64,000 bases of DNA. Origin: Gekko japonicus (lineage: Eukaryota). The notes under the pieces are model-generated. The model did no database searches. It was not told where the DNA came from and saw only the letters and a list, made by a program, of their open reading frames with translations. Positions within the stretch are counted from its first letter, which is position 1; every line of letters starts with the position of its first letter. Location of the stretch: assembly GCF_001447785.1 (NCBI RefSeq), contig NW_015168717.1:102752-166751 (forward strand), given 5' to 3'. The translations under genes were made by a program, and so were the position numbers. Positions 1 to 64,000 of this stretch are shown piece after piece.

Positions 1-625
1 GGTGGTTCCTTCTGGTCATGGACTGTCAGCTACTTTTGCTTTTAAAAGTTTCTCCTTCTCCGTCCTCTTCCCCACCATCTTTATGAGTTGTTTACTTTTG
101 CAAAGATTAGCAAAGTCTCTGAATATGCGCTCAAACGGTCATGCACGCCTTGGTAAGTCTTTCCCAACAGGTTTCATCGCTTTTCCGCCCCCCCCCCCCC
201 CGGTCTTGCTTTTAAGTTTATGCGCATGGGAGGGGGCCGTCCCCCGCTCGCTTTACTTTCTAGTCCGTGGGTTAGGGAGCTTTCTTTTTGAATTGCAAAT
301 ATGCCTTAATCCGACTCACAGTTCATTCTCGGTCATACGACCTCGTTTAGCCTCCGTTTCAACTGCTCGACCTCCAGTGCTTGCCCCGGTCAGCGTCGCT
401 TCTTCCATTCGGACACTCAGCAGGAGGACCATCGGGATGGAGAAGCGCCTCGATTCCCCAGCATTGCGCTGGCGAAGAGGCGACCTCTCAAAAGTCCCCT
501 GGCTAGGTGCCTTTCAGCCAGGCTCCGTGGGAGGTAGCGATTCCTCGCCACCCCCATTCTGCTGGTGCACAGCTTTCACCACTCGGGAGGTCCGGGAGGT
601 GAGTCTGCTCGGCACGCCACCATAG
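1..625 (-). mobile_element. CpG-rich segment, possibly the 5' UTR of a LINE (L1/Tx1-like) continuing off the left edge
   Basis: Abrupt GC/CpG-rich block against AT-rich flank. Minus strand opens with ATGGTGGCG, resembling the YY1-like start of L1 5' ends. The + ORF has no recognisable protein. Confidence 0.3.
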
Positions 626-1800
626 ATCGGAGATTAGAAAGAAAAAAAATAGAAAAAAATATTTCTAACATATTTTTGCAGAACTGATAGAACTTGACTA
701 AAATGTGAATCTAATGCTTCACCCATGGAAAGTTATTACTAATTTCTAATTATAACTATTTGGTTTTTTTTCCTGTTCCTTACTCTTTAATATAATAATC
801 CACTGAAGGTATCACAGATCAGCCATTGTCTAAAGCCACTATATGCAGGTGGGGATAAGAACCTTATTCCATAGCACTCCTTGATGTTTTTACTGCAGTA
901 GTTCTAACGACTTAAGAAACAGGTCTTTTTTTGAGGAGGGAGTGGCTTGTCTCTTTGGTCTTGAAAGCTGCTGTGGTGAAAATCAGAAATGTACACCAAG
1001 AAAACAAAATCATTATACTTTTGTATCTGAGGTTCAGGGGGGATTCCCCCCCCATAACTGCTTATGTTTGTATAGTTCAAGATACAGATGTGTGATTTCT
1101 TGTTTATTTGTTGCTGGAACTTCAGAACCATTACTGTCAATGGGGAATCTTCAGGAGGATCTGGGGCAGCTATTTATAAAGATAATGGCACCAGATTTGC
1201 TCAGTCCTCCCGCTAATCTAATGTTCCCCAAATTTAAAGCAGACTAAGGGGTTCATTTACAGCCCCCCAGAGCAGCTTGCCTCTTGGTACAGGCTCAGTT
1301 CTCTCCATTTATTCTTATTGGGGGAGAATGACACTGGACACAAGCATTAAAAAAATCTGCATTTATCTCATTTTCCTATTCTTACAGTGACTGACTGACA
1401 TTTTTTTAAACCTTTCTGCTGAAAACTCTGACATATGTTATTGTTTTGGTCTGTTTGTTTCACAAAGTGAGGAAGGAGATTGACAGCTTTCCATTATTTT
1501 CTATTGTATATTGGGGGGCTGGAATGTCTGCTTTTCAACCAAATGACACCAAAATCACAGGGGAGTGAGGGCTACATGTCTCCTCAAGACCACCCAAGTT
1601 TCAAGCTGATTGAACCAAGGATTCAAGTTCTATGGGACCATAAGCAAGGTGCCCTCAGGCATTGTATTTTCAGAGAGGGAAAGTGTCCACCCCCCCCCCC
1701 CGAAAGGATACCAAACAAAGGAGTTAAAAAAAAAAGGGAAAGTTGTCCCCCCCCCCCCCCCAAAAAAAAAGAATAGCAACAAAAGGAGTTCATTGGAAAA

Positions 1801-2419
1801 GGTGATAAGGTAAAACAAAATACAACTGTGAAGTGTTTAACTAAACTATTACTTGTTTTTCTTTAAAGGCATATACATGAAAAACTCAAAAGGTTGCCTA
1901 TTTCTCATAAGAACTTTGTCTAAGAATTTAAACAAGAATTATCTTCCAAACTTTAACAAAGCATGAATTGCCAATATCCTTGGCTATAAAGTCCATTTTA
2001 AAGGTTTGCTTGTTGAGTTGTGTGTCAATCAGGCTAGAACGCGTTTCAGGGCACGTCTCTTCTTCCTGCTAGCCTTGTGAAAATTTTAAATTGGATTGTT
2101 TTCCAGAAGTTTTCTCTGACTAAATGCTCACAGTTCGGAGTTGGGATGGCTTCCAATTTCTCTGAGAAGAGGAATGCCTCTCAGCGCCCTAGCTTGAGTG
2201 ACACACGACTCAACAAGCAAATCTTTAAAATGGACTTTATAGCCAAGGATATTGGCAATTCATGCTTTTTCAAAGTTTGGAAGATAATTCTTGTTTAAAT
2301 TCTTAGACAAAGTTCTTATGAGAAATAGGCAACCTTTTGAGTTTTTCATGCATATGGCTTTAAAGAAAAAATGTTTTTATTAAACACTTCACGGTTGTAT
2401 TTTGTTTTATCTTATCACC
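1801..2419. mobile_element. Long inverted repeat (~260-bp arms), probably back-to-back Penelope-like termini
   Basis: 1801-~2065 is the reverse complement of ~2162-2419 (ggtgataag...cttatcacc) at high identity. Hammerhead-like motifs lie at the inner ends of both arms. Confidence 0.75.
2031..2075 (-). ncRNA. Degenerate minimal type I hammerhead ribozyme motif
   Basis: Minus strand AGGCTAG-CAGGAAGA-AGAGACGTGCCCT-GAAACGCGTT-CTAGCCT: perfect 7-bp stem I, stem II, GAAA and palindromic helix III. The CUGANGA box is mutated. Confidence 0.55.
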
Positions 2420-3930
2420 CCCAGAAAGTAGGCCGGAGGCTGGATGGCTGTTTTACTATTATTGCCTATGGAAGGTTTTCAAGGGGGGGAGTGTCTGTTT
2501 TTCAACCAAATGTCACCAAAATTTCAGTGGAGGGATGGCTACCTGTCTTCTCAAGACCAACACAGTTGCAAGTGAATTGGACTAAGGGATCTAATTCTAT
2601 GGGCCCTTGAACAAGGTGCCCCCAGCCATCCTACTTTCAGAGGGTAAATCAGTTCTGTCCCCACAAATGAGGGCGTGATGGAAAGAGGCGGCTCTGTGCA
2701 GCTTGTCTCTAAAGGTGATTGGCTGGGAGCACTCTGTTCTCCTCCATTGCAAGGATCTGACTGGAAGGGAATAATGCCGTTCAGGAAATCAGTGGAATCA
2801 GATATTGAGATGAGTGCATGCTGCATTGCTTGTAAGAACCAGTCCTTGGAAGAAACAATGATTTGTTTTGGGGAAGGGGTTATTGTTATACCAGCAACCC
2901 CAGATTTGCACTACTATTCTGGGAAATCTCTGTACTGACCTGAACCAGAGATTTCCATGTATATCTTTGGTCCAAGAATTTTGTCATGCACGCCCTAGTG
3001 AAAATGTCAACGCACTTTCCATCTATGTGATTTTTGCCTGCTAATGAGTATACATTTTTAAAATGATAGCTATGATCTTGAATTTAAAAAAATGAATTTT
3101 TACTGATATCAACCTTTCGTGAAATACAAATGTGGACAACAGCAGAACCCTTAACTGTGCCATATAAGCTCTTCCAAAGCATTTTATTTTTTACAAGTTT
3201 ATTTCCTTTCATTCTACCCATTAGTTTCCAGTATAGCTGAATACAAGTTTTTTTAAAAAAATCTGTGAATGTATTGTGGAAAACAAACTTAATCAGATGA
3301 ACCCAAAGGCAGGACAAACCATTATAAGCTACAGATAAAAATAATTAAGCACTTGAATACATTTTAGATCCTGCCAAGAACTTGAGAAGACAGGACAGAT
3401 TTAACCTAGCACCTAAAGGGTAGTATAGACTTGCTGAATATTTTAGGAAGAGTATACCATTTGCTGTGGCATCACAGAAAATGCTTTGTCATTGTCATTG
3501 GCTGCCACCCACCTATTCTCTGAAGGTAGTACACCTGGAGCAAAGCCACAGATGATAAATTAACAAAAAATAATGCTTCTTCATACAGGACAAATTATTC
3601 TTCAGATAACTTGGTTCCCTGCCACTTATGGGTTTGTGATTTAAAAGAGACAATACACTTTAAATAGCTTCCAGAAACAAATCAAATGCAGAAATAAACC
3701 AAATACAATAAATCTTACATGTATTTGAGTCCAGCTTTCCTCTGTGTTCATCTTTCAATGAGTGAAATAGGTGGAAGTGAGTTCCACAAGCCCTGTTAAA
3801 TGGCCACTCACCTCATGTTCTCCTTGTGTTGCTGACATCATAGATATTTAGTGCAAACTTTGGTGGGTTTTGATAAGGTTCCACCAAGATCGGGATCTGA
3901 ATCTTTAATTGTATTCAAGTAAACATTTGT

Positions 3931-4280
3931 GGAGCTGCGGTGGCTCAAGTGGTTAAGACGCTGAACTGCAGGCTGTGGAAGGTCAATAGTTCAGCAGTTC
4001 GAGACCCGGGTGCCGCATGACGGAGGGAGCTCCCATCTCTAGTTCCAGCTCCTGCCAACCTAGCAGTTCGAAAGCAAGTAATTGCAAGTAGATAAATAGG
4101 TACCACTTCGGTGGGAAGGTAACAGTGTTCCATGCACCTTGGTATTTAGTCATGCCGGCCACATGACCACGGAAACATCTTCGGACAGCGCTGGCTCTTC
4201 GGCTTTGAAACGGAGATGAGCACCACAACCCTAGAGTCGGATTCGACTGGCTTTTGAGTAAGGGAACCTTTACCTTTTTT
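3931..4280 (+). mobile_element. Sauria SINE, full length
   Basis: tRNA-like head (tggctcaagtggttaa...gttcgagacc), core cctgccaacctagcagttcgaaagc, ACCTTT tail, TSD aaacatttgt at 3921-3930 and 4281-4290. Confidence 0.93.
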
Positions 4281-4697
4281 AAACATTTGTTTGCTTTTGA
4301 TGGAACTCTTAACATCAGAAGATCTGGGACCTTGTTCTGAGCTGTGCAGCCCACTTAATATCTTGGCGCACAATATGACTTCCTCGAGTCATAACTGCTG
4401 CCAGGACATTCTTCGCACCTTTCACACCAGGTACTGCAGTTCCCCCAAATAGACAAGATTTGAAAGCAATGTCTGTCAAAAGATGACACTGCCAAACTCT
4501 AGAAGACATGGCAATAAACCTGAAAACAGATGGGTAGAACAGAAAAAGTAAGAGGTGTGTCTTGTACCACTCAGCCCAAGAAAATATGGTTTTGGAAAAT
4601 GAAAGCATTATGCAACTTCCAAACAGTACTCTCAAAGAAGTTGTTCTGGTAATATTGACAGGTATTGGCCAAGACAACACTTACTAAGAATACTGTG

Positions 4698-5217
4698 GCC
4701 TCGGTCACATGGAAGGTTTTGCCCCGCAAGAGGAATGGATCGGGGGCGCATCAAACGGGCACGATCACACCGCAACATCTGGGAAGTGGAGCGCACTCGT
4801 CCCTGATCCGTCCTTTCCGGGCGAAACCACGCATAAAAAAAAAAACCTAGAAAAGAATACTACCTACCTGAAGCTCCGCAGCAAGGGCGGCCGTGGGATC
4901 GCCGGTGCACCCGTCTTCCGCATCATTTGAGGCTCCTGGCCAAACTGTGCATGTGCACACATGCGCAGCTGGCTGCCTCGCTCTCTGTTCTGTGGCTTCC
5001 CCCCCGGCATCTGATTGTGCCGGGGAGCAACTGCGCGGCAGCTCAAGGGATCTGTCTGATCTCGCCACTGCACGTCTATTTTGCTGCGGCTCAGAAAAGC
5101 CGTGCTTTGGTCGTGTTCCCCCCCCCCCCCCCCGTGGCGCGGGCGGCATTTTTTTTTTATGGCTCAGAAAAGCTGCACTTTGGTCGTGCTTCCCCCCCCC
5201 CCCATGTGACCGGGGCC
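4698..5217. mobile_element. Non-autonomous DNA transposon (PIF/Harbinger-like MITE)
   Basis: TIRs ggcctcggtcacatgg / ccatgtgaccggggcc, CpG-rich, colinear with the copy at 10925-11368. Confidence 0.75.
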
Positions 5218-6072
5218 TAATTTTATTATTGAAAGGATTAACAGAGAATGTCAGTTGTTCAGGAGGCAATGTTTTTGAACTTTTTCAGGATTCACACTAG
5301 GCACTTTCTGATCATTTAACAACTCAAGTCTTCCTTGTATTTAGAGCAGGAGGAATGCACCCTGCTGCAGAGAGGTACTTTGGCAGTAGAGGATAGCATG
5401 GCACAAGTGAGGCAAAGAACAGACAAAGCCTTTTTCTTTATTTTTGTTTCCCCCTTTTAGTTTTGAAGCGTCCTCATCAACAATATGTATTATTTTTTAT
5501 ATGAGATCCCAATAAGCAAGATCCTCTGGAATTCCGAATAAGCAAGTTCTAAAAGGGATATGCTTGGAAAAGGCCTGCCATCTCGGAAGAAAAGAGCCAA
5601 TGCAGGGTGGTAGTTAGACCAGGATCTGGAGAACCTGAGTCCACATTCCACCATGAAGTATTCTGGGTAAACCTGGGCCATGTAGCACAGAGTCAGTAGT
5701 GGAGGCCAAAGGAGACCTCACTTACTGAACTCAAGGCAGCAGCTGCTCCAGGATGGGACAGGGCAGGGCACCTCATGGAAAGGCAGTAATAGCCTGATGG
5801 GCCCAGCAGGAGTGGGGGTGCACCACCTGCAGTACAGTCTCCCTACCACCAGGCAGCAGCTGAGCATCGTGGTCGGCGTAGGAGGTCTGCCCACCCAGGG
5901 CATTAGCTGGGGACATGGGGGACAGCAATGGCCTCTAGCTAGCCCTATCCAAACCCAGTTCGGATGGAGCAAGGCAAGGAAGGGGTTAAAAGAGGGACAA
6001 GGGTCAGAGAAGGGAGGGGTGGTGCTGGGCTTGGTCACTGTAGCAAGGTGGAAGCAGTGGAGACCACACAGG

Positions 6073-6550
6073 TGTTCTGATAAGAAGAAACAGTTTATTT
6101 ATTAAAGCGCGCTTGGTACACAGCCAAAAGAGACCACGGGGCTCTCTTTCTCAATAGGGCATGTGCACCCTGAATGGACATTGACAGCCGTTTATATACT
6201 CCTCTTAACAGCATAGACAAAGAGAAAAAAACTTAGGAAAAACCCTTTGGGGCTACAAGTTCAATTACAGGTTAAAACATACGAGCAAGTTTTTCACGTG
6301 TACTTGACCTATTTGTGAACTTCTCTGTTTCAGAGGAATTGTTTGCGGTTTAGCTTAGCTCTTCCTTTGTCTAGGGTGGTGCTGCTTTTCTACTTCTGAG
6401 CATGCGTGATACCATAGCAAAAAGCTGTCTTGTTCTTGTGGTTTGTTCACCTACTTGCGAAAAGCATTTCGTGCTCTTTAATATTCAACTACAGAAGCTA
6501 AGTTAAAATGCAATACAAACTTATATAGAGTAGGCCTCAGAGCCATAACA
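6073..6550 (-). mobile_element. Probable second solo LTR
   Basis: Ends TGTTCTG...CATAACA (6/7 inverted match). Minus strand has TATATAAA followed by AATAAA. No clear TSD. Confidence 0.5.
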
Positions 6551-6717
6551 GAGTGGACAACACAGTGGGACCCAGGGATCGTACTTTAGTCACCATGGCC
6601 CCAGCAGGTCCATAGCCAGAAAAAAATTATTGGAGGGGGGCAAATGAGTACAGTGGTGGTCAGCTCATCATATTTATTCATGATTTCATATTTATTATGA
6701 ATGAGCTATGATGTAGT

Positions 6718-6953
6718 CTCCTGCCAACCTAGCAGTTCGAAAGCAAGAAATTGCAGGTAGATAAATAAGTACCACTTCAGTGGGAAGGTAACAGCGTTCC
6801 ATGCGCCTTGGTGTTTAGTCAAGCCGGCCACATGACCACGGAAATGTCTTTGGACAGCGCTGGCTCTTCGGCTTTGAAACGGAGATGAGCACCGCAACCC
6901 TAGAGTCGGATTCGACTGGCTTTCGAGCAAGGGAACCTTTACCTTTACCTTTT
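6718..6953 (+). mobile_element. Sauria SINE, 5'-truncated
   Basis: Core plus (ACCTTT)n tail, TSD tatgatgtagt. Confidence 0.92.
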
Positions 6954-7076
6954 TATGATGTAGTGCAGTCTCTACTGAACTCATTCCCTCCTCCCCCAAG
7001 CTCCAAACCCTGCTCTGGTTTGGCTCCACATAACTTGCTGTAAAGGATAGCTATAGGCACTCAGGCTGGAATTCAG

Positions 7077-7278
7077 TAGAGTTGCCAACCTCCAGCCTGG
7101 AGATATCAAAGAATTACAAGTCATCACCAGACTGGAGAGATCACTTCCCTTTGATCAAATGGCTACTTCAGAGGACAGAGTCTATGGTATTATACCTGAT
7201 TAATATCCCCCCACACCTTCCCCAGGATCCGTCTCCAAAATCTCCAGGAATATATATAATATGGAGTTGGCAACCCCA
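7077..7278. mobile_element. hAT-type MITE of the (T)AGGGTTGCCA family; further copies at ~29638-29845, 30245-30590, 50720-50976, 51120-51240, 63020-63102
   Basis: Ends gagttgccaac...gttggcaaccc, with internal sequence shared among the copies. Confidence 0.75.
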
Positions 7279-7684
7279 GTGAGTATGTGCACACACACTT
7301 TTCCTTCACAGATACAGCCTGCCTGGCATATAGGGGAAGAGTGGCTAATTTGATCACACAGTTGGGAAGAGAAGCTGGGGAGGCTCCCTGCTACAAATAC
7401 AGAAATTGACACACACACCCTGCTGAGTCCAGTTAAAAGAGAAGGCAAAATTGTTGCCAGGACCAATTTATTACCACCATTTTACAGATATTTTAAAATG
7501 CTGTGATGCTCCAGTCCACTGTGGGCTTGTGGTGCAGAATGCTGTCACCCCATCCTAAGTGTTTTAAAGGGCCAAAACAACTGCACAGGCACCAGCACAA
7601 ATGCTATAAAATGTTCATGAGATCATTTGTGAGAGGTAGAATACATAGACTGCTGCTGCTACCCACCCCTTCTGATGCCAGCCA

Positions 7685-7755
7685 CCTGGCGTGATCTGGT
7701 CCATGGGGTCGCGAAGAGTCGGACTCGGACTGTGCGACTGAACAACAACAACAAA
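7685..7755 (+). mobile_element. RTE-BovB LINE 3' end
   Basis: gtccatggggtcgcgaagagtcggac...gcgactgaac followed by a (CAA)n tail. Confidence 0.85.
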
Positions 7756-10700
7756 TGGGCTAAAACAGAGCCTTCCCCCCAAAGCTTCTACCTTAATGTG
7801 CTAAAGTGCTGCACATCAGAGGAATCCATGACTGGCATGAGTTAGAAAGCTAAGGTGGGGAAAAGTCTGTGTCACCTGTTTTACAGAACAGCCGAATCAA
7901 CTACTTTTGTGCAGGAAGCAAAGTGCAAAGGGAAAGCCTGGGAAGAAGGCGGGATGAGGGAAAGTGACTCTGTCCCTCATTGGCAAAGCCTGGGAGAGAG
8001 GTGGGAGGGGGGAAGGAGACACTCTCACTCATTGGCAAAGCCTGGGAGGGAGGAGGGAGGGAGAATCTCTCAAGTATTGGCAAAGGCTGGGAGGGAGGGA
8101 GGGCAAGGGAAGGGAAGGAAACTCCCTCTTTCATTGGCAGAAGATTTTTGACAGATTTCACAAACCCAAGTGCTGATTGGGGGGGCTGACAAATGATTGG
8201 GGGGCCACACCCCTTTTTGCACTACCGTGGCTATGGGCCTGAGCCCCAGGGATAAGGGGGGTGGATGTCAGAAGAAGCTGGGCAAGTGCGGAAGGCAAGC
8301 CGGCTGAGCAAGGATGAAACTGTGTAAAGGAGGAAGGAAGATAAACCTAAAGTAAGAGCTGGGAACTGGGGCAAAATAAGGCTCCTAAACGAAGACAGCC
8401 CTACTAGAACTGCCAAGGCAGAGGAACAGCTCAGGCCCCTGAGATTTTGAAGGGGCAGAAGTGGGCAAGTAAAGGGAACTGCACTTGTGAGAAAGCCTGT
8501 GTGGACTTTGCTAAACCTGATAAAGAAGCAATGAAGGGAAACCATTGTGTCTGGTGAGTCACTGTCTATAGAAGTCAGTTATGATGTTTATCTGCCCCCC
8601 CCCACCAACAGCCTGTCACATACTATGAGCCTAACCTACCTTACAGGATAGTTGTTGTGAGGACAAACTGGGGAATGGAGAGCAATGTATGCCACTCTAA
8701 GCTGCTTGGAAGAAGGAATGCGTAAAATCTGATAGATCGAACCTGCTGGAGGAAACTGTTCAGTGTTTAATGCTGGAGCTTTGCAGTCCTTAAAGTAGTT
8801 CACAAGATCTTGACTGGGGATACTCCTAAATGGCACAGCTCTTTCAGTCAAGGCTGTTGAGCTTCTCCAGACATATTCTTTTAAGGATTCCCTGAGGACT
8901 CTGAGGCTCCACACTGGTGAGCTGCTTCCTATCATGCGTGTTCCAAAAACATGATTTCTTATATTGGTTGCATACTCTAAGTTCTGCCTTGTTGAAATGC
9001 GGTTTTTCATGTGAAAAATGCAAAACTCCTGAATTAGCGGAGCCCAAACGGCATGGGCTCGAGGCAGCTGGCCTTCCACAGACATGATACTGAGAGGTGA
9101 TTCCAGCTGTGGCAACTTACATACAGAACAGAACTAGAGGGTGTCCCTGGATAAATCCTCCATTGATGCTCATGCAAGCACAGCCTTTCTCAGGCTCTTT
9201 CCCCCTTCCCTTTAGTTCACCAGCAATTGCCCAACTTATTAGCGATACTAGCATTTTGGCCATGTTGCAGGAAACTAGTTTTAGCACTGTTTGCTTTTAA
9301 TGTACGGCCTGATCGTCCCAGCCATGGAGATGCAGGAGTACGACACTGCATGTGTTTCCCTTAAAGCGCAATCAGTGTGGATTTCCCTAAGAGCCCTCTG
9401 TGCACTAGCATTCCTGAGTATTAAACCACTACAAAGGGAAAACAAGGCAATCTGAGATCATGATATGCTTGGGGAGGACTGGAACTTGTTTATACACCAG
9501 TGCATTATCCTTCAATATCGTCTTTGAAGTTTATTCTACCATTGTTTTCTTTGCAGTGCTCTTCCACTAAAGATTGTTGTCTGAAAACACCAGAAGAGCA
9601 CACAATGGCACAGAGTCCATATTAAGAGCCTAGAAATGAAGCCCAGCACGCAAACAGCCAGGTATCTGTGAGCATCTTCTGCCAGGTACCCGTAATCTGA
9701 TTTTCTAGAACAGTAGTACACTCCTTGTTATTCACAGCTGTAATCATGTTGAAGCTGTCAAGTGTTGTCTCCACATCTTCAATTTACTTCTCAAACTAAA
9801 TCCCTCACTCCTTTTGTGTGTCGAAGCTGCCGTGGCCTGGAACTCATCTAGTCTTTGAGTAACATCTTCCAGATTTGTTTTAAACTGATTAGACACTGCT
9901 GAAGAATCAAATTCTCTCCCCCGGATAGTACAAAGCCATGTGTTGACAGACCTGGCTCTTCGCCATCAGCTGCAAAATGACTCCACACTGCATCTTTTGA
10001 CAGGCCCTCGTTTTGCACTGGGCTTCCTGAATGCTCAGGCACCCTGAAAAATTGAAATAAAATAAACCATGGTGTGACGGGAGGGACAGGGCAATTATAG
10101 AGAGGAAGGCAGAAGAAAGTTTGACCAGAGAGATTCTTTAATTAAAGAACTCTTCTTTAAAAAAAAGGGGGAGACACTAGTCTATCCTGTAGGACGCTTG
10201 CATTCTCAAATAGAAATGATCCAGTGTGTGTGCTTTTTAATGTAGATACTATTACTGAACAACAACAAAATAGTAACTAAGTCATTGCAATAGAATCAAA
10301 TTGTTTCCAGTCAAGATTTGTTGCCACAGGGGGGGGGAACTGTCCAGATTTTGAAGAGGGAGATTTGGCCATTGCAAATGCCACCACTGCAGTAATGAGT
10401 GGCATTCAAGATCTATTTCTCTGTGCATTCTAGATCACCCCTTGGTTTGGATTGCAGTTTACTTGTGAATTGCAAGCAGGATCCTAGATACCTGGATTTT
10501 TATTTTTTTTGTTTTTTAACATTTGAAATGGGATCAAAATTTTCTGTGCACATATTTCTCAGATTGTGGTCCCTATCCATCATCATATTATGCATTTTTA
10601 TTTTTTTTTGAAAAAAAGAAAAGGCATTTCACTCCGTCTTCATTGGGGAGGGGGAGGAAGCTGTATGGCTTGTGTCTCTTTTCTAGCTTTGCTGATTTTG

Positions 10701-10924
10701 CCTGGCTGATTCCTTGTTTTTAGCATGCAGATTATGGATACTTTATGCATGTATGTTGGCCAACTTAATTTCATTAAGACCCAAAGGGCAAATATTCTTT
10801 CCCTCCCAAAACACCTGTCAGGAAAAATCTCAACTTCCAAATCTCAACCACCTTGGTAGTCTTGATCATTCTGGGATCAAAGGGATAGGGAGAAATGTAT
10901 GATTTGTCATGCCAAGTGTTCTAT

Positions 10925-11368
10925 GGGCCCGGTCACACGGAGGTTTTGGCCTGGAAGAGGGACGGATCGGGGGCGCAGAAAACGGGTGCGATCAAACCGC
11001 AACATCTGGGAAGTGGCTCACACCCATCCCCGATCTGTCCCTTCAGCCGGAAAACCCGCTGCAAAAAAGAACCTGCAAAAGAGCAGGACTTACCAGAAAC
11101 GGCGCAGCAAGTGCGGCCGTGAGATCACCGGCGTGCCCGTCTTCCGGAGCAATCGAGGCTCCCGGCCGAACTGCACATGCGCACACATGCGCAGTTCGGC
11201 TGCCTTGTTCTCCCTTCAGTGGGTTCCCCCCGGCATCTGATCTTGCCGGGGAGGAACTGCACGGAGGCTCAGGGGATCTATCTGATCCCACCGTCGCGTG
11301 TCTCTTTTGGTGCGGCTCTAAAAAGCCGCACTTTGGCCATTCTTTTTTGCCCCGTGTGGCAGGGGCCC
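10925..11368. mobile_element. PIF/Harbinger-like MITE, same family as 4698-5217
   Basis: TIRs gggcccggtcacacgg / ccgtgtggcaggggccc and colinear internal homology. Confidence 0.75.
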
Positions 11369-11679
11369 ATCTTTGCCCATTTTGCCTCCCTGTTTGACTT
11401 CCAATCATGCCCTCTCATACTACAACCTGGTTGCTGTAGTTTGATCCGATTATCTCTGAGCATGAGTCAGTATGATTAATGCAACCCACTGATAGATGCT
11501 CCTGATTGCACAGGTACAAAAGCAATCCTGTCATGGAGTCGATTTTGAAAGGGTCCATGACCTATTCATGATGACATAATCCAAGCAAGCCAGTCAGTGG
11601 TGCACATGTGACATAAACCCAACCAACCACTAGTGGGCAGATGAAAAACTACTAAATACACTGCTCATTTTGAATTGCA

Positions 11680-12468
11680 AGAAACTCAGCTCACCTGGCT
11701 GCCGGCCCTTGTGGCTGTGTAGTCTGGGGGCTGCCTCCCCCTCCCACAAGAAGAGCGGGTCTGGTGGCAAATGCCACTTCTGGGTGTCTGCTTGGGCAGG
11801 GTTGGGAGTCTTCTGGCCAGCCCCGCCCTGATCTCCAGTCTTCACCCTGTTTTCGGGGGGGCCTCCCACCCTGTAGGCAGTATAGGCTTTGGCTGGTTGC
11901 CTGTTGTTGGGGCCAGATAGGAATTTTTCGCCTTCACCAGATTGGCTGTGGGCAGGTGTGTTTTCACCTACCTTGTACTGTGGCAGAGGTTTTGGAAAAT
12001 TGGCTTGGGTGGTGCTGTTGTTAAACAGGTTGGTCACTTTACAGGTTGGCAGGGTTGTATTCAGATAGAGAATACAGTCTGGTGAGCGCCAGTTGACAGC
12101 CCTTCTTTGGGGTCTAGAGGTCTTAGTATAGTCCTTGGGCCATGCGGTCCGGGGCGGGGAAAGCAGACTGCCTATTGAACTGCCCCGGATAGATCTTCCC
12201 TTTAAGTCTTGCATCTCGGGGGCAGAATTCCAGGGCGATTACCTGCATGTTGTGCTTGCCGGATGTGAGCCATAGCCTGTGTGCTCCTACCCAGGTTCAG
12301 GGCAGCTCACCCCATTCCATGGGAGGGATCTTGTTGACCCCTAGCCTTGACCATACCACATAGGCTTTTAGCCCTTGCCATTTTTCAGTTAATGTTTATA
12401 GTTGAATAAAGTGGCCCTTTAGTTACCCAATACCTGTGTCTGTCTCGTTATTCTGGCCTGCAGGGCAA
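11680..12468 (+). mobile_element. Non-coding Ngaro/DIRS-related element
   Basis: Last ~100 nt (cccttgcca..ttcagtt..aataaagtggccctt..tgtgtc..attctg..gggcaa) match the 3' terminus of the Ngaro element at 20415-20515. The left boundary is approximate. Confidence 0.6.
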
Positions 12469-12659
12469 ATCATTTTGGATCACTGGAGGTATTCAGCTCA
12501 ATACAAAATGGACATTGGTCGATTGCCTTTTGTTGTTGTTGCAAATGTTTGCATCATTCCTGTCATTAGATATACATGGTGTTTTGGTGGTCTGAAGCAG
12601 GAAAATTTTACAGGGGGTTGAGAAATGAAGAGAGAGAGAGAAAGAGAGAGGTCTTTGTG

Positions 12660-12815
12660 TGTGTGTAAAGTGCTGTCAAGTTGCAGCTGACTTGCAGTGA
12701 CCCCAAAGGGTTTTCATGGCAAGTGATGAAGTCTGCAAAGTCTTCCTTGGTGGTCTCCCATCCAAGTACTGACCTCGCTTAGCTTTGAGATCTAACGAGA
12801 CAGGGGTATACCATA
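12660..12815 (-). mobile_element. 5S rRNA-derived SINE
   Basis: ggtctcccatccaagtactgacc..gcttagct is antisense to the 5S internal promoter region. The tail is shared with the copies at 13941-14290. Confidence 0.75.
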
Positions 12816-12839
12816 CCGTTCCACATCCTAAGAGAGGTC

Positions 12840-13252
12840 TTGCTCTCCCATAATACTAGAACTCAGGCACACTCCATGCAGTTAATGGGCAATAGTTTCA
12901 GGACAGACAAAAGGAAATTCTGTGTTACTGAACAAATAATTAAATTGTGGGATTCACTGACAGTGGATGTAGTGATGGCCATGAACATAAATGTATCCAA
13001 AAGGGGGTTAGACAGATTCATGCAGAAGAGGTCCATTAATGTCTGGCTACTAGCAATGGTGAGTAAAGCCCATAGTCAAATGAAGGAAACCACTGGATAC
13101 CAGTGCTAGGAGAAAGCACCAGGGGAAGGGTATGACTTCCGTGCCCTGTTTGATGGTCCTTGAGGGCAATTGGTTTGCTACTATGTGAAACAGGATGCTT
13201 GGCGAGATGGACTACTGCTCTGATCCAGCAGGGGTCTTCATACATTCTTATG
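12840..13252 (+). mobile_element. CR1 LINE 3' fragment
   Basis: ORF LSHNTRTQAHSMQLMGNSFRTDKRKF..IKLWDSL is the CR1 ORF2 C-terminus; ends ttcttatg. Confidence 0.88.
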
Positions 13253-13940
13253 TAAATAGGCTTAGTAGGGTATAACTCTGTTTAGAATTATATTGTTAGC
13301 CCAGCAACCCATTTGGAACATGCTTCCAGCTAGTTTTTAACTATTTATGACTGCAAACCTAAGAGCCTTTCATGGGCATAAACCCCACTGAATGACATGG
13401 AACTTACTTCTAAGTGGGACTGTTCCATATGTGATTTAGAGAAGCTTGTGCCTGCTGAGGGACTGCACTGTACACACAGAACCACAGACTGGGGACCTAT
13501 TGGTGACATAATGCACAGAGCAACCTTTCTTCTGCCTTTAGTGCTATCAAAAGGCTTTGATTTCCCTGACCTCACTTGTCAAAGGAGAGCAGAGTTCTGA
13601 AGACTGGACATGCTCAAACACCTGCCAGTGCCATTCTTGACCTGCTTGCTGGCTGTGAGCAGCGAACTGATTGTATGCCGAAGAAGCAGCAGCAGCAGAA
13701 GAAGACTGTTTTGATGTACCTGAATAAAGTTGGATGTTTCTGCTTTATATGATTGCATGACATTCTTACAGGATGATGGTGTTTTTTTTTCTCAGCGGAC
13801 CCTGTTGCTGCGTTCAATTTGAAAAGGCAATACCGTTAAAAGGTTTTTAAAAATCCGTTTGAATGGAGACTTAAGAGTGTCCACATGCCTTCAGAACTTG
13901 CTCATTTTCTACTTCCCCTTCAGTTTACTGAAGTCAAAAG

Positions 13941-14290
13941 GTAAAGTGTGCCATCAAGTCACAACTGGCTCATTGCTACCCCAGTGAAGTTCCACTTCAT
14001 GGGGTTTTCAGGGCAAGAGATGAGCAGAGGTGGTTTGCCATTGCCTCAGCATGCATAACAACCCTGGCCTTTCTTGGTAGTCTCCCATTCACATACTGAC
14101 CCTGTTTAGCTTCTGAGTTCAGACAAAATTAAACAGGGTCAGCCCTGGCTAGTATTTGGATGGGAGACCTCCAAGGAGTACCAGGGTCATGGCTCAGAGA
14201 GAGGTAATGGCAAACCACTTCTGAATGGCTCTTGCCTTGAAAACCCTACAGGGTCACCCTAAGTCAGCTGTGACTTGATGGCAAAACAAA
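13941..14290. mobile_element. Two head-to-head 5S-derived SINEs (13941-14128 minus, 14134-14290 plus)
   Basis: agtatttggatgggagacc 5S box on plus and its complement on the left; arms are mutually reverse-complementary (gccatcaagtcaca / tgtgacttgatggc). Confidence 0.75.
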
Positions 14291-15070
14291 TCCATGAATA
14301 AAAAATTTAAAATTATTTTTAATTATTTTCGGTTTAAGCCATTTAGTGCTATGATTCCATTATGTCAGGAATATTGTCTAATTGTAGAAATAAAGTAATA
14401 ATGTCAATTTCAGCAGAAAGTGATAGCCAGAAGGCAAGATCTGAAGCTGCAAGGCCCTGGCTCTTCAGAATAGGCTGCTGGACTTGAACTTTGACAGTGA
14501 CCATCTAGGAAATCTGATCAGGAGCTTCCCTTGAGGGAACTGGGCAAGACGAATTTACCTGGCTACTGTGTTTGTGTTGAAATTCACTGAAAATCCTGCC
14601 CTGTTAATATCTAAGTCTGTAGAGGTAAAAAGTATGTACAGATTATGTTATCTACCTAGCTACTGGTAGATGGAGGTTGGGCAGCAGGGCAGCTCCCTTT
14701 TCATTTTGTCAAAGGTTGCCATTGTAGGGACAGTTGTAGGGACTTCAGGATAGATAGGATGAGGATATGTTTATTCCCAGAAAGAGATAAGGCTTGTGAA
14801 TGCTAAGGTGTGCAGAACAAAAATATAGCTGAGTGAACTATAGCTGAGTGTCCTTTTACATTTCAGGGATGCCTATTTTTCCTCTTCAAAATAATGACTG
14901 AAGGAGGGTGGAAATGGAGAAACCATGTAGGGCAGAAGAGTTGCCATTTCTGCTTCTCCTGCACCACAACTCAAATCAAAATTGAGCCTCTCCAGTGGCA
15001 ATATTCCTTTAATAACTGCTGGAGAACTCCTTCATGGAGTGACATCCTGCTTTGGTCCTCATAGACTGCA

Positions 15071-15485
15071 TTTATTTATTTATTTATTTGTTTGTTTGTT
15101 TGTTTATTTTGCGACTTGTATCCCACCCTACACATAGTGTCTCAGGGCGGCTAACAAATAAGGTTTTAAAATATAGGACAATAAAACAATGTTACATAAC
15201 ATATTAAAAACGGTGCTGCAATAAATTGCTTAAAATACCCAAGATGCGCAATAATCGCATTGATGGCAGATTTTCTTACAAACATGAGCGCCAGGAGTGT
15301 TGTTTCCAGGCTCAATCGGGCGATACCCACCGCTCCCTCACACTGCAGTAGGTGGAAGATGGCATCTTGGTGATGGAATAGTGGCAGGGGCGGCTCCTAC
15401 TCGAAAGCCTGGCGGAAGAGCTCCGTCTTGCAGGCCCTGTAGAACTGTACAAGGTCCCGCAGGGCCCAGATCTCCTCCGGTGGAC
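15071..15485 (-). mobile_element. L2-type LINE 3' end
   Basis: (TTTA)n tail complement and aaagcctgg..agctccgtcttgcaggccctg shared with the copies at 46478 and 52551. Confidence 0.7.
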
Positions 15486-17381
15486 ATAGAATGGTGTAAC
15501 ATGATTTCAACAGGCTTAGAAGGGAATAACTCTTCTTAGGATTACACTGGTAGTTCTTGAACTGTTGCTCTGTTTGTTTCTCTCCTTTTTAGTTCCTAGT
15601 CTCTATAAGGAAACTGATAGTAAGTCAGGGGCTGATTGCCTTTAAGGATTTTCTACCATAGGCTTGCTATCTGGGCTTGGATAAGCTACTTTTTCCCAGC
15701 TGAGATAAGGGTAAGTCCTTTTAAAAAAAGCCTTTCAAAAATGTGATTTCTATTCTCCTATTTAACCTAGTGGGCTTCATGATGCAGGGTAACTTGTGCA
15801 ACCAGCCTTCAATTATCCAAGCTCCTCCTGCCTGGTGGATTACCTTTCTTCTCTTTAAAATTCCAAAAGTACATTATATGGCAGCTAACATATATCAGTT
15901 GTCCTTGGAGCTACTCTTTGGCTCTTGATTCACCACCTTAATGTAACAAGAGAAACAGAAGCCTCAAAAAAGCAAAAAAGCAAAAACAAAAACCAACAAC
16001 GGTTAAAGTCACATATTTTAAATGTGAATGAATGTTTTCATCCTTGGTTCAATTGACCAATCCTGTACTTAATTATCACAGCAGAAAACAGTGTGGGTGG
16101 TTTACACATTTCAGAGATGTTGAGGTTCACACATTCCTAAGAAGGTTCTCACCTCCAGACATGACACAGTGCTAAGTTTGGAATGTGGACTTATCATGAA
16201 ACAAGACTCCACCTTTTTTGTGTGAAATTTTACTATTGCGATCAGACTAAAGTACTACCAAATACTATGTTTTATGGTGGAGTGTTTATATTCATGGTAT
16301 ATTTACGTAATGGTCTCAAGTACAATATGCAATGTAAATCAGATGGTTTTAGAAAAATAATCTCTGCCTTGCTTCTTCCTTGCTGCATGTTGCAGGATAT
16401 GATGAAAGAGATTTTTTTTTTTTACACAAGGCAATATAAATTTTCTGCAGAGAGGGAAAGAAAGCATGGCTCCTTCTGTCACGTTGTCTGTCCAACTGTC
16501 TCCTGGACCTTCTTTCTCAGAGTCCCTCAATAGCATGTTTTTCTGCAAAATGGGAGAAGAAACGGGCAGGGAGGGAAAGAAAGAGAAGGGTTCATGTTAC
16601 CTACTTCCTACTAAAACCACAGAAGGACTCAGTCCTAATGGGTTGGATCCAAACTAACATTTTCACAGGCGCAAAGATTTCCACCCACAAAGTGCAATTT
16701 CCCTATGCCACAGCAGCCCCAATAGAGGAAGTATGAGAGAGGCTTGCACATTACATGCAAGCTGGTGAACCTACCTTCAGTACCTTGAACTGGGCCCCAA
16801 AACAAATTGGGAGTCAGTGTAGATGATCCAAGCCTGGAGTGATATAGTCCCTACAACCCATTGCAGTCAATGTCCTGGCTGCAGCATTCCTTACCGACGG
16901 AAGCTTCTGAATACTTTCAAGGCCAGCCCCACATCTTTAAGGCTGCAATCCTCATCCCACTGACGTAATGATAATTCTCCTATTGGTTTTAACTCTAAAT
17001 TCTATATTCTAAGGCTATGGGAGTTCCATTTAGCTATGATGGCAAATTAGCATTCATAGACCAATGAGTTTGCATGAGCCTTTTAAAAATCCAGTTAAGA
17101 AAGCAGTCATCACCACTCCTTGTGGTAGTGAGTTCCTTAAGTCAACAGTGTGTATGTAGAAAGATGTAAAAATATATTGCAAAGTATGCCATATTAGTAA
17201 TCAACCTTAGGTCCCATTCCACAGGCTGTATTTCCTCACTTCCTTACCAATGGACACTATGCATTTAAAATCCATTTGCAATAATAAATGCCCCCCACAA
17301 ATGCAGGTAATAAGAGAGCTTTTTTTATCTGGATGACACTTTGCTTCTCAAGAACAGACATCCTCCAAGGGGGGAAAGTGT

Positions 17382-17929
17382 NNNNNNNNNNNNNNNNNNN
17401 NNNNNNNNNNNNNNNNNNNNNNNNNNNNNNNNNNNNNNNNNNNNNNNNNNNNNNNNNNNNNNNNNNNNNNNNNNNNNNNNNNNNNNNNNNNNNNNNNNNN
17501 NNNNNNNNNNNNNGCCAACCCAAACAAAGAGTAATCAGTGANNNNNNNNNNNNNNNNNNNNNNNNNNNNNNNNNNNNNNNNNNNNNNNNNNNNNNNNNNN
17601 NNNNNNNNNNNNNNNNNNNNNNNNNNNNNNNNNNNNNNNNNNNNNNNNNNNNNNNNNNNNNNNNNNNNNNNNNNNNNNNNNNNNNNNNNNNNNNNNNNNN
17701 NNNNNNNNNNNNNNNNNNNNNNNNNNNNNNNNNNNNNNNNNNNNNNNNNNNNNNNNNNNNNNNNNNNNNNNNNNNNNNNNNNNNNNNNNNNNNNNNNNNN
17801 NNNNNNNNNNNNNNNNNNNNNNNNNNNNNNNNNNNNNNNNNNNNNNNNNNNNNNNNNNNNNNNNNNNNNNNNNNNNNNNNNNNNNNNNNNNNNNNNNNNN
17901 NNNNNNNNNNNNNNNNNNNNNNNNNNNNN
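17382..17929. other. Assembly gaps (N runs) around a 28-bp island; other gaps at 36288-36299, 41720-41743, 42554-42614, 56785-56914
   Basis: Runs of N in the sequence. Confidence 0.98.
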
Positions 17930-20894
17930 GTGATTTTTTTATTTAAAAACCAAATAATAAAAACATAGTTATCTTTTGTTAACACAAAGGAGGTAGGTTC
18001 TGATTGTAAAAAAAAAAATTGAAATAACATTAAAACAAAGAAAACAATCTTGTGTTCATATGTTCTGGCTGTATTTTTCCCCCACCAGTATTCTAGTACC
18101 ATGCTGATACAATTCAGTGGGCTTTTTTATGCATCAAGAAGTCTTTTCTCAAGTACTGGGATAAAAATCAGATACTCAGCTTTGAATGTTTTTGTACAGA
18201 TATACCCTCTTCAGCCTGGTCAAGTGGAACATGATAGCTGTCAGGGACCCACTTGCGTAGCGCACTGTTTTCAGTGGTCACGGCTAATATGGAGCCATTT
18301 GCAATGCCAGAGCACTTGGAGCAGCTTCTAACTGCTATCACAGTTGGCAAAATGATTGTTTTGGAAATGGCCAACAGTTCAGGAGGCAGCTCTGATGAAT
18401 TACTTTCTAAGACCGGATTCACACATGTACATAGTGATACAAGTGGAAATTTAAAACGCTACTATATCCATGTGGCCAGCTGTTTAGGTGAAGAGGTTCC
18501 CCACATGGATTTTGCAATAGTCTAGGAAACCTTTACCTATACAAGCGAAGAGACAGAGCTAAAAATCAAATACTTCCCAGTTTGACTCTTACCTCTGCCA
18601 TGAGTTTACCCAAGGTATGCCACCCTTCAGCCATCATCTTTTTCTATAAGGCACTGAGCATTATCTGCCTCACAGAATTACAATATAATGAATATGAAAT
18701 GTTTTGAACAGAACTAGTGCTCTATAAATGCTAAGTGTTATAAGACAAATTATTGTATTTCGACTCTTCTGTGGCAAATAAAACAGAAAAAACCCTCAAC
18801 TTACACATTTTACCACACAGAGCAATTATATATTACACTGTCTCAAACAGCTATGTATGCTGCTTTTTGTGTAGTTATTGGAACTCTATATCATGCTGAT
18901 CTTAGCCTGTTTCTTGTAACCATTTTGGGGGATAGTTTTCCATCAGTAGTGGGGGGGTGGAAGTTTGACAACACAGCTTGGACATGTTGATGGGTTATCT
19001 GAATAGCTACTGTTCATAACAGATTATATTTGCAGTGCTGTGGTAGTAAGTCTGGATCTCAGCCAATGGTAGAATCCTCTGACAATTTCTTCATCATATC
19101 CACATTGAATTGATTTTATCTATGAACTTTACTTCAACTTCAGCATGAGTATACACTATTTTCAATGCAGGGATTCTAGAAAAATGTAACTGTATTACAA
19201 AAGAAGTGCTAGAGGAACACAGTTTCTCATACATATGTACACACATTAAGTTGGATTCAGCAATCCATCAGTAAAACTCAGTGACATATGGACTTTTCTC
19301 TTCTTCCCTTTTTTTGACTAGTCCATTCCAGATGCAGAAAGGGGATTGTGAGACTCATGTGTACAAATAGTCATGAAGGTTGAGGAGGCAATTTTGCCTC
19401 TTCCCCTTCTACAGAGTAACCCTTACCAACCCATGTGGAAGAACAAGATTTGAGTCCAGTAGCACCTTAAAGACTATGTGGGTTCTGCAACCTCAGCTTT
19501 ACCTGGGCAGAATACGGCAGCTTGGAGAAGAACAACAAGGGAACAATCTACAATTCTTTTAATCCCGGATCATTGATTCACTAATAATTCTGAAGAACTT
19601 TGGCAAACTGGACCTGACAAGAGTAATTTCATGCAATGCAGAAACAGCAGTGAAGCAAGCACAGCAGCAAAAGCACAACTGAGAATGAGCATTTCCTCAC
19701 TTCTTATCTTGAAATCACCATTTTAATTTTTTTTTGGAGAATCAAGTTTACCAGTTTAATTGAAAACCAGCAAGGTTATTTATTTATTTATTTATTTGCC
19801 ATAAATGTGTGGAGTTGAATCCAATGGAGCCCTTCCATTCACAGAAGGACTTCTTCTGGGAACAAAAGATTTTGCCTACATGCGCTCAGGTGTTGCTTGT
19901 GTTGTGCTGTTCCTGAGGAATTTTTAAATGTAAAGTTACAGGAAGAAGCTGCATGGCCTGAAGAACAGGAAAACAATTGTAAACATTTCCTTTTCCTTGC
20001 TTTGTCTGCTTTTCCCCCCAATGAAAATTCAACACTCTTGAAACAGTAATTTTCACTGGGTTGGATTCAGTGGAAATGTTTAGAGAAGGAATGGACACTT
20101 CAAATCTTTCCCTGCCTTCTCTTTCTACTTATTTGCTCTTGAAATCCTCTTAGAGAGTTGGGAGAGTCTTACAAATAAATATATATTGTGGTATAGGGTG
20201 CTGCAGTGATGAGGATGAATCTGGTAAAATCCTTCCTTCTTCCACTAGTGTCTATCAATAGAAGAGGAGAGAGGAGGCAATTGGACCTTATTGTCCTTCA
20301 TTGCTATAGCACCTAATTCCATGGAGCATTTTTAACATGAGGCTCTCTCAATTGTCTGAGAGGATTTTCAGGGCAAATTGCAGGCAGCTTGGGGGAAGAA
20401 AAAAAGATCCACTCATTGCCCCCACAGTCAGAATGAAGCAATGGACACAAAGAATGGATTTAACAAGGGCCACTTTATTATTAAATATTTATAAACTGAA
20501 GTGGCAAGGGGATGCTTACTAGTGTGGAAAGAGCAGGGCAGGTGTCACCACCTGACAACCTCCCTGCCCTCCATTGGGCAATACACCTGCCCCAATCTCA
20601 AGCCATTCTTGTGGCTCTCAATCAGCGGCCTGGCCAATTGCCAGTGCCCCTGGCCCACAACCCCAGAAGCTTCATGGCCTGCTGGGATAAGCTGAACCAG
20701 GGAGCTCCAAAGGAAGATCCCTATTCCCAGCCCTGAGCCACAAGGCCCGAAGGCTGTTCCTGGTGGACCCCCAATTTCTAACAGGAAAGTACCCAGGTGC
20801 TCACCTTTTCTGCTTTCTCACCTGCACTACACCACCACAGCCAAGACCAAGCCTCTGCTTAGGCCTTCACATCCATCTGGCAGCCTAAAGCCAC

Positions 20895-21185
20895 CTGCAC
20901 CCCTTACCAGAAGTCATCCAAGAAAACATAATTGCCCTTGTTGGATAGGTGCACCCCATTGTTTCCATACAGCTCCATCAATTAGACCCGTATGTCAGAG
21001 TGCATGAAGCCCAAGCCACCCTCCATGGCATTCTGCAGCTGGTGCTTCTCCAGCACAACCATTCAACTTCAGCCAGCTCACTAAGGCCCAACTGTGACCC
21101 AATAGGCATCCTCTTAGCCTAGTGAGCGGCCCAAAGCACCATGCTGTGGCTGCAGACGGTGACTTTTCACCTGGTGGCCATCAGC
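20895..21185 (-). pseudogene. Ngaro SGNH/GDSL hydrolase relic, internally deleted
   Basis: Manual translation gives KVTVCSHSMVLWAAH*AKRMPIGSQLGL..VEW (block I, GHS-like) and GGLGFMHSDI..LYGNNGVHLSNKGNYVFLDDF (block V, DGVHLS-like). Confidence 0.75.
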
Positions 21186-22050
21186 ACCTGAAATGAAAAC
21201 TTGAATTACCTGTCTAACCAACAGCCATTGAACTTTGCATTTCCATATATAAGATTTGTAACTAGACGACCTCCACCAACCTATCCTTTGAATTTCCCCT
21301 ACTGGGTATCCCATGGCTGCTATGGTGGATACAGCCCGAGTTCTAAAGGAATGCATTCCAAATTGAAGGCCACCAAAACCCAAGGCTTCCAAAGCCCACT
21401 TAGTAACTGCCCCAAACTGAAACCACATAAGTGGGGTGCCATAAGTCCCGCTCAAAGCATAAGCCAAGCACAATCACTACCCCTTTCTGTAACTGATCAG
21501 TTTTTGAAGTCTAACCCTAATTCAGACCCCAGTGTCACGCATCTGAACATCCTGAATGCACAGGGCATGAAGGTAGGTTCACCATTGTGGTGGGAGCTGG
21601 CCACAAGGTCACTAATTTTGAGCACCCTGAAAAATGCCACCAAAGAGGAGGCATGGAAAAGAGAGGCCGCGTAGCCTTCTGAGCAAAGAGATGCCCATTG
21701 AGCCTTGAGCCTCCAAAGCACTATGGGCAAAAGTGTTCCCTGCCTTCCCATGGCATGCCATCTTCTCGGGCCCAGCCCTCCAGCATTTTCGTAATTTGAA
21801 AATTGCTTGAGCTATCCTGAAAACCACTGGCTTTGCTTGCAAAACCAAGGATTGACAGCTTTCCCCTAATAGAATGGACAAATAGACCCTTACCTTTTAA
21901 AGTCACTCAAAATTGTATCAGGTGAGGGATGGGTATGGGCCAAAGCTGCTGGAGCCCTGCCTGTTGCCTAAATGCCACAAAGTGTTGGCCAGTTCTCTTA
22001 TATGCCCTCTTAGTGCTAAGAGCAAGGGCTAAACCCATTGCCCTCTCAGC
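21114..22050 (-). pseudogene. Tyrosine recombinase, frameshifted
   Basis: ASLFHASSLVAFFRVLKISDLV (catalytic R region) and HSFRTRAVST...IQRIGWWRSSSYKSYI (HSxR, GRW, Y motifs). Confidence 0.85.
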
Positions 22051-22051
22051 C

Positions 22052-23185
22052 TCAGTATGTTAATCTGCCACAATTCCACCGGCATTCCAGGAAAGGATTG
22101 GCTTCTGGAGCCAGCTGACGGAATCTCTCCATCTGTTTTTGAGACAGCGCATCAGCAACCCCATTACTGACCTCCAGCACATCCTTAGCTTTAAATATTA
22201 TGTCATACTGTAGGCACTGAAGGGTAAAGGCCCTAACCAGCACCATAACCCTGGGAGACCTTGAGGTGGGTAAGATAATAACATGCACCATGGCCAAATT
22301 GTTGCACCAAAAGGTAATTGGCAAGGTCATTCGCCTAGATCCAAGTCACTACCACTATTAGAAAGAACTCCTGGAATGTCAGGCCAATGGCCCAGCCTGC
22401 CTGGACCCACTCTGGGCCCCTCAGTTTTCTCATGGGCAAGAGGAACACCCATCACCTCCGCCAACTGCATAAAGTCAAGTGGGGACAATTCCCAGAGCCT
22501 GTGGGGCCTGTAAATAAAAAGTCATAGAGATAATGGGCAGTGCTGGTCAAACCTATGCTTACCCGCAAGGCCCAATTCAAAAAGTTACTGAGCTGCTCAA
22601 ATGCAGCACAGGATACCAAGCATCCCATTGGGAGGGCCCTGTCCCTGTAAAATTTCCCAGCAAAAGCAAAGCCTGAGAGATCAAAGTTGTCAGGATGTAC
22701 TGAAAACAGGTGAAAGGCTGACTTGGTATTACATTTGGTCAATTCAGCCTTACACCCACAATGGCACACCATACCTATAGCCTGATCATAAATAACTGAA
22801 CATAACTAATCCGGGATTGCATCATTCACTGAGCTTCTGTGCAGATATGAAAGATGGTGAATGAGGTGATACTCCCCAGGGGCCTTCTTGGGAACCACTC
22901 CCAGTGAGATACCCATAAATTGGAAATAGGTGGGGCAGGAAAAGGGCTTAACACCCTGCCCTCCCTGCATTTCTTACCAATCTTCTCATTGACCATGTGT
23001 TCCATTCCCCTAGCAGATGGTAAGTTGGGAGTCCAGTAAGGTTGTCGTTTGCCCATATACAGAATACAAAAACTAAATTTGAACCTGATTATGTACTCCC
23101 TATCCTGTGATCTGGGATAATGGCACAACCAATGCTCCAATACTAGTATGTTAATTAGACTGGGGCCCTTTTCCAAGCAGGGCAT
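22052..23185 (-). pseudogene. DIRS-type reverse transcriptase and RNase H, disrupted
   Basis: DRALPMGC..SCAAFE, HYLYDFL (mutated YLDD), RNaseH FWCNNLAMV...SNGVADALS. Confidence 0.88.
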
Positions 23186-23904
23186 TTGCCTCCTTTGGCA
23201 TCCCTAGAACCTGGCTTGCTTTTGGCTCGGGGAATGGTGGAAATACATGAGGTCTGACACAGAGGGGCATTCATAATGAAAGTATACGACCTCGTACTGC
23301 AGGCACCCTGAGAGGACAATTCACAACAAAGTGGGAGTTTATGTGATTCCTGTCCTGCTAGGGGGCGAACAGCTACGGTACCTGATGTCCATTGAATGAC
23401 AGAGCACTCCCCTGAGGTAGGACTTGCAGGGGACATTAGCTGCATCCACAATTGTGGTTGGATCTGATCCCACCACAAAACTGGATTCATGGCTGTCCTC
23501 ATGCAAAATTTCTCATCATACTGCATCCATGCTGGCCTGGTAAAATCAGTATATCCCTTGTAAAGTATATCCATGTCTTGGAGCATGGACAAGGTCCTCC
23601 ATAGCTGTGCCCTGACAACCAAGTCTGCATAAATTAGGAAGCCTGGATACCAATTGTCCCATGTTTTATCCACCTTGCAACGCTTCAGGCGTTCCTTGTC
23701 ATGCTCCTCTAGGTTTTTCTTATCTTTCTTTTCTAGCTCACGGTACAATAAGGAAAACACATCAACATATTCACCCCTCAAAATCTTGTCCCTAGTGGCT
23801 GTAGTAAGATGTTCCCCTAAGGGCATTGTCTGGTCCCCCAGTGGCAACACATTTGCCAGCACCATCTCATATGGCTTTCCCCACTGGACCAGGATAACCA
23901 CCAC
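23155..23904 (-). pseudogene. Ngaro gag-like ORF1 fragment
   Basis: PLGEHL...KILRGEYVDVFSLL...AWMQYDEKF motifs typical of DIRS/Ngaro gag. Confidence 0.8.
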
Positions 23905-24420
23905 TAGGCTGGCAACTAATCTGCTGTTGAGAGGGGTGGACCATCAAGGGCCCCCATCCTGTCTGAGGCAGGAGTTGGCCCATGCCCCAAGGCCGGCCAG
24001 TCGGTGGCATGTTAGCATGTGCCTTGTGTGAGTCACTATTAGGCAGTTGTATAGAAGATCCAGGGGCAGCAGCCTGACCCCCAGGCCCCAAGGCGGCTAA
24101 CTTGTGTGTCAGCTCAGTCTTACCTCCTGCCTGTGGAATACCCACATATGGCACCACCTGCTGGTTTTCCACTGACTGTTCCACCTGCTGCTAACCGCCA
24201 TGCCTGGCATCAAGACTTTCAGAAGCTGCTTGCTGGGCTGATGAATCTCCACACCTGCTTTCAATGACAGATAAATGGACCAAAACTTGAGCCTGGAACA
24301 CATTTGTGGAAGACAGTCTAGTCTGCCTAGCCCCCCACCTGAGCCACAAAAGAGGGCCCACCCATCTGCTGTTCAATGGAAGCAAGCCTATTGAAGATGG
24401 GCTTCTTCACAGGGTCATCC

Positions 24421-25714
24421 ATAAGAACATAAGAGATGTCAATGTTGGATCAGGCCAAAGGCCCATCCAGTCCAACACTCTGTGTCACACAGTGGCCAGA
24501 AATACCAGTGCCATCAAAAGGTCCACCAGTGGGGCCAGGACATTAGAAGCCCTCCCACTGTTGACCCCCCCCAAGCACCAAGAAGACAGAGCATCACTTG
24601 CCCCAGAGCCCCTATCTATACCTTGTGGCTAATAGCCACTGATGGACCTCTGCTCCATATGCTTATCTAATTCCCTTTTGAAGCCGTCCATGCTTGTAGC
24701 CGCCACCACCTCCTGTGGCAGTGAATTCCATGTGTTAATCACTCTTTGGGGGAAGAAGCACTTCCTTTTATCCGTTCTAACCCGACCGCTCAGCAATTTT
24801 ATTGAGTGCCCATGAGCTCTTGTATTGTGAGAAAGGGAGAAAAGTACCTCTTTCTCTACCTGCTCTATCCCATGCATAATCTTATAAACCTCAATCATAT
24901 CTCCCCTCAGTTATCGTTTCTCCAAGCGAAAGAGCCCTAAGCGCTTTAACCTTTCCTCATAGGGAAAGTGTTCCAACCCTTTTATCATTCGAGTTGCCCT
25001 TTTCTGCACTTTTTCCAAAGCTATAATATCCTTTTTAAGGTGTGGTGCCCAGAACTGCACACAGTATTCCAAATGAGGTCGCACCATTGATTTATATAGC
25101 GGCATTATGATATTGGCTGATCTGTTTACAATACCCTTCCTAATAATCCCCAGCATAGCATTGGCCTTCTTTATTGCAGTCACACACTGTCTCGACATCT
25201 TCAGTGAGTTATCTACTACAACTCCAAGATCTCTCTCTTGCTCAGTCTCTGCCAGTTCAGACCCCATCAATGTGTATTTATATTTAGGATTTTTGGCTCC
25301 AATGTGCATCACCTTGCACTTGGCCACATTGAACCCCATTTGCCATGTTGACGCCCACTCGCCCATCCTTGACAGATCCCCTTGGAGTGCCTCACAATCC
25401 TCACTGGTTTTCACCACCCCGAACAACTTTGTATCATCCGCAAATTTAGCCACTTCACTGCTTACTCCCATCTCCAAATCATTAATGAACAAGTTAAAAA
25501 GCAGTGGACCAAGTACTGATCCCTGCGGTACCCCACTGCTTACCACCCTCCACTGAGAAAATTGCCCACCTACACTCACTCTCTGTTTTCTATGAACTAG
25601 CCAGTTTTTGATCCATAAAAGGACTTGTCCTTCTATCCCATGATTTTTGAGCTTACTTAGGAGCCTTTGATGAGGAACTTTATCAAAAGCTTTCTGGAAG
25701 TCAAGGTAAATAAT
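24421..25714 (-). mobile_element. CR1 LINE, 5'-truncated and relatively young
   Basis: RT motifs GVPQGSVLGPLLFNLFINDL, KFADDTKL and RPHLEYCVQFW; 3' tail (TTCTTATG)n at 24421-24435. Confidence 0.95.
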
Positions 25715-26182
25715 TCCCCAAGGTCACCTCCTCACAGCCTATCTTCCTGACCAGGCCCCCCCTGGTTACAACTTTGTCCACATGCAATTGCTCCTCAACT
25801 GACTGTGCACTGCCGAATCGGCTAGGCCACCCTATCATGTGCTGGGCCCTGGCCTCCTCCAATGGACCATAATGCCTGGCGCCCTGGCATTTCCGAGTGC
25901 AGCATGTGGTCTGATCAGGCATTGGGTGGTGCCAGGTCTAAAAAGTCTTGGCCCTACCCCCGCCCAGTGTCACGACACACTACGTCTTCACTTGTATCCT
26001 GCTTCCCCCTCCTTCCATGGGGACAAATCGGCTCCCGCTCACCAATGGCAAGCCTCAGAGGGCAATAAGTAGCCGCATTCTGTGAGGTTTTTCACTGGAT
26101 CCAGCCCAATGTGCACATCGAAGTCTGCAAAAATTAATTTCCAGAATAACAGCTTCATATATCAAAACTTGGTTCCATACAG

Positions 26183-26262
26183 TACAATCCTAAGCAGAGT
26201 TCAACTCTTTTAAGCCCATTGAAGTCAACTGACTGAGAAAGGTGTAACTCTGTTCAAGAGTA
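26183..26262. repeat. Short palindromic MITE (caatcctaagcagagtt family); related pieces at ~13260-13295, 15500-15548 and the split copy at 40025-41000
   Basis: cagagtt...taactctg inverted arms recurring in the window. Confidence 0.55.
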
Positions 26263-26499
26263 TAATGGTGATCAGCAGGCTTCATGTAACTACACACATC
26301 ACTTGATTTTTTTAACGTTTGATTAGTGACTGTGAGAACCGTCCGCACCATGTTTGAGATGATGCCATGTGTTACATCTGTGATGACTCCATGATCATGC
26401 ATGGCATCATTTGGAGCTCCTGTCATCAGATTGTTTTGGGCCAGGGTACTTGAACTGTCTCTTCCCAAACTACCCAGCTGTTAATGTCTGCTTCACAAG

Positions 26500-27275
26500 C
26501 CATGCTATCTTTGTCCCTGCCTATAGAGGTGAGGTGGGCTGCATGTAGAGACAGGCTGTTTTCAGCAGTGGCACCTCACCTTTCGAACATCCTTCCCCCA
26601 TGCAGCTCACCTGGCCCCTGCCATATTGACTTTGAGGCACCACACTGAAACTTTTCTTTTTATACAGATATTTTAACTAAGGGGCTTTACTTCATAAGCT
26701 GTTTTGTACTCAGCTTCTAACCTGTCATCTCTTTTATGGCTATATGGCTCAATTGTGGTTTTATGCCCATGACTTGTATCTCATGGCTTGCTTTTAATAC
26801 TGATAATTTGTGTTGTTTTATGGTCTTGTTTTGATGTTTGATGGTATTGGTTTTCTTTATAAAGGAGCTGCGGCGGCTCAAGTAGTTAAGACGCTGAACT
26901 GCAGGCTGTGGAAGGTCAGTAGTTCAGCAGTTCGAGACCGGGGTGCCGCAAGATGGAGTGAGCTCTCGTCTCTAGTTCCAGCTCCTGCCAACCTAGCAGT
27001 TCGAAAAAAGCAAGAAATTGCAAGTAGATAAATAGGTACCACTTCGGTGGGAAGGTAACAGCGTTCTATGCGCCTTGGTGTTTAGTCATGCCAGCCACAT
27101 GACCACAGAAACATCTTCGGACAGCGCTGGCTCTTCGGCTTGGAAACGGAGATGAACACTGCAACCCTAGAGTCGGATTCGACTGGCTTTCGAGCAAGGG
27201 AACCTTTACCTTTCTTTATAAGCCACCTCAAGCAGGTATCTGGAGAGATGGCATATAAATTCCCTAAACAAACAA
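26500..27275 (+). mobile_element. L2-type LINE 3' end interrupted by a Sauria SINE
   Basis: Homologous to the other L2 ends; resumes at 27211 and ends ggcatataaat..aaacaaacaaat. Confidence 0.6.
26864..27210 (+). mobile_element. Sauria SINE, full length
   Basis: Near-identical to the 3931 copy; TSD tttctttataa. Confidence 0.93.
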
Positions 27276-28444
27276 ATATTATAAACATACATGTGTGAAC
27301 CAAATCACAGAATGTTACTGAGAAATTTCTTGTAAGCGTAGCCAACGTGTAGCATGCTTAACTTAGTGGCATAGGGATCAACCAAAACATTTCAGTAACC
27401 AGACTGTTGATGAATGTGAAGTACTGATAGGGTTACACCAGTGCCTCTTGCTGATCCACAGTCTATAGTGTCTAATAGATCAAATTTGTGATACTCATGA
27501 ACCAGAAAGGCAAAACTAATCTGGATTCTAAACAAATTGGAAAGAAGGGAGGAGACACAGGAAGGCTTTATTAAAAGGGCACAAAGGCATTTGTTGTGGT
27601 TGCAAGGTCAATCAAAAGATAAATAAGTGTGAAGCCTCCATGTGCTTAAGGGCAGGAAAACAGCTGATATTTGTCCACAAAGGAGGAAAAGGCAAATACC
27701 TTGTGGGAAAACATGATCGAAAGTGACACTAATTTTTTCTTCTTCACAAGAATGGTTATATTTTAATGAGTTGTCTCAAAGAAAAGGCAAAACTGAAGAA
27801 GGGAAACAGAGATGCCTACCCACAAGTGAGACTCATGTTTCTCCAAGGACTAAGGATGAAAAGGCCTTAACATGTCCCTTGGGGCATTTACTTCAGATCC
27901 TAAAAGCCAGCTTCAAAGATCTTGGGGGTAAACAGTAGGGAATTTAGAATGCAATAGGTCATTATTAAATATTTTAAATATTACTGAGTCTGGCCTGAAA
28001 TAGCACCGTTGGCCTGCAGTAGCCTGATTTGGTGTTGAACCAGTGACTAAACAGGACAATTTTACCTCGGGCATCTGTACAGCAAATTATTACATTTGTT
28101 CAGGCTTCTTATCTGCTTATAGCAGTAGCTGTTGAATAGAAAATGGTTTCTTTATAGCAAAGCAGATAGTTTTTTTAAAATATTTAAAACATTATTGACT
28201 CCTGTCAGATCAGTTTCTAGCCTTATTGACTCGTGAAGTAAATATAGAGGGAAAGTGAGGTTAAGTCCAGTAGTCAAGTCAATATTTATCCTGCAAATCA
28301 ATATATTTTGATACTAGCCCAAAATTACATTCAGTAAATACAAATTTTATATTCCCAGGAAAGACAGAAGAGACCCAATTTGGAAAATACGTTGACATGA
28401 AATTCTCAAATGAAAAAAAATAACAAGAACAAAACTCTACGGTA

Positions 28445-28770
28445 CTAGGAACAGAACAAAGTTTGAATCCAGTGGCATCTTTATGGCCAACAAAGTTTAC
28501 TTCTGGGCATAAGCTTTTGTGTACATGCACACTTCTTCAGATACATTGAAACAGACTTTCTCAAGCCTTACATATAAGTAGAAAGAGTGGAGGGGGTTAG
28601 TTGCCAGTAAGGGCTAGTTAGAGTCAAGATGCATAAGCAACTGACCAATAAATATAGCTAGAATTGAATTAAAGCAGTTGGTAATACCTGTGAATAGCAG
28701 CAAATCAGCATACAATTAAAAGAGTTAACAAACAGATGTGAGGACTAAGTTTGAGTTCAGTGGCACTTTT
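28445..28770 (-). mobile_element. Penelope-like element terminal fragment
   Basis: gaacaaagtttgaatccagtggca..ccaacaaagttt..aagctt..cacacttcttcagatac, shared with 45624-45830, 59545-59615 and ~19440-19475. Confidence 0.7.
28507..28544 (-). ncRNA. Minimal hammerhead ribozyme motif with one core substitution
   Basis: Minus strand GTAT-CTGAAGA-A-GTGTG CATG TACAC-AAAAGCTT-ATGC: intact CUGANGA, stems I and II present, GAAA reads AAAA. Confidence 0.6.
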
Positions 28771-28923
28771 AATAACCATTGGTATTTTGGAGAGAAATCC
28801 ACTGGCAGGTAGAAATAGGAGGCTGGTGCCAGAAAGGGAGAGATCTGAGTAGAGATAGGCTCCAGCATTTAGCTAGGCACAGCCTTACTTGAAACATGGA
28901 TGGCTTGCTGAAAGTGAATATTG

Positions 28924-29199
28924 TAGGGTTGCCAAGTCTACTCACCCCTCGGAGCGGGGGAGCCTCGCCAGGCTCTGGAAGCTCTCGGTGACGTGCTACA
29001 TGCTCACGTTGTGGGCGTGGCCCAGATGGTTTCCCCCCCCCCCGACGATCTGGGCCACGCCCCCCCCAACGTGAGCGATGTGGCTGTGTCACCTCCGGTG
29101 ATGCAGCTTTGAGGGCGAATTTCCCCCCGGGGCCCGTGGCGGAAATCGGGCCTCCAAAGCGGGGGATTCCCCGCCCCCCGCCCCCACTTGGCAGCCCTA
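28924..29199. mobile_element. Young CpG-rich hAT MITE
   Basis: TIRs tagggttgccaag / cttggcagcccta and perfect 8-bp TSD gaatattg. Confidence 0.88.
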
Positions 29200-29939
29200 G
29201 AATATTGTAAATCTTTATATTTAATTCTTAACAGTCACCTTTGTGTGTGGATACTTATTTCTGCAGCTAGGGGGCATACTTTCCCTCAACAGGTTTTTCT
29301 ACAGACTCAGGGGACTCCATGGGTTTGATGAAAAATCCAAAAAGTTTTTTTGGCATACGTTCCCCCAACAGGTTTTTCTACATACTCAGGGGACTCTGTG
29401 GGCTGCAGAAAAATCTAAAAAGTTAAAAAAAAAAAACTCAGGGAGGGTTGAATTCTCTCCCAATACCTTTTGAAATGGCCACCACAGGGATGTACTCCAG
29501 GCTCCACCACATCAACAGAGAAAGACTGGTTGATAGTTGGGGGGAGTAAGCAAAAGCAGGACTGGAGCTTGGATTGGGAAGGTTCCTCCTGCAGTATGAA
29601 TGGCTACATAGCAGGGGGTTTGGAGCCAGGCCTGGGACTAGGATAGCCCGCTCCAGGTTAGGAAATTCCTGGAGTTCTATGATGAAGTTTGAGGAGTACA
29701 GAGTTTGGGGAGGGGAGACACCTCAGCTGGATATAATGCCACAGAGTCCACCCATGTTCTCCAGGGGGGCATATCTCTGTTGTCTAGAGTTCAGTTATAA
29801 TTCTGGGGGATCTCCAGGTCCTACCTGGAGGCTGACAAATCTAGGCCTGGCAGCACCCTCTGGGTGACTTGATACCACCTAACTTGCATGATTCAACTAG
29901 GCCTGGCTGCTTGCTACTGTTCAACAGCAGCCACCCCAT

Positions 29940-30140
29940 GAAAGTCAGTGTAGTATAATAGTCAGAGCTTCAGAGTAGAGTATATGAGACCCAGGTTAAG
30001 ATCCCCATCTTGATGTGGAAGTTCACTGGGTGATTTTGGACCAGTCATGTACTTTCAGCCTAACCTACCTGATAGGGTTGTTGTGTGGATAAAAGGGAGA
30101 GAATAATGTAAACTGCTTTATTCCACACTGTGGAGAAAGA
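29940..30140 (+). mobile_element. tRNA-derived squamate SINE
   Basis: gtgtagtataatagtcagag head and cagcctaacctacct..gggttgttgtg body. Confidence 0.7.
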
Positions 30141-31506
30141 CCATAGTTTTCTTCAGTATAAGCTGTAGGGGGAAAGGAGACAGAAACCTGAAGACAGAGG
30201 TGCAGATAAAGGTAGATTGCCTGTTGGGTGGGAAGGAGATACGGATGTCAACTCCAGGTTGGGAAACTCCTGGAGATTTGAAGGATGGAGCCTGGGGACA
30301 GCGGGGATTGAGGCAAGGAGGGACTTCAGACAGATATAATGCCATAGCCTCCACCCTCCAAAGCAGTCATTTCCTCCAGGGGAACTAAAGTTGCCAACCT
30401 CCAGGTGAGGGCTGGAGATTTCCTGAAATTACAAGTGATCTCCAGGTGACAGAGATCAGTTCCACTGGATGAAGGGTGGAATTTATGGTGTTATACCCTG
30501 CTGAGGTCGCTTCCAAGCTCAAACCTCATCCTCTCAAGGCTCCACCCCCAAATTTCCAGGAATTTCCCAACATGAAGCTGGCAACCCTAAGAGGAAGTGA
30601 TCTCTGTATTTTGGCAATCCATTGTGATTCCTGGAGAGCAACTGCTTCCACTGGTGCAGTGTGTGGGGGGAAGTAGGTGGGAGAGTGACGGGGCAGAAAG
30701 ACTGATGGGGTAGGGGCAGAAACGGATGGGGGCAGAAAGGAAGTGACAGGCATGGAGGGGAGAGAGAGAGAGAATAAGAAAAGGGGAGAAGTAGAGGGGA
30801 AGAAGCAGAGGTGAGGGGAATGGCTGCTCCTGCAAGTTTCTTGTGGTTTCCCACTTGTACAACTTCATTATCTTCAAGATAATGAACTCTCATTGAACAG
30901 CACAAAGAAATGCACATTCTGAGGGAGCCAGAATTTGCATTTCGTGTTATGAAGACTTTGATTCATTTGGTGTTTTCTCAGTAAATGTTTTCTCAGTGAG
31001 TTTTCTCACTCAATGTTTTGATTTTTGATTTTTGTTTTATGTTTTGTGTGTGGGTTTATTCTTTTAATGATATCTCTTATTGGTTTTAGGATGTTATTTT
31101 ATTGTGTATGTTTTAATTTGCTAGCCACCTTGGTGGCCCTTGCGACGACCCAAAGGCAGGGCATAAATTTTGTAAAATAAAATAAGTATATGTCTGCTAG
31201 CTCAAGGACCCTATTTTGGGTTGGAAAGGCAGCATAAAAATATTATATAAAATATTATTTCAACTGCCTCACCATACAACACTGTTGGGCTAAAGTCCTG
31301 TGCAACATTGGACATTCAGGAAGCAATGGCTGATTTGTTTAATAGTGGGGACAGAGGTCCTCATCGAACATTTGGAGTGATGTCAATGGGAGAACAGCTT
31401 TTGTCCTCAGTGATGCTGTTACATAGCTAGATTTTACTGGCTGTCATCTGGGATCTCATGAAGAACCTTTCAAGATCAGTTAAGGTAAGAGTTCTTTTCA
31501 CAAACC

Positions 31507-31776
31507 CAGGGGTTGTTTCGTAGAAAAAGAGCTAGGGGAACTCATTAGCATAACTCAATAGCATATGCCACACCCCCTGACATCACCGGAAGTGTGTCAT
31601 AAGGCCACACACCCCGTCCCCAACAGTCCCGGCCGCCGCCGCCGGCCTTGCAGCTCCACTGCCGAGCCGAAGCGGGGTGGTCGGAAGCAGGGTGCGGGGC
31701 TTCGTCATGTGCCCCACCCCCGTACCTCACCCAGGGAAACTGCGATCCCCCGTGATCCCCCCCGAAATGACCTCTG
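31507..31776. mobile_element. Young CpG-rich hAT MITE
   Basis: TIRs caggggttgtttcg / cgaaatgacctctg and perfect 8-bp TSD cacaaacc. Confidence 0.88.
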
Positions 31777-32329
31777 CACAAACCCTTTTGATCTCTTCCT
31801 ATATATTTTTTTAAAAAATGCATAGCAACTTTACATTGCTTCTATTCAGTGTACAGCACTTGCAAATTAGTGCCTCCTGCAACATTTGCTTCTATTTGTT
31901 AGTGGGGATAGCCACACCTACTGTGAACTGCAGCCATCACAATTTGGAGTGAAAGACAGTACCCAGTTAGCAACAAACAGAACACAGCACAAATGTGCAG
32001 ATACACACACACACGCACACACACGCACACACAGTTATACAGCTTCTGCAGATGGAATAGGGGGGGGCAAATTTGCAGGTAGAACTTGGTTAGGTTGATC
32101 ACAATAATTCACATTGGAATAAATCCAGAACACCGCAGGTTGGTAGAAGCATTCACTGAAAAGACTTGTAGTGTGATACCAGAAGAAAAAAGAGCCAGGA
32201 AAATGTTTCATGTATTTCTGTCTTTCAGAAAGAGAGCTTTACTTGTTCTGTGAAGCATTAGAAGCTATTAGGCAAAACAGCAGAGAAAAAGCTTAGCAAG
32301 CTATTTGAAAGCCTTTATATATAAAAAAA

Positions 32330-32830
32330 CCCCTTGTATTTTGAATATATTCCAAAAGGTGCATTTGATCTGAAATAAAACACGGCTACTCCCCGGTTCC
32401 AGTTCCTCAAGTGCAGCAAAGCGCCTCTTTCATCCACAATAAAAAGGTGCCATTTGTTGGATATCAGGGGAATGAATTATTAATTTTATCACAGCTTAGA
32501 TGACAGCTAATATTAGAACATTGAATTATTAATTTTCCAAGTGAGACTATAAAAAAGGGGGGGAGAAATAAATACAAATCAAGGCACATTTTTGGAAGGC
32601 CCTGCCTCGTGCACATTATCTAGTTAACAATAACAAAATACAGAAAGCAGAGGAAAATATTAACAGCCTTCGTCCAACACTCTGTGTGAATGTCTTTATC
32701 TGGATTTGTCCCATTGTGCCTTTTTAAACCCAATAACAATTCACACCGACTGGGCTATGATTACTGTAGAACGTATCTGTGCTATGTCTGCAGTCCAAAC
32801 CACCAGTTCCATATAATTCACTTGGCTGCA
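32330..32830. promoter_or_regulatory. Candidate conserved non-coding element or enhancer
   Basis: Repeat-free AT-rich block with gaattattaatttt twice, SOX-type AACAAT/CATTGT and TGACAG. Conservation not tested. Confidence 0.35.
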
Positions 32831-34159
32831 AAGAGACATCTTGGGTTATCCAGGCCAATGAATAAATAAAAGCATTTTGCAAACCTTAATAAATGAGTAA
32901 CCTCAGCATACAAAATGTATAGTCTGGGAAGGATGGGCTTATATCCCTTGAGGATGCCATGTCCATTATCTTTTACCCCCTTGTTTTTCATCCTCTCATG
33001 TTTCACTCTTACTTACCTCAAGGCCTAAGGTACATAAACACTTCAGGCTCCCTTTTCTCTCTCTCTCACACACACCCTTTTACTTACTTTTCTCCTTTTC
33101 ATTTCCCAGTGTTTCAGTCATAAGAGCCAGCCTAGAATTTATCTGGTTGTGCTGCTGCCCTGGAAGCTAATACTGATTTTCCTGTCAACTATCTCCTTTG
33201 CAAACACTCATCCTCCCCCTCCCATCTCCAGATGATCCAGGGAGCTTCAAGGGAAAAAAAATAAAAACCTTCCTCACTCCAAGCCCAAATCAGAAAGGTG
33301 TCCAACTGTCATAAACACTCTTTTCAAGCCACTTGGAGCATGCTACCATCTAAGATGCACACAAGGGAAGGAACTAAAGTCAGGGCTGTAACAGGGTTAT
33401 AGTGAGGATACTGACACAAATGTGTATGTGCACGTTTATTGGAGGGCAATGTTTCCTGCCAGAAGAGAAACAGATGTCTGTCCCCAAGCTTCACTGGGAA
33501 TTAATCCAGCTCAAAGATGGATTAACTTCTCTTTAAAAAAACAACAACACAAAAACACCCCCCACTTGTATTATATTGTTACATATGGTGATTATTTAGC
33601 CTAAAAGAAATAGGCAGAGGTAGCTGTTTACCATTTGAGAACGGGTCATTTGAATCACATATTTTTACATCATTCTCAAAAGCTCGTCTTGCTTATTTTA
33701 GACTGGAGACTGCACTACTATAGGTAGGCACAGAAATACATGGAAATACCATGCATTGTTGGAGTTCTATTCTTGGGTGGTGAGAGAGGGAATGAATTGT
33801 GCCAAAACAGACATTCTTATTCTATTGCACTGCAGCTTTTTAACTTTGTTCCCTGGCCAGGGAAATTCTATTATAAAATCCTGTACAGCTGGCTGAAACA
33901 GTACAGAAAAATTCATCATTTTTACCTGACACCTAAGGGCTATACAAGCTAGGTATAGGCAAACAGATGACAGAGCACCACCACAGAGAAGATCCTGTCT
34001 CTAGTGGCCCTGGTTTGGAATCTTGGAGCACAGCAGCAGCTCCTCTGATGCAACAGCTTTTCCATCTGAGGAGCAGGGCGGCGGGGGGGTTCCAGTTCCC
34101 CCCTCCTGCTGCAAACTCCCAAATTGCCCTCTACACATATTTCAGCCAACTGACCTACA

Positions 34160-34410
34160 GACAAAGAGGAAGAGTAGCCTTTTGTACCCCCTCTATTCTC
34201 TACCTTAAGGAGTCTTAAAGTGGCTTAAAATCACCTTTCCTTCCTCTCCTCACAACAGTCACCTTGGGAGACAGGTGGGGCTGAGAGAGTTCTGAGAGGA
34301 CTGTGACTGGCCTACGGTCACCCAGCGGGCTTCATGTGGAGGATTGGGGAATCAAGCCCAGTTCTCTAAATTAGAGTCCTGCCTCTCTACACTACACCAT
34401 GTTGGCTACA
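34160..34410 (-). mobile_element. tRNA-derived squamate SINE (Squam3-like)
   Basis: Reverse complement of the family copy at 47592-47830. Confidence 0.8.
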
Positions 34411-37191
34411 TCAAGAAGAATAATGGGGGGGGGCACAGAAGGCAGGGCTGTAGACCCCATTGGTTCTCTTGAATCTTTCTCTCAAGGGCCTTTCTGATCT
34501 GGTATGGTATCCTTCTATCTACTTGCATGAGTTGGGAGTTAGGGGCATTTTGGTTCCATTTTTTATTTAGAGGAGGGCTTTAAAAAGTAGTTGTTGGAGA
34601 CCTACTATGCAAATTGTCTTTAGGGGTTCTATCTTGTCTCAGATGATCTTTTAACATCTACCTGAAACAGCTGGGTGGCGTAGTTCGAATGTCCAGAATA
34701 CAGTGAAACCAACATGCTGATAACATTGCATTTTACATCTCTTTCCTCTATATATTGTCAATTCTAGAATCCTCTTTGAATGACTGTTTGAGGACATTAA
34801 TGGACAGGATGAGAATGAATAAACTGAAACAAGCTAGATACTGGAGCCTGTTGATACTAATTGGGGGAGCACTCCAACTAGGTATGAAGTATATGTCTGT
34901 GATTTGGATGTGGAAGCTATGATCTAGGTCAGGGGGGTAAGGTTATTCACTGAGTAAGGCCACAGTTAGGGACACGAGGAGACACCTAAAAACATCAAAG
35001 GACAGGTCAGATGTGCACAAGGAGTACCATGGCAGGAATTTCCAGCAATTTTAAAACAGAATTATTTACAGGGTTCTGATTCAGGCTGGGAAGCAACAAA
35101 TGAGAAAGGAGGGTTAAGCCTCCCCCATGCTGTTTTTTTTTTCTGACTTGAAACTCTCCCAGGGTGCTATTTGCCCCAGTGGAGTCAGCTTACATGCACA
35201 CATACACATATTGTGTCCCTGCATGCCTGATAATTTAAAAAAAAATGCTTGGTACACATGACACAAAACTCTGAATGCATGTTTACTAGTATTTTTGATG
35301 TTTTTCAGATGGTTTCTTTAATCCACTTTGGTATCTGATGGGCAACCTTCTTTCTTTCTTTCTTTTGTATTTCAGATAGGGTGGCTCACTAAATGCCAAT
35401 TCAGATGGTGAACAGTTTATTATTATTTTTTTCATTTTAGATGTCCTAAATGGCAAGTGGTGTTGTCCCATTTTTTATAAAGACAATCCAATTTTTGTGA
35501 AACCACTTTTCTTTAGATTTTGTTATATGGTTGTGTTTCTGAGTCATGGGAGATACTATCTGAACAGTTTATAGTGGTTTATAAATGAGCCACTTTAACT
35601 TTCCCACCAATTTCTATGTTTTTTTTTAAAAAAAATTAAACTGAGAAAGAAGGGGGGGAAACGTGGGAATCTCGGGAAACCACCTGATATTCAAAATCCA
35701 GTCAAAATTCACTGTGCATACCATAAAAAGAGCCTGTCTGAAAGTGCCCTTTGTTTTTACAATATTTGTGACCAAACCTAATTCAAAATTAGATAACATC
35801 TTTGTGTGAAAGAGCCCTGAGAGAAGTATTACAGTTTTGTTCACTTGAAGGATGTGGCAAATGGCAGAATGGGAGGGAATGGTGGTAGCAGATGGGGCAG
35901 ATGCTGTAAGGAAGGACTAATATTTGATCATGCATGTACAGTTATCTTTCTTACATGAACAAACATATTCACACTGTTCAAATAAAGGATAACAGTTTGT
36001 GGAAAAGTTTGACACTCTTGATTGCAACTGGCAAACAGACCATGGTCCATGAGCCAAACAGGTTAGTGACTGAGCATCCCTGATTTTAAATTTGATTATT
36101 TTTACTTGTTCTATGATACATTTTATTGTACTATTGTAAAGCTCTTTGTGGACCCTGTTAAGTTGCAAAAGAAGCATACAAATTCAAACATGAATACATA
36201 CACAAAGATCCAGCAAAAATAGGCAGCCATATCCTTGAATGTCCTCCTGGTCTCTCTGACTGCCTCCATTAAATGGAGAAAACACTCNNNNNNNNNNNNT
36301 TTCCCTCTAAGAACTTTTTTGCCTTCAGCAGCTTCCTGACAACAAGAAACAACTTTTCCAAACATGAAGGTATAGTGACAATGGAAATGTCACCAGATAC
36401 TAATCTACTTTGAATACAGCAATTCCTTTCATTTTATTCCCTTAGAAGCTTATTGATTAACAAATCTTACACAGCAGAAGACTCTCATTCCTCATTTTTT
36501 TAACACAAGGGCTAAAAAGACTGAAACAAATTTTGCTCTTGTCAGAGTGATCTTAGGATCCTTATCACAATAGAATGATCACTTATATTCTCAAAAAAAC
36601 TGCGTTCAAGCAAAATATGAAAAAATGTGTCAATCCTATTAAGGCCACAAGGGCAAATTCTATTGGAATAAGGCCTATTCAGAAATCTCCCCTGTAGAAC
36701 CATTGAGGGTATAATATTCCATCTTGCGAATAAGAAAGCTCTGCAGTATCATGGGATAGTAAGATGGTATGTATGGGGGGGGGTAAAGATTTTGGGAAAA
36801 GAGACCAAAAGACAGGGGTGAGCAAACTCAGCGGGCTCTTGAGATCAAACTGCTGTAATCAGTTTCTAGGACATGATTTTTGACCAAAGAAAGCGCTTTG
36901 GATTTGCTCATATCAGAAATATGATTTAGCCAACATTCCAACTAACATCAATTTCTCATCCAGGTCTTTCATCCAAATCGATTTGTGGGTATCTCGCTTC
37001 AGAGCAGCTAGCAAGCCATCTTCAGCACAGAACAATTTTAGTCTCAGTTTGAAGGCTTAGAGCCATGCTCTTGCTTCCAGGGTTATTTATCCAAATTCTG
37101 CCCGCAATACAACATTTGATACACAACATGGGATATTCAGTATTTTTCTTAAAAACTGGGCCAGAGGTTGATCAATATTATCAGAGATAGG

Positions 37192-37745
37192 GCCCTGACC
37201 TGGATAGCTCAGGCAAGCCCAATCTCATAAAATCTTGGAAGCAGGGCCGGCTCACTCACTAGGCGAACTAGGCATTCACCTAGAGCGTGCCGGCCCTTAG
37301 GGGCGCCAAAGTGCAACCCCACATACACCAAAAGCACACCCCCGCCAAAAGGCCTGCATTTCCGCAGCCAGGTGACCCCTGCTGCCACCGCCCACCACCT
37401 TTTTGGCCAGCTAACTTCTCCCTGCCTACCCCCTCGGCTTCCCAGCAGAGCACTTCTCCTCCTCCTCCTCCCCCTCCTCTTCCTTGTGGCCGGGGACTGG
37501 CAGCTGAGGCAGGAGCAGCAGTAGGGCTGGGGGAGTGATGGGTTGTGAGCACCCCGTCGGTCAGCCTCTTCTCCGGGCGCCCTGATGAGGGGCGCCAAAC
37601 TGCACCCGCCCCCCCACCAAAAGCCCCCCTCTGGCTCTGACCAGGGGGGTGCAAGGGGGGCACAGGGGGTTCCAGAAGGGATCCTCACCTATGGTGCAAA
37701 ATAAGCTGGGGGCGGCCCTGCTTGGAAGCTAAGCAGTGTCAGACT
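37192..37745 (+). mobile_element. 5S-derived SINE head split by a hAT MITE; a further 5S-SINE piece lies at ~38111-38260
   Basis: gcccaatctcataaaatcttggaag|ctaagcag restores a 5S-like sequence once the insert is removed. Confidence 0.7.
37242..37720. mobile_element. hAT MITE
   Basis: TIRs cagggccg / cggccctg and perfect 8-bp TSD cttggaag. Confidence 0.9.
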
Positions 37746-38812
37746 CCTGCAACAATCAAAACCAATGACTTGCTTCTTCAGAAAAGAAGTTTATTGGTAT
37801 AGTATTGACAGGGCATCTACACTTCAGGTTCTGTGTTCACTTCAGACTAAAGCAAAAAGTGCAGTGTGGATGGATATACATGGTTCAAAAGGGTCACTGG
37901 GTGGTAGGGAGACAATCAAGGTAAAAACAAGGCCCACCAGAATGTAACAGCCTCGCGTTCCCAGACAAGATGTTACAACTAGGAACCAAGGTCAGGCACA
38001 TAAAACATACAGATAAGGTAGCATCACCAAGACAGCAAGAGAGAATCAAAACGAACGCATTCCAAGCAGTTCCCCCCTCCCTACACCAGCCTTTATGGCA
38101 GAGAGCTGACAAGCAGGGTTGACCCAGGCAAGTAATTGGAAAGGAGACCTCCAAGGAATACCAGCACTCAGGACACTGAGGCAGGCTATCAAGCCACCTC
38201 TCTGAAAAATGTCCAGGCTCCCAGTAGGGGGTCACCAGAAGTTGCCATAACTTCCAGGCATGCAAGCACACAAACACACACACACACAAATACCTCCCCA
38301 AATATTGTCAGAGATAGCTTTGAACCAAATAGCTGAGCCATAAAGAAGAAGAGGGACCATTTTTAAGTTGAAGGCTTCCACAGCTTCCCCCTATCTTATT
38401 ATGGAAAAACCTGTTTATAGCATTTGCACATGGTTTTGCTTTGTTGAATACTGTTCTAAATTGGGGGGTCCAAGATAAATCTGCCAAGAACAGGAACTCC
38501 AAATAGTAGAATGCCTTAACCTGCTCAACATTGGACTTGTTGATTGACCATTGAAGCGGGTTTCATTTCCTTGTCTTGGTAAAAACTAAGATCTTAGATT
38601 TCAGATAATTAATCACCAAGATTTCTTGGGGAAAGTAACTGGAGAAAGACTGCAAGGCCCTTTGCAGACCAACTCTGGTTCGAGACAAAATAACAGCATC
38701 ATCCACATAGATCTACTTTCAATTCCACAATTAAGACATATGAAATCTATGCCCTCTATTGGACCTATCAGATGTGTTCATACCCACTAGATGCTGCAAA
38801 ATGTCTTCTTTA

Positions 38813-38895
38813 CATAAGAACATAAGAGAAGCCAATGTTGGATCAGGCCAGTGGCCCATCCAGTCTAACACTGTGTCACACAGTGGCCAAAAATA
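38813..38895 (-). mobile_element. CR1 extreme 3' end
   Basis: Near-identical to 24421-24503. Confidence 0.88.
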
Positions 38896-39304
38896 CATCG
38901 ATCTCTTAAAGAAATTACAGGCATGGCCTCTGGATGTGGTAGTCCTAATTCTATAACCAGGTACCAGACATTGTTCTAATAGCACTTCCTATGACTTTTA
39001 TTCTGAATGTATTCACAACTACCATGAAAAATATAACAGACCTCATAAGGGGGCTACAGTTATAGATTCAACAGCTACAAGATGAAGGAGCTCAAAAGTT
39101 TAACAGTTACATATTTCTGTGGTCAGGAAACAGCATAAAATTATGAGGTTCTGTATAGTTACTCTTAGTACTCGAAACCTTGTTACTGAAGAAAAAGGAG
39201 GTAAAGATTGCAGGGCGATCAGTAAATATATCTCAAAGAAATCAAGTACTCTGCAATCCAGATTTTTATAGGGCAAAAAAATTGCTAAGGTGACAGACTA
39301 ATCA

Positions 39305-39798
39305 TGAGTTCCGGTCACTCGTGCGAGATAACGTGTGTGTGTGTGGGGAAGCGAGGCTATTTGCTCCATAGGAATTTGACCCACAGTTGCGTGATTACAC
39401 AGTCATTGGAAGCTGTGGGGGCAGCCCGCCACTGCGTGATCAGACGCAACAGCAGATTAAATGGGGAGGGGGAGTTGGCATGTGTTCCGGTGCACTTTAA
39501 TGAGGGATCGATGATTCACATCTCCGCACTGAGTGCTCCCTATGCAGTGTGCGATGGTGCGCATACTGAGATGGGAAAAACAACAACAACATGGAGTTGG
39601 GATGGCCTGATTAGACCATCCTGACGGCATGGAAGTGCACTGGAGTGATCACACAGGGGAAAGTCCATCTGTGGCCCGTAGCAACCCGTTTGCTACCAGA
39701 CTTTCCCTGGTGTCTTTTTACTCCGCTTCTGCAGCAGAGCAAAATGGGTTGCCGATGGGTGCCGGACGCTTCCCAGATGTTTGTGTCTGATCGCACCC
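39305..39798. mobile_element. Harbinger-like non-autonomous element
   Basis: Right end (reverse complement GGGTGCGATCAGACACAAACATCTGGGAAG) matches an internal segment of the 10925 family; CpG-rich. Confidence 0.55.
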
Positions 39799-40037
39799 TT
39801 TAAATCCACGCAGCATTCACGCCTATATGTATGGGTAGCTCCTCTCAATTGTCCCCCTTTTTAAGCTTCTGAAACGAAAAATTGACAACCCTATGATACT
39901 AATATGGGATCTCATAAGAGAAAAAACACCCCTTGGAATTGTACTGCCTCTCATCTTGATGTTTCTTTCTTTCTTTATTTGCCTTCAATTTGTATCCCAC
40001 CTTAATGGTATGAACTGGCTCAAGGTGCAATCCTAAG

Positions 40038-40929
40038 CAGGTCCAAAGCTGTGATGGGGCCCCCTCGAGGCCTGGGTCCTCGACTTAGTGTCAGGGTCCC
40101 CACACTTATTGCCAGGAGGCTGCTCACTCTTCCCTCCTCTGCATGCCTTCCCTCCCCTGAGGCGCTCGGCAGGCAGGGTGATCACAGAAGATGGCCAGGA
40201 AGCTGAAGCAAGTGCATCTCCTCCCTCCAGCCCAGAGTGGCCTCCACTCCCCATGGAGAACCTGTTGGCCTCCTGCTGCTGAGAGCCCTTACGGAGTGGT
40301 GCAGGAAGGGAGTGCCAAGCTGGGCTCCTCCCCTCTGCTCTCTCTCCCCCACCCACACCAGAAGGGAAGGAGGCCACCACTCTCCCCTCCTCTGCATGCC
40401 TTCCCTCCCCTGAGCCGCTCGATTATTGAACCAACAAGCCCTCTGCAGGGGGAAGATTCCAAGAGCGGAACATGCAGCAAGGGAACTCCACGTGGAGGCA
40501 GGTGCCCAGCTTGGAGAGGTGCTCCAGAGGAGCCTCTCAAACTCCTCCTCCAGGAAGCATTATCCTACTGACCTCCAGGTAGTTTGCTCCCTGGAGGCCC
40601 CAGCCCAGGATCTCCCTCCCCTGCGCAAGGAGCAGAAGCTCCCAGGAACTCCTGCCACACTGCACTTGCCTCCTCCTCTCTTCCCTGGCCAGAAAACCTT
40701 CGCCTTCCATCCCTCCTGAGCTGCGGCCAATACCTTGGTTGGCTTGGCTCCCTTTCCCCCACCCACACCAGGAGGGAAGGAGACCATTTGCTTTCCCCTC
40801 CCCTCTCCCTGGGGCTTCCCTCCCAGGTCTGCCCTTTAATTAAATTAACTTTGATTCAATTAGCCAGAACACCCCCCCCCCCCCCCAATTTAAATGCCCC
40901 CAACTTAAAAATTCCTGGCTACGGGCCTG
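40038..40929. mobile_element. Non-autonomous hAT element inserted in a palindromic MITE
   Basis: Ends caggtcc / tggctacgggcctg (same TIR family as 6605-8241), degenerate TSD atcctaag / actctaag, internal direct repeats. Confidence 0.72.
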
Positions 40930-41081
40930 ACTCTAAGGAGAGTTACCCCCTTCTGAGTCCATTCAATAGGCTTAGAAGGGTATGAATCTTTTAGGATTGT
41001 ATTAATACAGTGTACATGAAAAAAATCATCCTCCAACAAATCAGTGGGCTTGAAAGATATGAGGGCATACAATTGTCAAAA

Positions 41082-41424
41082 AGCTGTGGTGGCTCAAGTG
41101 GTTAAGACACTGAACTGCAGGCTGGAAGGTCGGTAGTTCAGCAATTCGAGACCCAAGTGCTGAATGACGGAATGAGCTCCTGTCTCTGGTTCCAGCTCCT
41201 GCCAACCTAGCAGTTCGAAAGCAAGGAACTGCAAGTAGATAAATAGGTACCGCTTCGGTGGGAAGGTAATAGCATTCCTTGGCATCTAGTCATGCCAGCC
41301 ACATGACCACGGAAATATCTTTGGACAGCGCTGGCTCTTCGGCTTGGAAACAGAGGTGAGCAGCACAATCCTAGAGTTGGATTTGACTGGCTTTCAAACA
41401 AGGGAAACCTTTACCTTTACCTTT
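41082..41424 (+). mobile_element. Sauria SINE, more diverged
   Basis: Homologous to the other copies, ACCTTT tail, no clear TSD. Confidence 0.9.
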
Positions 41425-41626
41425 GATATGAAAATTAAACAACACAGAACACCTTCCCTTCTAACTCATTATTGTTCAGCTTGTGCATTCTAAGAGGCAG
41501 ATGGTATAAACCAGGCTTGCACTACTTGACACCTTCCAAGCTGGACATAGCCTACCAGCCATCAATGTGGGCCTATTAGGGCTTGAAAAACACATGTTTA
41601 TTGTCAACCTGTTCCTGCAAAAAAAG

Positions 41627-41817
41627 AGGAAGGAAGGAAGGAAGGAAGGAAGGAAGGAAGGAAGGAAGGAAGGAAGGAAGGAAGGAAGGAAGGGAAGGGC
41701 AGGGAAGGGAAAGCGCGAANNNNNNNNNNNNNNNNNNNNNNNNGAAGGAAGGAAGGAAGGAAGGAAGGAAGGAAGGAAGGAAGGAAGGAAGGAAGGAAGG
41801 AAGGAAGGAAGGAAGGA
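41627..41817. repeat. (GGAA)n microsatellite spanning a gap
   Basis: Directly visible. Confidence 0.97.
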
Positions 41818-44800
41818 GAACATGATAAATGTTTGCAGGTTATAAACACTAATCTAAGCCATGGGTCACTTGAGCAAATTATAAAGCAATTTATGTAGTG
41901 AAACCAGTAATACAGATATAGGATAAAAAAAACAAAACACATAAAATTCACCTCTAATTACTTCCCAGATGGTGGGACAGTCTGTGCTGTGAGAGTTTTA
42001 CTTTAAACATTCAGTGGCGGTACCTGCTTTTGGAAGGCCCACAGTTGATTCACTTTGATTTTAACATATTTGGAAGTATTCTGCTCTCTGCATGGACTCT
42101 AGGAATAATCTGCAAGATAGAATTCTACAACTACAGCTTCTCCCACTAATGTGGCACTGTGTTAGGAGAACAATAATTGTAGGCTGAACCATTATTTAAA
42201 GATGGATGGACATTATTCACTGTAGAACTTGCCCTATCATCCCTTGCTAATGGCTCAACCTGACATGTGCCACAGCATAAAGATCATGGCAATTTTGCTT
42301 TTCATTTTTTTGACAGACTATTGATATCTGAGTTTTCTTATGACTGGGAACATGGCTACTGCCCATCTATTGTGTGAGGAGGGATCAGCCATTTTGTTCT
42401 GAACTGAGGGGAATTTCAAAGGAACGCACGATAGGAGGATATATAGGCCCATTCTTTAATGCCTAAGTGCTATCAAATAATTGTACTACAGCTAGAGCTT
42501 CAATTTGCCAGTAGCTCTAGCCTACGGAATACTTAGCATAATAATTAATCTTTNNNNNNNNNNNNNNNNNNNNNNNNNNNNNNNNNNNNNNNNNNNNNNN
42601 NNNNNNNNNNNNNNTACAAGGAAAGTAGCAAAAGCCCAGGAAAGGAAGCAGATTGTATTATGTATTGCCAAGAAAAGGTAGAATTCAAATGTCAAATCTC
42701 CTCCTTACACCACTCCTTACAATGAATGCAGCATAGGAAATGTGTTCCTATATAAAATGAATTATACAGTGATTCTAAATACGGTGTGAGGATGAGGTGT
42801 ATATTAACTGATGAGACGGGGAGAGAGAGAAAGAGAGGAAGAGGTGTTGACGAATATGTTGAGTCTAAGTACGTGTTTGGTATTATGATCACAAGTGTAC
42901 CAGGATAGAATTGTGGTCACCTGATATATGTAAGGATTATTGAAAAGAGGAAAGCATGGCTTGTTTTATAAGCATGGTGGGTCATCTCTAGATAGAATGG
43001 TACCATGCTATATATATACTTAATTCAGTCCTCTAGATCGACCAATTCATTTCTCCCCTTAAGAACTTGTGAGTGTCAGCCTGGACCATTTAGACACACA
43101 GGACGGACCATTTTGATCTTTAGGTACCCATTCATGTATCCAGAATCAGGTCTACATTGCAAGTAAGTCTTCTGAATCATTTCTCTAGTCTTCTTAGATT
43201 ACAGTACTATGCACACTAAACTAGTAATAATGCCCACTGAACACAGTGGGGCACATTTCCAGGTCACCATGGATTGGCTCATGCTACAGATGTTCCGCTC
43301 AAATTCCAGTAGAAAATGCTGTGTCAGCAAAGAGCTCAGTGGGGCATGCAGTATATCTTTACATCAAGTAGGCTAGTTTGAGAAATAGTGATGGGACTGT
43401 GGACACTGGTGACCTCCATAAAAGAAGAGGGGATTTCAACAAGTGTGCCTTCAGACACAAACTACACTGGTTCTATTATCTAGACTACTTCTCAGTCCCA
43501 GTATCTGTCTTGTTTATGGAAAAGAACCAATATTCTGCTTTCATCCTCCATTTAGTTTTGAATCTCAGTATAATTGGCAAATTTTCCAACAACAAATATT
43601 TCTTACACTTTTTTTTTACTTTGAGAGTTTACTAAGGTGGTGCATTCTTCATGTGACAGTTTGGGTTTCCTGGTCTACACCGTTGAGGAGAGGGGTGGAA
43701 AGCTGTTTCTTTCTATCACTTTCTATAACCATCTTATCAGCATGGGCTTCGCACACCAAAAATAGAACTGAAGTGGATTGAAGAGGCTGAATGAGGTACT
43801 CCTATTTCCATCGTATTTGAATAGTGGGACCCAAATAATGAGTGCTAAATAGGGGAAGGAGAGGAAAGACTGGCAGAATTATCAACCACCTCATGAAAGT
43901 AGCTTCTTTGAAATGCCATCCTTAATGCTGTGCTCTCTTCCTGCTTCAGTGTCATCCGTAAATTCTTCAGATGAACAGCTCTATACAGTGCTGAAGCACT
44001 CAGGCTGGTAGTTCAGGAAGTTGGGAACAGGCAGTGGTTGAGAAATAATGTTTTCATAATTGGACATTTAGAGATAGGAAGCGGATTGGCATATTTTGAT
44101 TTTGCTGTTCAGCATAGATTAAACTCCCTATGGAACTTCCAAAAGGTCAGTTGGGGGAGCACTACGAGGTGGCAATTGAGAGGGAGAGGGGAGAGTTGGT
44201 TTCTTCTTGTTGGCTAGGAGGCTTCAATATATCATAGAGCCCATCCATTGAACAGAAACCGAACTTCATGTGTCCTGTTTTCCTTCTGATTTCCAGAATC
44301 TTATCTCCAAATCCGAATTAACAATGATTAAAAAGTGAAATAAAGTCACTCAATAAGAAAGTCCCAGGTATCTTATAAAGTCATTTCATTATTTCACACT
44401 TTATTCAGATTTCTTTGCTTAATGCTGTTGGTTTAATTTAACATGACAGAGATCCAGAAATTCTGAAATGCCAACACTGGGGTTCCATACTTTAATGACC
44501 ATTTAGCTGTATCATATGTATGTACATGACAGAAACTGAAGACATTTTTTGGATGCTGATAACCCACCCAAATGTAATTTAATCAAATATTTAAAGAGGT
44601 AATAATTAATTTTTAAAGAACCGGAGTGAACCAAAACTAGGAGGAAATGTTATTGTTTATTTTTAATGCCAGAAAGTATTCCTGATGCAATTTTAATATT
44701 TCATGTTAAGCAGTAACTTTCTTTTTCCCCCCAGGTTTTTTATATTCCCACTGATCTGTAATTTGAGAGAAAGTTGCAATTTTATAGGAAAGTTTGGAAC

Positions 44801-45623
44801 TTGGAACTCTACATTCCCTACTCTTTGGGGAATATTTGTAACTAATTAAAACACAAGCTAAAGAATTTTACCTGGTTTTCTTGCCCTTGATATGCTAATT
44901 TTAAATACACACATTTTGAAGCTGAAAATCTGCTTGTCTTGTATTTTGTTAGCTTTTTTTTTTTTTACTTCTCACCATGGACATTTTCAAGCTGGCATCT
45001 CCTTGTGCATTTCAAATGTCAGTTTTAGCCTTTCTGTAGCCTGCCTGTGCTCTGTCTCTTTCTTTCTTTCCTTTTCCTTTCTTTGAAGTGTCTTTCACAT
45101 TTAGAGCCTTTTTAATATTTGAAACTGTGGAAGCCTGTTTATTGCACTCCGGCTCCAGCCCTAGTTAAAGGTGTGAACTACCACAGTGGTGGGGGGTACG
45201 CACACATTAACACTGCTGTGGAAAACATCACTTGACAGATGAATGCATGTTAAAATGGATGTTTGAAGAAAGGTGTTTGCAATAAAAAGCCTGAGTCTTG
45301 GGTCACAGGAGGACCACACAAGATTCCAGTCTTATGTCTGTAAAATGCATGGCTCATTCCTAATCTAGCTCTTGCGCTTCTTCTCTCCCTACTCTCACCC
45401 TGCTCAGACACTATCCTGTGAGTGGACTATCACTGTTACCCCACTTTGGAAAATCTGAAGAAGAGTGATTTTTCACTCCAGGGTCTGCCACAGTGACATG
45501 GTTCTGAGCCAGAGGCCAATTGACATACATGACTTGCTGCAGTGGAGGTGTGACTGGAATGGTAAGCTTTTCCTTTCATCCTTTTATTGAACAAATTAAA
45601 ACAAAACCTTTGGGTGTCTTTAG

Positions 45624-45830
45624 ATCCAGATGGTCAGCCGTGTTGGTCTGAAGCAGTGAAACAAATTTAGAGTCCAGTGGCACCTTTTTTCCCCCCAAGG
45701 TATGAGCTTTCGTGTACACACACACTTTTTCCAGATCCTTCCAATGTATTTGAAAAAGAGTGTGTGCACATGAAAGCTCATACCTTGAATAAAACTTTGT
45801 AGGTCTTAAAGGTGTCACTGGACTCTAAAT
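45624..45830. mobile_element. Penelope-like termini in inverted arrangement, with two degenerate hammerhead motifs
   Basis: Arms aatttagagtccagtggcacc / ggtgtcactggactctaaatt and caaggtatgagctttc / gaaagctcataccttg. Confidence 0.75.
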
Positions 45831-46477
45831 TACTTTGGGTGTCTTTGCAACTCTTTCTAGTAACTGGTCTGTCATTGTGAACTTTTGTGTAAGCAAAATC
45901 CTATTGAACTCAAAGACGGGATTAGAGCTATGTCAGAGACCCAAGCATAATTTCTCTGGTACAATTTCCCACCATCCATCACCTCCCAGTACCATTCCAT
46001 TGATGATCTCATGATCATGGTGCTTATCATCAAGATAGCCCCACATTATTTATTTGATAACAGACCAATATTTTTTTTAAAACTCCAGGGAGTACAAACA
46101 CACGGGGCATCATCCTTCTAACTAGGAGTTATTCAGGGCAGGGAAAATGTAAGTGCTATCCATTATTCTTGGTAAGGGCATTGGTATGTGTCCATTAAGG
46201 CAGCATGGACAAAGGACTCCTCAGAGTTACCAATAAATATTAAATAATAGAAAATAGACTAAAATGCAACAATTGTGAGACTGGCAAAATGTGTTCTCTT
46301 CTATTTGGCTTTACAGACAACTGCCTTACAACTTGCGTGATACACAGTGTGCCAGTGGAAGCAGTATCATTATCAGTTACCGCAAAAGCATCTGGTAACA
46401 CCTGGTGAAAGATGAACAATGTCATTCCTGTTCTCCCATGCTGGTCAGTAAAAGGGTTCAGGTCACAATGAGCAGCT

Positions 46478-47300
46478 TTATTTATTTATTTTACTTGCTT
46501 TGTATCCCCCCCTGTCCTGCAAGCTAGCTCAGGGCGGCTCACAACACATGAGAAAACAATGGAAATTCATAAAAAAATCGTATCATTTCCTCCAATAAGT
46601 ATTTCAGTACTTAAGTTAGAACCTGGTGGCAGCTTAATAATATCTGACTGCAATACATGCTGCAACAATGCTGGGAGGTGGATTTCTCTGGTGCCAAGTT
46701 GGCATGAGCAGTACAATTGGGGCAGATTGGGCAGATTAAGCAGGGAAGGCCAGTGTCCTGTGGGCATCCGCTGCCTCATCCGAAAGCATGGCGGAACACC
46801 TCTGTTTTGCAGGCCCTGAGCCTGCTATGGCGGGGAGAGTGGGGAAGAAATTAAATAAATAAATAAATATAAATTGTAATAAATCCTGCAGGGCCCTGAT
46901 CTCAACCAGAAGCATGTCCCACCAGGCAGGGGCAGGGCTGAAAAGGCCCTGGCCCTGGTTTAGGCAAGGCAGATGTCCTTCAGGCCGAGGACTACCACGA
47001 AGTGCTGCTCAGAAGAGCACAAGGCTCTTCAGGGCATTTATGGGAAGAGACAGTCCCATAGGTAGGTCGGTCCCTGACTGCATAGGGCCTTAAACGTTAG
47101 TACCATCACCTTGAATCTGATCCAGTACTCAACTGGCAACCAATGCAGTTGGTGCAATACTGCTGAATGTGTATCTGCATAGACATCCCAGTCAGCAGGT
47201 GGGCCACTGCATTTTGTACCTGCTGAAGCTTTCAGGTCAGATTCAAGGGAAGGTCTACATACAGCGAGTTGCAGAAAATCTAACCTGGAAGTAACCATTG
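46478..47300 (-). mobile_element. L2-type LINE 3' fragment
   Basis: VLHQLHWLPVEYWIRFKVMVLTFKAL motif and (TTTA)n tail complement. Confidence 0.85.
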
Positions 47301-47591
47301 CATCTTGCCCAAATTCAACTAATTGGTCAGCTATAAGTAATAGGCTTAGGTGACATGATCCATCATTTGATGCCTTGGGGTGCTTGCTTCCAGCAAACCC
47401 TCCTTTATGCTGCCTACCCCAGTTAAAAGCTAGCCATACCCTTGACAAGGCCTGTTAAATTACCCCATTCTATTTGGAGCAATGTGGAGCAGGCAAAAAA
47501 TGGTACTATCAACTCAACCAATCTAGCATGGTGTCTCAAAAATTCCTTTGTATCCAATGTAACCAGCTAGTCCCACAGTGCTACCTTAAGA

Positions 47592-47830
47592 AAGCCAGGG
47601 TGGTGTAGTGGTTAAGAGCAGTGGACTGTAATCTGGAGAACTGGACTTTATTCCCTGTTCTTCCACATGAAGCCTGCTGGGTGACCTTGGGCCAGTCACA
47701 GATCTCTTAGAACTCTCTCAGCCCCACCTACATCTCAAGGTGCCTCTTGTGGGGAGAGGAAGGGAATGTGATTGTAAGCTACTTTGAGACTCCTTCAGGT
47801 AGAGAAAAATTTATCTTCTTCTTCTTCTTC
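47592..47830 (+). mobile_element. tRNA-derived squamate SINE (Squam3-like)
   Basis: A box tggtgtagtggttaagagc and (CTT)n tail. Confidence 0.85.
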
Positions 47831-48572
47831 GGGTGAGTTGTCCACTGTTGAGAGGCAGAGGCCATTGAAAAGCTCCTTCTCATGCCTCTCTCCATTCAGT
47901 TCCATCAATCAGCTTCCATGCTTTCAAATCTTCTCCTCCATTTCCAGAAAGTGGACAAGGTAAAGCACACACCCAATGCCAATTGGGCAGGGAACTAACA
48001 TTGTGTAATAACATTTCATGCACCTATGAATCTCTCGGTCATCCCCTTCAAAATTACTTTGAGGGTTTGGAAGAGAGATAACCCAACAGAACATTGCAAA
48101 AATGAGAAGGGAATGTTTAAGGCACTGTGACTGGGCATTTTAAAGTAGTTTTAAAATGTCCAGTGGACACAGATTGGATTCATGACTTTCAAGCCCTGAA
48201 ACTGTATACATAAAGGTGAGTCTTTTTGTTTTAAAAAAGGGCAGGCATAGAAAAAATACACAGGCATGGTGAAGTGGTAATTGCTGTGTACAAAAAGGGC
48301 AGCACACATATACCTCATACCCCCCATAACCCCATTCGGCTCTAGAATTCACCACCCGTCACTAAGGGAATCTTGTCAAAGTGACAGCAATGAGAAAAAC
48401 AAGTCCATCGTTTAGTGCTGTGACCATTAACACGAGACTCTTTAAACTGCATTTTTTTTGTTTGTTTCTGCCTCCTTCCCTTATGCAGGGCCCTGTATGT
48501 ACACGATATCTTAAAACATGTGACAACAAATGCCAGGTAAAAAGTACAAAATTACAGCTTGGATATAGGTAA

Positions 48573-48920
48573 AAAAATAAAGGTTCCCTTGCTCGAAAGC
48601 CAGTCGAATCCGACTCTAGGGTTGCGGTGCTCATCTCCGTTTCAAAGCCGAAGAGCCAGCGCTGTCCGAAGACGTTTCTGTGGTCATGTGGCCGGCATGA
48701 CTAAACACCAAGGCGCACGGAACGCTGTTACCTTCCCACCAAAGTGGTACCTATTTATCTACTTGCAATTTCTTGCTTTCGAACTGCTAGGTTGGCAGGA
48801 GCTGGAACTAGAAACTGGAGCTCACTCCGTCTTGCGGCACCCGGGTCTCGAACTGCTGAACTACTGACCTTCCACAGCCTGCAGTTCAGCATCTTAACCA
48901 CTTGAGCCACCGCAGCTCAA
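48573..48920 (-). mobile_element. Sauria SINE, full length
   Basis: Near-identical to the other copies; TSD ggatataggtaa. Confidence 0.93.
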
Positions 48921-49034
48921 GGATATAGGTAACTACTTGCAATTGATCTCTCTCTTTTTTCCTTTAAATGCCTTGTCCTTTGACCTTCTGTAGAAATACC
49001 TCAGTAGATTGCTGACAGGGATACCACTGCTTTA

Positions 49035-49118
49035 TTTATCTTCAATAGGCCATAATTCCAATCCCTCCTTATCACCTTTATCTTCAACAGGCCATAATTC
49101 CAATCCCTCCTTATCACC
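49035..49118. repeat. 42-bp tandem duplication
   Basis: tttatcttcaa(t/c)aggccataattccaatccctccttatcacc twice. Confidence 0.9.
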
Positions 49119-50614
49119 TTGCCAGCAAGCAACTTTATTCATATTAAGAAATAGGGAGAAGGCTATAATTTTAATAGACCCATGCAGAAGGGGTCACTTC
49201 TAGAATGAATGTGGAAGTACTCAGGTGACTGACAATTACTTCAGACATTCCCAACAAAATGGATGTAAACAGATTAAGGAGCTGGAAAGGGGTGGGATGT
49301 CTCTCCATAAAGCAAGCATGCTCTTTGTCAAAGTTGTCTCTGCAAATGACTTTTAAATTCGACTCCTTTAGAAATTTTGAAGTTGGATATTTTGTACTCA
49401 AAGGTTGTGTTTTAAATATTTAAGAGGAGCCAGGTGTGACACATGATAGAATTGGATTATAAATGAAATAGTGGTTGGAGTGTTCAGAGGGAAACTGCAT
49501 GCCAATCCTATCAGTGGCCTCGGCAGCAGGGAGATGGCTGGGTGTCAGGAACACAAAAACAAGGTTGGTCTGGCCAGGGAGTCAGTTTTGCTGTGCCTGG
49601 CGTGTCCTCCTGGCAGACCTAAAGTTGGATGTTATTAAGCAATCTGGGCTGAAGCACCACCATGCTCCACCATAAATTGAAGAAGGATCTTGACTTCAGC
49701 TCATTGGACATGGAACCCATGCTGGGCCATTCGGTGCAAAAGCGTAATCATTCCCAAGCCACAATTGAACTGGCAGATTCAAGCACTGAGTGGCACATCC
49801 ATGTTGAAGTTTTATATAAGGGAACAGCTGCTTTGGTCAGGCAGTTAATTAAATATGTTAATTTTTTATATGACTAACAGTAGTGACAACAGATCAAACA
49901 GAGATTTCATGACATTTCAGGATTCCCTTATGTGCTCAACATGATCAATTGTGCCACCATTTTTCATGCTTTTGTAGAATCCAACTCCCACTGCCGTTTG
50001 GAAATGCCCTCATTCTTTGTATTGGATTTTGGATGTGATTTAGTACTGCACAGTTGCCAGATGCTTGAGCTCCAGGCATGAAAACTCTTTGGAAGAATAT
50101 GCCTTCCTCATCCTAGAGTTGTGGGGAAGGTATGTTACATGACTATCAAGGATCACTCCTAGGAATATTTTGAATATGTCTTCATGCATAAGTGGTCTTC
50201 ATGCAATAAATGCATAACCTGGAGTCAAAGATGTGTGTTTTGATGAAGTCTGTTGAGTTACAAAGGGATAGCGGGATCATATATACTTTTCAATTTTACT
50301 AATTTTCAATTTTATTTTATTAAAGACTTTTCTTGCCCCCAAATGGGGGTCTTCTGCATAGTTAGTATACAGGCATGTGATTGTGAGGGTTGTTTATATG
50401 CCATCTTTGAAAGCACAGTTTAAAAACTCTATTGTATTTGCAAGAGAATTATATAGTGTTCCATATTTGAATATGATGGGTGGCAATGTTTTTGTGACAT
50501 ATGTTGTATTGTTGCACAGGTTGCAAATGTATACATTAATTGTGTTTCTTTTTTCATATCTGCTTGCCCAATAAAGCCATTTTATATGATGCTACATGGT
50601 GACTTATAAAGAAA

Positions 50615-51588
50615 CTAGGAATAAGGCCTGTTGTGGAAATAAATATAACGAGATCTAGAAAGAGGCTCTGGGAGAGTGCCCCGGCCTTGGACACTCAGTG
50701 TCAATTTGCTGTGGCGACCTCAGCAGGGTATGACACCAAGTCCATTTTCTCCAGAGGAACGGATCTCTGCTACCTGAAGAACAGTTGTAATTTTTAGTGA
50801 TCTCCAGCCCCCACCTGGAGATTGGCAACAATGGTTCCCCATTATGGAATGGCTGGCTTGGAGGTGGAGTCTATGGCATTGTACCTGTCTGAGGTCCCAC
50901 CCCTCCTCAGACCTCACCCTCTCCAGGCTCCATCCCTCAAATCTCCAGGAATTTCCCACCTGGAGTTGGCAACCCTATTTCATTCCCAGCCAATCATCAA
51001 TCTACCTTTATTTTCCTCTCATTCTTTAGCTTTCCACACACCCCTCACCTGCAGCCTCTACCGTGCTCTGAAGCCCTGACTGCTACGTCACATTGGTGGA
51101 ATTTCCCACATACAGGGGCCATCTCAGCAGGATATAAGGACACAGAGTCCACTATTTTCTCCAGGAGAACTGATCTCTGTCATCTGGAAAGCAGTTGTAA
51201 TTCTGAGTGATCTTCAGCCCTCCCCTGGAGATTGGCAACAGTAGTTTCTCCCAACAGGCACTAAGGGTACCTCAGAACACATTTTACCTCAGAACAGCAG
51301 CAGCAAACTGTTTAGAATGTTAGAGGCAAAGGCCTCTAATGACCTCTGTGCTCTGAGGCAAAGGCCAATCAGGCCACATATGCAAATAACCTTTGTGTTC
51401 TGACTGGCTACGGGGTGGGAGGGAGAGGAACAGCAAACTGTTTAGAATGTTGGAGGCGAGACTCAGGCAATGCAGCCAGTGGATAGGGACAGCTTCTGAC
51501 TGACAGATCACGGAGCCAAAGGCTGTGGGTGCCATGTGGAATGTTCAGCAGCATGCCACCACCAACAGAGAATTATTATATAGAGAGA
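50615..51588 (-). mobile_element. Non-autonomous Helitron
   Basis: Minus strand begins A|TCTCTCTATATAATAA and ends with a degenerate hairpin then CTAG|T. No TSD. Contains hAT MITE pieces. Confidence 0.65.
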
Positions 51589-51726
51589 TGAGTGATGGGT
51601 GAATCCCACTGGCCCTGATATGGAAACAGGCTCAGAGAATCCAGCTGATTTTTTCCCAAATCAGGCAAATGCTCATTTTTCAGAGCCTAATTTGGTATCT
51701 TCTAGTATCATTGAGTTACCAGTATT

Positions 51727-52550
51727 AAGAACATAAGAAAAGTCCTGTTGGATCAGACCAATAGTCCATATTGTCCTGCATCCTGTTCTGCATGGTGACC
51801 CAATATGTTAATAAATAGGGACAGAAAGGCCAAAGCTTCTCCCAGCTGTTGCCCTCCAGCAACTGGTATTCAGAATTATACTACCTCTTGGCATGAAAGT
51901 TCTCTGTAGCAAATGTGGCCAATGGCTTTTGATCGATGTATCCTCAATTTATTTATATTTATTAATCATTTCCTGCAGGACCCACCATTCCTCATGGTTC
52001 AAGGCAGTTTACGATGTAGTTGTCAAATTCCTTTTAAAAGCACATACATAAGTGTCTCTCACTATTTCCTGTGGCAATGAATTTACATGGTATTATGTGT
52101 TGTGTAATGAACACTTTCTTTTGTGTGTCCTAAATCTTCATCCACTCAACTTCATTGTGTAGCTCTGAAATCTAGTATATGTGGGAGAAGGAACAAAAAA
52201 ACTATCCAATTTCTTGGAACCTTTCATAATTATAAAAAACATCGATGTATCCTCAATTTATTTATATTTATTAATTAAAATATTTATATCCCACCATTCC
52301 TCATGGTTCAAGGCAGTTTACGATGTAGTTGTCAAATTCCTTTTAAAAGCACATACATAAGTGTCTCTCACTATTTCCTGTGGCAATGAATTTACATGGT
52401 ATTATGTGTTGTGTAATGAACACTTTCTTTTGTGTGTCCTAAATCTTCATCCACTCAACTTCATTGTGTAGCTCTGAAATCTAGTATATGTGGGAGAAGG
52501 AACAAAAAAACTATCCAATTTCTTGGAACCTTTCATAATTATAAAAAACA
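51727..52550 (-). mobile_element. Old CR1 3' fragment with a ~309-bp tandem duplication (51932-52240 / 52241-52550)
   Basis: taagaacataaga tail complement and two nearly identical adjacent copies. Confidence 0.85.
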
Positions 52551-53213
52551 TTTATTTTACTTTATTTATTTATTTATTTTCATATTTGTATCCCGCCCAT
52601 CCCACAAGTGGGCTCAGGGCAGGTCACATCATATTTCAACAGGTACAATAAAGTTTAAAAACACAATATAAACGTTTAAAATCAGTGGTTACAGCTTACT
52701 GGTGAAAGTTCCAACCCATTAGTGCAGATGGATATGACCGGTTACCTATGGATGGGTGACCGGTAGGTGGGAAACAGCAACCTCAGGGAGGCCAAGTGTG
52801 GATGCCTGCTGCCTCAACCAAAAGCCTGGTGGAACAGCTCTGTCTTGCAGGCCCTGCAGAACTGAATAAGATCCCGCAGGGTCCTGATCTTGTTGGGGAG
52901 CATGTTCCACCTGGTGGGAGCCAGTGCAGTAAAGGCCCTGGCCCTGGTTGAAGCTAGACAGAAGTAATTTGGGCCAAGGACTGATAGGAGATGCTGATTA
53001 TTAGAGCTTAAAGTTCTTTGAGGCATTTACAGGAAGAGGCGGTCCCTTAAATATGTTGGTCCCAGGCTGTATAAGGCTTTGAAAGTTATTACCAACACCT
53101 TGAAGTGGATCCAGTACTCAACTGGTAACCAGTGCAGCTGGAAAAGTACGTGCTGAATGTGAGCCCACACAGGCATTGATGTCAGCAGGCACACCACTGC
53201 ATTTTGCACCAGT
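52551..53213 (-). mobile_element. L2-type LINE 3' fragment
   Basis: QLHWLPVEYWIHFKVLVITFKAL and RAFTALAPTRWNMLP motifs. Confidence 0.88.
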
Positions 53214-53214
53214 T

Positions 53215-56200
53215 GAGCTTTAATTTAGCTCAATAGACCAGAGGTTTTAAGCTTATACAGAACTGAAATAAAATTATAGCATCAGTTGATATTACATAGG
53301 AGAATTAAAACAAATCCAATAAACAAGTAATAAAATAAAATCTGAATCATCATAATATAAAAACCATAGAACCATAACAGTTTTGGAGAAAATTAAAATT
53401 CCTTACTATGATAAATACACTGTGTAAGAGTTAATAAAAGGTTAAGATGAGATAGACCCTAAATGATAAGATAGGGTAAACCTTTTGTTAAGATCTTCAG
53501 AATCATGAGTTGATTGTAATTTAACATTCCAGTAAGTCATATAATAAAACAATCATTTATTTGCAGTTAATTTAGGGACATTTCTCTGTCATTTCAGAGA
53601 GATTATTATTGCCAGATATTTTGTGACAGAATAAGATTTCAGGATTGATATTTGTCAATAGTTGGGATGTTAACCAAGATTCCATAGGAATACGATTTTT
53701 AAGCAAGATTGGACTAATTCACAGGGAACTGCGAACTCACCATTGGGAACAGAACAATAAGAGGTGGTCCAGTGACTCTAATGCACCAGATGCACAGTCA
53801 CATAACCAATCTGAATACAGGATTTTCACAAAATGACCCATTAGCTTTGCAGTCAGAAAAGTGTATAACCTAGCAAGCGTGAAAGCATGTCTGTGACTAG
53901 GGATTGTGAGAAATCTCATATACGAAGGTAGAATCAATGGGGGATTATTAAGCAGCGTAGCAGTTTGAGCATATCATCTATATATCTTTCCCACGTACTT
54001 CTATGATTATCCTCCTTCAGCAAGTGTAGAAGATCCCTTTGAAGACTGGATGCTGAACAGAAAGCCTTCAATCTTAGTTTGGAGGTAGCCATCCAGGCTC
54101 TCAGTTCAAAAGTGCATTGTGTTTGTTCCAGTCGAAGCACATTTCTTGCAAAACATCTAGGGACTCCCGCCAGCCAGCACAGAAACTGAACAAGTGTGTT
54201 ATCCAAGGATTCAGAGACTTCATCTATCCAGATGGCTGCCCCATATAGAATCTGAGGGATTATTTTAGTGTTAAAAGCTCTGATAGCCATTGGTACATAC
54301 TGCCTGCCTTTCAAATAAAAGAACTTTAGGAGTGCATTTGAATTTATTCTAGCAGTATCAATTACTGAGTGGAAATGTGACCTCCAAGACAGATTGTAAC
54401 TAAAAGTCACTCCCAGGTATTTAAATTGGGTCATCTGCTCTATTTTCCCTCCCTTGATGGTCCATGTTTTCTGGATATGGCAAGGCTTCTTTGAAAAACC
54501 CATTATTTTCAATTTATCATAATTTAGTGAGAGTCCCTCATGATTGCAATAATGAATGAACACATTTAGTACCTTACAGAGGCCCGCTTCTCATCTGGAT
54601 AGTAGGCGTGTATCATCCACTTTAAGCAGGATGGGAATTTCAAACCTGGCTAATATAAGCGTGTGGTAGGCAATCTTGTTTTACTCCTTTCAAGAGACTG
54701 AATTGAGCTGGTAAGCTAGTGTCCAAGCCACAATGGACTTGCACAGTAGGATTCTCATATAGTTTGAAAATAAGCCAAAGTAATCTTTTTCTATTGTTTT
54801 ATTCAGCTTGGCCCAAAGGCAGGATCTAGGGACTGAATCAAAGACAACCCTAAGATCCATAAAAGCTATGTAGAGGCAACCAACTGAATACGAGGAATAT
54901 TTATCAGCTAAGTGATATAGGATAAGGCAATGATCTAAGGCCTTTCTTGAACCCAGTTTGCTCAGGGTATGTTATTGCTTTTGCCTCCAATCATGTCAAT
55001 AATTTGGAATATAGGAAAGCTATGTACACCTTACCTATTGATGAAAGCAGACTGATAGGCCAATAATCTACAGGGCCATTTCTTGGACCTTTTTTAATGT
55101 ATCGGTAATATCGTTGTATATTTCCAGGAGGTGGGAATAATTCCTGTGTTATTAATTTGAATGAAGAGAGGAGCCAAGATATTGCTCCACCAAGGCAAAT
55201 TAGTTTTCAATAAATCAATTGGAATTAAGTCCGGCCTTGGAGCTTTACCAGAGTGCATTTGCTTAATTAGGGAGTTCACTGTCTCCAGAAGGACTAGAGC
55301 CCAGATATCAGTTCGAGGAGTCTCAATCTGGTCTGTTACAAAATCAAATCCAGGTGTCTCTATGAAGGTAGAAGTAAAATGCCGTTCTCAGATCACAGAC
55401 GTGAAGCATGAAGGGAAGCTAACTACCAAAGAGAGGCCCCTATTAACCATGTTCCAGATGGTCTGTGACTCATTATTGATAATACCTGAAATTATAATCT
55501 CCCAGTTCTTATGTAGGGCCAGCCCTTTTTTTAGACTTCATCACTGTCCTGAACGCCCTTTTCACTGACATAAAATTTAATAGGTATAACTGTAAATTAG
55601 TGTGTTTAAATAGATGGAGTTTAAATCTAATTCTTCTAATGTATTCTCTATATACTCCCCATCAAACCAATTGTTTTTGTGCTCGTATCTGAAGGGAGTT
55701 GAATATTTTAAACAGACTGACTTAAAGAGATCTAGAATATTGGACATTAGGTGTAACATTCTTACTATATCCCTCTGTTTAAAAAATTCTGCAAGAACAG
55801 ACTTGCAGTTGTTGGAATTCATAATATTCAATACTGTAGGGATTAAGTCAGGTGACCATCTAATTGGTTTCAGAATTTTCCCACTTTATAGCAAACCAGA
55901 TGATGATCCAGTTGGTAACAATCAGTCAGAGGGAAATGAGATAGTAAGTTGCAATGGGAGATGATCGCCTCCATGGTAATTTCCTAGCTTAAAATTGTAG
56001 ATCTACAGAAGGAAGCCAACCGAAACTAACATATAATCAATTACACTAGTATCACTCTGTGTCACACATGTAAAGTTCCCTACAAGATCTAAATTTGTAA
56101 AGCCATTTAGAATCACCAAGCCATGGTTCAATGTACAGTTAAATAACTTTTTACCAACAAAATTGACTTTAGTGTCTTTGGGTGTTCTCTCATACAAATA

Positions 56201-56520
56201 CAGATATGAAAGCTCATCCAAAGACTCCACCATCCCAGATGTTAGAAGGGCTTCACCATTTTGGCCAATATGGGCATCGAAATCACCTGCTAGTAATACC
56301 AGAGCTCTAGGGTATTGTACCATGATCATCTCTAGAAGGTTCCCCAGCTCTTTCCAAAATGCTGTAATGTCCCTTTGCAACATTTGTGGTAGGAAATAGG
56401 TTGTAACAATTATGAGAAAGGGCTGGAAACTGGAACAGCAGTGCAATTATGCACTCCTGAGAGATGATCCAAGGTATACTGGAGCAATTTAATGCTGAGG
56501 AAAGTAGACATGCTAAACCT
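53215..56520 (-). mobile_element. Decayed non-LTR retrotransposon ORF2 (APE endonuclease, RT, CCHC); RTEX-like, clade uncertain
   Basis: LLAGDFDAHIG and SVIDYMLVS (APE); GKAPRPDLIP and QFKYLGVTF (RT); CDC..ESLDHLLLFC (zinc knuckle). Many frameshifts. Confidence 0.85.
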
Positions 56521-56559
56521 GATTTTGGGTGACCTTTAACGGAACTGGAATGAGCATTT

Positions 56560-56760
56560 ACAGCATAAAATATTTATCATGCTCCTCCTCCTTCCTTGTT
56601 GTCGTTTTTCTACACTAAAAGGCTCCAATTCCTTCAGTTGTTCCTCATAGAAGGGCACTCCAACTCCTTGTTCCTTTTGACTGCCCTTTGCTGTACATTT
56701 TCCAGTTCTTGAAAGAGATGTTTTTAAATTAATATACCAATGAAAACATTCAAAAATGTT
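56560..56760 (-). mobile_element. Old CR1 fragment; others at ~17060-17150 and ~59200-59315
   Basis: FYEEQLKELEPFSVEKR resembles CR1 YEERLKRLGLFRLEKR. Confidence 0.65.
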
Positions 56761-57030
56761 TACTAGGGAAAAAAAAGATTTTTTNNNNNNNNNNNNNNNN
56801 NNNNNNNNNNNNNNNNNNNNNNNNNNNNNNNNNNNNNNNNNNNNNNNNNNNNNNNNNNNNNNNNNNNNNNNNNNNNNNNNNNNNNNNNNNNNNNNNNNNN
56901 NNNNNNNNNNNNNNAAAGTGTCAACATTAGGACTTCCATCAACAGCAATCATGTCTCATCCTGAAACTAGGAGAAGTAATAATGGGGGGAAGATGTCTCT
57001 GGGGATAGGCAGAAAACTTTCTTTTCTTTA

Positions 57031-57327
57031 AAAAGGTAAAGGTTCCCTTGCTCGAAAGCCAGTCGAATCCGACTCTAGGGTTGCGGTGCTCATCTCCGTT
57101 TCAAAGTCGAAGAGCCAGCGCTGTCCGAAGACGTTTCCGTGGTCATGTGGCCAGCATGACTAAACACCAAGGTGCACGGAACGCTGTTACCTTCCCACCG
57201 AAGTGGCTAGGTTGGCAGGAGCTGGAACTAGAGACAGGAGCTCACCCCGTTTTGCGGCACCCGGGTCTTGAACTGCTGAACTACTGACCTTCCACAGCCT
57301 GCAGTTCAGCATCTTAACCACTTTGAG
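57031..57327 (-). mobile_element. Sauria SINE with internal deletion
   Basis: TSD cttttcttta; lacks ~39 nt between aagtgg and ctaggttgg relative to the 48573 copy. Confidence 0.92.
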
Positions 57328-58556
57328 CTTTTCTTTACTAAGTAGCTATTGCTCCCTCATAAGGGGGAAACACACCTCGGCATCTCTCCAAGCCGAAGAC
57401 AAATGTCAGGAGTCAATGTATCTATGGAGTTGCATGTAGTGGTTGTGCACGCATGCCTGTCCTGCTTCTTGGCATGATAGAAAATGGTTATGGCAGGATC
57501 CTATGTGCTTATGGGAAATGTCACAATTCTAAGAAATATGAGAGCAGGAACAACAATTACATTAATTAAGAATAAGGGAGATGATCCCCCGCCCCCCGGT
57601 AAGGCAGAGTGAACAATGTCGGGTCAATATGTGCTAGAGATGTGCAGCTGGAAATTTACTACTCAAAAGCTGACCCAAGCAATCCTCTTTTGAGAATTTA
57701 GGCTGTATCATGATAAACCATAATTTGTGCAACAAATTCTTGTTAGTGTACCAGACACAACCAGACACAACTCACACCTTCTGGCTTGGGCATAACCCAC
57801 AGTTTATTTGCTTCTTGCCTCCTCTCTAGGCCTGTCCATATATTACATGCATTACAATGGATGTGTGTACACCCTGCATCTGCTTGGAGGGAAAATCCAA
57901 CACATGGATGAAAATAAACCAGGGAGACCAAAACCTGGATAAATGTTGGGTTTAAATCACATGTTTGGAGGGACATGCATTAAATATAATGTAAGAATTG
58001 CTCAATGCGTCTATAAGGAAAAATATTAACGTGCTGTGAATACAGATTCACTGTAATGTGTGTACAAGGATTCTGCCTCCTAGCAAGAAAGACATCCTTC
58101 CTAGATTTGTCTTTTCTGTGGTGTCTACAAGTAGTGCTGCCTCGGGTGGTTTGTGAGCTCAAGTACCACAACAAACCTCAATGAACACAAACTATGGTTA
58201 ATAAAGCAGCTACAAACTATCATTTAACCCATGGAATCTCCAGTTTGTTGGAGTGGTTGTATTCAGGCTTCACAGCTAATTAAGTGTAGCCAAACCATGG
58301 TATATAAACCACTGTTTATCATCCAGTACTACTGTAGCCTTTGTACTGACAAAAAGAGTTTCAGGGGAGGTGAAAGGTATGTTTGTATTTTTTACACCTT
58401 TTCCACACAATTTTTACGCCATCCATATAGAATTGTTGCAAGAACAGGAATGAGTACTTCTACTGAATATCATTAGCATGCCCAGGAAAAAAGATGCCTC
58501 ATGTGAGTGGAGAAAACTCCTCTCAGTGTGTAACAAGATGATATGCCTGATGTGTT

Positions 58557-59158
58557 TAGGTCAATTTAATGACCCTGGAGATGTCCGGTCATGCACCCGT
58601 GACCTGACACTTGTCCAGTGTATCATGTAGTTTGGCCCTCAGGTGCAGGGATCTTTGTAACAAAATACTATGTTCATAAAATCTAGTAGTGTCCCTACTT
58701 ATGTTTAAATCCATTGGCCCTGACCCAGTATTCCCTTGCCAGGTCCATGACTGGATTTGTGTTGGTCACCTATGTGTATGAAAAATGGGGGGATTGGAAA
58801 TGCCTGATTCCATTTCCTTTTCAATAGGTTATTAGCAAGGATGCTGAGAACTTTGACATGAACATGTTCACTGGGTAACCTTATCCTGATCTAACTGCCT
58901 CACATACACATGAGACAAGCTCCTGATTGGATCATCTCATTTTCTAAAATCAAAATTAATCACAAGCTGTATGCAAAGCAGCTTTGTGCCTGCACACATT
59001 TGTGCCACAGGGTAATGTGTGGCCAGGTTGTGCTTTGGTAAGAAATAACAAAAGTATGTTATAGCTTACAGCTGATCTCGTTCTTGCACAGTCACCAAAC
59101 CAAATCTTCTCAGTCATTGGAAGAGACACATTTTCCCCAGGGTCATTAAACTGACCTG
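58557..59158. mobile_element. Old TIR DNA-transposon relic
   Basis: aggtcaatttaatgaccctgg / ccagggtcattaaactgacct inverted ends about 600 bp apart. Confidence 0.55.
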
Positions 59159-59703
59159 TTCATAGACAAAGAAATTAGTTATAGTTCACCCCTTCTTTGC
59201 ACATGCCGCCACCACTTCCTGCAGCAGTGAATTCCATGTGTTAATGACTCCTTTGGGTGAAGCAGTACTTCCTTTTATCTCTTCTAAGCCTACTGCTCCT
59301 CAGTTTCATGGAGTCTACACTTTATTTATTTATTGTTATCTGAAGATTAACATTGCAAGATCAAAAGCCCTTGTCTCTTGTAAACATCTTCCCATCTCCT
59401 ACACTGGAATCCAGTAAAAAGGCTAAGTCCTGCATTTATTTGGGTTATGATTTTCTGTAATTAATGCACCCATTGATTGCTTCCCCAACTTTCCCCTAAA
59501 GACGATTTCCATATGTAATTCATAGAAAAAGTATACAAAATTGGAGTCCAGGCTTCAGTGCCACCTTTTAAGACCAACAAAGTTTTTTTCAAGGCTGGAG
59601 TGCACACTTCCTCTGAGATTAGTTCCTTGGCTGACCCACATATACACAGAGCAGATCGCCCAACCCCTGCCAAGGCAGCTTCTCCAGGTGGCAGGGAGAG
59701 GAG

Positions 59704-59971
59704 CCCGTGGCTGCATCCTCATCCAGAAACTCCAGTGCCACCTTAAGACCAACAAAATTTTCTGCAAGGCTGGAATGCACACAGGGGCCCGTGGCTGCAT
59801 CCTCATCCAGAAACTCCAGTGCCACCTTAAGACCAACAAAATTTTCTGCAAGGCTGGAATGCACACAGGGGCCCGTGGCTGCATCCTCATCCAGAAACTC
59901 CAGTGCCACCTTAAGACCAACAAAATTTTCTGCAAGGCTGGAATGCACACAGGGGCCCGTGGCTGCATCCT
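59704..59971. repeat. 84-bp perfect tandem repeat, 3.2 copies, partly Penelope-derived
   Basis: Unit starts at 59704, 59788, 59872 and 59956 and contains ctccagtgccaccttaagaccaacaaa. Confidence 0.95.
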
Positions 59972-60798
59972 TCCCTCCTCCCAGAGCTCCTCTAAAGGCT
60001 GAGGCATGGTCCAGGGGATGGGTGTGAAAATCCAACCACCATGACCTCGCCCAGCCATCCGCTTCTCCAGGGATCTTACCTTCTCCAAAAGCCCATAGTG
60101 CACAGCAACCCTGAAGGGTTCTCTAAGTAAGACTCTGGATTCAGAGGTGTGGTGACCTAGGCAAGGGAAGCTCCTCTGCAGAAAGTTCCCACCAGCAGCT
60201 CACTCACACGTGGTCTAATAAGGGCTGCTGGGAGTGGGGGAGGGGCTTGTTTAAGCGGGAGGGCAGGGCAGGGCTGCCCACTGCACTTGCAAAACACATG
60301 GAGGAGAGATTCAGAAGAAGGCTGTCTGGAGAAGGGGAGGGGAGACAGACATGCCTGCATTACCTGCCTGTTGTTCTCAGGCAGAGAACCCAGGCATTTA
60401 AATCCCCCCTTCCCCTGAGTCTCTCCGCAAAAGCGGAGAGGCTTAGGGGAAAGGGGGTATGTCTGTTCATCTCCCCTTCCCTTCTCCAGCCAGCCCACTG
60501 CAGCAGGCTGGCTGGAGAAGGGGAGGGCAGGGAGGCAGACATGCCTGCGAGAACATTGGGTAGGGAACCCAGGCATGTGTAGAATGTCTTTCTCTTTCTT
60601 CCCCATCTGGGGAAGGGAAAGAAAGGCAGTCAAATCCCCCCAGTCAGCAGGGGGCTCTGCAGGGCTTCCCTGGACCATATGCCTGTGCAGGCGGGCCAGG
60701 AATGGTGGAGGGGGGGGCGCCCTGGGCTCCTTACTGCCGGAGCGCCGCTTCACTGTGCTCCGGCAGGAAATGACCCCTGGTAATAAGTAAAAGAAACA

Positions 60799-61004
60799 GA
60801 GCCAGCATGGTGTAGTGTCTAAAGTGTTATACTAGGAACTGGGAGACTTAGGTTCAAATGTCTACTCTGACATGAAGCTTGGGCCAATCAGTCTCTCTTT
60901 GCCTTACAGGATTGTGAAGATAAAAGGGAGGAAGAGCCTGCCATGTATGCTATCATGAGCTCCTTGGAGAAGAGGCAGGGTTTAAAAATGTATTAAATAA
61001 ATAA
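60799..61004 (+). mobile_element. tRNA-derived squamate SINE
   Basis: gagccagcatggtgtagtg A box, ggttcaaat B box and (TAAA)n tail. Confidence 0.8.
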
Positions 61005-61309
61005 GGTGAATATAGCACTGCCTGTGGATTTTTTCCCCTTTGCTTCATATGCCTTAAACCCTCTTTCCATACATATTTCAGTTCTACACTTGCTGAAAGT
61101 CGTATGTATTAAATCCTGTGGAAGACAAGAAAAAAACAATCAGGCTCAGCAAACAGTACTCATATACATCCATATTATGTGCATGTCCCTACTTTCTAGG
61201 CATCCCAAAGAATAGGAGAAAGAAAGGGAAAAAATGGAAAGAATACTGGACATTGGGGAAGAGAGATAATCCATACTCAGTGTAAAATATGTGCAAGCCA
61301 GAGAGGAAG

Positions 61310-61600
61310 GAATATTGGTCACTGATTGACATCATCAAATGGAAGCAATAGCTTTGGTGATACCCCACCTTTCTATACATCGTCAGGTTCTCATTTAATT
61401 CACTGCACATGGCGGCGTGTCTCCATAGCTACTCTTGAAAATTCATTATTCATTAAATAAGTGATGAATACCAAAATATTGCAGCCACATGGTCGGCACA
61501 AATGCATCCTAATATTATTAACACATTGCCAATTTGCAACTCTTCGAAGCCTGTGTAAATGTTTTGACAGGATGCGGCAGCAAGAACAAATAAGTAGCAG
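61310..61600. promoter_or_regulatory. Candidate conserved enhancer
   Basis: TGATTGACA at 61323, ACATGGCGGC at 61407, X-box-like GTCTCCATAGCTAC at 61419 and TGTAAAT, with retained CpGs in unique DNA. Confidence 0.4.
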
Positions 61601-62679
61601 CAGACTAGATGAAGTTCAGCCTTGGTCCTAACAGCTTTCAAGGCTTAACAGCATTTTCACTGGGGCAGTACCAGATAAATTGCTCTTATGTGTGCATACA
61701 GGAGGCTCCAAATTCCTTTGAAAGTTTCTAATTTCTCATGGGAAGACCCAGCATAAAAGTTACTTTTACTCATAGAAAAACAACACCATATTTTCCTGTC
61801 AACCTTTGCTGTTGGGAATTTCAGGCTTCTTGCATTTTTTCCCCATGATTCTTTGTTGACTCAAGGGACAGGCGTTTACAACATAATTTACTTTTGGCAT
61901 GTCTCTGTAAATCATTGTAATGCTCTCTAAAAAAGAGCCCCACTCATGTTGGACTGACAAGCCACATTTCTTAGCTTCCAATGGCAGGGAGAGAGAAAAA
62001 AAAATCAAAACCTCCCATTGAGAATGGGGAGCATGGAAAGAACATGACAGAAGTCATTTTTGAAGGATTTTATATGTACTTTGATATCAATAGAGTTGTG
62101 AAAACATTGCCTAGAATTGTTACTGTGCTAAGGGATTAGGATTTTCTAAAATCAGGAAAGGAAGTTAGAGAAATGGATCGGCAAGGATCAAGAATGGGCA
62201 GGTGCACCAGTTTCCCAGAATGCCATTGATACAGGCCTCTACCAAGCTTCATGTGGCCCACTATCCATCTCCTGGGAACTTCCAGCTACTTAAAAAGGGG
62301 ACCTTTCTCAGCCAAATTTTGCAGCAGAGGAAGGCAGCAAAACCAGGGAGGTTTTTTGTTGTTGTTTTTGTATCTAGCACCTGGTGGACTTGGTGGGTAT
62401 GTAGCATTATGACTTTATTCAACACAAAAACATTCAGCATTAGCATACTAACTTCAAAAGATTATGTCTAGTTTGCTACATGTGTTTATTTATTTACCAA
62501 AGGTCACCAAAATAACTTGGTGCTGAGAATTCTCCATTGGGAACTCAGTGCCTAAGCATGGGCAGACCTGATTCAGATGGGAACCACGGGGTGCAAAAAG
62601 TGGGCACTTAAGCCTTCCCCCACTGCACCATTTTTCCTGACCCCAAACAGCCATTATTTGCTCCTCTGAAGAACTTTAG

Positions 62680-62807
62680 GGCTGCGATCACACGCACTAA
62701 ATAATGCACTTTCAATCCACTTTCCAACTGGATTTTAGTGTGAACTGGCAAAATTCAGTTGGAAAGTGCATTGAAAGTGGATTATTTAGTGTGTATGACT
62801 GCAGCCC
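62680..62807. mobile_element. Palindromic Harbinger-like MITE
   Basis: gggctgcgatcacacgcactaaataat / attatttagtgtgtatgactgcagccc; the element folds back along its whole length. Confidence 0.8.
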
Positions 62808-63097
62808 AGGTATATTAATGGTTACACATAAGTTTTTTCCACTGGAGCAAATGGTAGGTCCCTGGGGTTTTCCAGTCCCATTATTCATCTCCCCTCCCGT
62901 CCATGCACTGTGATCTCAATCCAAATCAAAAGTTCTCAGTTCTCCCAGACCATGTATGTCAACTGGCCATATAGACATCATAATGTGGGAATTGGCTAAA
63001 ATCTGTTTAGCTCCACTAAAGTCCTTCCTCCCCCAAATCCCCCCCTTCCTAGGCTCCACTCCCAAAATCTCCAGGTACTTCCCAACCTGGAACTGGC

Positions 63098-63265
63098 AAC
63101 CCCATCTCAGACTGTACCTTGGGCTGACTCAGATCCTGGAATGAAAAGGGGTATCTCTGTAATACTACATTGGCCCCTGCCACACAGCAGGGAACCCATC
63201 TCAGACTGTACCTTGGGCTGACTCGGATCCTGGAATGAAAAGGGGTGTCTCTGTAATACTACATT
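63098..63265. repeat. Local direct duplication of ~72 bp
   Basis: cccatctcagactgtaccttgggctgactc..gtaatactacatt occurs twice, about 95 bp apart. Confidence 0.88.
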
Positions 63266-64000
63266 ACTTGTTTTATGTGTCAACTTGGTCAAGGACCTCT
63301 TTTGGGTGGTAGAGGATTGTTATTCTGAAACTGCTTCTTGTAATTGGTGTTGCGGTAGCTAATGATACTGCATGTAATGGAGTTCAGCATTCTTGTTTTA
63401 AGCAGCTGGAAATGTATCCTCTCATTTTAAAAAATCCTAAAAATCAGTGAATTTCTTCTAGTTTCCCCCACTCTCTCTTTTTTAAAAAATATATCTTGCT
63501 ATAATCAAGCATCATTCAGTTTTACATTATAACTTGACGACTCGCACACTGGTTGAATCCTCACATTTTACAACTTTAAGGGGGATTTATTAGTTATTTC
63601 ACAGTGTGTAAATCTGAATTTAGGTCAAAGGAAAAAAATGGATGAATCTAAGTCTTAAATATAACCTGTAAATAATAGATCAGAGTTTTTTTTAAAAAAA
63701 TGTGCAAATCCAAAGAGATGGTTAAAAATGCCAATTATAGCTTATGGTTTACAAAAACAATGTGCTTGTTGAATTAGAGGGGAAGGTAGTCAAACTTGAG
63801 TTCAAACCAAGGTAATGGATAGAAGTCTAGTTTCTATACTAAGTCAGCAGACTGGGGCCTTAAATAGCAAGCTAACCTACTTCTGCTAACTATCTCCAAG
63901 AGGAAATGTAACACAGGTGTGCCTGATGTTCACAAGATTAAAGTTTTGTCTGCCCTCAAGTAGTCACCACATTAAAGCCACTTTAATGAGGTTTTGGAAG

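Follow-up and report, generated by a model that had tools for sequence, protein, structure and literature searches.

The EN+ Penelope-like elements (PLEs) of the Neptune clade, as described in the available text of Craig et al. (bioRxiv 10.1101/2021.04.23.441226) and Arkhipova et al. (2013, PMC3846280), have an inverted, 5'-truncated pseudo-LTR (pLTR), a 30–40-bp tail at one end, a palindromic inverted junction, short duplications, a pLTR with a transcription start and an intron, and a GIY-YIG domain at the C-terminus. The family reported here resembles them in these points. However, their insertions are biased toward microsatellites or AT-rich sequences (10.1101/2021.04.23.441226; PMC3846280), whereas the present family favors one GC-rich site in a MITE. 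The precise PLE target described in the available text, 28S rDNA, was reported only for an endonuclease-less spike-moss group (10.1101/2021.04.23.441226). In the case of D. virilis Penelope, the pLTR contains a transcription start and an intron (PMC2377424), and this intron ends at helix I (PMC4209133), just before it as in the present family. The minimal PLE hammerheads of Cervera and De la Pena (2014, PMC4209133) share with this family the type I topology, the extra base after A9, G10.1-C11.1, and a palindromic helix III. Their published consensus core, in the accessible part of that paper, is the 8-nt CUGANGAH with U3-A8 as a described variant, whereas the present family has the 9-nt CAGGAAGAA and a 3-bp stem II.

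Two further systems are relevant. According to the available text of Frangieh et al. (2024, PMC11167929), the protein of Poseidon PAc from Anolis carolinensis cleaves both target strands and extends them, and two internal reverse transcription start sites define the tail, as is proposed below for the present family. The preference of PAc is for AT-rich 5'-ATT-3', and its initiation proceeds without target homology, whereas the present family favors a fixed, tail-like MITE site; moreover, the PAc ORF begins in stem II, whereas the likely ORF start of the present family lies after the tail (PMC11167929). The animal non-LTR retrozymes in the accessible text of Li et al. (bioRxiv 10.64898/2026.07.22.740005) are noncoding, hammerhead-bearing, and pLTR-related, as are the copies studied here. 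However, retrozymes consist of tandem units with complete hammerheads, whereas the present copies are dispersed, occur singly or head to head, and have a broken core.

The locus lies in a 64,000-nt stretch of the Gekko japonicus genome (contig NW_015168717.1, positions 102,752–166,751), which is hereafter called the window. A sequence-only reading had described ~260-bp inverted arms that begin at back-to-back hammerheads, the second of them with a decayed core. The palindrome was real, with 91.6% identity between 1801–2037 and 2189–2419 over 237 nt (E 5e-95) in a self-comparison within the window, and a second within-window alignment gave two segments, 187 nt at 95% and 58 nt at 84%. At ~237 nt, the arms were a little shorter than described. 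The minus-strand motif at 2031–2075 was present as quoted, with stem I, a core box, stem II, GAAA, and a palindromic helix III. It was also the only one, as the sequence taken for a second core (2162–2178, plus strand) corresponds, in reverse complement, to the initial 17 nt of the family unit. It is antisense of the 5' end of the unit and not a ribozyme, and it is common in single-arm copies.

The main arm (1801–2178, minus strand) is a spliced pLTR unit assigned to a Neptune-type PLE, and it runs from a fixed 5' end at 2178 to a short 3' end at ~1803. The fixed 5' end of spliced copies (2171–2178, minus strand) is likely the transcription start because all observed copies that extend upstream of the unit start retain the intron. 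A 3' tail extension was found on the main arm only, at about 1774–1800 (minus strand), and its score exceeded that of 1000/1000 shuffles. A second, degenerate tail-like copy lies outside the left arm at about 1704–1745 (minus strand), past a poly-T/poly-G run, with 0/1000 shuffles as good. Given these two tails, the left limit of the insertion is further out than had been described. The degenerate tail is perhaps an aborted earlier initiation. A tail-only piece resembling it was seen elsewhere (L046:715–742).

The two arms are joined head to head by a short 6-nt fold-back (2179–2184, plus strand), and similar junction fold-backs were seen in L002, L011, and L026. The second arm (2185–2419, plus strand) is inverted and 5'-truncated; it starts in helix III/stem I (2185–2189), 0–5 nt before the hammerhead cut site, and ends at the short 3' end with no tail. 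No clear target-site duplication was found for the window copy, as the candidate scored 7.5 against a control of 7.0. Two 160-nt repeats, 79% identical, bracket the insertion at 1514–1675 and 2483–2642; since they are older than the arms, they are not its duplication. The flagged palindrome is an ordinary PLE insertion with textbook PLE anatomy, and its description as pLTR pieces of an apparently inactive Neptune-type PLE, inserted head to head, is supported.

A genome search with the window unit gave 114 matches from the best 40 candidates scored. With two further searches and retrieved stretches, at least 47 independent loci were obtained, a lower bound reached with the best 40 candidates of each search. 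L053, which duplicates L068, L058, which duplicates L074, and L059, at the same place as L163, were left out of this count. The common unit was ~380 nt long, corresponding to 2178 to ~1803 on the window minus strand, and the copies were mostly 70–90% identical to the window copy. Their 5' ends were concentrated near the unit start, with 17 of the 31 listed beginning at unit positions 1–5. Many copies were single-armed, and several other loci were palindromic. The head-to-head junctions varied between the loci compared; thus, the palindrome is constructed anew at each insertion. Direct repeats were found at the junctions of 16 of 43 loci, 11 of these being 11–15 nt long, while 27 of the 43 had none. 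One copy (L006:1504–1907) had a 38-bp flanking duplication, well above the 11–15-bp mode. Another locus, L061 (G000:C11304:245–2605), comprised several clustered, inverted pieces from a divergent subfamily.

The earlier assignment to Penelope was supported by the intron loss, the one-sided tail, and the GIY-YIG link, and it can be sharpened to a probable Neptune type. Six other copies keep an intron of 106–130 nt with GTAAG donors and, in five of the six, an AG acceptor; the 3' end of this intron lies a few bases ahead of stem I. In the window copy, the GT..AG intron is exactly missing, at 2081/2082 (minus strand). Because the intron was precisely lost, an RNA intermediate and the sense strand are established. 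Moreover, a 30-nt tail continues past many 3' ends and, by eye, was found at one end only in 9/9 head-to-head insertions for which the two outer ends were listed.

The enzyme link of the family is carried by decayed fragments. Upstream of the unit in the duplicated, intron-bearing pair L074 and L058, a frameshifted, decayed GIY-YIG C-terminus was found, which matched PF01541 at E 0.002, under the curated cut-off, and an intact sister ORF at E 2e-14 (tblastx). In L059/L163, an ORF with an internal deletion is present; its DKG-like motif is from the region upstream of the RT core. Searching an arm against the genome for a coding link, as had been suggested, gave GIY-YIG remnants and a DKG-like ORF, while the RT core was not found. 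In DNA searches of the genome (1 and 5 matches), no intact or RT-core-bearing family copy was found, and a 142-aa fragment used as a protein query against longer proteins gave no match at E ≤ 0.001. The genome has many intact relatives of 690–798 aa, and RVT_1 was matched in 4/4 sister ORFs scanned and GIY-YIG in 2/4. The CxxCxxC linker motif was present in 6/7 intact closest relatives, the linker itself being missing from the family's own fragments. Together with a likeness of motifs, from which we take the Neptune clade label, this points to a PLE of Neptune type. The order in which the sister families resembled the decayed fragments was not consistent, as family A was best for 3/4 C-terminal pieces and others were best for the N-terminal piece; accordingly, it is not claimed that target preference follows relatedness.

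Two other suggestions of the sequence-only reading were not borne out. A retrozyme-like family was disfavored because none of the 47 loci held a head-to-tail monomer array and because the unit has a link to PLE coding sequence. The other Penelope family that had been mentioned for the window was not found either, as seven sister ORFs used as queries detected no other RT/GIY-YIG Penelope coding sequence there. The window contains open frames on the minus strand (23155–23943, 24911–25723, 53934–54590, and 56003–56446) that look like retroelement fragments, presumably a DIRS-like gag, a CR1-like RT, and other LINE pieces. It also contains six SINE-like repeat copies (3931–4280, 6718–6946, 26864–27216, 41082–41418, 48570–48918, and 57027–57328), which we take to be Sauria SINE, and four other imperfect palindromes unrelated to the family (14002–14246, 45696–45787, 60471–60530, and 62679–62807).

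In the type I minimal hammerhead-derived motif of the window (minus strand), stem I is formed by 2069–2075 with 2031–2037, the core occupies 2060–2068, stem II 2048–2059, and GAAA with the palindromic helix III 2038–2047; the scissile position would be 2037/2038. Stem II is damaged in this copy, and the core is 9 nt long and noncanonical. An Rfam scan of window positions 1–6000 gave no hammerhead at E ≤ 10 and three weak unrelated matches, and the isolated motif folded no better than shuffles (z −1.4). Thus, the identity of the motif rests on the family context. The core was CAGGAAGAA in 27/36 aligned copies; core position 4 was A in 35/36 and G in 1/36, and U4 occurred in 0/36. U4 was also missing in 11/11 pattern matches with a free core, and all subfamilies sampled retained the same 9-nt core. 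The family consensus accordingly lacks CUGANGA, which lowers the earlier claim of an active ribozyme and leaves PLE membership unaffected. The family majority was otherwise intact, with C3, G8, the extra A after A9, G10.1-C11.1, GAAA, the palindromic helix III, and the GUC triplet. In the stems, 88% of cells were paired, compared with 12–48% in slid controls, and CpG decay reduced helix III.

The sister families have cores of their own, CTGAGGAA in 27/27 matches and CTGACGAA in 18/18 matches. One of them carries the same GAAA-CGCG helix III, which supports the descent of the family motif from a true hammerhead. A relaxed hammerhead scan of the sister loci gave no match, and the sister motifs were then located by a looser scan and by eye; six chance matches of the first core pattern, which had an unsuited spacer, fell in loci used as background. 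Downstream of the ORF stop in L150 (~1200), L153, L154, L156, and L165, sister Neptune hammerheads have a long, stable helix III and a 3-bp stem II, with cores such as CTGACGAA, and differ from the minimal dimer type known from animal PLEs. Judging from their predicted structure, they may cleave as monomers. A U3-A8 hammerhead variant was seen in the downstream pLTR of L155, a Neptune pLTR. An HDV-like ribozyme at the fixed 5' end was considered and rejected, as no P1 partner was seen by eye and Rfam gave no match.

By descent, the motif is a real PLE hammerhead, with a core (U4 replaced and one extra base) that was already altered in the source elements and that likely cut poorly or not at all. 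The distribution of 5' ends is also informative. Secondary 5' ends lay within −22..+5 of the cut site in 11/44 cases (P 0.002), some of the 44 starts being breaks from later insertions or deletions. Nine of these 11 hairpin-proximal ends were upstream of the scissile bond and two were exactly on it (L014 and L076). Because nine of the 11 were upstream, the reverse transcriptase appears to have usually crossed an uncut bond. The arm starts were rejected as proof of in vivo cleavage for the same reason. Cleavage could explain the second arm of the window, which starts ≤5 nt from the cut site, and the starts of L014 and L076.

The alternative is an active core, which would represent a hitherto undescribed hammerhead variant with U4 changed to A and one inserted base, functioning as a dimer or with help from the PLE protein. 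The intact remainder of the motif, the retention of one 9-nt core in all sampled subfamilies, and the two arms that begin exactly at the cut site agree with it. Moreover, cleavage by the anole PLE hammerhead depends on protein, as stated in the available text of PMC11167929, and low-activity natural core variants exist according to the accessible part of PMC3088659. However, U4 was present in every motif in the text-readable part of Cervera Fig. S3 and no motif lacked it there (PMC4209133), and insertions near C3 or after A6 strongly reduced activity (PMC3088659, same part). The 5' ends upstream of the scissile bond also stand against activity, as does the cofolding of two L022 motifs, which gave no intermolecular helix III. 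Covariation in the three helices was not detected (score 0.120 against 0.121 for shuffled data), the test being weak for copies that decay neutrally. We therefore consider an active variant unlikely, while giving it some weight. With a poorly cutting or inactive core preferred, the family likely spread despite an impaired hammerhead. Similarly, hammerhead mutants of the anole PLE did not prevent insertion in vitro in the available text of PMC11167929.

The outer flanks of the copies recurrently entered one sequence, namely the left-hand end of a TIR element of ~210 bp. This host MITE has 11-bp TIRs, with both ends seen in 5/12 loci and, by eye, 8-bp-like flanking repeats in some; we take it to be hAT-like from its TIR motif. 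It is abundant, with 5,086 exact genomic matches to a 21-mer, and loose sites occurred at a density of about one per 11 kb (13 in 141 kb). A restricted classifier placed 26/49 loci at the MITE site, compared with 13/1500 random points. In an unrestricted alignment to the whole MITE, 31/47 loci lay against the MITE, and 19/24 forward junctions were at MITE positions 5–16 and 14/19 reverse junctions at 19–28. By this count, 21/47 loci were at the site in strict windows, 24 with three just outside, and up to 27 with degenerate cases. Most other MITE junctions were, by eye, near internal repeats of a CTCCAG motif. The family thus inserts preferentially at a quasi-palindromic site at MITE positions ~10–25, in about half of the loci. 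The window copy is off-target, between the two older 160-nt repeats.

Other Neptune families were compared at the same site. As a control, two sister families had 0/33 and 0/40 ends there, the reverse test spanning 90 nt, which is short for the tailed ends of one family, in which none were seen by eye. In contrast, a young sister family, L152/L158, with intact 753-aa ORFs, had 5/26 listed ends at the site, from three insertions, one of which sits, by eye, in a degenerate site. Its copies are 96–98% identical among the best 40 of 467 candidates, and its intact ORFs stand in tandem. In the pLTR of this family, a hammerhead-like box precedes GTAAA and not GAAA, and the linker gave no CxxCxxC match. 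L130 and probably L176, both of other families, also end at the MITE site.

The centre of the site is near-palindromic (ACCT-CC-AGGT), which suits a dimer cutting both strands. Furthermore, the tail end of the family matches the MITE terminus in 10/11 bases, and 4–5 nt of primer-RNA pairing is possible on both strands. The D. virilis endonuclease was reported to need its own tail sequence for recognition (cited in the accessible text of PMC11167929). We lean slightly toward an endonuclease that recognizes a site mimicking the element's own tail end, helped by the 4–5-nt primer-RNA pairing on both strands, as the cause of the preference. Tail mimicry alone does not account for the use of the site by the young sister family; because that family shows no obvious likeness between tail and terminus, a preference of the protein also counts.

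The main rival holds that the site is a general hotspot of breakage or accessibility, for example through a hAT transposase nick or the binding of a host protein, which captures any cDNA with no sequence preference on the side of the PLE. It draws on 3/12 listed MITE ends that are joined to foreign sequence near this position. All three lie at ~1520, at the same MITE position; L174 has a short insert with a duplication, L175 a SINE-like element in truncated form, and L176 a PLE-like piece. However, the two abundant sister Neptune families of the control avoid the site (0/73 ends), the site lies 10–25 bp inside the terminus and not at a transposase cut, and the duplication length equals that of off-target family copies. 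Accordingly, we regard a general hotspot as rather improbable.

A passive association, in which a PLE piece landed in the MITE once or a few times and the composite then spread by DNA transposition, would fit the abundance of the TIR element and the similar outer flanks of L002 and L005. However, orientation, splicing, truncation point, and tail-bearing end vary among the copies at the site, and many of these copies have their own 11–15-bp duplication; since orientation, splicing, and tail side differ, the copies are separate events. Moreover, unrelated Neptune families (L130, L151/L197, L182, and L207) end at the same position, and passive spread is thus very unlikely. The preference for the MITE site is therefore better ascribed to recurrent insertion. 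Fixed-site insertion in DNA transposons or MITEs is a property of Tx1-clade LINEs (Tx1 and Kibi), which have an AP-type endonuclease and near-strict specificity. In contrast, the present family is a GIY-YIG PLE with ~50% of its copies on target. Judged from the listings of a literature search, no MITE-targeting PLE was found, and nothing on this family was found by sequence or by words.

The head-to-head palindrome can be combined with the altered hammerhead and the preferred MITE site in one account, which we consider highly probable. In it, the 5' end of a Neptune-type PLE RNA was copied twice into cDNA, and these two cDNAs form the palindrome. The GIY-YIG/RT protein of the element likely cuts both target strands ~11–15 bp apart, and reverse transcription would be primed from each end. 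By analogy with the anole PLE, each cDNA would begin at one of two internal initiation sites, which give the short end and the tail end. In the window, one cDNA would have reached the start of the spliced transcript and the other would have halted in the hammerhead hairpin, and the two would then have been joined head to head. For such structures, the available text of Arkhipova et al. (2013, PMC3846280) proposes self-priming on an antisense template; a sense template is favored here because the main arm is spliced. A fixed structure of a stand-alone nonautonomous element, a MITE or a tandem retrozyme, is suggested by the 620-bp TIR look of the window palindrome and by the several other palindromic loci, but its probability is negligible, as the junctions are different in every copy, many copies are single-armed, arms and duplication lengths vary as they should not in a MITE, and a PLE origin of the unit is indicated by the intron loss, the tail, and the remnants of coding sequence.

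The new part of these results is the MITE target preference, the palindrome itself being ordinary. This family bears on how PLEs choose and cut their targets and on what role their hammerheads have. The presence of the family at dozens of loci with a core without U4 agrees with in vitro results in which insertion did not require cleavage. Furthermore, because the recurrent target is defined, its junctions are known on both strands, and an intact young relative also uses it, nicks, stagger, and priming can be tested on one substrate. More broadly, we give an even chance to the reading that a sub-group of EN+ Penelope elements is now sequence-targeted, in which a GIY-YIG dimer would read the tail-mimicking MITE site, the MITE would serve as a safe landing pad, and the hammerhead would have been lost as a catalyst. 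If this is true, the young sister family with intact 753-aa ORFs would make PLE target choice directly testable.
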